Shown here: piece after piece, positions 1 to 64,000 of the stretch | How positions within the stretch are numbered: the first letter of the stretch is position 1 | Layout of the letters: each line of letters opens with the position of its first letter | Assembly: GCF_003334255.1 (NCBI RefSeq) | Contig: NZ_QOWU01000022.1 | Length of the DNA stretch: 64,000 nt | Strand: one strand, 5' to 3' | From: Escherichia coli | Lineage (GTDB): Bacteria > Pseudomonadota > Gammaproteobacteria > Enterobacterales > Enterobacteriaceae | Position numbers and translations under genes: made by a program | Notes under the pieces: model-generated | What the model saw: only the letters and a program-made list of their open reading frames with translations | The model's database searches: none | Told to the model about the DNA's origin: nothing

Positions 1-77
1 ACACCTGCCGAACCCTGGACAATGGGACCGCCATACTGAGTCATATCTCCCTGACGCGCCGCTGGTTTTCCGCTCAT
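1..77 (-). CDS. Rhs-family protein, N-terminal PAAR-like segment (5' end only; gene continues beyond window start)
   Basis: Reverse complement of 1-77 translates from ATG (75-77) as MSGKPAARQGDMTQYGGPIVQGSAGV, the typical PAAR-motif N-terminus of E. coli Rhs proteins; AAGGA Shine-Dalgarno (SD) ~9 nt upstream; starts 66 bp downstream of vgrG stop. Confidence 0.55.
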   Translation of the reverse strand, partial: MSGKPAARQGDMTQYGGPIVQGSAG

Positions 78-143
78 GATTCAATTCCTTCTTCTGTTTA
101 TTTTTAATGCTGGTTTGTTACTGAATACCGAACAGGTACGGGA

Positions 144-2252
144 TCAGTACTCTCTCATATCCGGCGTATCCTGCTTTTCATCAGGGGTCTTCGGTGGGGA
201 TTTCGAGGCTGCACAGTTCCAGTTAATCAACAGTGAGTCACCATTAACCTGCTCCTTACCCTGCAAATGAATTTTTGTGCCGTTGAGAAAAATTTGTCCG
301 TCCTTCGTCAGCACCAGCCTTGCCTTACCACAGCAGAGCTCCAGATGCTCACCGGCGGAGTAAATCGCGGTCTGCCCGGTATCATCCTTTTTCGTTTTAC
401 CAACGGTGAAGGTAACGTTATTTCCGACTTTGACGTCATAACCCAGCCCGACCCTCAACGATTTATGCAAACCGATCTGCGAGGACTGCATCAGAGCCAC
501 CGAAGTGTTCATAATGCCACCTACCGTCGTCTGGTACGCCACGCCCACGGTCAGCGCACGAACAAGTCCAATCGTTTCCACCTGAACAGAACCCACTTTA
601 ATTATCTGGTTACTGCCCACCGTCTCTATCTGGTTGACACCCACCGTCTGTATCTGATTGTTGGTAACCGCAATCATCTGATTGTTGCCAATGGTTTCAG
701 CATGGTTGTTTATCACATCAGTGGTGCGGTTATTCAGCACCTCGGTGTTCATGTTCTTCTGCGCGTGGATGTAGACCTGTTCTTTCCCTGTCGCATCGTC
801 AAACTTCAGTTCATTAAACCCGCTGCCCTTATAGGTTTTCGAACGAATGGTCATCTGCGTCTTCGTCCCCGGCAGGCTGCCGGGTGTGCGGTTTTCATGG
901 TGGTAGGTACGCCCCATAATAATCGGCTGGTCCGGGTCGCCGTTGAGGAAGTCCACAATCACCTCCTGACCCACTCGCGGTATCGCCAGGTTGCCAAAGC
1001 CGGTGCCTGCCCACGCCTGTGCCACACGGATCCAGCATGAACTGTCCTGGTTTGACGGGTTATAGCGGTCCCAGTTAAATTTCACCCGCACGCGGCCATG
1101 TTCATCACAGAAGATTTCCTCGCCTGCCGGTCCCGTCACGACGGCGCTCTGCGGGCCGTCGACCAGCGGTTTCAGCAACGGCTGTGGTCGCCATGTTCTG
1201 TCTGCCGGGATCACCGCAAAATGGTTCTCCAGCGCCGTCCCCGCTCCCTGCCGTCCTGGCACCGCCTGTGGCTGTTCGCCGTGCAGTTCACTTGCCACCA
1301 CCTGCCATTCCCGGTTCAGGTTCGCCTGCGGATGCCCCGTCAGCACAATTCGTCGTCCCGGCCATATCTCCGGCGAGCGACTCATTCCCCGCGCGGTTTC
1401 TGCATTGTTTCGCCAGCCGTCCATCTGCCAGCGGGCAAAGTTCTGCCCGTGGGCACCCTTGAAACGTCCGGGGTAGTCATACACTTCATACTGCGTGCGC
1501 TGGTAGTCCTGGTGCTGGCCTTCCTGTTCAAAACGTCCGGCCCAGCCGGGGCGTTTAAAGGTGTAGTCTTTGGTCACCACGGAAGAAGGGCGGATTTGTG
1601 CGCTGTAGCGGAACTGGCTGATGCAGAGGGTGCTCACCTCGGTACGGGTGTTCGGGTTCCATGGGATTTCAAAAGATTCGGGCAGATGGCGGACTGTGTC
1701 GCACAGCACCAGGCTCTGGTCGGTACTTTTGTAAGCATGCTCCTCATAAAAGAAGATGCCTTCCTCCGCCGCCATCCGGCACAGGAAATCGTAATCAGTC
1801 TCACCGTACTGGACACAAAACTCACGGGAAGGATGCGGCTCGCTGAACAGCGGACTCCATTCGGTCACCCCGTTTTCCTGCAACATCGTGCCGAGGATGC
1901 TTTTGATGTCCTCGTTCTGGAAGATACGGAAGTTCTGGCGCAGACCGGCACGCCACAGCGGCGGGTGCACCTTCATGCTGTACAGCATCTGGTTTTTGTC
2001 GTTCTCCCCGAGTTCAAACCAGGTCACCACGCCTTTCACCCGGCGCTGTACTTCATCGCCCTGCCATATCGTCAGGTAGGCCATTTTGTCCAGCACCTGC
2101 GCAAATTCAAGGGAGAGAAACTGCTGGCTGACCAGGGAGAGATCGAGGGAAAAGAGCGAAGAGAGTGACTGGTTCAGATGAAAGGAAACCACCGCAAAAG
2201 CATCCGGCGGCAGGCCGTCCACTTCCAGTGTGAAACGTAATCCGGTTGACAT
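144..2252 (-). CDS. vgrG: Type VI secretion spike protein VgrG (about 702 aa)
   Basis: ORF track 144..2288; trimmed to ATG at 2250-2252 preceded by GGAGG SD; N-terminus MSTGLRFTLEVDGLPPDAFAVV and gp27/gp5-like body typical of VgrG. Confidence 0.85.
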   Translation of the reverse strand: MSTGLRFTLEVDGLPPDAFAVVSFHLNQSLSSLFSLDLSLVSQQFLSLEFAQVLDKMAYLTIWQGDEVQRRVKGVVTWFELGENDKNQMLYSMKVHPPLWRAGLRQNFRIFQNEDIKSILGTMLQENGVTEWSPLFSEPHPSREFCVQYGETDYDFLCRMAAEEGIFFYEEHAYKSTDQSLVLCDTVRHLPESFEIPWNPNTRTEVSTLCISQFRYSAQIRPSSVVTKDYTFKRPGWAGRFEQEGQHQDYQRTQYEVYDYPGRFKGAHGQNFARWQMDGWRNNAETARGMSRSPEIWPGRRIVLTGHPQANLNREWQVVASELHGEQPQAVPGRQGAGTALENHFAVIPADRTWRPQPLLKPLVDGPQSAVVTGPAGEEIFCDEHGRVRVKFNWDRYNPSNQDSSCWIRVAQAWAGTGFGNLAIPRVGQEVIVDFLNGDPDQPIIMGRTYHHENRTPGSLPGTKTQMTIRSKTYKGSGFNELKFDDATGKEQVYIHAQKNMNTEVLNNRTTDVINNHAETIGNNQMIAVTNNQIQTVGVNQIETVGSNQIIKVGSVQVETIGLVRALTVGVAYQTTVGGIMNTSVALMQSSQIGLHKSLRVGLGYDVKVGNNVTFTVGKTKKDDTGQTAIYSAGEHLELCCGKARLVLTKDGQIFLNGTKIHLQGKEQVNGDSLLINWNCAASKSPPKTPDEKQDTPDMREY

Positions 2253-3071
2253 AGCAACCTCCGTGAAAATGAATAATAATCCGCACATATTGCATGTACA
2301 ACATGTCGGGCGGATGAGATAAGCGAGTCGACATCTGGCGTTACCGGGGAATATCAGAAAAATGTCATGGTTATGTGATGATTTAGTCTGGGATTTTACT
2401 TCAGAGAAACGGGTGTCTGTTTAGTCAACAAAATAATCACAAACGCAACGGATGGGTTCTCGACGTTATTCACGACAGGCTCGTACATTACAGCGAGTAA
2501 TAAAAAACCTGATATGCAAAGTCAAACCAATATTCATAATGTCTTTTTATTCACAACAATAAATAATTCAATAACAATCATTGAAATGAATGATGGTTTG
2601 TATAAGGAATATACGCTACCGCCCCACCCTGATAACATGATCTGCACATTGCCATCTTAACGTCGTTAAACACTAGCTTAATAGTGGATATTTCAAATTA
2701 GGAATTTATTAAATTCACCTGATGAATATAATAAGCAAATAGCATAGAAAATAATGACAACTCCCCCGAGGGGACCATTTCCAAAGCACTGCACCACCAC
2801 CTGGTGCCGGATGATCTTGCTTCAGTGGTAAGAGTACCTGATGCATTGTTCCCAAAATGGTGTTTTCCCCTGCCCCTCCAATAATGTGTAGCTCTCACTT
2901 GATAATCTATTGATTAGGTTATATTAAGAATCAACATTTAAAATACATCCATTTTCTTGAATAAATCAACATGTTTATTAATCAATTGCTGTTTTAGCTC
3001 TGACTCATCAAGCTCTCCATATTTGTCCTACAGATAATTGCGAATAAATACAGAGAACGCCATTTATCCTT

Positions 3072-3284
3072 TTAGCATACCTGCCGGATATTTTTATTTG
3101 TATTAATATTAATTGCATCTCCAACTCCGAGCATATCCATCATTAAAAACATTTTGAGATTATAGAATGCCTGTGATAACAACTGAAACATCTGCACAAT
3201 GTGAATAGTTAGTTTCTTTTCAGAGGAAATGAAATAGACACGCTGAATGAAAAGGAGAGTGATATAAATTAAAAAACATACCAT
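3072..3284 (-). CDS. Small hypothetical protein (70 aa); size and position between yncG and the vgrG/rhs module match K-12 yncH
   Basis: ORF track only; AT-rich context; identity inferred from synteny, not from sequence recognition. Confidence 0.3.
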   Translation of the reverse strand: MVCFLIYITLLFIQRVYFISSEKKLTIHIVQMFQLLSQAFYNLKMFLMMDMLGVGDAININTNKNIRQVC

Positions 3285-3359
3285 GAATTTAATTAATTAC
3301 GCCCATCATTGTGGATAAAGTTACTGAATAATAAATAACATAATCTTCTGGTATCCCAC

Positions 3360-3977
3360 TCAAATAATTTCATTCCTTTTTAATACTTCTTGTAATTTCG
3401 GTAACTGACATACAGCATCAGCAATCGCACTGATATTCGTGGCATTATCCTGAAACCATTCATGCCCCGGCCCCCATGTGCGCATAACGCAGAGATAACA
3501 GTCCACCAGGGTTAGCTGCTCGCCAAACGCATAAGGTTCAGCAGTGAGCTGCGAATTCAACCAGATATAAAGCGATTTTCGATATTCAATAACATTCTTC
3601 TTTAACTGTTCAGGCGCGTCAGGAGCCCAACGCTCAGGGTAATCGGCGAAAGTGAACGTTGGATAGACATTAGCAACCAGCCAGACCAATAACCGTTGAA
3701 ACTGCTGGCGTTCGGTGCGCCCAACCGGTGGCGCAAGGTCCGGGCGACGATCGAGAACCATCAATGCAATCGCCGCTGTCTCCGTCATAATCTCGTCATT
3801 TTCCAGCGCCAGTGTCGGAACCTGACACAACGGGTTCAGGGTTTTCAATAACTCGCGTGAAGTTCCCTCGTGGTCAAAACCACTGACATCAACGAACTGA
3901 TAAGGAATATCAGCCAGTGTTAGCATCAGCTCACTGATTGTAGAGCCCCATCCGGGTACGCCATACACCTTAATCAT
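3360..3977 (-). CDS. yncG: Glutathione S-transferase-like protein YncG (205 aa)
   Basis: ORF track; GST-fold-like N-terminus (MIKVYGVPGWGSTISELML); synteny next to ansP. Confidence 0.8.
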   Translation of the reverse strand: MIKVYGVPGWGSTISELMLTLADIPYQFVDVSGFDHEGTSRELLKTLNPLCQVPTLALENDEIMTETAAIALMVLDRRPDLAPPVGRTERQQFQRLLVWLVANVYPTFTFADYPERWAPDAPEQLKKNVIEYRKSLYIWLNSQLTAEPYAFGEQLTLVDCYLCVMRTWGPGHEWFQDNATNISAIADAVCQLPKLQEVLKRNEII

Positions 3978-4242
3978 ATGCCCCTCACAATCTTTTAAAG
4001 ATTAAGTGTAGGACAGCACACAGGTAAACCTGCAAAAGGATTGTCATTTTTTCGTCAGTTGTATGAATCCTCTTCAGGATTGTAAGGGGATGTTTTGCAT
4101 CGTTTATCGATAACGGGTAGGATGCTGTGCCGATAGTTTTATACCCATAAAGAATAATGGTGAATCTTGTCATCGCCAGGATGAATAAACATTGTTCATG
4201 GCAACTTATATGACTTTTTCATTAAAGCAATCAGGGAGAGCA

Positions 4243-5742
4243 ATGAGTAAACACGACACCGACACTTCAGATCAACACGCCGCGAAACGCCGCTGGCTTA
4301 ATGCCCACGAAGAGGGGTATCACAAAGCGATGGGCAATCGCCAGGTACAGATGATTGCCATTGGCGGCGCGATTGGCACCGGCTTGTTTTTAGGCGCGGG
4401 AGCCCGACTGCAAATGGCGGGGCCAGCACTGGCACTGGTCTATTTGATCTGCGGCCTGTTTTCATTTTTTATTCTGCGTGCATTGGGTGAGCTGGTGTTA
4501 CATCGCCCTTCCAGTGGCAGCTTTGTTTCTTATGCCCGTGAGTTTTTGGGTGAGAAAGCCGCTTACGTTGCTGGCTGGATGTACTTCATCAACTGGGCGA
4601 TGACGGGGATTGTTGATATTACCGCTGTAGCGCTGTATATGCATTACTGGGGGGCGTTTGGCGGCGTGCCGCAGTGGGTCTTTGCGCTCGCTGCGCTGAC
4701 CATCGTTGGCACCATGAATATGATCGGTGTGAAATGGTTTGCGGAGATGGAGTTCTGGTTTGCGCTTATTAAAGTGCTCGCCATTGTGACCTTTTTGGTC
4801 GTGGGTACAGTGTTCCTCGGTAGCGGTCAGCCGCTGGATGGCAACACCACTGGCTTTCATTTAATTACCGATAACGGCGGCTTCTTCCCCCACGGTTTGC
4901 TGCCTGCGCTGGTGTTGATTCAGGGCGTAGTGTTTGCTTTTGCCTCCATTGAAATGGTGGGTACAGCTGCCGGAGAATGTAAAGATCCGCAGACCATGGT
5001 GCCTAAAGCGATTAACAGTGTGATTTGGCGTATTGGCCTGTTTTACGTCGGCTCCGTGGTGTTGCTGGTTATGTTATTGCCGTGGAGCGCGTATCAGGCG
5101 GGGCAAAGTCCGTTCGTGACGTTTTTCTCTAAACTGGGTGTGCCGTACATCGGCAGCATTATGAACATTGTGGTGCTGACCGCTGCCCTCTCCAGCCTGA
5201 ACTCAGGTCTGTACTGCACCGGACGTATTCTGCGCTCGATGGCGATGGGCGGTTCCGCACCGAGTTTTATGGCGAAAATGAGTCGTCAGCATGTGCCGTA
5301 TGCCGGGATTCTGGCGACACTGGTTGTGTATGTCGTCGGCGTATTCCTCAACTATCTGGTGCCGTCGCGCGTATTTGAGATTGTGTTGAACTTCGCGTCG
5401 CTGGGAATCATCGCTTCATGGGCGTTTATCATCGTGTGCCAGATGCGCCTGCGTAAAGCGATTAAAGAAGGCAAAGCAGCGGATGTCAGTTTTAAACTGC
5501 CTGGCGCGCCCTTCACTTCCTGGCTGACATTACTGTTTTTACTGAGTGTCCTTGTGCTGATGGCGTTCGATTACCCGAACGGGACTTATACTATCGCGGC
5601 GCTGCCGATTATCGGTATTCTGCTGGTTATAGGCTGGTTTGGTGTGCGCAAACGTGTTGCTGAAATTCACAGCACTGCGCCAGTCGTCGAGGAAGATGAA
5701 GAAAAACAGGAAATTGAGTTTAAACCTGAAACGGCGAGTTAA
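4243..5742 (+). CDS. ansP: L-asparagine permease AnsP (499 aa)
   Basis: ORF 4192..5742 trimmed to ATG at 4243 (MSKHDTDTSDQ...) with GGGAG SD; APC-family amino-acid permease signature. Confidence 0.9.
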   Translation: MSKHDTDTSDQHAAKRRWLNAHEEGYHKAMGNRQVQMIAIGGAIGTGLFLGAGARLQMAGPALALVYLICGLFSFFILRALGELVLHRPSSGSFVSYAREFLGEKAAYVAGWMYFINWAMTGIVDITAVALYMHYWGAFGGVPQWVFALAALTIVGTMNMIGVKWFAEMEFWFALIKVLAIVTFLVVGTVFLGSGQPLDGNTTGFHLITDNGGFFPHGLLPALVLIQGVVFAFASIEMVGTAAGECKDPQTMVPKAINSVIWRIGLFYVGSVVLLVMLLPWSAYQAGQSPFVTFFSKLGVPYIGSIMNIVVLTAALSSLNSGLYCTGRILRSMAMGGSAPSFMAKMSRQHVPYAGILATLVVYVVGVFLNYLVPSRVFEIVLNFASLGIIASWAFIIVCQMRLRKAIKEGKAADVSFKLPGAPFTSWLTLLFLLSVLVLMAFDYPNGTYTIAALPIIGILLVIGWFGVRKRVAEIHSTAPVVEEDEEKQEIEFKPETAS

Positions 5743-5796
5743 TTGCAAAATTGCCCGGCTACGTGCCGGGCAAATTGAAGGTGCTCTTTACTTCAT

Positions 5797-5830
5797 GCCG
5801 GATGCGGCGCAAGCGCCTTATCCGGCCTAC
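5797..5830. repeat. REP (repetitive extragenic palindromic) element
   Basis: gccggatgcggcgcaagcgccttatccggcctac between convergent ansP and yncE. Confidence 0.5.
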
Positions 5831-5854
5831 GAAAGACAAACTCCCCCATATCTA

Positions 5855-6916
5855 TTACAGCGCAATACGAATCACATCGTCCGGCTGGGTAGCTTCCTGC
5901 TGTTTAGTGGATTTTTGTTTCACACTGACATACAACGTTTTGCCATCGGCAGACAGCGCCAGGCTGTTCGGATGAGTCGGCGTATCGAACGTTTTCACCA
6001 CTTTATAGCTTTTCGCGTCAATCACACTGACTTTACCTGCCTGACGATGCGTTACGTAAGCTTCATTACGCGCGGGGTTAAACAGCACAGCCAGTGATTC
6101 CGGTGCCGCAACCTTCGCCAGAATATTGCCATTACGGGTATCGACCACTAACACTTCTGCCGCTTTAGAATCGGTGATAAATGCACGCTGCCTGGCGGTA
6201 TCAAGGCTGATGTTGATAAAGAAGTGCTCTTTGCCGTCATCCACCAGCTTTTTACGGCTGAGGATTTTATTGTCGGCGGTGTCGATGGTAATCAATTCGC
6301 CGTCAGCGTTAGTGGTGTAAAGACGTTTGCCTTTGCTATCCAACGCCAGACCGGTACTCATTTTACCGGTGTTCTGGATGGCGGTTTTCAGTTTGATATT
6401 CTCGCCATCAACGACCCAAATCACGCTCTCTTTACCAATACCACTGATGTAAACGGTGTTCGTGGCATCGTCAGCTACCAGCTCACGCGGTTGCAGCGGG
6501 CGCACCTCTTCCGTGCGCTTACGATCATCCAGCACCAGACGACCTTTCACCTCGCCCGTTTTGGCATCTATCGCCGTGACCGCACTGTTTACGGTGTTAC
6601 CAAACCACAACGTCTGAGTCGTGTTATTGATGGTGGCACCAAACGGCTTGAGATCGTTATGGATCGCCTGCGTCACTTCCAGAGTGACCGGATCAAGACG
6701 ATAAACCACACCACCTTTATCCAGTTTGCGGCTTTGCGAAGTGGCGAGCCACAGCGCGTTTTCTTGCTGGCTATAAGCCATTTCGTAGGCACCTTTACCT
6801 ACCGCTTTACGCAGCATTTCTTCTGCGGCCTGCGTACTGAATGATGAAGCAACAAGCAATGAACCTAACAGTAATGAACCACGCAGGCGCGATGAAAACA
6901 GATGACGTAAATGCAT
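5855..6916 (-). CDS. yncE: Periplasmic beta-propeller protein YncE (353 aa)
   Basis: ORF track; signal peptide (MHLRHLFSSRLRGSLLLGSLLVASSFSTQA) followed by repeated beta-propeller blades; divergent from yncD. Confidence 0.85.
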   Translation of the reverse strand: MHLRHLFSSRLRGSLLLGSLLVASSFSTQAAEEMLRKAVGKGAYEMAYSQQENALWLATSQSRKLDKGGVVYRLDPVTLEVTQAIHNDLKPFGATINNTTQTLWFGNTVNSAVTAIDAKTGEVKGRLVLDDRKRTEEVRPLQPRELVADDATNTVYISGIGKESVIWVVDGENIKLKTAIQNTGKMSTGLALDSKGKRLYTTNADGELITIDTADNKILSRKKLVDDGKEHFFINISLDTARQRAFITDSKAAEVLVVDTRNGNILAKVAAPESLAVLFNPARNEAYVTHRQAGKVSVIDAKSYKVVKTFDTPTHPNSLALSADGKTLYVSVKQKSTKQQEATQPDDVIRIAL

Positions 6917-7001
6917 GACGACTCCCTTTGATGAACCGATATTTTTGCTGCTTCACAATGCTTCGCTAAGCGTAATCATCGTTACGCTCTTGTTATAAAT
7001 G

Positions 7002-7022
7002 GGAATGGTAATCATTATTTTC
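7002..7022. promoter_or_regulatory. Candidate Fur box in the yncE-yncD divergent promoter region
   Basis: gaatggtaatcattatttt resembles the Fur consensus GATAATGATAATCATTATC; lies between a TonB-dependent receptor gene and yncE. Confidence 0.35.
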
Positions 7023-7157
7023 TCAAATGTGGAGCATTTCTTGCCGTTACGACTACAATTTTCTCAATTACTTAACGTATCGTGCCGTTTCGTTTTCCAT
7101 AAATTTACAATTTCATTACCATAACGGCGTTTTCCCATTCTTAACCTGGCTTTTTTC

Positions 7158-9260
7158 ATGAAGATTTTTTCCGTCCGACAGACCGTTTTGCCCGCACTAC
7201 TTGCCCTTTCCCCCGTTGTTTTTGCCGCTGATGAACAGACCATGATTGTCAGTGCCGCACCGCAGGTGGTTTCAGAACTGGATACCCCAGCAGCAGTAAG
7301 CGTGGTGGATGGCGAGGAGATGCGCCTGGCAACACCGCGCATTAACTTGTCCGAATCACTGACCAGCGTGCCTGGTTTGCAGGTACAAAATCGGCAGAAC
7401 TATGCGCAAGATTTACAGCTGTCGATTCGCGGATTTGGCTCCCGCTCCACTTACGGAATTCGCGGTATTCGCCTGTATGTGGACGGTATTCCCGCTACCA
7501 TGCCCGACGGGCAAGGGCAAACATCCAACATCGATTTAAGCAGTGTGCAAAATGTGGAAGTGCTGCGTGGCCCCTTCTCTGCCCTGTATGGCAACGCGTC
7601 TGGCGGTGTAATGAATGTCACCACCCAGACCGGGCAACAGCCACCAACCATTGAAGCCAGCAGTTACTACGGCAGTTTTGGCAGCTGGCGCTATGGGCTC
7701 AAAGCAACGGGTGCAACGGGCGACGGCACACAGCCCGGCGATGTCGATTACACCGTCTCAACCACGCGTTTTACGACCCACGGCTATCGTGACCATAGTG
7801 GCGCACAGAAAAATTTAGCTAATGCCAAACTGGGCGTACGCATTGATGACGCCAGCAAATTAAGCCTGATTTTCAATAGCGTGGATATCAAAGCAGATGA
7901 CCCTGGTGGGCTAACCAAAGCAGAATGGAAAGCGAATCCGCAACAAGCGCCACGCGCTGAACAATACGACACGCGAAAAACCATCAAGCAAACTCAGGCT
8001 GGGTTGTGCTATGAACGTAGCCTGAGTTCGCGGGATGATATGAGTGTGATGATGTATGCCGGAGAGCGAGAAACGACCCAGTACCAGTCAATACCCATGG
8101 CACCACAACTTAACCCGTCACATGCGGGCGGCGTGATTACCCTGCAACGCCATTACCAGGGAATAGACAGCCGCTGGACACACCGTGGTGAACTGGGCGT
8201 TCCGGTCACGTTCACTACCGGCCTGAACTACGAAAACATGAGTGAAAACCGCAAGGGCTACAATAACTTCCGCCTGAATAGCGGCATGCCGGAGTACGGG
8301 CAAAAAGGTGAGTTGCGTCGCGACGAACGCAATCTGATGTGGAACATCGATCCCTATTTACAGACGCAGTGGCAGCTGAGCGAAAAACTGTCGCTGGATG
8401 CTGGCGTGCGCTACAGCTCCGTGTGGTTTGATTCCAACGACCATTACATTACTCCGGGTAACGGCGATGACAGCGGTGATGCCAGTTATCACAAATGGCT
8501 ACCAGCCGGATCGTTAAAATATGCAATGACCGATGCCTGGAATATCTATCTGGCAGCCGGGCGTGGTTTTGAAACGCCGACGATTAATGAGCTGTCTTAT
8601 CGGGCTGATGGGCAAAGCGGTATGAACTTTGGTTTAAAACCATCCACCAACGATACAATTGAGATCGGCAGTAAAACGCGTATTGGTGATGGGCTGCTTA
8701 GTCTCGCATTGTTCCAGACCGACACCGATGATGAAATTGTTGTCGATAGCAGTAGCGGTGGGCGTACGACTTACAAAAATGCTGGAAAGACCCGTCGTCA
8801 AGGCGCTGAACTGGCATGGGATCAACGTTTCGCGGGAGATTTTCGCGTAAACGCGTCCTGGACCTGGCTTGATGCGACCTATCGCAGCAATGTTTGCAAT
8901 GAACAGGATTGTAACGGTAATCGGATGCCTGGGATCGCCCGTAATATGGGCTTTGCGTCGATAGGTTATGTACCGGAAGATGGCTGGTATGCAGGCACGG
9001 AAGCGCGTTATATGGGCGATATTATGGCAGATGATGAAAATACGGCCAAGGCGCCGTCTTATACTCTCATCGGCTTATTCACCGGGTATAAATACAATTA
9101 CCACAATTTAACTGTGGATTTATTTGGTCGTGTCGATAATTTATTCGATAAAGAATACGTTGGTTCTGTCATTGTCAATGAGTCAAACGGGCGATATTAC
9201 GAACCTGCGCCCGGGCGAAATTATGGTGTCGGCGTGAATATCGCATGGCGATTTGAGTAA
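7158..9260 (+). CDS. yncD: TonB-dependent outer-membrane receptor YncD (700 aa)
   Basis: ORF track; signal peptide, plug domain and C-terminal aromatic residue (…AWRFE) typical of TonB-dependent receptors. Confidence 0.9.
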   Translation: MKIFSVRQTVLPALLALSPVVFAADEQTMIVSAAPQVVSELDTPAAVSVVDGEEMRLATPRINLSESLTSVPGLQVQNRQNYAQDLQLSIRGFGSRSTYGIRGIRLYVDGIPATMPDGQGQTSNIDLSSVQNVEVLRGPFSALYGNASGGVMNVTTQTGQQPPTIEASSYYGSFGSWRYGLKATGATGDGTQPGDVDYTVSTTRFTTHGYRDHSGAQKNLANAKLGVRIDDASKLSLIFNSVDIKADDPGGLTKAEWKANPQQAPRAEQYDTRKTIKQTQAGLCYERSLSSRDDMSVMMYAGERETTQYQSIPMAPQLNPSHAGGVITLQRHYQGIDSRWTHRGELGVPVTFTTGLNYENMSENRKGYNNFRLNSGMPEYGQKGELRRDERNLMWNIDPYLQTQWQLSEKLSLDAGVRYSSVWFDSNDHYITPGNGDDSGDASYHKWLPAGSLKYAMTDAWNIYLAAGRGFETPTINELSYRADGQSGMNFGLKPSTNDTIEIGSKTRIGDGLLSLALFQTDTDDEIVVDSSSGGRTTYKNAGKTRRQGAELAWDQRFAGDFRVNASWTWLDATYRSNVCNEQDCNGNRMPGIARNMGFASIGYVPEDGWYAGTEARYMGDIMADDENTAKAPSYTLIGLFTGYKYNYHNLTVDLFGRVDNLFDKEYVGSVIVNESNGRYYEPAPGRNYGVGVNIAWRFE

Positions 9261-9267
9261 TTACCTT

Positions 9268-9292
9268 GATGCCCGGTATTTGCCGGGCATTT
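9268..9292. terminator. Bidirectional hairpin terminator between yncD and mcbR
   Basis: atgcccggtatttgccgggcat inverted repeat followed by T-rich tract; lies between convergent stops. Confidence 0.5.
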
Positions 9293-9295
9293 ACT

Positions 9296-9961
9296 TTAAC
9301 GATTGTATTGCTGGTATAAAATAGCAATATTTTGTTGCATAATTTCAGCAAGACAATGTCTGCATCCCTCTTTGTCTTTTGCTTTTAACGCAGCGAGTAA
9401 CAGATGATAGTTTTCTATATGCTCCCGTAATTCCGCTGGATTAATCGCTTCATAGAGATAATGTAAACCAGGTCCCATCCTGACCCACAGTTGCTCAATC
9501 ATCTCACACAGGATGGGCATATTTGAGCGATGATAAATCGCTAAGCGAAATAGCCTGTTTACATTAATGATTTGTTCCATGTCGCCCTTTTCTTGCGCCT
9601 GCTGTAATTTCTCGAGCAATTCCTGGAGTTCCGCCAGGTCTTGCGGGGTGAGGTTTTCAACAGCCAGAGCAACTGCCATTAATTCCAGTTCGTAGCGGAT
9701 CCGATTGATTTCGTCTAATTGACGTTTCCCCACTTCCGGAACTGTAAATGCTTGCGCTGGTGCGACAGAAAGCGCATTCACCGAAACCAGACGTAATAAT
9801 GCTTCACGCACAGGTGTAATACTCATACCTAATTGCTCCGCCAGATTTTTAGTAATCAGGCGTGCGCCAGGTTTTAGTGCGCCAATACTAAGCTGATGTT
9901 TCAGGTCGTTCTCAACCTGCAGAGTCAAACTGACATGTTTCATTTTTTCCGTTCCAGGCAT
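9296..9961 (-). CDS. mcbR: GntR/FadR-family transcriptional regulator McbR (YncC, 221 aa)
   Basis: ORF 9296..10018 trimmed to ATG at 9961 (MPGTEKMKHVSLTLQ...); N-terminal winged helix-turn-helix (HTH). Confidence 0.85.
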   Translation of the reverse strand: MPGTEKMKHVSLTLQVENDLKHQLSIGALKPGARLITKNLAEQLGMSITPVREALLRLVSVNALSVAPAQAFTVPEVGKRQLDEINRIRYELELMAVALAVENLTPQDLAELQELLEKLQQAQEKGDMEQIINVNRLFRLAIYHRSNMPILCEMIEQLWVRMGPGLHYLYEAINPAELREHIENYHLLLAALKAKDKEGCRHCLAEIMQQNIAILYQQYNR

Positions 9962-10158
9962 TTTAATTCCTTCGCGTGTTTTCTGTCCAACCCTGCCTGC
10001 ATGGCAGAAGGAATTCACCTGGTGTATTAAAGTGAATAATCATAAACCACTCACCTTTGTTGTTATTAGCAGCAGAACAATGATGTGGTTAGTTAATTAA
10101 AGCTGAAAATAAGCTTTTTGCCTGGATTTTTATGGCGGCTTACGCCGCCGTTGAAACT

Positions 10159-21479: not shown

Positions 21480-23441
21480 TTACCCTTTTCGCTTCGGCAA
21501 TGTTTTCAGCAGCTCATCCGGACTTACGGATGCCACTACGCTTCCCGGTAACGGCATTTTCAGTATGTGATTTTTGATTTTGCCAATGACGTGCATCTCG
21601 CATGGGCGGCAATCAAACTTTAGCGTTAATACTTCATCGCCGTTAACCAGTTGCATTGGCGTCGCCTTCCAGCTTTTGATATTGCCTTTCGCCTGTTTCG
21701 GGCACAGATTAAAGGCAAAGCGCAGACAATGCTTGGTGATCATCACCGGGACTTCGCCCTTCTCTTCATGTGCCTCATACGCCGCGTCAATCAGCTGCAC
21801 ACCATAGCGATGATAAAATTCACGCGCTTTCTGGTTGTATACGTTCGCGAGGAAACTCAGATGAGTTTGCGGATAAACCGGCGCAGGATCAGCAACCGGT
21901 TTACGGCTGCCCCGCTGGTAACTGGCAAGACGTGCAGCATCCAGCATGTCGGCGGCTTCACGGCGAAACTGGTTTAACAGACTGTTTGGTACAAACAGCG
22001 CTCCCGGCAAATTAATTTGCACATCGCGGGCGTAATAGAGGGTTTGCCCCAGTTTTGCCAGACCATCCTTCAGATTGCTCATTGCTTTTTCGGCGTTATT
22101 GGCTTCGTCGAACTGCCCATCCAGCGTATGCGTGATGCTGACCCCCTCTTCACTGGTGAGGGTCAGAATCAATTGTTCCTGCCAACCGCCCAGTTCAATG
22201 TCTACCGCCACCCGACGTTCGCTGGAGGTTTTTGTCAGTGCCTGCTGCCAGTTATGATCAAGATTACGGTTTAGTGGGTGATGCGGACGAATTTTGTGCA
22301 AATCTGCTGGCATTTCATTGGGCCAGACGCGGTACTGATTTTCTCCGGTTTTCTCGACCGTATTGGCACGAAAACCGACGACTTCACGTTTAATCATCAC
22401 GTTCAGGCCATCACCATTTGCCAGTGGCTCGGTGACGGCAACATCGAGATGATCTTTCGCCACTTTCAATACTTCACCCACCGGCAGGCCGATAAATTTC
22501 GGCGAATCGAACGCGCCAATATCGCCTTTACGGGCATTTACAAAATAATCTGTGCTACCACGGTGGAATGTCTTTTCCGTCGATGGAACAAAGAAATGTT
22601 CAGTACGACCTGATGAAGCACGCGTCAGATCGCCACGTTCTTCAATAATGGCATCCAGCATCTGGCGATAATGAGCAGTGATATTCTTCACGTAGCTCAT
22701 ATCTTTGTAACGCCCTTCAATCTTGAAGGAACGTACGCCAGCATCAATCAGCGCGCCGAGGTTGGCAGTCTGATCGTTATCTTTCATCGACAGCAGATGT
22801 TTTTCATAGGAAACCACCCGCCCCTGATCGTCTTTCAATGTGTATGGCAAACGGCACGCCTGCGAGCAATCGCCACGGTTGGCGCTACGCCCTGTTTGCG
22901 CATGAGAAATGTAGCACTGACCCGAATAGGCCACGCACAGTGCGCCATGAATAAAGAATTCAATGGTCGCGTCCGTGGCCTGGTGAATCGCGCGGATCTG
23001 CTCAAGATTCAGCTCTCGCGCCAGCACAATCTGCGTGAAGCCAACATCAGAGAGGAACTTCGCTTTTTCTACTGTACGAATGTCGCACTGCGTACTGGCG
23101 TGCAGTTCAATCGGCGGAATATCAAGTTCCAGAATCCCCATATCCTGAACAATCAGCGCATCGACACCGGTCTGGTAGAGGTCAGTAATCAGCCGTTGCG
23201 CGGGTTCCAGCTCATCATCATGCAAAATGGTGTTAAGCGTGACGAAAATTTTTGCACCATAACGATGGGCAAACGGCACCAGCTCGGCAATATCTTTCAG
23301 GCTATTACTGGCATTATGACGGGCACCAAAACCAGGGCCGCCGATATAAACAGCATCGGCACCGTGCAAAATAGCTTCGCGGGCAATGGCGGCATCGCGT
23401 GCCGGGCTTAACAGTTCAAGTCGATGAGAAGATACGGTCAC
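21480..23441 (-). CDS. rlhA: Peptidase U32-family protein YdcP/RlhA (653 aa, GTG start)
   Basis: ORF 21480..23483 begins at a GTG; the in-frame GTG at 23441 gives the K-12 length of 653 aa. Confidence 0.8.
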   Translation of the reverse strand: MTVSSHRLELLSPARDAAIAREAILHGADAVYIGGPGFGARHNASNSLKDIAELVPFAHRYGAKIFVTLNTILHDDELEPAQRLITDLYQTGVDALIVQDMGILELDIPPIELHASTQCDIRTVEKAKFLSDVGFTQIVLARELNLEQIRAIHQATDATIEFFIHGALCVAYSGQCYISHAQTGRSANRGDCSQACRLPYTLKDDQGRVVSYEKHLLSMKDNDQTANLGALIDAGVRSFKIEGRYKDMSYVKNITAHYRQMLDAIIEERGDLTRASSGRTEHFFVPSTEKTFHRGSTDYFVNARKGDIGAFDSPKFIGLPVGEVLKVAKDHLDVAVTEPLANGDGLNVMIKREVVGFRANTVEKTGENQYRVWPNEMPADLHKIRPHHPLNRNLDHNWQQALTKTSSERRVAVDIELGGWQEQLILTLTSEEGVSITHTLDGQFDEANNAEKAMSNLKDGLAKLGQTLYYARDVQINLPGALFVPNSLLNQFRREAADMLDAARLASYQRGSRKPVADPAPVYPQTHLSFLANVYNQKAREFYHRYGVQLIDAAYEAHEEKGEVPVMITKHCLRFAFNLCPKQAKGNIKSWKATPMQLVNGDEVLTLKFDCRPCEMHVIGKIKNHILKMPLPGSVVASVSPDELLKTLPKRKG

Positions 23442-23513
23442 ATTCTTATCCAGTAGCTGAAAAATGGCGGCTATTTTAGCCACAAGCGCGACGTTGCGAA
23501 ATAGTTTTCCCGC

Positions 23514-24050
23514 TTAACTGCGCGGGTAATGGATGAGGGAATGAAAATGTACGATTTGCTCCCTACCATTACGATAGACATGCGTGACGTCTGCAGCAAA
23601 TCGAGCGCCTTCCCCACAATTAAGGCTCTGCCATTCACCATCAACGCACAGATCAAGTTGTCCATCAATGACGACGACATGTTCGATTACCCCCTTCTCA
23701 TGGGGCGTCGATTCGCTTATTGCACCGGGTGCCATCTGAATCGAGAAGTGTTCAAAGCAGAGTTGTGGATCATAAGGAAACAGCGAAGTGATCACCATCG
23801 CCTGCTGTTGTGGATCATAAACTGAAGGCGTTGCGGACTGCGGCGGAGAAATAAATGTCGAAAATGGCACGTTCAACCCGGTGGCAATTTTCCATAATGT
23901 CGCGACCGTCGGGCTGGACTCATTACGCTCAATCTGCCCTAACATCGCTTTAGAAACGCCCGTCGCTTCTGCCAATCGCGAAAGACTCCAGCCGCGCTGC
24001 TGGCGTAGTTGTTTAAGTGTGGTGGATAAAAAGCGAGCGAGATTTTCCAT
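23514..24050 (-). CDS. ydcN: HTH (XRE-type)/cupin transcriptional regulator YdcN (178 aa)
   Basis: ORF track; N-terminal HTH (LKQLRQQRGWSLSRLAEATGVSKAMLGQIE). Confidence 0.85.
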   Translation of the reverse strand: MENLARFLSTTLKQLRQQRGWSLSRLAEATGVSKAMLGQIERNESSPTVATLWKIATGLNVPFSTFISPPQSATPSVYDPQQQAMVITSLFPYDPQLCFEHFSIQMAPGAISESTPHEKGVIEHVVVIDGQLDLCVDGEWQSLNCGEGARFAADVTHVYRNGREQIVHFHSLIHYPRS

Positions 24051-24141
24051 GCGACTCCTCCGGCAAAACGGAAGTTTATCACTTGTGCGTTATAACGGAC
24101 AAATGCTACGGTACCTGTACGCTATAACGCACGAGGTGACT

Positions 24142-25314
24142 ATGCGTCTGTTTTCTGTTCCTCCACCCACGCTACTGGCGGGGTTTCTGGCGGTATTAAT
24201 TGGCTACGCCAGTTCAGCGGCAATAATCTGGCAAGCAGCGATTGTCGCCGGAGCCACCACTGCGCAAATCTCTGGCTGGATGACGGCGCTGGGGCTGGCA
24301 ATGGGCGTCAGTACGCTGACTCTGACATTATGGTATCGCGTACCTGTTCTCACCGCATGGTCAACGCCTGGCGCGGCTTTGTTGGTCACCGGATTGCAGG
24401 GACTAACACTTAACGAAGCCATCGGCGTTTTTATTGTCACCAACGCGTTAATAGTCCTCTGCGGCATAACGGGACTCTTTGCTCGTCTGATGCGCATTAT
24501 TCCGCACTCGCTTGCGGCGGCAATGCTTGCCGGGATTTTATTACGCTTTGGTTTACAGGCGTTTGCCAGTCTGGATGGTCAATTTACGTTGTGTGGCAGT
24601 ATGTTGCTGGTATGGCTGGCAACCAAGGCCGTTGCGCCGCGCTATGCGGTAATTGCCGCGATGATTATTGGGATCGTGATCGTCATCGCGCAAGGTGACG
24701 TTGTCACAAATGATGTTGTCTTTAAACCCGTTCTCCCCACTTATATTACCCCTGATTTTTCGTTTGCTCACAGCCTGAGCGTTGCACTCCCCCTTTTTCT
24801 GGTGACGATGGCATCGCAAAACGCACCGGGTATCGCAGCAATGAAAGCAGCCGGATATTCGGCTCCTGTTTCGCCATTAATTGTATTTACTGGATTGCTG
24901 GCACTGGTTTTTTCCCCTTTCGGCGTTTATTCCGTCGGTATTGCGGCAATCACCGCGGCTATTTGCCAAAGCCCGGAAGCGCATCCGGATAAAGATCAAC
25001 GTTGGCTGGCAGCTGCCGTTGCAGGCATTTTTTATTTGATCGCAGGTCTGTTTGGTAGTGCTATTACCGGGATGATGGCTGCCCTGCCCGTAAGTTGGAT
25101 CCAGATGTTGGCAGGTCTGGCGCTGTTAAGTACCATTAGCGGCAGTTTGTATCAGGCGCTGCATAATGAGCGTGAGCGAGACGCGGCGGTGGTGGCATTT
25201 CTGGTAACGGCAAGTGGATTGACGCTGGTCGGGATTGGTTCTGCGTTCTGGGGATTAATTGCCGGAGGCGTTTGTTACGTGGTGTTGAATTTAATCGCTG
25301 ACAGAAACCGATGA
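24142..25314 (+). CDS. ydcO: BenE-family inner-membrane transporter YdcO (about 390 aa)
   Basis: ORF 23881..25314 trimmed to ATG at 24142 (MRLFSVPPPTLLAGF...) with GAGGTG SD. Confidence 0.85.
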   Translation: MRLFSVPPPTLLAGFLAVLIGYASSAAIIWQAAIVAGATTAQISGWMTALGLAMGVSTLTLTLWYRVPVLTAWSTPGAALLVTGLQGLTLNEAIGVFIVTNALIVLCGITGLFARLMRIIPHSLAAAMLAGILLRFGLQAFASLDGQFTLCGSMLLVWLATKAVAPRYAVIAAMIIGIVIVIAQGDVVTNDVVFKPVLPTYITPDFSFAHSLSVALPLFLVTMASQNAPGIAAMKAAGYSAPVSPLIVFTGLLALVFSPFGVYSVGIAAITAAICQSPEAHPDKDQRWLAAAVAGIFYLIAGLFGSAITGMMAALPVSWIQMLAGLALLSTISGSLYQALHNERERDAAVVAFLVTASGLTLVGIGSAFWGLIAGGVCYVVLNLIADRNR

Positions 25315-25348
25315 TAAAAAGCGCCATCTTACGATGGCGCGGCTGGAA

Positions 25349-26017
25349 TTACTTCTTGTTAACGTCAAACATGGTGGCATCGGTCGCCATGTCATCAATA
25401 ACTTGTTTAATATTTTCGAAAGCCATTGGCGTATTTTCGTTATTCAGGTCTTTACCTTCGCCCTGACGAACGACTTTGATAACCGGTTTATTAGTCGCTG
25501 CATCAATCAGCTCACCTTCAAAATAGAGGCGAGTATCCATGGTACGGTGGCCTGTAGCCATTTGCGTCCCCGCAACCACTAATGCAACAGGAACCACTTC
25601 ATAGAATTGCAGCCCTTCTTTGCTGGTATCTACACCGGTAATGGCCCCACGGAAAATCAGACTACGCGGCCCAGCGGTGGTAACCAGTGGTTTACGCTGC
25701 GCAATCGCTTCTTTCATTTCGGTGTTGGTATAGCTCAAAATTTTATCCAGAACTTTCTGCCCTACCTGGGTAGAAGGTTTTGGTACCGGATAATAAGTGA
25801 TTGGGTTCCAGACAATGCTGTCATATTTGCTTTGATCAAAACTCGGGTCTACCCAACGTAAAACAGGTTTACCTGTTGCTGAGGTTGTTTCTTTTAAATC
25901 AGAGTAATTGTTTAAAAAACCAGAATATTTATCTGGCTGGGTGATTTTAGAGGCACAACCAGACAGAGCCAACAAGCCGCATAAAGCTGCAACTTTCGCA
26001 AATGATGTGGTACGCAT
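25349..26017 (-). CDS. ydcL: Lipoprotein YdcL (222 aa)
   Basis: ORF track; lipobox LLALSGC. Confidence 0.85.
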   Translation of the reverse strand: MRTTSFAKVAALCGLLALSGCASKITQPDKYSGFLNNYSDLKETTSATGKPVLRWVDPSFDQSKYDSIVWNPITYYPVPKPSTQVGQKVLDKILSYTNTEMKEAIAQRKPLVTTAGPRSLIFRGAITGVDTSKEGLQFYEVVPVALVVAGTQMATGHRTMDTRLYFEGELIDAATNKPVIKVVRQGEGKDLNNENTPMAFENIKQVIDDMATDATMFDVNKK

Positions 26018-26319
26018 GAATAGTTTCCTGAGATGATTATATTACTTTTTAAGTTATAGCAAAAAGCGCCGCTTCGTGTTGTGGCAAAAAAAGTGTTGGT
26101 GAAAATAAATTTTTTAGCCCCTTTTCAGACGACATAGTCAATGCCGAAAAAGGGGCTAAGTCAATCATCAGTAGTTAAATTTCAGTATGTTAAGCTGATA
26201 AAAAACTTCGACTACTGTGATTAATTTCACATCACTTCGATAAAAAATATGCTTACCGAAAAGAAGAACAGTAAACCATCTCAGCGTGGGGAATTTTCAC
26301 GCGCTTTGTTCTTACCGGG

Positions 26320-26913
26320 TCATTTTTTACGTGCCAGCATCGTGGCGAAACGTAGTTTAATACGATTACCGTTGGCGTCGGTGCGGTGCAGCTCGCCGAC
26401 GTCTTCATTGTATTTCACCCTCTCCCAGCCTTCGTAATATCGACGTAATTCTCCCTCTTTGAAGGCAAACGGGAAGCCGACAGTACATGGATAATCAGCG
26501 GTATCCATCGCCGCCACAATCAGGTTGTAACCGCCAGGTTTAGTGCAACGCTGCATATTGGCAATCAGCCCTGGGATGGTTTTAGCCTCAAGGAACATCA
26601 GCACCACAGTCGAAAGAATAAAATCGTACTGTCCATCAAATGTGAGGTTATTCAGATCAACGACTCGGGTGTGTAAATTATCCAGATTTTCAATGGATTT
26701 AATGCGCTCTACATTGGCGATACTCATGGCATTTTTATCCCATGCGTCAACATCATAACCATTGGCTGCCAGGTAAAGACTGTTACGACCATTGCCACAG
26801 CCCAGATCCAGCGTTTTACCCGGTTTAACCACTTTCACCGCTTCCAGTACTTCAGAGTGTGTGCGGGTTAATTCATATTTATCAGTAAAATAGTTTTCGT
26901 CACGAATGATCAT
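26320..26913 (-). CDS. tehB: Tellurite methyltransferase TehB (197 aa)
   Basis: ORF track; SAM-methyltransferase motif I ([14 protein letters not shown]). Confidence 0.9.
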
Positions 26914-27902
26914 TCTTTGTCCTCTGCTTTCATTAAAACGGCGCGCTCAGTTCTGACTAACAATTTTCCCTGCATCAGAAGCGCAAAAGTACGGATGAGC
27001 AGTATTGCAATAATAAAATTGGTAAAGATAAACAGCGGCACCGCCAGCGTATGGAAAAATCCATTATCGCTGCCACTCCCCAGATGCAAACCGGTGGTTG
27101 CCAGTGCAGATACGCCGAACGAGAAACTCCAGAATGAAGCATTAAATGGCTGGGAGAGATACCATGGCATCAGACGTAGCATAAACAGCAGTTGCAGCAG
27201 TCCATAACCGAAAAGCATTTTCGCCAGCGTGTCACCCTCGCCGCCATTGACGCTCAGCCAGGCACTACAGGCCACCAGCGCAGGAGCGAGCTGAATGCCG
27301 AGTGATGTCCGCAGTGCCGTGGGTAATTCTCCCGAACTGCGCAGACGCTGCAAGATCACAGGTTCAAGGCTTAGCCATGAGAAAACGCCTGCGCCTAAAA
27401 ACACCAGACCGGCGTCGGTGTAGCCCAACGCACCACAGGCCATTGCGCTGATAAAGTTGTTGGCAACTGTCGGCAGATACAGTCCAGGCGTGGTAGCTTC
27501 TTCAGGGTGAGATCCGCGCCATAATCCCGCAGTTTGCCAGGCGGCATAAGCCAACTGAACCACGACACCAAAACTGAACAGGCACACCGCCAGTGGGCGA
27601 AACCACGGAACAAAACCAATCGCCACCAGCATCGTCGTTGCCGGAAACAAACTCACAAAACTGCTCAGCACTGGATGGCGCACTTCCGCCAGCACGCTAT
27701 GCGGAAAGCGTATGAGTCGGGTAATAAATGCGCTAGTTAATAATCCCCAGATGATCATCGCCAGAATCACCAGCCCATCCCCTAACCAGTGGCTGACCTG
27801 CCAAACCTGGCTGGCATAGCGCCAGGCAAATCCCATCCCTATCGTCCCCAACACAATACCAAAGTAGCCTGCCGGCAAATTGAGCACTTTATCGCTCTGC
27901 AT
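26910..27902 (-). CDS. tehA: Tellurite resistance / dicarboxylate-exporter-family membrane protein TehA (330 aa)
   Basis: ORF 26910..28010 trimmed to ATG at 27902 ([15 protein letters not shown]...); 4-bp overlap with tehB. Confidence 0.85.
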
Positions 27903-28025
27903 CTTCTTACTCATTTTGTTTAATTTATAAAGTATATTTGAAATACATTTTATGGAATTTTCTCGAGCATAGCCAGAGCCGCAGAATTTGCTACGGTTAT
28001 AGTAAGTCACCTGTGGGAAAACGCT

Positions 28026-29006
28026 ATGCGCAAATATCGTCTAAGTGAAGAACAGCGAGCCTTTAGTTATCAGGAAGATGGCACTAAAAAAAATGTGTTA
28101 TTACGGCAGATTATCGCCATTAGCGATTTTAACGATGTGATAGCAGGAACCGCTGGCGGCTGGATCGATCGCGAAACGGTGTTAGCACAGGAAGGAAATT
28201 GCTGGATTTACGACCAGAATGCTATTGCGTTCGGCGGAACGGTGATTTCCGGTAATACGCGTATCACCGGCACCAGCGTGCTGTGGGGAGAGGTTTACGC
28301 AACGGATAACGTCTGGATCGATAATAGTGAAATCAGCCAGAGTGCACATATAAGTGACAGTGTCACCATTCGTGGCTCATTAGTTTGCGGTCAATGTAGA
28401 ATATTTGGTCACGCCTTAATTGATCAACATTCTATGATCGTCGCCGCACAAGGCTTAACGCCCGACCATCAACTCCTGCTACAAATTTATGATCGCGCAA
28501 GGGTTAGCGCCTCGCGTATTGTCCACCAGGCACAAATTTATGGCGATGCCGTCGTCCGGTATGCTTTTATTGAACATCGCGCCGAAGTTTTTGATTTTGC
28601 CAGTGTTGAAGGTAATGAAGAGAACAACGTATGGCTATGCGATTGCGCTAAAGTCTACGGTCACGCGCAGGTGAAAGCTGGCATAGAAGAAGATGCCATT
28701 CCGACGATTCATTACAGTTCGCAGGTGGCGGAATATGCCATTGTGGAAGGTAATTGTGTGTTAAAACATCATGTCTTGGTTGGCGGAAATGCCGTGGTAC
28801 GTGGTGGACCGATTCTGCTCGACGAGCACGTTGTCATACAAGGTGAGAGCCGTATTACAGGTGCGGTGATAATTGAAAACCATGTGGAGTTAACCGACCA
28901 CGCCGTCGTTGAAGCCTTTGATGGCGACACGGTTCATGTCCGTGGTCCAAAAGTCATTAACGGCGAGGAGCGCATTACGCGAACGCCGCTGGCAGGGTTA
29001 TTGTGA
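28026..29006 (+). CDS. ydcK: Uncharacterized protein YdcK (326 aa)
   Basis: ORF track; repetitive V/I-rich periodic sequence. Confidence 0.8.
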
Positions 29007-29537
29007 ATCGATAATACGCGCGTATAAGTTCACATCATCATAGGCATCATTCAGGAACTCAGCCTGTTTAAGGCAACCTTCAAGGATAAAACCATTGCGC
29101 AAAGCGACCTGATTGCTTTGCGGATTGTCCACCCGACATTTGATCACAAAGCGTCTAAGTTCACCAGACTGGGCGTAATGATGAATCAGTGCCTGCAGCG
29201 CCTGAGAAATGATCCCCTGCCCCTGATGAGATTCGTCCAGCCAGTAGCCGATTTCAGCGGTTTTATTCAGTGGTTCAATTCGATTAAACGAGATAACGCC
29301 GATAAGTTCATCTTCTTTGAAAATCATGAACATTTTGGCATAGCCGCGTTGATGCAACATCACATTACCCTGCACCGTTTTTCGCGTGTCCTCTTCACTC
29401 TGAACAAACTGCGGCCAGTTTAGCGACTGCTGTAACCAGGTTTTATTTTTACAGATTAACTGATAAAGAGGAGTGACGTGATTTTCTGCAACAGCATGTA
29501 ATTCAAGTGATTCACTTACTTTTATCGTTTCGGTCAT
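28998..29537 (-). CDS. rimL: Ribosomal-protein-L7/L12 serine acetyltransferase RimL (179 aa)
   Basis: ORF 28998..29552 trimmed to ATG at 29537 ([14 protein letters not shown]...); 3' end overlaps ydcK by 9 bp. Confidence 0.85.
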
Positions 29538-29599
29538 CTTATCTCCAGTCAATCCATGCAGTTGTTAAAAAAGCCGCCTGGCTGGCGGCTTAGGAAAGT

Positions 29600-29824
29600 T
29601 TACACCTCTTTGACGCTCTCCTGCTGCAGGATTTTGAGCATCTCATCTTTTAACTGTAGCTTTTGTTTTTTCATGCGGACCACTTCCGCATTGTACCCTC
29701 GACCGTCGGAACCTTCCTTTCTGGCAATTTCATGATCAAGTTTATTGTGTTTATCGAACAAGGACATAAAGCGAGGATTTTCGTTTTTCAGACGGGATAT
29801 TAAATCTCGGTATTCTGGAAACAT
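29600..29824 (-). CDS. ydcH: Small protein YdcH (74 aa, DUF465-like)
   Basis: ORF 29600..29830 trimmed to ATG at 29824 with GGGAG SD. Confidence 0.75.
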   Translation of the reverse strand: MFPEYRDLISRLKNENPRFMSLFDKHNKLDHEIARKEGSDGRGYNAEVVRMKKQKLQLKDEMLKILQQESVKEV

Positions 29825-29963
29825 ACGCACTCCCTGTTAGTGGCTGACAAGGTGTATCTGAAATACACACCATCAGATTACTCATTTAACTTAGGGAAAA
29901 ATGCGAGCGGGATCGTGTTTAACCAGACGGCACCTCCCGTAGAAGGTGCCGAAGAAAAAACGA

Positions 29964-31619
29964 TTAACTCATCACACGGTCGTCAACATACTGACGTTTA
30001 TCCGGCGCTGGCGGGAAATACTGATACAGCCATGTTTCACTGATAGCGTCCCCCTGACAACGCAGATACATCCGCATATCGACCGGATCAGTGGAGTCCG
30101 AAGTCGGATACCAGTCAAACTGAATACGATAACCATCAATGGGTTCAATATAGAGAATTTCGATTTGCTTCGCTTCCCCACTGGAAAGCGTAATCACCGG
30201 CTCAATGCCTTTTGGCGCGGCAGCTTTCAGATCACCACCAACGAAATCGACGGCAAAACGACGCGCCCATTTTTCGGGATAATGTTCACCTGGTGCCCAG
30301 CCTTCCGGGAAACCGCCCATGCCGGTACGCGTCGCCATAACGCGCGCTAATGGGCAATGAACAGGCGGTTGCGCACTCCAGTACAGACGATACTGGAATG
30401 CAAACTCATCACCCGCTTTTACAGCTTTTTCTGGCTGCCAGAAGCAGACAATGTTATCCAGCGTTTCGCCCGTTGTTGGGATTTCCATCAGGCCGATGGT
30501 GCCCTTACCCCACTTGTTACGCGGCTCCACCCACAGACTTGGGCGTTTGTTATACCAGCCCATAATGTCCTGATAATGGGAGAAATCACGATCCAGTTGC
30601 AATAAACCAAACCCTTTCGGGTTGTTGTCGGTGTAAGCATTGAACTGCAATTTTTGTGGATTATTCAGCGGACGGCAAATCCACTCGCCGTTGCCCCGCC
30701 ACATGGACAGACGATCAGAGTCATGAATTTGCGGATGAATTGTATCGCACATCCGACGTTCATTAGTACCGCAGCTGAACATGCTGGTCATCGGCGCAAT
30801 GCCCAGCTGTTTAATGTCTTTGCGCGCATACAGGTGATTTTCCACATCCATAATCACCTGACTTTTCTCACAATGGATAGTGAACTTATAGGCACCAGTA
30901 ATGCTGGCGCTATCGAGCAACGCATAAACGGTAAAGGTAGTTGCCCCCGGTTTTACAGTATCAAACCAGAAGGCGGTAAAGTCGGGGAACTCTTCTTTAC
31001 TGTCGGTGTAAGTGTCGATCGCCAGGCCGCGGGCCGACAAACCGTATTGATATGTATCATCAACGGCACGGAAATAACTCGCGCCGAGGAATGATACTAC
31101 ATCACGGCGCGCCAGTTCGGGGGCTTTAAACACGCGAAAACCGGCAAAGCCGAGATCGCTTTGCCCTTCTAATTGTTTGGTATCAACACCCGCATCGTTG
31201 TATTTGAACAACTCCGGGCGAAAGTGAATTTCACGCGCCAGATGTGTTGCTGGATCTACAGAAAACATACGAACGCGGCGACGGAATCCCATTCCCATAT
31301 GGAAGAACTGAGCGTCCAGTTGACGGTTCTCAACGTTATGCCAGAGCGATTTTTCGGCGTCGTATTGAATACTGTTATAAGCCTGCGGCGTCATTGTCGC
31401 CAGCGTGTCAGGTAACGGACGCGGCGCACCACGCCACGCTGTTTGCGCTAAGTCGTGCGCCATTGACTGTAGAATGGAGAAGTCAAAACGCTGGGTTTGC
31501 CCGTCGGCAATATCAGAATCTGCCGCGAATGCCGCCTGAGAAAAAAGAGAAGCAATGCCGCTGGTACCGCACACGGCGGCCATAGCCATTGAACCTTTAA
31601 TAAATCGTCTACGATCCAT
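29964..31619 (-). CDS. opgD: Glucans biosynthesis protein D OpgD/MdoD (551 aa)
   Basis: ORF track; Tat-type signal ([16 protein letters not shown]). Confidence 0.9.
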
Positions 31620-31843
31620 ACCTGAAAGTGAGTCCTTCTGGTGTTGTGAATGGTCCCGCGCTGGTCGTTTTCAGCGGCAAGAAAGTGCTTATTTATGACC
31701 GCTCACTCTAGACAATATTTATTAATAATCCAATTGTTGAACTGAGAGAATATGCATAAATCGGCATTTTTTTTATGTCGATGGGATGAGCCTGATTCGT
31801 TTGTAAAATCAGGCAAATTTTTGCAAAGGCGGATGGTCAGAAT

Positions 31844-33187
31844 TTAAAGCAAACCACAGCGACGTTTACTGCGTTCTTCCGCTTCCTGGTAAAGCTGGAA
31901 CTCATCCAAAACCGGACAACCCAACGCCTGCTCAAATGCTTCGCGACTGGCATTACCGTGACTGCGTGTCTGCGTTTCATTACCCAGATTTGACTGGAAG
32001 ATCCCCGCCGCGCTAACGGGCAAGAAATCTTCATAGGTAATGGGTTGCGCCACTACCCAACCGCGTTCAATTAAGGGCTGTGGATCGTCTCCGGGATGAA
32101 TCGCCTGACGATGCGCCTCACCCGAAGGCGTCAGACGGTACCGGAACCATGCCAACCCTTGCTGACGCATTAAAAACTCACTGTCAGGAAAAGTGCGGAA
32201 GGTTTCCTGTAAATGCATTTGGTGAGTGAGATTATCCTGCCCGGTTCCAGCGTTACACAGAAGATCATCATACAGTTGTCGCCCTTTCGGCGTTAATGCC
32301 ACACCACGCTGCTCTATTTCACCAAAGCGCGCGGTATGCGTGCCCTGTTTCTGCCCCGCAAACAACACCGTCTCTTCCAGTGCTTTAAAGCTGGTCTGGC
32401 GTAGTAAAATCGGTACCTCGCGGCGCGGCGGCCCCTCGATCAGAATTTTGGGTTCAATTCCGCATTCAGGCATCATCGACTGCACCCGGTCAATATCCAG
32501 CGTACGTGGCGTCAGGTGGTTGATATGGCATCCAGGAAAACAGACCACATCAGCAATCAACCGATGTTCGTTGTGCAAGGCGCGATAGGTTTCTTCATCT
32601 ACCGTTGCTGACTGGTGCCAGCGAAACGTTTCCAGGGCCTCTTGCACAAATTCCTGTGCCTGTGTTTCGTTAAAACCGCCCTGCTGCTCATATTCCTCTA
32701 ACAGTTGTCGACAACGTGGGGTGAAGATATCGCGCTGACGCAGAATCTCCGCCGCTTTCTGGCGCAAAATTTCGTTCTCGATAAGCTCAAGGCGGAGTAA
32801 GGAGGTAAAAACGCGGAAGGGATTACGCGCCAGAGAAGCATCATCAATGGGCCGAAATGCTGTCGAATGTACCGGCACCCCTGCCTGCGAGAGATCGTAA
32901 TAGCTCACCGGGTACATCCCCATAATGGCAAACATCCGCCGAAGAGTAGCAAGCTCTTGTGCAGTCCCAACGCGAATCGCCCCATGACGTTCAACATTCA
33001 GTCGCGCCAGCTCGTCTGCATTTACCATTTTTTCGTGCAGTTGAGGATTGTTTTCCAGCACAGCCAGATTCACATCAGCTACCAGTTCCAGCAGCGTGCC
33101 GTACTGCGGAACTTCTTGCTGGTACATGGCTGACATTGCCTGCGAAAACTGTTCCCGAATCTCATCCGCCGTGATGCTGTTCGCCAT
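31844..33187 (-). CDS. ydcJ: DUF1338-family protein YdcJ (447 aa)
   Basis: ORF track; synteny. Confidence 0.85.
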   Translation of the reverse strand: MANSITADEIREQFSQAMSAMYQQEVPQYGTLLELVADVNLAVLENNPQLHEKMVNADELARLNVERHGAIRVGTAQELATLRRMFAIMGMYPVSYYDLSQAGVPVHSTAFRPIDDASLARNPFRVFTSLLRLELIENEILRQKAAEILRQRDIFTPRCRQLLEEYEQQGGFNETQAQEFVQEALETFRWHQSATVDEETYRALHNEHRLIADVVCFPGCHINHLTPRTLDIDRVQSMMPECGIEPKILIEGPPRREVPILLRQTSFKALEETVLFAGQKQGTHTARFGEIEQRGVALTPKGRQLYDDLLCNAGTGQDNLTHQMHLQETFRTFPDSEFLMRQQGLAWFRYRLTPSGEAHRQAIHPGDDPQPLIERGWVVAQPITYEDFLPVSAAGIFQSNLGNETQTRSHGNASREAFEQALGCPVLDEFQLYQEAEERSKRRCGLL

Positions 33188-33403
33188 AGTGTCTGCCTCC
33201 AGTGGTCAGTAATCTGGAGTGTAGGTAACCGCATTCACTCTTGCGGGAAGAATTTACAAACTGTGATCTCGCCGCGAAAACATCAATATTATCCATTTTG
33301 CTGTAACATAATTGCTTTAATTGTTAATAATATTTTGCAATCAAGTTATCATAATCAAACAACTTCACTTGTCAGCGACACCGCTTCGTTTTTAACATCG
33401 CTT

Positions 33404-34327
33404 ATGGAAAAAAATAGTCTGTTTAGTCAGCGCATCCGTTTGCGCCACCTTCATACATTCGTAGCTGTCGCACAACAAGGAACTTTGGGGCGCGCGGCTG
33501 AAACCCTTAATTTGAGTCAACCTGCGCTCTCTAAGACATTGAATGAACTGGAGCAGCTGACTGGCGCTCGCTTGTTTGAGCGTGGTCGTCAGGGGGCGCA
33601 ACTTACCTTACCCGGCGAACAATTTTTAACGCATGCAGTCAGAGTTCTTGACGCCATCAACACTGCCGGACGGTCGCTTCATCGTAAAGAAGGTCTTAAT
33701 AATGATGTCGTCAGGGTTGGTGCACTACCTACTGCGGCACTGGGGATATTACCTTCGGTTATAGGTCAGTTTCATCAGCAACAAAAAGAGACGACCTTGC
33801 AAGTTGCGACAATGAGTAACCCTATGATTCTGGCGGGTTTAAAAACCGGGGAAATCGATATCGGCATTGGTCGGATGTCAGATCCTGAACTGATGACCGG
33901 GCTTAATTACGAACTGCTGTTTCTTGAATCGTTGAAGCTGGTTGTCCGCCCTAATCACCCGCTACTTCAGGAGAACGTAACGCTAAGCCGGGTGCTGGAA
34001 TGGCCGGTCGTTGTATCACCAGAAGGCACTGCGCCACGCCAGCATTCAGATGCATTAGTGCAGAGCCAGGGCTGTAAAATTCCTTCGGGTTGTATCGAAA
34101 CGCTGTCTGCTTCGCTATCTCGTCAACTTACGGTTGAATACGATTACGTGTGGTTTGTCCCTTCTGGCGCTGTAAAAGACGACCTGCGTCATGCCACGCT
34201 GGTGGCCCTGCCTGTTCCGGGACATGGTGCAGGCGAACCGATTGGAATACTGACCCGCGTAGATGCGACGTTCTCTTCTGGTTGCCAGTTGATGATTAAC
34301 GCTATTCGAAAATCAATGCCGTTCTGA
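33404..34327 (+). CDS. ydcI: LysR-family transcriptional regulator YdcI (307 aa)
   Basis: ORF 33263..34327 trimmed to ATG at 33404 (MEKNSLFSQRIRLRHLHTFVAVA...). Confidence 0.85.
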   Translation: MEKNSLFSQRIRLRHLHTFVAVAQQGTLGRAAETLNLSQPALSKTLNELEQLTGARLFERGRQGAQLTLPGEQFLTHAVRVLDAINTAGRSLHRKEGLNNDVVRVGALPTAALGILPSVIGQFHQQQKETTLQVATMSNPMILAGLKTGEIDIGIGRMSDPELMTGLNYELLFLESLKLVVRPNHPLLQENVTLSRVLEWPVVVSPEGTAPRQHSDALVQSQGCKIPSGCIETLSASLSRQLTVEYDYVWFVPSGAVKDDLRHATLVALPVPGHGAGEPIGILTRVDATFSSGCQLMINAIRKSMPF

Positions 34328-34364
34328 AAGGTGAAGGGATCTGTCGATCCCTCCTTGAATATTT

Positions 34365-36005
34365 TCACACCGTAGCGAAACTAACTGGTTCACCCGCTCC
34401 GCGAGGTTCTGCCGACACAGAATGTTTGTGCAGACGGAATACATCCACCGCCTCAGTTAATCGTGCCGCCTGTTCTTCAAGGGACACCGCCGCCGCTGAG
34501 GCCTCTTCTACCAGAGAAGCATTCTGTTGCGTCACCTTATCCATTTCAGAAATCGCCTGGCTAACCTGCGTTATGCCTCTACTTTGTTCATCCGAGGCGG
34601 CGGCGATTTCCTGCATGATATGTGTGACACTCGCGACGGCATCAACAATAGTGCTCATGGTTTTCCCGGCCGTTGCCACCTCATCCGACCCCAGGTCAAT
34701 TAACCTGACTGATTCACTGATCAAGCCTTCAATCTCTTTCGCCGCCTGAGCGCTGCGACTTGCGAGTGTCCGTACTTCGCTGGCGACAACGGCAAATCCA
34801 CGCCCTTGCTCACCCGCTCGCGCGGCTTCAACGGCAGCATTCAGTGCCAGAATATTCGTCTGGAAAGCAATACTGTTGATGACGGCGGTGATCTCAGAAA
34901 TTTTCTTCGAACTCGTGGAGATAGCGCCCATCGTTTTTACTACACCGGAAACCGTCTGCCCGCCATCGCTGGCTTTAATAGAAGCCTCTTGCGCCAGTTT
35001 GCTGGCATGATGCGCGTTATCCGCATTCTGTTTCACCGTCGCAGTGAGTTGCTCCATGCTGGCGGCAGTTTGTTCGATAGCCGCCGCTTGTTCTTCGGTG
35101 CGAGATGACAGGTCCGCATTGCCAGCTGAAATTTCGCTGGTGCCACGATAAATCTCTTCCGCGCCCTGTCGAACAGTCCCTACTGTCATCCCCAGTGAAT
35201 GCTGCATTTGCTGTAAATGACGACTTAAGCGACCGATTTCATTACGACCCGCCGGTTCATCATTCATCGTCAGATCGCCACTGGCGATTTTTTCAATCCG
35301 TTGTGCGGCATGTTGCAGTGGACGAATGACGATCCGACGTAGCACCATAAATGTTATCAGCGTCATGACCAGGGCAAGCACAAACGCGCCAATCATGAAC
35401 ATCCCACCCAGGCGGGTGCGCTGATGGGCCAGTTCCGCCAGTTGGTTGGCTCTGGTGCTACGTATCTTAACGGCTTTGTTCAAAATATCGGTATAAGCAT
35501 TATCCAGCGGTCGGATCTGCTCACTTTCATGATTGATAATCGCTTCAAACATGCCATTTTTGGCATATTTCAACATAGGTTGCATACCCGTGATATAAGC
35601 CTGGAAGCGTTGATTTAATTCAGTGTCGAGGGCTTCATCAGCAGGTGTTTTCACCGGCCGATTCTGATAAGCACGATAACCTTGCTGCGACTGTTTAATC
35701 TCCGATTCGGCTTGCGCAATATTTCGCTTCATTGCTTCCATTTCCGCAATACGACTCGCAGCCCCGGCCTGAATCATATTGATCCGGGCTGAACGCAAAA
35801 AATCTGAACTGTTCGCTAACCCGGTCCGAATCTCAATCTCCGCAGTAACATCACGCTGATCGCGATCGGCCTGCCAGAGGAAATAGCCAGCCAGGGCTGA
35901 ACTTAATGCGAATAGAACTAAGATACCGCCTAGAATGCAGGCAAATAACGGAACCAATCTGATGTGATGCAAAAAACCTAATCGCTGTGAGGGAGTTGTA
36001 TTCAT
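34365..36005 (-). CDS. trg: Methyl-accepting chemotaxis protein III, Trg (546 aa)
   Basis: ORF track; two TM segments, HAMP domain and conserved MCP signalling domain. Confidence 0.9.
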
Positions 36006-36284
36006 TACCGTTGTCTCTCGTCCAGGTTTACTCCTGATAGAAAGTCATCGGCATTTGACGGTAATTACTTACGACTAAAAGCCTCTTTGCGTCACATTTT
36101 TACAACAATTATTGCAGAGAAGATTAATGCTATTGGAATGAAGAGAGTAACGAATGGCTAAACCGAATGACGAAAAATTCTGGAAAACAGCACGCAATTT
36201 CGTGAAGTGATTATTTCGTCCCTAAGGAAACCTCATAGGATGCCTGCGGGTGCCTGAGACTTTCTGTTTTCAGGCTAACCGGGA

Positions 36285-36335
36285 ATCAGAAAGACGAAGG
36301 CCCAGACCGATATTTCTATCAACCGAGGCCAACGA

Positions 36336-36345
<10 letters not shown>
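36285..36345 (-). ncRNA. sokB: Probable SokB antisense RNA region (approximate coordinates)
   Basis: Position antisense to the mokB translation-initiation region, inferred from hok/sok architecture; boundaries not determined from sequence. Confidence 0.3.
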
Positions 36346-36543
<198 letters not shown>

Positions 36544-36614
36544 GGGCAAGCGCGGGGATTTTCCCCGTGCATCTGACTAGCGGATTCATTTTCTCATGGC
36601 ACCCCTTTTACACT

Positions 36615-36788
36615 TCAGTTAGTGCATGTTTTTTTCGATGCACTAATAGAACCATCATTACAGACAAATTTGCCGCCTGCCGTACAGTGTGAGATCCCCC
36701 CTTTCGAACCAGAACAGGGTTTGCGCCCGGCATCGGCATAAAAGGAAACAAGCGTTCCCATAAACAAAATAAGTGCCAGTTTTTTCAT
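36615..36788 (-). CDS. ydcA: Small secreted protein YdcA (57 aa)
   Basis: Not in ORF track. Reverse strand ATG after GGAGGT SD; MKKLALILFMGTLVSFYADAGRKPCSGSKGGISHCTAGGKFVCNDGSISASKKTCTN. Confidence 0.65.
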   Translation of the reverse strand: MKKLALILFMGTLVSFYADAGRKPCSGSKGGISHCTAGGKFVCNDGSISASKKTCTN

Positions 36789-36958
36789 ATAACCTCCATG
36801 GTTTATCGAATCTTATGTTCGATTTGAACGTTATACGCTGGTTTATTTTGATACCGTTGATGAGATCAAAGATCGGGTGAATTGATTAAAAATAAGGCAG
36901 ATGGACGTATGGGCAAGGATTATGGTTTTATTTGTCATACAAATAAATATAATAGGCG

Positions 36959-37022
36959 CTTCCGATGTAGACCCGTATTCTTCGCCTGTACCACGGGTCG
37001 GTTTTAGTACAGGCGTTTTCTT
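36959..37022 (+). ncRNA. rydC: Hfq-dependent small RNA RydC
   Basis: tataat -10 element immediately upstream; transcript cttccgatgtagacccgtattcttcgcctgtaccacgggtcggttttagtacaggcgttttc ends in a hairpin plus U-tract; lies between ydcA and cybB. Confidence 0.6.
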
Positions 37023-37032
37023 TAAATATCCT

Positions 37033-37563
37033 TCAAGAACGTTTACGCGGCATCATGCGTAGAAGTGTGTTGTCCTTCCAGAAATAGTGGTGTGCCAGTG
37101 CAGCCGCAGCGTGCAACCCGATGACAAAATATCCCAGATTCGCCAGCGTCTCATGCCACGACTTTAAGCTATCTACCCGTTCGAAATTGGCCTCTGAAGC
37201 GAAAGGCATCGTCAAACCAAACGCAAACCACGGGTTGCCCCGGTTATACATCATCACCAAACCAATCACTGGCAGCGCAATAAACAGGAGATAAATCACC
37301 AAATGTCCCAAATGCGCCAGTCCCGTCATCATCGGTTTTGGCTTAGGTATAATCGGCGGGGTCGGGTATTTCAGCCTTAACAAAAGACGAACCACCATCA
37401 GCACGAGAATTGAGATGCCGCAGGAAACATGAATCATGTTGATGAGCGGCCGATCGCTACGTGGGAAGAAACCCCGAAACTCCATTGCGCAATACGCTGC
37501 GATAACCAGTAAAAAGACCAGCCAGTGAATGCTGATTTGTAACCTTGAATATTTATTTTCCAT
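37033..37563 (-). CDS. cybB: Cytochrome b561 CybB (176 aa)
   Basis: ORF 37033..37599 trimmed to ATG at 37563 (MENKYSRLQISIHWLVFLL...). Confidence 0.85.
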   Translation of the reverse strand: MENKYSRLQISIHWLVFLLVIAAYCAMEFRGFFPRSDRPLINMIHVSCGISILVLMVVRLLLRLKYPTPPIIPKPKPMMTGLAHLGHLVIYLLFIALPVIGLVMMYNRGNPWFAFGLTMPFASEANFERVDSLKSWHETLANLGYFVIGLHAAAALAHHYFWKDNTLLRMMPRKRS

Positions 37564-37751
37564 AACATTTCCTGCTTTAACATAATTTTCCGTTAACATA
37601 ACGGGCTTTTCTCAAAATTTCATTAAATATTGTTCACCCGTTTTCAGTACGTTACGTTTCACTGTGAGAATGGAGATTGCCCATCCCGCCATCCTGGTCT
37701 AAGCCTGGAAAGGATCAATTTTCATCCGAACGTTCCTGACAGGAGAAAACC

Positions 37752-38753
37752 ATGAGTAAAGTTGGTATTAACGGTTTTGGTCGTATCGGTCGACTGGTGT
37801 TGCGTCGATTACTTGAAGTCAAAAGCAACATAGACGTTGTCGCTATTAATGATCTCACTTCCCCAAAAATTCTCGCCTACCTGCTGAAACATGATTCAAA
37901 CTACGGACCATTCCCCTGGAGCGTTGATTTTACGGAAGATTCACTTATCGTTGATGGGAAAAGTATCGCGGTTTACGCCGAAAAAGAGGCTAAAAATATT
38001 CCGTGGAAAGCGAAAGGTGCAGAAATCATTGTCGAATGTACTGGCTTTTATACCTCCGCCGAGAAATCGCAGGCGCATCTTGATGCTGGTGCGAAGAAGG
38101 TGTTGATTTCCGCCCCTGCCGGTGAAATGAAAACTATCGTTTATAACGTCAATGACGACACTCTGGATGGCAACGACACCATTGTTTCCGTGGCGTCATG
38201 CACCACTAACTGTCTTGCGCCGATGGCCAAAGCCTTGCATGACAGTTTCGGGATAGAAGTCGGCACGATGACGACCATTCATGCCTATACTGGCACCCAG
38301 TCACTGGTGGATGGCCCGCGTGGTAAAGATTTACGTGCTTCACGCGCCGCGGCAGAAAATATCATTCCCCACACTACGGGGGCGGCAAAAGCCATTGGTC
38401 TGGTGATACCGGAACTGAGCGGCAAACTGAAAGGTCATGCGCAACGCGTACCGGTGAAAACAGGTTCGGTCACTGAGCTGGTGTCCATTCTCGGAAAAAA
38501 AGTGACTACCGAAGAGGTGAATAACGCACTTAAACAAGCAACCACCAATAACGAGTCATTTGGTTATACCGATGAAGAAATAGTCTCTTCCGATATCATT
38601 GGCAGCCATTTCGGTTCGGTGTTTGATGCCACGCAAACGGAAATTACCGCCGTGGGCGATTTACAACTGGTGAAAACGGTCGCCTGGTACGATAACGAAT
38701 ATGGCTTCGTCACGCAGCTTATTCGCACCCTCGAAAAATTCGCTAAACTCTGA
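37752..38753 (+). CDS. gapC: Glyceraldehyde-3-phosphate dehydrogenase GapC, uninterrupted 333-aa frame
   Basis: ORF track; AGGAG SD; NAD-binding GFGRIGR and catalytic SCTTNC motifs. Confidence 0.9.
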
Positions 38754-38762
38754 CGCGCACAG

Positions 38763-38790
38763 GCGGAGGAAAAAACCTCCGCCTCTTTCA
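38763..38790. terminator. Hairpin terminator between convergent gapC and aldA
   Basis: ggcggaggaaaaaacctccgcc followed by tctttc. Confidence 0.5.
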
Positions 38791-38794
38791 CTCA

Positions 38795-40234
38795 TTAAGA
38801 CTGTAAATAAACCACCTGGGTCTGCAGATATTCATGCAGGCCATGTTTACCATCTGCGCCGCCAATACCGGATTTACGCCATCCGGCGTGGAAGCCTTGC
38901 ATAGCTTCGAAGTTTTCACGGTTGATGTAAGTTTCACCAAACTTCAGCCCTTTAATGGCTTTCATCGCGACGTTCAGATTTTGGGTATAGATTGATGAGG
39001 TCAGGCCGTAATCACTGTCATTAGCCATTGAGATAGCATCTTCCAGCGTGTCAAATGCGACAACTGGCAGCACCGGGCCAAAGGTTTCCTCATGCATAAT
39101 CGACATTTCCTGGCGAACATCCAGCAGCAATGTCGGCGGATAATAATATCCTTTCCCCTCTACCGCTTTGCCACCCAACGCCACTCTCGCCCCTTCTTCT
39201 ACTGCGCGCGCCACTTTTTGCTCGACCCTTTCCAGCGCCGCGGCGTTAATCAACGGCCCCATCGCAATGTCGTTGCGTTCAGCGGGGTTACCAAATTGAA
39301 CCGCCTGCATCGCTTCACCCAGCCGATTGACGAACTGATCATAAATGCCTTTCTGTACATAAACACGTTCTGCACAGTTACACACTTGCCCACTATTAAT
39401 GACGCGTGAATCAACGATGGCTTTGACTGCCAGTTCAAGATCGGCATCGTCCATTACGATAGCTGGTGCTTTACCACCCAATTCCAGACACACTTTAGTG
39501 ATGTTTTTCGCCGCAGTCGCCATGATCTTCTCACCTGCAGAGACGCTGCCTGTCATACTGACCATTGCGACCTTTGGGTTACCCGCCAGTTCTTGCCCAA
39601 CGGTTTCACCACGCCCCAGAACAAGGTTAAACACGCCGCGCGGAAGGCCTATTTCATCGACGATTTTGGCGAATGCAATCGCATTGTTTGGCGTAAATTC
39701 ACTGGGTTTAATGACGATGGTATTACCGGTCAAAAGAGCGGGAGCCATTTTGCGGGCAATGAGGAAGAACGGGAAGTTCCACGGCAGAATGCCGGTAGTC
39801 ACGCCAAGTGCACGTTTAAACAGAAGAATATTTTCTCCTGGACGATCGCTTTGAATAATCTCGCCCTCGTAACGCCGTGCCCACTCCGCCATGTAATCGA
39901 TATAGTCCGCAGTAAAAGCCACTTCGACTTCAGCCAGCTGCTGGATCTTGCCCCCTTCTTCAACAATCAGCGCACTGATTTCACTGGCGCGTTCGCGGAT
40001 CCCGGCGGAGATTTTGCGCAACCAACTGGCGCGTTCAATGGCAGGCAACGCTTCCCATTCTGGTTGTGCACGTTCTGCTGCATCGATTGCCTTACGGGCA
40101 TCCTCGGCCTGACCATCGGGAATGCTGGAAATGACAGCCTCTGTAGCAGGGTTTACCACATCAATCCATGCGTCTCCACGCCAGGTAACAAACTGTCCAT
40201 CAATATACATAGGATGTTGAACGGGTACTGACAT
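38795..40234 (-). CDS. aldA: Lactaldehyde dehydrogenase AldA (479 aa)
   Basis: ORF track; aldehyde dehydrogenase family. Confidence 0.9.
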   Translation of the reverse strand: MSVPVQHPMYIDGQFVTWRGDAWIDVVNPATEAVISSIPDGQAEDARKAIDAAERAQPEWEALPAIERASWLRKISAGIRERASEISALIVEEGGKIQQLAEVEVAFTADYIDYMAEWARRYEGEIIQSDRPGENILLFKRALGVTTGILPWNFPFFLIARKMAPALLTGNTIVIKPSEFTPNNAIAFAKIVDEIGLPRGVFNLVLGRGETVGQELAGNPKVAMVSMTGSVSAGEKIMATAAKNITKVCLELGGKAPAIVMDDADLELAVKAIVDSRVINSGQVCNCAERVYVQKGIYDQFVNRLGEAMQAVQFGNPAERNDIAMGPLINAAALERVEQKVARAVEEGARVALGGKAVEGKGYYYPPTLLLDVRQEMSIMHEETFGPVLPVVAFDTLEDAISMANDSDYGLTSSIYTQNLNVAMKAIKGLKFGETYINRENFEAMQGFHAGWRKSGIGGADGKHGLHEYLQTQVVYLQS

Positions 40235-40430
40235 GGGCGACTCCTGTGATTTATATGTTTGTTTTCGGTGAATGCATTGTTAATTAACATCAATCATCAG
40301 AGAGACGGCATCGTGAAAGGACAATTCTGTGAAGGGCTTCATAAAAACAAGTGTAAAAGGAATAAGAGGCAGAAATAAAAGGCAGGAGTTATGCCCGTTT
40401 GCAAACAAGTGGTTCACAAACGGGCAATTT

Positions 40431-41231
40431 TTAACGTAACGAGCGACTTTCCATCGCCTCGATGAGCACCGCATCGTGTTTCAGCGTTTGCCATGCATGG
40501 GTGACTTCTGCCGGAAAATCAACGTGAACGATAAAATCTCGCCCGCGGGGACCGTAGCCATCGCTATCATCGCGTAAACGCGGCAGCTCGCCAGTGAGTA
40601 GTGATAGATAACGCTCAACCGGCCATAATCCTTGTAACTGATTAATAAAGATTACACTGTCTACGTTATTTCCTAACTGAGGAACGAATCCGGGATAACT
40701 TAACCAGCGTGGTGCATCGGGATTGTCCCCGGTCATACGGCGGAACGTCGCCATCGTGCGCCGCTGCATGGTGGGGTCCTGAACAACGATAGCCGTATGA
40801 ACTCGTTCTACGGCCTGATTCAATAGCGCGATGCTAAAGCGTGCGTTTTCACCGCAGTTTGTTGACTGGTCTTCAATCCAGATTTTTTCATGCGGAATAT
40901 GCCAGAACTGATGAGCGATATCCGCCAGGATGGTCGCTTCTGCTCTGCCAGTGGTGCGGATAGTGTTGTAGTGCGGATGCTGTGCGATGGCGCTATACAA
41001 AAAAGTTGTCGAGTGACCGATACCACCACTAATCAGTAAAGGAATTTGCTGATCGCGGGCAATCTTACATGCCGCATCGATAGTCGGCATAACCGCATTG
41101 CCTGCAAGGATCACGCAATCGGCCTGATACGGCACCTCACCGGAGAAATCATCCTGCGCCAGCCACTGTCCAATAACATTTATGGCATCTATGGTTGCCG
41201 TCGAAAGCGTCGGAAACGGGGTATTGTTCAT
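40431..41231 (-). CDS. ydcF: DUF218-family protein YdcF (266 aa)
   Basis: ORF track; synteny. Confidence 0.85.
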
Positions 41232-41447
41232 GGTTCCTCCTTATCGTTCCCTTAAGAATACTGCGTGAGATAATAGTGAGAAGCGGAGCACTCTGAAAGG
41301 AGGAAGTCGTATTTCCTTAACCGCCACTCCGCAAGCCTGACATATCTTTTAAGGAAATGCTGTAGATAAACATTATTCATCTTGCAGCAGAGAATTGTAT
41401 TTTTCTGAATTCCTGAATTTTTGCCCTTACCGTTTTAGAATTAATAA

Positions 41448-41480
41448 AAAACCCGGCGCTAAATGCTTACCGGGTTTTAG
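41448..41480 (-). terminator. Rho-independent terminator downstream of hrpA
   Basis: On the minus strand: hairpin cccggtaagcatttagcgccggg followed by a T6 tract. Confidence 0.55.
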
Positions 41481-41502
41481 ATTTATCAGGCAAATAGCAG
41501 TG

Positions 41503-44500
41503 TTAACCGCTAATCTGTTCCATCGCCTGCAAAATACGCTTATCTGAAATCGGATAAGGCGTACCAAGTTGTTGAGCGAAGTAACTAACGCGCAGCTCTT
41601 CTATCATCCAACGGATCTCTTTCACGTCTTCATCCTCACGACGTGCGGGCGGCAGTTTGTTGATCCATTGCTGCCACGCCTGCTGGACGTTTTCGACTTT
41701 CAGCATCTGTGCACGATCGCGATGTGGATCAACCGCCAGTTTTTCCAGTCGTTTTTCAATCGCCTGCAAATATCGCAGCGTGTCGCCCAGCCGTTTGAAG
41801 CCGTTACCAGTGACAAAACCGCGATATACCAATCCGCCCATCTGCGCTTTAATGTCAGAAAGCCCCAGTGCCATGGTCATATCCACCCGCCCTTTCAGAC
41901 GTTTGTTGATATTGAACACCGCAGTGAGGATTTGCTCGACCTGCTTCGCAATATCCACCACCGTGTCATTCAGTTCGGCGCGCACTTTTTCATGCAGCGC
42001 AGCAAAGCCTTCTTCCGTCCAGACCGGGCCACCATTGGCGTCGATCAATTTATCCACACCGCAGGAGATACAGTCGTCGATCAGCTCCAGCACTTTGCCA
42101 TACGGGTTAAAGTACAGCCCCAGCTTGGCTTTGTTTGGCAACTTCTCATGCAAATATTTGATTGGCGAGGGAATATTCAGCAGCAGTAGACGGCGAAGAC
42201 CGTTCCACATTGCCTGCTTTTGCTCCAGCGGGTTATCAAACAGTTTGATCGCCACACTGTCGCGTTCATCCACTAGCGCTGGCCACGCCTTCACTTTGTA
42301 GTTGCCACGCTTCTGTTCGTAGCTTTCCGGCAGTTGCCCAAAGCTCCAGATATGCAGCCCGCTCTGCTCGATACCGTCATCCGCCACCGCAGACAGCGTT
42401 TCCTGCACTTTGCCTTTCAGGGCGTCTTTCAGATCCTGTAATGAGCGCCCTTCTTTTAGCTTCTTATTTTTGTCGTCCACCACGCGGAAGGTGATTTTTA
42501 GGTGATCGGGCACCTGATCCCAGTGCCAGTCTTCGCGGTCAACGGTAACGCCGGTCATCCGCCGTAACTCGCGCTCAAGGCTGTCAAGCAACGGTAACTC
42601 CAGCGGTGTGACGCGGCCTAAAAACGCTTCGGCATAGTTTGGCGCAGGTACAAAATTACGGCGTACCGGTTTCGGCAACGATTTAATCAGAGCAATCACC
42701 AGTTCGCGGCGCAGACCGGGGATCTGCCATTCAAACCCGCTCTCCTCAACCTGGTTAAGTAACGGCAGCGGAATATGTACGGTCACACCGTCAGCATCCG
42801 CGCCGGGCTCAAACTGATAGCTCAAACGCAGCTTGAGATTGCCCTGATGCCAGAAGTTCGGGTAATCCAGCTTGCTGATTTTTTCCGCCCCTTCTTTGAT
42901 CAACATGCTCTTTTCAAAGTTGAGCAAATCAGGCGTTTCGCGGCTGACTTTTTTCCACCAGCTGTCGAAGTGGCGTGCAGAGATCACATCATGGCTGATG
43001 CGCTGGTCGTAGAACTCAAACAACGTTTCGTCATCAACCAGAATATCGCGGCGACGTGATTTGTGTTCCAGCTCTTCCACTTCGGCCCGCAGTTTCAGGT
43101 TTTCACGGAAGAATGCGTGACGAGTCTGCCAGTCACCTTCCACCAGCGCGTGGCGAATAAAGAGTTCACGACATAACGCCGGATCAATCTGGCTGTAGTT
43201 GACCTTGCGCGCGGCAACAATCGGCAAGCCATAAACAGTGACTTTTTCCGTTGCCATCACCGCGCCCTGCGCCCGTTCCCAGTGCGGTTCGCTGTAGGTG
43301 CGTTTAATCAAATGCTGAGCAACTGGCTCCACCCATTCCGGGTCGATGCGCGCAGCAATGCGCCCCCACAGGCGGCTGGTTTCTACCAGTTCCGCCACCA
43401 TTACCCATTTCGGCGGTTTTTTGAATAAACCAGAACCGGGGAAGATGGAGAAACGCGCGTTACGTGCGCCGGTATATTCTTGTTTATCGGCATCTTTCAT
43501 GCCGATATGGGAAAGCAAACCCGTCAGCAACGCAATGTGAATTTCGCGATACTCCGCCGGTTCGCTGTTAACCGGAATGCCAAGTTCTTTCACCACCTGA
43601 CGCAACTGGGTGTAGATATCCTGCCATTCGCGCACGCGCAGATAGTTGAGATAATCGGTGCGGCACAGGCGACGGAAAGCGTTTGAAGAGAGCGCCTTTT
43701 GCTGCTCGCCGAGATAATTCCACAGATTCACAAACGCGAGGAAGTCGGATTCTTTGTCGTGGAAGCGACGATGTTTTTCGTCCGATGCCTGCTGTTTATC
43801 CATCGGACGCTCGCGCGGATCCTGAATGGAGAGCGCGGACGTGATAATCATCGCCTCACGCACGCAGCCATGTTTTTGCGCTTCCAGCACCATACGCGCC
43901 AAACGTGGGTCGACAGGCAACTGCGAGAGCTGGCGACCGAGCGGCGTCAGTTTATAGGCGCTGACCTGTTCATCAGTGGTGATCGCGCCCAGTTCTTCGA
44001 GCAGACGCACGCCATCCTGGATATTGCGTTTATCCGGTGCTTCGACAAACGGGAACGCCGCGATATCGCCCAGCCCCAGCGCGGTCATCTGCAAAATAAC
44101 CGATGCCAGGTTGGTACGCAGAATCTCCGGATCGGTAAACTCCGGGCGCGAGAGGAAATCGTCTTCGGAATAGAGACGAATACAGATCCCTTCGGACACA
44201 CGACCACAGCGGCCTTTACGCTGATTGGCAGACGCCTGGGAAATCGGCTCAATCGGCAAACGCTGCACTTTGGTGCGATAGCTGTAGCGGCTGATACGCG
44301 CCGTACCGGGGTCGATAACGTATTTAATCCCCGGTACGGTCAGCGAGGTTTCCGCGACGTTGGTCGCCAGCACAATGCGTCGCCCGCTGTGCGACTGGAA
44401 CACGCGGTTCTGTTCGCTATTCGAAAGCCGCGCATAAAGCGGCAAGATTTCGGTATGGCGTAAGTTCAGCTTGTTCAGCGCATCGGCGGTATCGCGGATT

Positions 44501-64000: not shown

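Follow-up and report, generated by a model that had tools for sequence, protein, structure and literature searches.

Does the Fur-box-like sequence in the spacer between the divergent Escherichia coli genes yncE and yncD serve as an operator, and if so, to which of the two genes does it belong? The original prediction placed a sequence close to the Fur consensus in this spacer and proposed iron-responsive control of one or both genes, in keeping with the TonB-dependent receptor encoded next to it. The locus lies in a 64-kb stretch of DNA that is referred to below as the window. Bases 5700-9400 of the window are E. coli chromosome, 100% identical to several complete E. coli genomes, and carry the RefSeq annotation of ansP, yncE, pqqU (the present name of yncD) and mcbR. 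The two genes of interest are transcribed divergently, and their start codons flank a spacer of 241 bp (6917-7157):

5855-6916, minus strand: yncE coding sequence (open reading frame and RefSeq annotation), 353 aa, a periplasmic seven-bladed beta-propeller protein
7158-9260, plus strand: pqqU (yncD) coding sequence (open reading frame and annotation), 700 aa, a TonB-dependent importer of pyrroloquinoline quinone (PQQ)

The yncE-pqqU spacer was found in 5412 of 5426 complete E. coli genomes. Its sequence, box included, is identical between the laboratory strains MG1655 and W3110, from which the window differs at positions 7081, 7092 and 7123 only.

The presence of a Fur-consensus-like sequence in the spacer was readily confirmed. 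The sequence gaatggtaatcattatttt occurs once in the window, at 7003-7021, and the best register of the match is 7001-7019. The elements of the box are as follows:

7001-7019, near-palindromic and readable on either strand: primary Fur box, GGGAATGGTAATCATTATT, recognized by consensus match, matrix score and conservation
6995-7013: second Fur register, ATAAATGGGAATGGTAATC, offset by 6 bp and overlapping the primary box, 13.2 bits
7009-7016: TAATCATT, a segment inside the primary Fur box

Compared with the consensus GATAATGATAATCATTATC, the primary box matches at 15 of 19 positions on the plus strand and at 14 of 19 on the minus strand, the former being the joint-highest consensus match in the 64-kb window. 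Together, the primary box and the second register form an AT-rich array of 25 bp (6995-7019), with hexamers in the layout F-F-x-R (GGGAAT GGTAAT C ATTATT). An offset of 6 bp is typical of Fur hexamer arrays. A consensus search that allowed at most three mismatches returned no match; the yncE site has four, and this setting was too strict. The other 15/19 match, at 58261-58279 in the ydbA/BigA pseudogene region, falls outside the 15 best matrix matches, all of which reach at least 9.5 bits, and mismatch counting alone is therefore not discriminating.

The Fur matrix was derived from 20 MG1655 spacers located 5' of well-established Fur-repressed genes (fhuA, fepA-fes, fepD-entS, fepB-entC, fiu, fhuE, tonB, yddA, sufA, ydiE, cirA, mntH, nrdH, exbB, nfeF, feoA, ryhB, fecA, fecI and fhuF), the yncE locus being left out. 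Consensus-seeded iteration with one site per sequence yielded a matrix of 16.9 bits; as its seed was the textbook consensus, the motif is only partly de novo. With this matrix, the weight-matrix check that the original prediction called for gave a clear answer: the sequence at 7001-7019 is a real site of median strength, its score of 16.13 bits exceeding those of 10 of the 20 training sites in leave-one-out scoring (range 6.3-22.7) and ranking second among the approximately 128,000 position-strands of the window. Under the window composition, the exact score distribution gives a probability of 1.5e-6 per position for such a score, or about 0.2-0.3 matches expected per 64 kb; under the AT-rich composition of the spacer itself, 0.0038 matches are expected per 241 bp, and when the spacer was shuffled 5000 times with its dinucleotides preserved, 0.38% of the shuffles attained 16.13 bits (P ~0.004 per spacer). 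On the strength of the matrix score, the shuffles and the expected counts, the Fur-box match is well beyond chance.

Occupancy of the site by Fur in vivo can be assessed from a published survey of nine strains that combines ChIP-exo peaks with RNA-seq of fur deletions (Gao et al., 2023; PMC10164565). The W3110 peak at NC_007779.1 1524928-1524940 maps exactly to positions 6997-7009 of the window. The MG1655 peak at 1521238-1521250, reported in older coordinates, maps to approximately 6998-7010 with a shift between the old and new coordinates of 1975 bp, a value deduced from known IS insertions with an error of perhaps ~2 bp. Both peaks fall inside the 25-bp array at 6995-7019. The ChIP-exo peak of strain W is likewise assigned to yncE (Gao et al., 2023; PMC10164565), and an independent study found Fur binding upstream of yncE by ChIP.

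The MG1655 peaks were read after allowing for a one-row lag of the labels: in the MG1655 sheet of Dataset 2 of PMC10164565, the gene and locus-tag columns run one row behind the coordinates from P37 on, such that acnA stands as the label of the peak in the tonB region, and adhP as that of the peak in the yncE spacer; any reuse of the sheet calls for realignment. The same data contain a second MG1655 ChIP-exo interval, 1520944-1520980, which corresponds to approximately 7268-7304 inside pqqU, is labelled intragenic yncD and is absent from an earlier study. A matrix scan of this interval found no Fur-like motif, the nearest match scoring 9.2 bits at 7238-7256.

Published expression data for fur mutants, the second check named by the original prediction, bear it out for yncE in eight strains. 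Loss of fur increases yncE expression by a log2 value of 3.1 in MG1655 and 8.1 in W3110, six more strains lying between 3.6 and 5.5 (Gao et al., 2023; PMC10164565). These values correspond to a 9-fold to ~280-fold derepression. A fur mutant overproduces the YncE protein, as seen by western blot. The first reports of this regulation are said to be those of McHugh in 2003 and Baba-Dikwa in 2008. Further literature calls yncE Fur-repressed with reference to McHugh (2003), and yncE figures as a Fur target in the ChIP-exo studies (Seo, 2014; Gao et al., 2023) and in two other publications (Beauchene, 2015; Moriel, 2016). One source describes the yncE Fur box as lacking annotation in RegulonDB, and no in vitro Fur footprint of the site was found in the accessible literature.

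Sequence match, in vivo occupancy, Fur-dependent expression and conservation (see below), the second and third of these from published work, thus come together at this site, an ordinary E. coli Fur operator already reported by genome-wide studies. The locus is the same as the published yncE Fur target: the box is identical in MG1655 and W3110, and the peaks lie on 6995-7019. Like the classical Fur boxes of fhuA, fepA-fes, fepB-entC, cirA, fiu and fhuF, it consists of a 19-bp near-palindrome within a hexamer array, has a mid-range matrix score, would lie over the core promoter if that is predicted correctly, is bound in vivo under iron-replete conditions and is relieved by fur deletion. It differs from the idealised consensus by its four mismatches and, unlike the classical iron-uptake promoters, it precedes a gene whose product is not known to take part in iron uptake.

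The evolutionary conservation of the box was traced by a YncE protein scan in one genome per species, which yielded 80 loci from ~25 genera of Enterobacteriaceae; 78 of these, with at least 140 nt of upstream sequence, were used for counting the core. All 78 carry the core TAATGATT[AG]YYATTC upstream of yncE. In 75 of them, the distance from the core to the yncE ATG is 95-105 nt; in the other three (L048, L054 and L057, Pseudescherichia vulneris and two related loci), where the leader hairpin described below is missing, it is 56-60 nt. In a genera-level spacer alignment of 24 sequences, with a mean column identity of 60%, the invariant columns cluster at 7000-7017, which is the longest invariant block in the spacer. 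Within E. coli, 5008 of 5413 records agree in all of the 41 bp that include the predicted -35 hexamer of yncE and the box; for the neighbouring 41 bp, the number is 3515 of 5413. Nine Citrobacter loci are of particular use here, as pqqU is missing within 2.5 kb of their yncE:

Loci of Citrobacter spp. without pqqU: L026, L027, L030, L031, L034, L036, L037, L042 and L095

In all nine, the box and the predicted promoter are kept at the same distance from yncE, and homology with the remaining genomes sets in ~15 nt upstream of the predicted -35. In the type strain of Escherichia albertii (L022), a match to PqqU residues 25-56 only was detected upstream of yncE, which suggests a pqqU remnant.

The Fur box belongs to yncE, not to pqqU, because it is retained at a fixed distance in 78 genomes, including the nine without pqqU, because the pqqU-proximal half of the spacer contains no conserved Fur-like site, because pqqU is flat in the MG1655 fur deletion, and because the box centre is nearer to the yncE ATG (93 bp) than to the pqqU ATG (148 bp, the box as a whole spanning 139-157 bp from the latter). 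The pqqU promoter was also searched for a Fur site of its own, and none was accepted: the best that the window offers is 7.4 bits at 7102-7120, and among 67 genomes the pqqU-proximal 120 bp perform no better than shuffled sequence, with a median best score of 2.8 bits vs 3.7 for the shuffles.

Accordingly, of the proposed iron control of one or both genes, the part that concerns yncE stands, on ChIP-exo and fur-deletion data, whereas pqqU does not respond in MG1655 and rises only in W3110 and 042. The argument from the neighbouring TonB-dependent receptor is outdated. YncD is PqqU, which imports PQQ and does not transport iron, and which reviews of the MG1655 data describe as neither iron- nor Fur-regulated; the promoter of pqqU in Pseudomonas aeruginosa likewise shows no response to iron. 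Since PqqU imports PQQ, the presence of a TonB-dependent receptor next to the box is no evidence for iron control, a warning that applies to the reading of such neighbourhoods.

The strain-dependent response of pqqU nevertheless leaves some room for a reading in which the one Fur array serves both genes as a bidirectional operator and also lowers pqqU transcription when Fur is fully active. This reading draws on the fur deletion of W3110, in which pqqU rises 7.7-fold (log2 2.95, p = 2.7e-51), and on that of 042, with a 4-fold increase (log2 2.0), as well as on the assignment of the W3110 ChIP-exo peak to both yncE and pqqU (Gao et al., 2023; PMC10164565). The spacers of MG1655 and W3110 being identical, it would further fit that the values of both genes are already high in wild-type MG1655, where incomplete repression by Fur could mask an effect. 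However, pqqU is unchanged in MG1655 (log2 0.12, p = 0.39, not significant) and is listed as a Fur target in only two of the nine strains, W3110 and 042 (Gao et al., 2023; PMC10164565). The distance of the box from pqqU, the absence of any conserved Fur-like sequence from the 120 bp nearest to pqqU, the retention of the box where pqqU is absent, the reviews that place YncD outside Fur and iron regulation and the iron-insensitive promoter in P. aeruginosa all speak against it as well. The arrangement known from fepA-fes, in which Fur controls the two divergent genes alike and a Fur site lies within reach of either promoter, was not found at this locus; unlike in fepA-fes and fepB-entC, only one arm of the yncE/pqqU pair is reliably regulated. 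A shared operator is thus possible but doubtful. Should the yncE operator dampen pqqU when Fur is fully active, which can be put forward only tentatively, PQQ uptake would be iron-responsive in some strains or conditions (~8-fold in W3110, 4-fold in 042), contradicting the description of YncD/PqqU as not Fur-regulated.

With the box assigned to yncE, the manner of repression depends on where the yncE promoter lies. Conservation and spacing point to the following hexamers:

7005-7010, minus strand: predicted -10 of yncE, TACCAT (TACTAT or TATTAT in other genera)
7028-7033, minus strand: predicted -35 of yncE, TCCACA, part of the near-invariant CTCCAC

The pattern T-A-Y-Y-A-T is kept in 78 of 78 loci at a constant distance of 17 nt from TCCAC(A/T), with variable sequence between the two, and CTCCAC is nearly invariant in the same columns of all 78. 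These features are indicative of a sigma-70 promoter of yncE with a predicted start at ~6998. A simple sigma-70 scan did not call this minus-strand promoter, which matches at 8 of 12 positions against a threshold of 9 of 12; the sole candidate of that scan lies on the plus strand at 6952-6979. The predicted -10 is overlapped by the Fur box, whose position relative to the core promoter depends on this prediction. From the two hexamers and the start at ~6998, we infer a geometry of occlusion, and the array at 6995-7019 is very probably the Fur operator of the yncE promoter, which would act by classical repression through occlusion of the -10. When iron is sufficient, dimers of Fe2+-Fur would occupy the overlapping hexamers of the array and cover the predicted -10 along with part of the promoter spacer, the predicted -35 being located at 7028-7033, so that RNA polymerase would be excluded and yncE repressed. 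When iron is scarce, Fur would be released and yncE transcribed, whereupon RyhB, a small RNA under Fur control, would probably raise yncE translation via a complementary site in the leader.

A different geometry follows if the yncE start is placed at ~7038. The Fur box would then be at approximately +19 to +37, and Fur would act as a roadblock or block early elongation, while a marbox-like element further upstream would be placed at -41.5 as a class II activator site:

7070-7089, read on the minus strand: marbox-like element, AACGGCACGATACGTTAAGT (consensus AYnGCACnnWnnRYYAAAY)

RegulonDB, as quoted elsewhere, lists a MarA site at -41.5 of yncEp; the roadblock geometry requires this site to be assigned to the element at 7070-7089, which resembles a marbox well, as no other stretch of the spacer does, and is conserved between genera. 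On the other hand, no recognisable -10 is present near 7045-7050, a stretch that varies in both sequence and length between genera, whereas the constant 17-bp spacing between TCCAC(A/T) and TAYYAT favours the downstream promoter, and the Citrobacter loci that lost the marbox region retain only the downstream module. The MarA annotation itself is given as low-confidence, and Reg-Seq did not recover the MarA site. The Fur box is compatible with repression under either start geometry, but a roadblock is less likely than occlusion of the -10 because conservation is lacking in the region where its own -10 would have to be; on the whole, we consider it improbable. That the block is conserved merely as a promoter element or as the site of another factor, its likeness to a Fur box being coincidental and without function, is hardly credible: the invariant core does overlap the predicted -10, which would be conserved anyway, but Fur ChIP-exo peaks fall exactly on the block in several strains, yncE is strongly derepressed in fur deletions, the matrix score is that of a median bona fide site, and 18 bp are conserved, far more than a 6-bp hexamer.

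The marbox-like element is found between yncE and pqqU in most genera and is lost in the Citrobacter loci without pqqU. The difference between the window and K-12 at position 7081 falls inside it. A search of the accessible literature for a link between yncE and a marbox retrieved no paper.

Occlusion of the -10 by Fur may not be the only iron input to yncE, as two further elements are conserved in its predicted 5' leader:

6969-6988, minus strand: stem-loop AGCGTAA-CGATGA-TTACGCT, predicted by RNAalifold
6947-6966, minus strand: leader motif GCGAAGCATTGTGAAGCAGC, complementary to RyhB nt ~40-62, candidate pairing site

In the RNAalifold analysis of 23 genera-level sequences, the stem comprises 7 bp, every pair of which shows at least two compensatory double changes, and the loop is conserved as C/G-N-ATGA; the stem-loop is located just upstream of the motif at 6947-6966. 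A plus-strand scan marked the same segment as terminator-like. The stem-loop is deleted in P. vulneris and the two related loci mentioned above.

The leader motif, in the form GGAAGCnATGTG, is conserved across genera, and its complementarity to RyhB reaches 12 contiguous pairs in Salmonella and Kluyvera. The duplex calculation with full-length RyhB and the leader was uninformative, 6.8% of the shuffles being equally good, and an analysis restricted to the RyhB core was used in its place. The RyhB core pairs with the leaders with a mean duplex energy of -22.9 kcal/mol, compared with -13.4 for shuffled cores and a best shuffled mean of -20.4. Taken together with the published finding that RyhB raises expression of a yncE-lacZ translational fusion, these results point to a second, post-transcriptional iron input to yncE that is probably exerted through RyhB, with 6947-6966 as a candidate site of direct RyhB pairing in the activation of yncE. 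No published mapping of a RyhB pairing site on yncE was found. The combination resembles that of cirA and shiA, in which Fur represses transcription and RyhB activates translation: yncE is bound by Fur upstream and its translation is raised by RyhB, and its RyhB-complementary leader motif is conserved, although at yncE the pairing site is a candidate from computed complementarity, and activation through it is hypothetical. If pqqU is indeed included, the Fur box, the leader hairpin and the RyhB pairing site would make the yncE-pqqU spacer a compact, multi-layer iron switch.

With respect to what was known, the present analysis refines the annotation of the locus. The operator is placed to the base over the predicted -10, is assigned to yncE rather than to pqqU, and is seen to have stayed with yncE across the family Enterobacteriaceae, also at loci that have lost pqqU. 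As yncE is already an established Fur target, the significance goes little beyond correct annotation; the strain-dependent response of pqqU and the conserved leader elements are small leads. YncE has been studied as a vaccine antigen that is expressed under iron limitation.

The strongest Fur-matrix match in the window is found elsewhere, at 44719-44737 on the plus strand (GGAAGTGATAATGATTTTT, 21.7 bits), within the hrpA coding sequence (41503-45405, minus strand) at about codon 223. Expression of hrpA is unchanged in fur deletions, and an intragenic hrpA ChIP-exo peak of Fur has been reported in strains W and KO11FL under iron starvation (Gao et al., 2023; PMC10164565); its distance of ~37 kb from the peak at yncE agrees with the position of the match. 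Strain G1/2 (L099) is identical to the window over 5700-9400 and is in register with it still at 44.7 kb. A position-by-position comparison of 14428-64000 with this strain gave 4369 mismatches over these last 49.6 kb, and an indel or a divergent segment must therefore be present somewhere downstream.

Follow-up and report, generated by a model that had tools for sequence, protein, structure and literature searches.

In Escherichia coli K-12 MG1655 the genes ydcL and ydcO are separated by an insertion sequence, IS609, and a sequence-only reading of the DNA analysed here (64,000 nucleotides, hereafter the window) had proposed that the element is missing from the spacer between the same two genes. 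The locus raises two questions, namely where the insertion point lies at the level of single bases, and whether the lineage that the window represents lost the element or never carried it at this site. The proposal itself was borne out, as both the MG1655 annotation and our BLAST comparison place IS609 between ydcL and ydcO in K-12 and find it absent from the window.

The ydcO/ydcL junction and its vacant IS609 target

The two genes converge on a short spacer. The coding sequence of ydcO (24142..25314, plus strand) was taken from the open reading frame list and a match to the NCBIfam model TIGR00843, benE (718.7 bits), which assigns this first reading frame to the BenE-family transporters, i.e. 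to ydcO. The mechanically listed reading frame spans 23881..25314 on the plus strand and so opens upstream of the start at 24142, and RefSeq annotates genes of either 1173 bp or 1212 bp at identical loci. In translation the window protein ends in ...ADRNR* at the gene’s own TGA stop codon (25312-25314). Its neighbor ydcL (25349..26017, minus strand) encodes a DUF3313 lipoprotein of 222 residues according to the open reading frame list and to RefSeq, whose annotation of corresponding loci from other genomes supplies the names of both genes. The sequence and the reading frames confirm the coordinates given earlier for the ydcO stop (25314), the ydcL stop on the opposite strand (25349) and the intergenic spacer of 34 bp between them (25315..25348). 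Among 13 genomes compared, position 25300, which specifies a residue five positions before the YdcO C-terminus, is tri-allelic (G, A or C, encoding Asp, Asn or His, respectively). An Rfam scan of window positions 23000-27000 returned no credible RNA family, and nothing hidden in the spacer.

The spacer does contain a hairpin that a terminator scan and RNA folding identify as the predicted intrinsic (Rho-independent) terminator of ydcL (25321..25340, minus strand). Read on the minus strand from 25340 to 25321, it consists of GCGCCATC, the loop GTAA and GATGGCGC, and is followed by TTTTTATCAT; the stem has 8 pairs, 6 of them G-C, and encloses a loop of 4 nucleotides. Its RNA fold has an energy of -16.3 kcal/mol (z = -3.5), which none of 200 shuffled sequences equaled. 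On the transcribed strand a stem-loop rich in G+C thus precedes a T/U run, and the arrangement resembles Rho-independent terminators located between other convergent genes in its G+C-rich 8-bp stem, 4-nucleotide loop and TTTTT on the ydcL strand. It differs from them in that the ydcO strand carries no U-tract after the hairpin, and for this reason it looks like a terminator that works in one direction. The 34-bp spacer is an ordinary intergenic region between convergent genes, in which the hairpin and T-run would end transcription of ydcL.

In the MG1655 record, IS609 is annotated as a mobile_genetic_element at 1503161-1504908, between ydcL (b1431) and ydcO (b1433). It contains the pseudogene yncK (b4578), a decayed tnpA, and an intact insQ/tnpB gene (b1432) whose product is described as a ‘putative RNA-guided DNA endonuclease InsQ’. 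The sequence-only reading had placed insQ/ydcM, as a transposase gene, at this position; the gene is indeed present in K-12, but it encodes a TnpB-type RNA-guided nuclease, whereas the transposase gene of IS609 is tnpA, which in K-12 survives as yncK. Alignment of the window with 85 kb of K-12 (1455000-1540000) yielded two BLAST blocks, each ~98.4% identical, that pair window 2320-25312 with K-12 1527904-1504910 and window 25313-49046 with K-12 1503161-1479417. The break falls between 25312 and 25313, where 1748 K-12 bases have no counterpart in the window. The insertion point used in K-12 and in ~60% of E. coli genomes, located by the BLAST break and by base-by-base comparison of the flanks, therefore lies between 25312 and 25313, within the TGA stop codon of ydcO. 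The earlier reading thus had the right junction but not the right interval, as the insertion point is 2 bp to the left of 25315-25348. Aligned to both K-12 flanks, the window reads ...AACCGAT followed directly by GATAAAAAGC..., while the K-12 junctions read ...AACCGAT followed by ATTGACATCC... at one end of IS609 and ...GGCGCACCG followed by GATAAAAAGC... at the other. Both K-12 flanks align to the window without gaps, such that no base is gained or lost and there is neither a target-site duplication nor a footprint of the element; each boundary is unambiguous, as different bases stand on its two sides. Comparison with empty sites defines the inserted segment as K-12 1503162-1504909 (1748 bp). 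The GenBank feature of MG1655 (NC_000913.3; 1503161-1504908) is displaced by 1 bp relative to this segment, and K-12 base 1503161 lies outside IS609, where it supplies the final C of TTATC. Across the spacer region the window and K-12 differ at four positions (25330, 25342, 25349 and 25355).

Neither coding DNA nor ends of the element were detected elsewhere in the window. Searches of the 64 kb with K-12 IS609 (blastn) and InsQ (tblastn) gave chance matches only (E ≥ 0.018), and the IS609 ends, whose hairpins are imperfect palindromes of the CCCTGAAGG type, have no match anywhere in the window. In K-12, subterminal hairpins are present at both ends of IS609, as is typical of the IS200/IS605 family. 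Members of this family transpose as single strands by a ‘peel and paste’ mechanism, insert 3’ of a short specific sequence without duplicating it, and excise without a scar to leave a sealed donor joint that retains the target (PMC5027513; 10.1101/2023.03.14.532601). For IS609 this sequence is the pentanucleotide 5’-TTATC-3’ (the ‘TAM’ of the associated TnpB), which adjoins the left end of the element at three independent loci (ydcL, TetR/ytfB and yedK). In the orientation of the element, the left-end flanks are CTTTTTATC at the ydcL locus, where the element begins CGGTGCG..., GGTTTATC at TetR/ytfB and GGCTTATC at yedK, and at further loci left-end matches run 6 nucleotides into a TTTATC flank. 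In the window the pentanucleotide is intact (25313..25317, minus strand) and stands directly 5’ of the insertion point on the strand corresponding to the element’s top strand (25317 to 25313), and the site is colinear with both flanks of the occupied allele; TTATC also forms the tail of the T-tract of the predicted ydcL terminator. IS609, moving as single-stranded DNA, accordingly places its left end directly 3’ of TTATC without a target duplication. In K-12 the insertion separates ydcO from the terminator and gives it one additional Tyr codon and a new TGA stop; K-12 YdcO ends in ...ADRNRY*, with its TGA supplied by the end of IS609. With nothing inserted, the window gene keeps its own TGA and the target stays intact.

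The window thus shares with MG1655 the same IS200/IS605-family insertion site, both flanks, TTATC and an unchanged 16-nucleotide right-end flank, and differs in lacking the element and in a YdcO that uses its own stop codon and has no extra C-terminal Tyr. The 16 nucleotides that adjoin the right end of IS609 in K-12, 5’-ATCGGTTTCTGTCAGC-3’, occupy 25297..25312 on the minus strand of the window. Together with TTATC they are identical in sequence to the ‘donor joint’ expected after scarless excision, a concept taken from 10.1101/2023.03.14.532601. The same juxtaposition of TTATC and ATCGGTTTCTGTCAGC is a perfect sequence match to, and hence the predicted target of, an InsQ-ωRNA complex of the K-12 type. 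Vacant donor joints of the Geobacillus ISGst elements are cut by TnpB-ωRNA (10.1101/2023.03.14.532601), and the window resembles them in that its TAM, TTATC, abuts the right-end flank; it differs from them in encoding no InsQ, and cleavage by InsQ and an IS609 ωRNA at this site is putative. An Rfam scan of K-12 IS609 identified no credible family and no match to an ωRNA model, and our literature search for the IS609 target or TAM and for InsQ activity found only genome surveys that list the element. Relative to better-characterized relatives, the target of IS609 is distinct from that of IS608 of Helicobacter pylori, which inserts 3’ of TTAC (PMC5027513). IS609 nonetheless resembles IS608 and ISDra2 in having subterminal hairpins at its ends, in not duplicating its target and in the sealed donor joint, target included, that remains after excision. 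The target of ISDra2, from Deinococcus radiodurans, is TTGAT. In its gene layout K-12 IS609 is of the IS605 type, with divergent tnpA and tnpB, unlike IS608, in which the two genes are co-directional. As judged from its coordinates, the top strand of K-12 IS609 is on the plus strand of the clockwise replichore and would be the lagging-strand template. By these alignments the interval represents the empty allele at a well-known site where the presence of IS609 is polymorphic.

Empty and occupied alleles across E. coli

The frequencies of the two alleles were determined in 5,426 complete E. coli genomes. The site is empty, with a 901-bp stretch across it in one piece, in 2,136 genomes (roughly 39%); 3,265 genomes contain the junction between the IS609 right end and ydcO, 3,268 contain the junction between ydcL and the left end, and about 16 have other arrangements. 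IS609 as such is found in 5,016 of the 5,426, the median number of matching places per genome being two. The alleles also differ in the target itself. TTATT and TTATC were counted with 30-base queries that were accepted as matching only if a 28-base stretch over base 25313 was exact. By this measure TTATT stands at no fewer than 1,984 of the 2,136 empty sites and just 24 genomes retain TTATC as in the window, whereas all occupied alleles carry TTATC; an intact TTATC at this site is therefore nearly always occupied (~3,265 occupied against 24 empty). The TTATT sites of O157:H7, O150:H6 and strain 447 read AACCGAT/AATAAAA, in contrast to the window and the K-12 flank, which give TTATC. The hairpin loop of the window is found in 19 of the 24 TTATC-empty genomes, including all of its close relatives, and the other five belong to lineages that are 2-3% diverged from K-12.

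The base that distinguishes the two target sequences, 25313, is at once the last base of the IS609 target and part of the ydcO stop codon (G or A, giving TGA or TAA). Among 13 genomes all four combinations of its alleles with those of position 25330, only 17 bp away, are found, which means that mutation has recurred or that the two positions have been separated by recombination. The scarcity of TTATC among empty sites could in principle be a population footprint of InsQ-ωRNA, which would cut vacant TTATC sites and so spare chiefly those empty alleles whose TAM has mutated, by the kind of TnpB homing described in 10.1101/2023.03.14.532601. If so, the window lineage would hold a rare vacant site that is still cleavable, but we regard this reading as very improbable. 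The change at 25313 is a neutral switch from TGA to TAA within the ydcO stop codon, and simple inheritance from an A/B1-type ancestor that had the target and received one old insertion explains most of the counts. Selection for escape at the TAM is retained only as part of this low-probability reading: in the 13 genomes 2 of 21 sites vary in TTATC and its 16-nucleotide flank, compared with 63 of 1,200 in adjacent ydcO, so that ~1 is expected and there is no excess. Outgroup polarization of 25313 was attempted by searching one genome per species with a 20-mer over the empty junction, AACCGATNATAAAAAGCGCC, and its 8 matches were all due to chance. They occur in eight metagenome-assembled genomes (Clostridia, Nitrosomonas, Tagabacteria and others); contamination of these assemblies by E. 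coli was rejected as an explanation, as they have no other similarity to the window.

Origin of the empty state

The closest relatives of the window are uniform at this site, with all 17 genomes that are at least 99.5% identical to it over 21 kb being empty, while the nearest occupied genomes are ~99.0-99.1% identical over the same length. We compared the window in 500-bp SNP bins with six occupied genomes (K-12, LR-45, O104:H4, BE2-5, A34 and 23CRST025). It differs from them at 8-9 positions within the 500 bp to the left of the junction and at 4-11 within the 500 bp to its right, and over 6 kb of either flank the occupied haplotypes sampled are ~1.2-1.4% or more divergent. On these grounds we rejected a recent excision from an allele like that of K-12, since no sampled occupied haplotype is close at the junction and every close relative is empty. 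As far as the sampled haplotypes reveal, the empty site is a lineage-wide and stable state. The TTATC site is likewise empty in strain LP5-1 (NZ_CP101866.1), whose identity to the window is 99.8% over 21 kb; ~111 kb from that site the strain carries a copy of IS609 (2331651-2334657) that is interrupted by an IS3-family element. The lineage has thus hosted IS609 with its ydcL/ydcO site unfilled.

The occupied alleles appear to derive from an old insertion. Seven IS609 copies from the locus, one per genome, are 1.2-1.9% apart except for two near-identical pairs, and tnpA is disrupted in all seven by differing lesions; the combination of this divergence with the different tnpA lesions indicates that the insertion is old. 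In six of the seven copies insQ is intact, while the tnpA lesions differ between lineages. One premature tnpA stop (...GVSGR*) is found both in a copy at ydcL/ydcO and in the one at yedK, a hint that gene conversion has taken place between copies or that one of them derives from the other. A single common tnpA lesion as proof of one insertion event was considered and discarded, as stops and frameshifts vary from lineage to lineage and the yedK copy has one of these stops as well.

From this distribution we consider it fairly probable that the window lineage never carried IS609 at the ydcL/ydcO site. Two observations weigh against this reading. Twelve occupied genomes have a related spacer haplotype with the window-type loop (T at 25330), although the three of these that were examined still diverge from the window by ~1.2-1.4% or more along 6 kb of either flank. 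In addition, recombination has made the region a mosaic, and the local tree of the left flank disagrees with that of the right. A site that was never occupied and one vacated long ago look alike in sequence, as these elements excise without a scar, and the principal alternative is an old, precise excision in which TnpA acting in trans from another IS609 copy would have regenerated the donor joint of TTATC and flank. Such scarless excision with retention of the target is known for the family (PMC5027513; 10.1101/2023.03.14.532601), and the window does keep the TTATC of all occupied alleles, whereas at least 1,984 of the 2,136 empty sites read TTATT. The near-identical genome LP5-1 has IS609 elsewhere, intact tnpA copies exist in E. 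coli (e.g. CEC03102), and the window-type loop is shared by the 12 occupied genomes. We nevertheless judge an old excision to be unlikely: no sampled occupied genome is near the window at the junction (4-11 differences in the 500 bp adjoining it on either side, and ~1.2-1.4% or more across 6 kb), tnpA is broken in 7 of 7 locus copies examined, and the emptiness of all 17 closest genomes requires that any excision be old.

Still less probable, in our estimation, is replacement of an occupied allele through homologous recombination by an empty allele from a divergent E. coli lineage. The mosaic structure of the region would accommodate such an exchange, as a block around the site with 8-24 mismatches/kb lies between patches nearly identical to K-12 (0-3 mismatches/kb at 14-17 kb and 33-36 kb), the segment at 28-31 kb is nearly identical to strain LR-45, the left-flank and right-flank trees disagree, and the four allele combinations of 25313 and 25330 arise over only 17 bp. 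However, most of the 52 kb aligned to K-12 is 1-2% or more diverged, such that the divergent state looks like the lineage’s own background and the K-12-like patches look imported, and no donor lineage was found. An assembly artefact, in which a repeat was collapsed or skipped, is suggested by nothing beyond the general possibility of repeat mis-assembly and is practically negligible, since 19 independent complete genomes share exactly this empty junction, 2,136 are empty at the site, and the window matches both K-12 flanks base for base across the junction.

The surrounding region and the meaning of the empty site

The sequence-only reading had linked the missing IS609 to the absence of IS2 and IS30 from ydbA and to a background with fewer insertion sequence copies than K-12 in this region, and both statements hold. 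K-12 IS2D and IS30C give no BLAST match in the window, so that none of the three K-12 copies (IS609, IS2D and IS30C) is present, and the ydbA homologue is one uninterrupted reading frame of 1901 codons (52841-58546, minus strand) that encodes a BigA-like autotransporter, with 54% identity to YdbA as joined from its K-12 fragments. The inference should be limited to the homologous region, because IS609 is so widespread among the genomes surveyed and LP5-1 has its copy only ~111 kb away. Window positions 2320-54539 are colinear with K-12, with the missing IS609 and a 1.6-kb deletion as the only large differences, and no insertion of IS size was found in the window relative to K-12 over this range. 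Those parts of the window without a K-12 match that were examined encode VgrG, the YdbA homologue, YdbH, LdhA and HslJ, and no transposases.

Several further features of the region were observed. A deletion of 1601 bp relative to K-12 (K-12 1477816-1479416) at window 49038-49046 takes away ynbB entirely, together with the 3’ part of ynbA and the initial ~279 bp of ynbC; the flanking BLAST segments overlap there by 9 bp, which suggests microhomology at the ends of the deletion, and the 556-residue reading frame that is left (47568-49238, minus strand) may be a ynbA’-‘ynbC fusion. The window lacks the fea-tynA-paa (phenylacetate) cluster that separates ydbH from ydbA in K-12; here ydbH, ldhA and hslJ directly follow the intact YdbA/BigA-like gene (52841-63830). 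At the other end, positions 1-2320 have no match in K-12 1455000-1540000, and a full-length gene for the type VI secretion protein VgrG (144-2288, minus strand; TIGR03361, 624 bits) is located where K-12 has the rhsE pseudogene region. Divergence along the window is uneven, with 0-3 mismatches/kb to K-12 at 14001-17000 and 33001-36000, 0-2 mismatches/kb to LR-45 at 28001-31000, and 8-50 mismatches/kb to K-12 outside the near-identical patches; this pattern in the aligned sequences indicates recombination patches.

The empty ydcL/ydcO site is an ordinary presence/absence polymorphism of a catalogued insertion sequence, a phenomenon that is already known and indicates no new biology. For the source strain it means that the ydcL/ydcO locus is not K-12-like, and its wider importance is small. 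The by-products of the comparison are the base-exact insertion point of IS609 together with its TTATC target, a 1-bp correction of the element’s boundaries in MG1655, and the allele frequencies in 5,426 genomes. Lastly, the rare TTATC-empty allele would be a convenient natural substrate with which E. coli InsQ could be tested as a homing nuclease.

Follow-up and report, generated by a model that had tools for sequence, protein, structure and literature searches.

Two questions are raised by the 64,000-nt stretch of Escherichia coli DNA analyzed here (the window): does the spacer between ydcA and cybB encode the small RNA RydC at positions 36959-37022, and is the short reading frame at 13028-13123 the gene yncL? 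The first-pass annotation had proposed both names from the letters alone, describing the former as a tataat -10 box followed by a transcript ending in a hairpin plus U-tract, and the latter as a 31-codon frame with a good Shine-Dalgarno sequence (SD) between ortT and patD. Both names hold up, and for RydC and YncL alike the proposed positions agree to the base. We regard it as nearly certain that the window is E. coli chromosome and that the two features are the known rydC and yncL, with the full mechanism proposed below. Both are already known and belong, as ordinary genes, to the core genome of E. coli, so that nothing new is claimed for either. Identity, coordinates, helices, S2 covariation, seed-target complementarity, operator match, and synteny come from our own analysis; RydC transcription, YieP repression, Hfq binding, RNase E protection, and the induction and effect of YncL come from the literature, and for this strain transcription, translation, and regulation are inferred from the identity with K-12. 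The rydC and yncL regions are 100% identical to those of E. coli strain G1/2 (NZ_CP060083.1).

The first locus comprises the following genes.

36615..36788, minus strand: ydcA, a 57-aa periplasmic protein, divergent from rydC (RefSeq; NCBIfam NF007462, 143.7 bits against a cut-off of 118)
36959..37022, plus strand: RydC small RNA, 64 nt
37033..37563, minus strand: cybB (cytochrome b561), convergent with rydC (RefSeq); its stop codon lies 10 nt past the RydC 3' end

The RNA reads CTTCCGATGTAGACCCGTATTCTTCGCCTGTACCACGGGTCGGTTTTAGTACAGGCGTTTTCTT on the plus strand, starting with CTTCCGATGTAGACCC and ending with GGCGTTTTCTT. A covariance-model search with Rfam cmscan matched RF00505 over model positions 1-64 of 64 with 92.5 bits (gathering score 48, E = 5e-17), one of two matches above the gathering score in the whole window. 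Alignment with K-12 MG1655 b4597 gave 64 identities in 64 positions, and a 141-nt alignment differed in the flanks only; the K-12 annotation extends one base further, to the window equivalent of 37023. The placement in the ydcA-cybB spacer proved correct, with neighbors as in K-12, and cybB also adjoins RydC in two orthologues from outside Escherichia (L012 and L013). A single copy per genome was found in 5,416 of 5,426 complete E. coli genomes. Five matches to the wider rydC region (36400-37700) fell on E. coli records labeled as plasmids, for which either misassigned replicons or true transfers are possible.

The same nucleotides could in principle belong to a small ORF or to the 3' end or terminator region of cybB. 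The mechanical ORF list does contain two plus-strand frames over RydC (36901-37062, 53 aa, and 36882-37007, 41 aa), and the cybB stop codon is very close. Against this reading, the structure-aware Rfam match is full length and far above its threshold, the curated K-12 record has an ncRNA and no CDS at the locus, the cross-genus conservation tracks RNA helices, where compensatory changes occur, and does not track a reading frame, and no U-tract comes after the hairpin when it is read on the cybB strand. The probability left to it is negligible, and it can be considered effectively refuted already. The segment is thus read here as the RydC gene.

None of the RefSeq records that were sampled (12/12) carries a feature under the RydC match, and in the strain G1/2 record the ydcA-cybB spacer is left without annotation, although yncL is annotated. 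Among the records viewed, the curated K-12 record NC_000913.3 alone lists "small regulatory RNA RydC" (b4597). Because rydC is unannotated in PGAP records, a track based on ORFs or CDSs will always show this spacer as empty despite the regulator and operator that it holds. That PGAP/RefSeq records annotate yncL yet omit rydC is a practical annotation point; the biological significance of the present observations is very small, since rydC and yncL are textbook genes of K-12 whose mechanisms have been published.

The RNA can be folded into an H-type pseudoknot composed of two helices, S1 (nt 12-18 with nt 35-41, seven pairs) and S2 (nt 25-33 with nt 49-57, nine pairs), in which all 16 of the 16 pairs are canonical; it is of the H type because the 5' arm of S2 sits in the S1 loop. 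Its elements are located as follows.

36970..36976, plus strand: S1 5' arm (nt 12-18), seven canonical pairs with nt 35-41
36983..36991, plus strand: S2 5' arm (nt 25-33), in the S1 loop, nine canonical pairs with nt 49-57
36993..36999, plus strand: S1 3' arm (nt 35-41), from pairing and alignment
37007..37015, plus strand: S2 3' arm (nt 49-57), also the terminator stem, from pairing, folding, and alignment
37016..37022, plus strand: U-rich tail UUUUCUU, the terminator tail and Hfq proximal-face site (the role follows PMC4337610)

The description of the 3' end as a hairpin plus U-tract holds in part: nt 25-33 and 49-57 do pair and are followed by UUUUCUU, but the pairing is the pseudoknot helix S2 and not a simple hairpin. 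S1 is the helix that is included in the Rfam RydC model, and it has experimental support, as G37C and G39C mutants destabilize RydC and the crystal structure with Hfq displays the fold (PMC4337610). The same structure defined the Hfq contacts, which comprise the 3' U-tail together with UU steps at nt 23/24 and 46/47, and the corresponding elements (U23 U24, U46 U47, and the UUUUCUU tail) are present in the window.

Covariation was examined in a variant set made up of three Escherichia-clade loci, two divergent E. coli alleles, and five metagenome orthologues from outside E. coli, all five of which scored above the Rfam RydC threshold; a further metagenome match, L011, was rejected by Rfam as a chance hit. 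The metagenome search required a base other than A at nt 19, and the taxon labels of the metagenome loci were assigned from synteny only. A contig search with the pattern CTTCCGATGTNGACCCGTNNNCTTCG was too strict, returning three Escherichia loci only and missing the common E. coli variant A13G. In a profile search with minus-strand ORFs of the metagenome loci (start codon trimmed), FrmR did not reach its curated cut-off, and no match was obtained for the L012 "methyltransferase".

In the resulting alignment of seven distinct sequences, 97.5% of cells held standard pairs, compared with 24-44% in slid registers. Four of the nine S2 pairs were changed on both sides across genera, with 100% of cells paired and none broken; as the seven sequences represent about three lineages (Escherichia and two other enterobacterial ones), these compensatory changes amount to few independent events. 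S1 showed no two-sided change, and two of its pairs vary on one side and are retained as G.U wobbles in the naturally occurring E. coli alleles A13G and A35G; the sample is biased for this helix because the search patterns fixed its 5' arm. Minimum-free-energy folding returned S2 only (z = -0.48 against shuffles), which is no argument against the pseudoknot, since the method is unable to represent one. A simple terminator scan flagged another, weaker hairpin at 36984-36998, which was disregarded because the loop limit of the scan (3-8 nt) excludes the 15-nt loop of S2.

Upstream of the RNA, two elements were located.

36930..36944, either strand: putative operator of YieP, a GntR/FadR-family repressor, palindrome ATTTGT-CAT-ACAAAT (motif match)
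36948..36953, plus strand: rydC -10 box TATAAT (read from the sequence)

The -10 box had been called correctly and ends 5 nt ahead of the first transcribed base. A sigma-70 scan upstream of rydC found no two-hexamer promoter and no -35 element, and the published description is of a "perfect -10 box ... no obvious -35 box", with 20-fold repression by YieP in E. coli and no mapped operator (PMC11340327). The 15-bp palindrome lies 3 nt upstream of the -10 box, in the place usually taken by a -35 element. Read on the minus strand as ATTTGTATGACAAAT, it agrees at every position with the YieP ChIP-exo motif atTTGTaTGAcaAAT (PMC7642389). This exact match is the single one in the window, and none of 100 shuffles gave one; allowing up to three mismatches gave 6 occurrences in the window where 2.6 were expected, which is no enrichment, so that only the exact match is meaningful. 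The second-best match in the window, ATCTGTAGGACAAAT, has two mismatches and is located at 3021-3035 on the minus strand. The operator was considered as a new observation and rejected as such, because PMC7642389 already contains the motif and lists both rydC and ydcA as YieP targets.

In the cross-genus alignment nothing upstream of the palindrome aligns, and conservation starts at its left edge. From this position, YieP would likely act by promoter occlusion: the sigma-70 promoter expected to drive rydC has a consensus -10 box but lacks a -35 element, and the operator abutting the -10 box would keep the gene off in standard conditions. In a Citrobacter-like metagenome orthologue (L016, positions 189-279 of a 1.2-kb contig), RydC, the -10 box, and the right YieP half-site are kept and the left half-site is replaced by unrelated sequence; rydC may have escaped YieP control there.

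At position 36934, a low-information position of the motif, the window has G and K-12 has A. Exact 60-mer counts showed both alleles to be common, with the window type (G) in 2,250 genomes and the K-12 type (A) in 1,235. With the G, the window operator fits the published consensus perfectly, and from this it could be argued that E. coli lineages differ in the tightness of rydC repression and, through it, in the cfa set-point, cyclopropanation, and acid tolerance. We hold this to be rather unlikely; if it were true, K-12, the strain of the published E. coli experiments, would carry the weaker operator.

The 5' end of RydC contains the element through which the RNA is known to act on cfa.

36961..36971, plus strand: 5' seed, RydC nt 3-13 (UCCGAUGUAGA), pairs with the cfa mRNA leader

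Pairing was computed on the K-12 punC-cfa intergenic region, that is, with the K-12 cfa leader, which is present at 95% identity or more in 5,425 of 5,426 E. coli genomes. RydC nt 3-13 and leader positions -109 to -99 form an 11-bp contiguous duplex with one G.U pair (E = -18.3 kcal/mol), which was equaled in 19 of 2000 shuffles of the seed and 27 of 2000 of the target and is therefore only moderately unusual (about 1%). The duplex spans G-100/A-99, the published RNase E cut in the cfa leader, which falls between GG and AUUAU and from which RydC pairing protects (PMC6755755). In the computed pairing, RydC C4 lies opposite G-100, with a one-base numbering offset from the compensatory pair C4G/G101C described for RydC and cfa in the same work (PMC6755755). 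RydC pairing has also been reported to inhibit Rho-dependent termination at cfa (PMC11340327).

Taken with the literature, the elements of this locus would be connected as follows. The pseudoknot would leave the 5' end of RydC single-stranded, with Hfq expected to contact the U-tail and the loop UU steps; the seed could then pair with the long cfa leader right over the RNase E site, and this pairing would stabilize the cfa mRNA, leading to more cyclopropane fatty acid synthase and to altered membrane lipids.

Weaker, repressed targets of RydC have also been reported, namely yejABEF, csgD, pheA, and trpE, and the main role of RydC in this strain might instead be their repression (csgD affecting curli and biofilm), through S1 and loop residues that become available upon opening of the pseudoknot. 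Repression of csgD through the unfolded pseudoknot has been published (PMC3985669), and pheA and trpE are confirmed direct targets, but their repression was described as "modest" as opposed to the "substantial", approximately 9-fold activation of cfa (PMC11340327), and no part of the RNA is more highly conserved than the seed used for cfa pairing, with nt 1-12 invariant in 7/7 distinct orthologues. A mainly repressive role thus appears improbable to us, and the activation of cfa is retained as the main role; the repressor and activator roles are compatible and not mutually exclusive.

Several other features were observed near rydC. The segment 36248-36543 corresponds to a hokB/mokB/sokB type I toxin-antitoxin locus, with the following parts.

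36336-36503, plus strand: mokB
36394-36543, plus strand: hokB

The Rfam "sok" family RF01794 matched at 36248-36399 on the plus strand (101.1 bits); as this is the strand of hokB and mokB, what it covers is the leader of the hok mRNA rather than the antisense Sok RNA. Transferring the K-12 coordinates would put sokB on the minus strand at about 36290-36346. In E. coli strain E69, an Escherichia-clade representative (locus L006), two tandem Rfam sok/hok matches were found beside RydC at 1742-2389, which suggests a duplication of the hokB locus in that lineage. The 3' end of hokB is overlapped in antisense by a 22-aa ORF at 36521-36589 on the minus strand, which the K-12 annotation names yncP (b4774) and the annotation of this strain calls a hypothetical protein. 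Beyond cybB, the annotation of this strain has gapC (37752-38753, plus strand) as an intact gene for a type I glyceraldehyde-3-phosphate dehydrogenase, whereas the K-12 MG1655 copy is a pseudogene (b4493).

The second feature lies in the region between ortT and patD, a placement confirmed by the RefSeq annotation of the identical record.

12660..12833, minus strand: ortT, flanking yncL (RefSeq)
13016..13021, plus strand: yncL SD AAGGTG, 6 nt before the ATG (sequence)
13028..13123, plus strand: yncL CDS, 31 aa, MNVSSRTVVLINVFAAVGLFTLISMRFGWFI
13146..13180, either strand: perfect inverted repeat (14-bp stem, 7-nt loop) separating the convergent yncL and patD (sequence)
13220..14644, minus strand: patD, flanking yncL and convergent with it (RefSeq)

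The identification as yncL, with 31 codons and a good SD, was upheld. The protein matches K-12 b4598 at 30 of 31 residues (V13 for F13) and the NCBIfam equivalog NF000537 over profile positions 1-30 of 30 with 72.5 bits (cut-off 35), and the RefSeq record of strain G1/2 lists a "stress response membrane protein YncL" at the matching position. The mechanical ORF is 34 aa long, as it starts from the upstream GTG at 13019; this start is disfavored because the SD overlaps that in-frame GTG. That the ORF track covers neither feature, as stated in the first-pass annotation, is plausible, since RydC is non-coding and the yncL frame is so short. The start of Salmonella yncL has likewise been argued to be three codons past the annotated GTG (PMC5437024), and the window shares the Salmonella arrangement, with GTG at 13019 and ATG at 13028. 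Hydropathy analysis indicated a single hydrophobic span, the best 19-aa window covering residues 7-25 with a mean Kyte-Doolittle value of 2.22 and with R6 and R26 at its edges. The gene is present in 5,412 of 5,426 complete E. coli genomes, and in 5,410 at 95% DNA identity or more.

A sigma-70 scan upstream of yncL found no promoter. By eye, CTATACA at 12992-12998, about 30 nt upstream of the ATG, resembles a sigmaS-type -10 element (TATACT with C at -13), which would be in keeping with sigmaS dependence as reported for the yncL orthologue of Salmonella (PMC5437024). The inverted repeat at 13146-13180 is followed by no T-run on either strand, and the terminator scan flagged nothing there; three differences from K-12 at 13165-13167, in the stem top and loop, lengthen its stem by one pair. 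The 1.2-kb region 12500-13700 was matched in one piece in 4,245 of 5,416 E. coli genomes, with 6,589 places in total; set against the 5,410 genomes with an intact yncL, about 1,170 genomes seem to have an insertion or a variable segment near yncL, ortT, or ydcY.

The yncL locus could alternatively work as a non-coding small RNA rather than as a protein gene, given that the Salmonella orthologue was first listed as the sRNA STnc1110 and deemed non-coding, and that its FLAG-tagged product went undetected in Salmonella (PMC5437024). In that same work, however, a translational lacZ fusion of STnc1110 was expressed and the orthologue was shown to be translated and sigmaS-dependent, and the ORF in the window has a well-spaced SD, a curated equivalog match, and the DNA conservation in 5,410 genomes given above; in addition, the YncL protein itself has been detected in E. 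coli and investigated (PMC12542507, PMC10470546). We consider the non-coding reading very improbable and treat yncL as a protein gene. Its expression is induced by heat shock and in minimal medium (PMC12542507, citing Hemm et al. 2008, 2010), its production causes partial membrane depolarization and nucleoid condensation (PMC12542507), and its cleavage is RseP-dependent in vivo and not in vitro (PMC10470546). In this strain, yncL would therefore, by analogy with K-12, be predicted to give a 31-residue single-pass inner-membrane protein under stress, which would partly depolarize the membrane when made. The literature is in agreement with the initial description of rydC and yncL as short elements, regulatory or stress-associated (PMC11340327, PMC6755755, PMC12542507).

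Compared with known systems, the RNA in the window corresponds to the RydC of K-12 (b4597) and Salmonella (RF00505) in its 64-nt sequence, neighbors, TATAAT without a -35 element, pseudoknot, seed, and cfa complementarity; relative to K-12, there are zero differences inside the RNA, and the promoter differs by the G for A at 36934. Two other small RNAs act at the same place in the cfa leader: ArrS has a site that overlaps that of RydC and also blocks RNase E cleavage, whereas CpxQ shares the cleavage site but represses (PMC6755755). Both are unrelated to RydC in sequence, are encoded elsewhere, and lack its pseudoknot. YncL shares with K-12 b4598 and NF000537 the length of 31 aa, the start, the SD, the ortT-patD position, and the single transmembrane span, and differs from the K-12 protein by one conservative substitution within that span (V13 for F13). 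In one class with YncL is YohP, a small membrane protein of 27 aa that is induced by stress; when produced, both proteins depolarize the membrane and condense the nucleoid (PMC12542507). YohP is the product of a different gene with a different sequence, absent from the window.

Follow-up and report, generated by a model that had tools for sequence, protein, structure and literature searches.

The window, a 64,000-nucleotide stretch of Escherichia coli DNA, carries gapC on the plus strand (37752-38753) between two minus-strand genes, cybB (37033-37563) and aldA (38795-40234). The order of cybB, gapC and aldA is the same in K-12 MG1655, and gapC is convergent with aldA. Further upstream of cybB lie RydC (36959-37022), ydcA, hokB/sok and trg. 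An Rfam scan of positions 35800-40500 gave no match in the gapC leader and returned only two RNAs, both expected for this region: the sok antitoxin RNA of the hokB/sokB locus (36248-36399, 101 bits) and, just upstream of cybB, the small RNA RydC (92.5 bits). The start of cybB can be read in two ways. Its mechanical ORF reaches an ATG at 37599 (188 aa; 37033-37599), while the annotated start at 37563 gives a protein of 176 aa, the length likewise found in K-12. The longer form would leave only 152 nt between cybB and gapC.

A six-frame ORF listing returns one ORF of 333 codons for gapC, which starts with ATG, has no internal stops and ends in TGA at 38751-38753. The preliminary description had read this stretch as an uninterrupted gapC frame behind a strong AGGAG Shine-Dalgarno sequence, and both readings are borne out (Table 1). 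It had also credited gapC with a terminator of its own, which is right only in part. A stable hairpin does begin 8 nt 3′ of the gapC stop, and the 56-nt stretch that contains it has a folding energy of -18.5 kcal/mol (z = -2.9 relative to shuffled sequences), but gapC and aldA converge on it, so it is a terminator-like hairpin that the two share. Read in the gapC direction, the hairpin is followed on its 3′ side by a poor U-tract (UCUUUCAC), and a consensus terminator scan makes no call at this hairpin. A canonical intrinsic terminator for gapC is therefore unconfirmed, the stem being stable but the U-tract weak.

Table 1. Coordinates of gapC, its flanking signals and its diagnostic sites in the window.
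Feature	Position	Strand	Remarks
Divergent cybB-gapC intergenic region	37564..37751		Presumed gapC promoter region; from annotation
Shine-Dalgarno AGGAG	37741..37745	+	6 nt 5′ of the gapC ATG; read from the sequence
gapC CDS	37752..38753	+	333 codons + TGA, uninterrupted; type I NAD-dependent GAPDH
Codon 39 AAA (Lys)	37866..37868	+	TAA in K-12, the K-12 nonsense site; pairwise alignment
Catalytic Cys150 codon TGC	38199..38201	+	Inside the ASCTTNCL signature
Catalytic His177 codon CAT	38280..38282	+	
A7 homopolymer run	38495..38501	+	Gene positions 744-750; A6 in K-12, giving the frameshift
Codon 253 ACC (Thr)	38508..38510	+	Rare variant; Ala (GCC) in every other allele sampled (11), in the crystallised protein and in the K-12 reading
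GC-rich hairpin	38761..38784		9-bp stem, 6-nt A6 loop; between convergent gapC and aldA; RNA fold

The whole window is collinear with positions 2744573-2808572 of E. coli G1/2, which was isolated from the faeces of a healthy person. Over the 1,301 nt around gapC (37600-38900), the two are 100% identical. PGAP names the identical ORF of G1/2 'gap', a type I glyceraldehyde-3-phosphate dehydrogenase (WP_000048670.1). Over the first 58.2 kb, the window and G1/2 are separated by 8 mismatches and one 5-bp indel, the latter within the first ~2.5 kb, and they also differ by ~240 bp in the copy number of a 30-bp tandem repeat. This repeat (57961-58240) runs to 9.3 copies with 91% matches within a disrupted autotransporter/BigA-like pseudogene region, and the array is ~8 units (~240 bp) shorter than in G1/2, so its copy number varies between near-identical strains. 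At its other end (1-2260), the window begins within a pseudogene for an Rhs core protein, which is frameshifted in G1/2, and continues into a type VI secretion VgrG gene. Beside ynbD, according to the G1/2 annotation, a methyltransferase-family gene that has no N-terminus (47568-49046) abuts a CDP-alcohol phosphatidyltransferase gene that has no C-terminus (49032-49232). This truncated pair suggests an internal deletion in the operon adjoining ynbD; the two genes would be ynbC and ynbA, with ynbB lost.

The GapC protein belongs to the type I GAPDH family by profile. On NCBIfam TIGR01534 (type I GAPDH) it reaches 446.9 bits, above the curated cut-off of 367.2 and over profile positions 1-330 of 330. 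The NAD-binding Rossmann domain Gp_dh_N (Pfam PF00044) is matched at residues 3-102 (2.3e-35), and the C-terminal catalytic domain Gp_dh_C (PF02800) at residues 155-313 over its entire model length (2.1e-57). NAD-binding and catalytic-cysteine motifs had been named beforehand, and they can now be placed: the GxGxxG motif reads GFGRIG at residues 8-13, and the signature [ASV]-S-C-[NT]-T-x(2)-[LIM] reads ASCTTNCL at 148-155, with Cys150 as the nucleophile. To these can be added the catalytic His177, present in TTIHAYT. Furthermore, all residues on the contact lists of PMC8615399 are kept, namely the NAD contacts Arg11, Ile12, Asp34 and Ser120, the Ps-site residues Thr180, Thr182 and Arg232, and the new-Pi residues Ser149, Thr151, His177, Thr209 and Gly210. 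More specialised models of the family are not passed: the ArsJ-associated GAPDH model gives 306 bits, below its cut-off of 450, and the two Epd/GapB models give 279.5 against 539 (NF010058) and 275.3 against 530.55 (TIGR01532).

Glycolysis in E. coli relies mainly on a different GAPDH, GapA (b1779). GapA and GapC have fold and chemistry in common, as well as the ASCTTNCL signature and the catalytic histidine, but protein identity between the two is only 46%. On the GapA-type model NF011954, GapC reaches 300.7 bits, far below the cut-off of 662. GapC is a paralogue from a different GAPDH lineage and not a copy of GapA.

A search of solved structures places GapC next to a crystallised E. coli enzyme, referred to as EcGAPDH1. 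GapC and PDB 7C5F are identical at 332 of 333 residues over the full length (729 bits), and 7C5H, 7C5P and 7C7K, together with the mutants C150A, C150S and H177A, match over the same 333 residues. Cys150, His177, the NAD site, and the Ps and new Pi sites of the 7C5F series are the same as in GapC. The sole difference is at residue 253, a surface residue that is Thr in the window and Ala in the crystallised protein; this position is not conserved and is Tyr in GapA. Other type I GAPDH structures (6IQM, 8HMN, 7WWW and 5J9G, then 4QX6 and 3K73) also align to GapC over the full length, but with 409-480 bits they are plainly less close to it than the E. coli entries are. The name gapC does not occur in PMC8615399, and EcGAPDH1 is equated with gapC here because of the sequence comparison made in the present analysis.

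Purified EcGAPDH1 is an active NAD-dependent GAPDH in vitro, with a KM of 0.73 mM for G3P (PMC8615399). The C150A mutation abolishes its activity, H177A lowers it ~8,000-fold, and crystals hold NAD, G3P and the thioacyl intermediate (PMC8615399). The assays were run at 50 °C and pH 10 (PMC8615399), conditions that tell little about physiological flux. In GapC, by analogy, Cys150 would attack C1 of glyceraldehyde-3-phosphate with His177 acting as the base. Hydride would then pass to NAD+, and phosphate would cleave the thioacyl intermediate to give 1,3-bisphosphoglycerate. Given the activity of EcGAPDH1 and the identity at 332 of 333 positions, the protein of the window is, bar one surface residue, an already demonstrated active GAPDH. 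The earlier suggestion that this gene may encode a second functional GAPDH is thus supported, with TIGR01534 passed and all functional residues kept.

The counterpart of this gene in MG1655, gapC (b4493; formerly gapC_1, b1417, and gapC_2, b1416), is annotated as a pseudogene. It occupies the orthologous locus and is 99% identical to the window at the DNA level. Base-by-base alignment over 1,002 nt gives 10 substitutions and one 1-bp deletion in K-12. Two of these changes break the K-12 frame: A115T turns Lys39 from AAA to TAA (K39*), and one A is gone from the A7 run at window positions 38495-38501, so that the frame is shifted from about codon 248. R18G results from C52G and T253A from A757G (from the window to K-12), and the other 6 changes are at third codon positions. 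Put differently, the K-12 pseudogene has K39*, the A7-to-A6 change at codons 248-250, R18G and 8 more substitutions, mostly synonymous, all of them absent from the window allele. The statement in the preliminary description that K-12 gapC is a frameshifted pseudogene is thus correct, and the alignments it proposed, with K-12 gapC and with gapA, reveal no loss of a catalytic residue and a K-12 copy that is neither intact nor identical. The K-12 fragment gapC_1 (b1417) is still present in a K-12 transcriptome table (PMC4512719), and the Keio strain JW1413, labelled ΔgapC, was used in PMC3080795.

How the intact and broken alleles are distributed was read from 5,426 complete E. coli genomes, of which 5,418 contain the 1.3-kb gapC region at 90-100% identity. 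Alleles were counted with diagnostic queries of 56-57 nt, for which only an exact match scores at least 99%. The window's AAA 57-mer at codon 39 is matched exactly in 3,223 of the 5,426 genomes and the TAA 57-mer of K-12 in 1,152, while the 56-mer with the A6 frameshift of K-12 is matched in 1,046. The K-12 lesions are therefore carried by ~1,050-1,150 of the 5,426 complete genomes (~19-21%), for the most part natural isolates. The Thr253 version of the window is much rarer, its 57-mer being matched exactly in only 38 of the 5,426 genomes.

Carriers of the K-12 lesions are found well outside the laboratory. In a spread sample of 15 TAA carriers, 13 are natural isolates (human, pig, cattle, pigeon, wastewater) and only 2, J53 and C600, are evident K-12 derivatives. 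Isolation sources named for the K-12-type allele comprise humans, pigs, cattle, a pigeon, a tapir and wastewater. The gapC of the pig isolate EC416 agrees with K-12 at each of the 11 differences and bears the PGAP flag 'frameshifted; internal stop'. On these grounds, with 13 of 15 sampled carriers natural and the EC416 allele identical to that of K-12 at the 11 sites, the view that the K-12 allele arose through laboratory domestication is rejected. The lesions are in circulation among natural isolates from humans, livestock and wildlife and are not a laboratory artefact. In other lineages, an intact 333-codon gapC is present in 9 of 9 sampled full-length hits, which include O111:H8, O157:H7, O25:H16, blood, urine and CSF isolates, and a soil isolate.

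A homopolymer run such as A7 could be taken for a recurrent slippage hot spot or a contingency switch, and this too is rejected. The A6 versions of three other common gapC haplotypes have 2, 0 and 1 exact matches among the 5,426 genomes, against 1,046 for the K-12 haplotype, and the 2 + 1 cases could be sequencing errors. A6 is almost confined to the K-12 haplotype, and the frameshift is in essence a single event passed on by descent. What K-12 carries is a derived allele that has become fixed in one natural lineage, neither the ancestral nor the typical state of the gene.

Insertion sequences and a neighbouring lesion were also encountered at this locus. E. coli B (B-LamR, NZ_CP115179.1; extracted locus L003, positions 263-960) has an IS1A in the cybB-gapC region ~105 bp 5′ of the gapC ATG, at a site corresponding to window positions ~37634-37647, and its gapC CDS is intact; the insertion could alter gapC or cybB expression in B strains. 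In SCPM-O-B-7615 from raw milk (NZ_CP144926.1; L007, 2653-4830), an IS1A-associated deletion has removed the 3′ parts of gapC and aldA and left 198 nt of gapC, an independent route to loss of the gene. In the STEC strain 8234 of O111:H8 (L008, 1396-1701 and beyond), gapC is intact and the adjoining aldA is annotated as frameshifted.

Among 12 intact gapC alleles, including that of the window, mean dS is 0.099 and mean dN 0.0045, with a dN/dS of 0.045, and segregating sites fall 8/3/66 on the first, second and third codon positions. As judged from these alleles, the pattern is one of strong purifying selection, and a dN/dS of ~0.045 among intact alleles argues for use of gapC in vivo.

Intact gapC has been described before. 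PMC2949598 and PMC1796617, both citing Espinosa-Urgel & Kolter 1998, report that the gene is intact in environmental or natural isolates and preferentially expressed in fresh water, and PMC2949598 that gapC promoter activity is environment-specific (citing Espinosa-Urgel & Kolter, Mol Microbiol 1998, 28:325). PMC1796617, citing the 1998 study, presents gapC as laterally acquired, with an adaptive role in aquatic survival. A regulated gapC transcript was detected in EPEC (PMC6333774). The gene also serves as a qPCR marker for E. coli, as stated in PMC10614358, which cites Hidalgo et al. 1996 and UniProt P58072, the GapC of O157:H7. An intact gapC is the common and typical state in E. coli and is already known; it is not a novel find.

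From these data, the gene of the window is very probably the intact wild-type E. coli gapC, encoding a second, 'bacterial-type' type I GAPDH at the cybB-gapC-aldA locus. A different possibility is that gapC is intact but physiologically silent, kept by drift or hitch-hiking, with GapA doing all of the work. The promoter scan upstream of gapC returns a single weak sigma-70-like match (37557-37586), no better than in shuffled sequence, so that the scan offers no convincing sigma-70 promoter, as a silent gene would have it. About one in five complete E. coli genomes is also without a functional gene, which implies that gapC is dispensable in at least some niches, and E. coli B lives with an IS1 inserted ~105 bp before the gapC ATG. 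However, a dN/dS of 0.045 and an 8/3/66 distribution of sites across divergent lineages are unexpected for a silent gene, and frameshifts in the A7 run are nearly absent beyond the K-12-type lineage (2, 0 and 1 genomes). Silence is further at odds with the regulated EPEC transcript (PMC6333774) and with the environment-specific promoter activity stated in PMC2949598. Taken together, these points make a silent gapC very unlikely.

GapC might instead be a GAPDH-family enzyme with another main substrate or cofactor, such as an Epd/GapB-like E4P dehydrogenase, an NADP-dependent enzyme or an ArsJ-associated GAPDH. The GAPDH fold hosts such specialisations, and GapC does match the Epd models at 275-280 bits and the ArsJ-associated model at 306 bits, below threshold in each case. 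Yet neither the Epd cut-offs (530-539) nor that of the ArsJ model (450) is approached, whereas TIGR01534 is passed, and no arsJ occurs among the gapC neighbours. GapC also has Asp34, the acidic residue that favours NAD over NADP. Moreover, the enzyme identical at 332 of 333 residues oxidises G3P with NAD+, and its complexes with NAD, G3P and the thioacyl intermediate were crystallised (PMC8615399). A different main activity for GapC is thus highly improbable.

Within the reading of the gene as wild-type gapC, we infer that the copy in this strain would be expressed and would add GAPDH activity conditionally beside GapA in vivo. The contribution of GapC may be small or conditional, GapA being the main GAPDH. 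A more far-reaching proposal casts GapC as a cold or aquatic niche isozyme under strong constraint, and the K-12 allele as a single natural loss that marks a lineage without an external-environment phase. As a whole, this proposal is speculative and rather unlikely to hold, and its parts differ in standing. That the K-12 allele occurs naturally, extends across its lineage and arose once is largely established by what has been observed; that the K-12-type loss reflects the giving up of an external-environment phase of the life cycle is something that might be the case.

Beyond correct annotation, the importance of the intact frame is slight, and it lies in the reminder that K-12 is atypical at the gapC locus. 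What is modestly new is the status of the K-12 allele as a natural lineage polymorphism, found in roughly a fifth of complete genomes, whereas the literature implies laboratory domestication. Ultimately, metabolic models, knockout collections and expression studies based on K-12 miss the second functional GAPDH of most natural E. coli.
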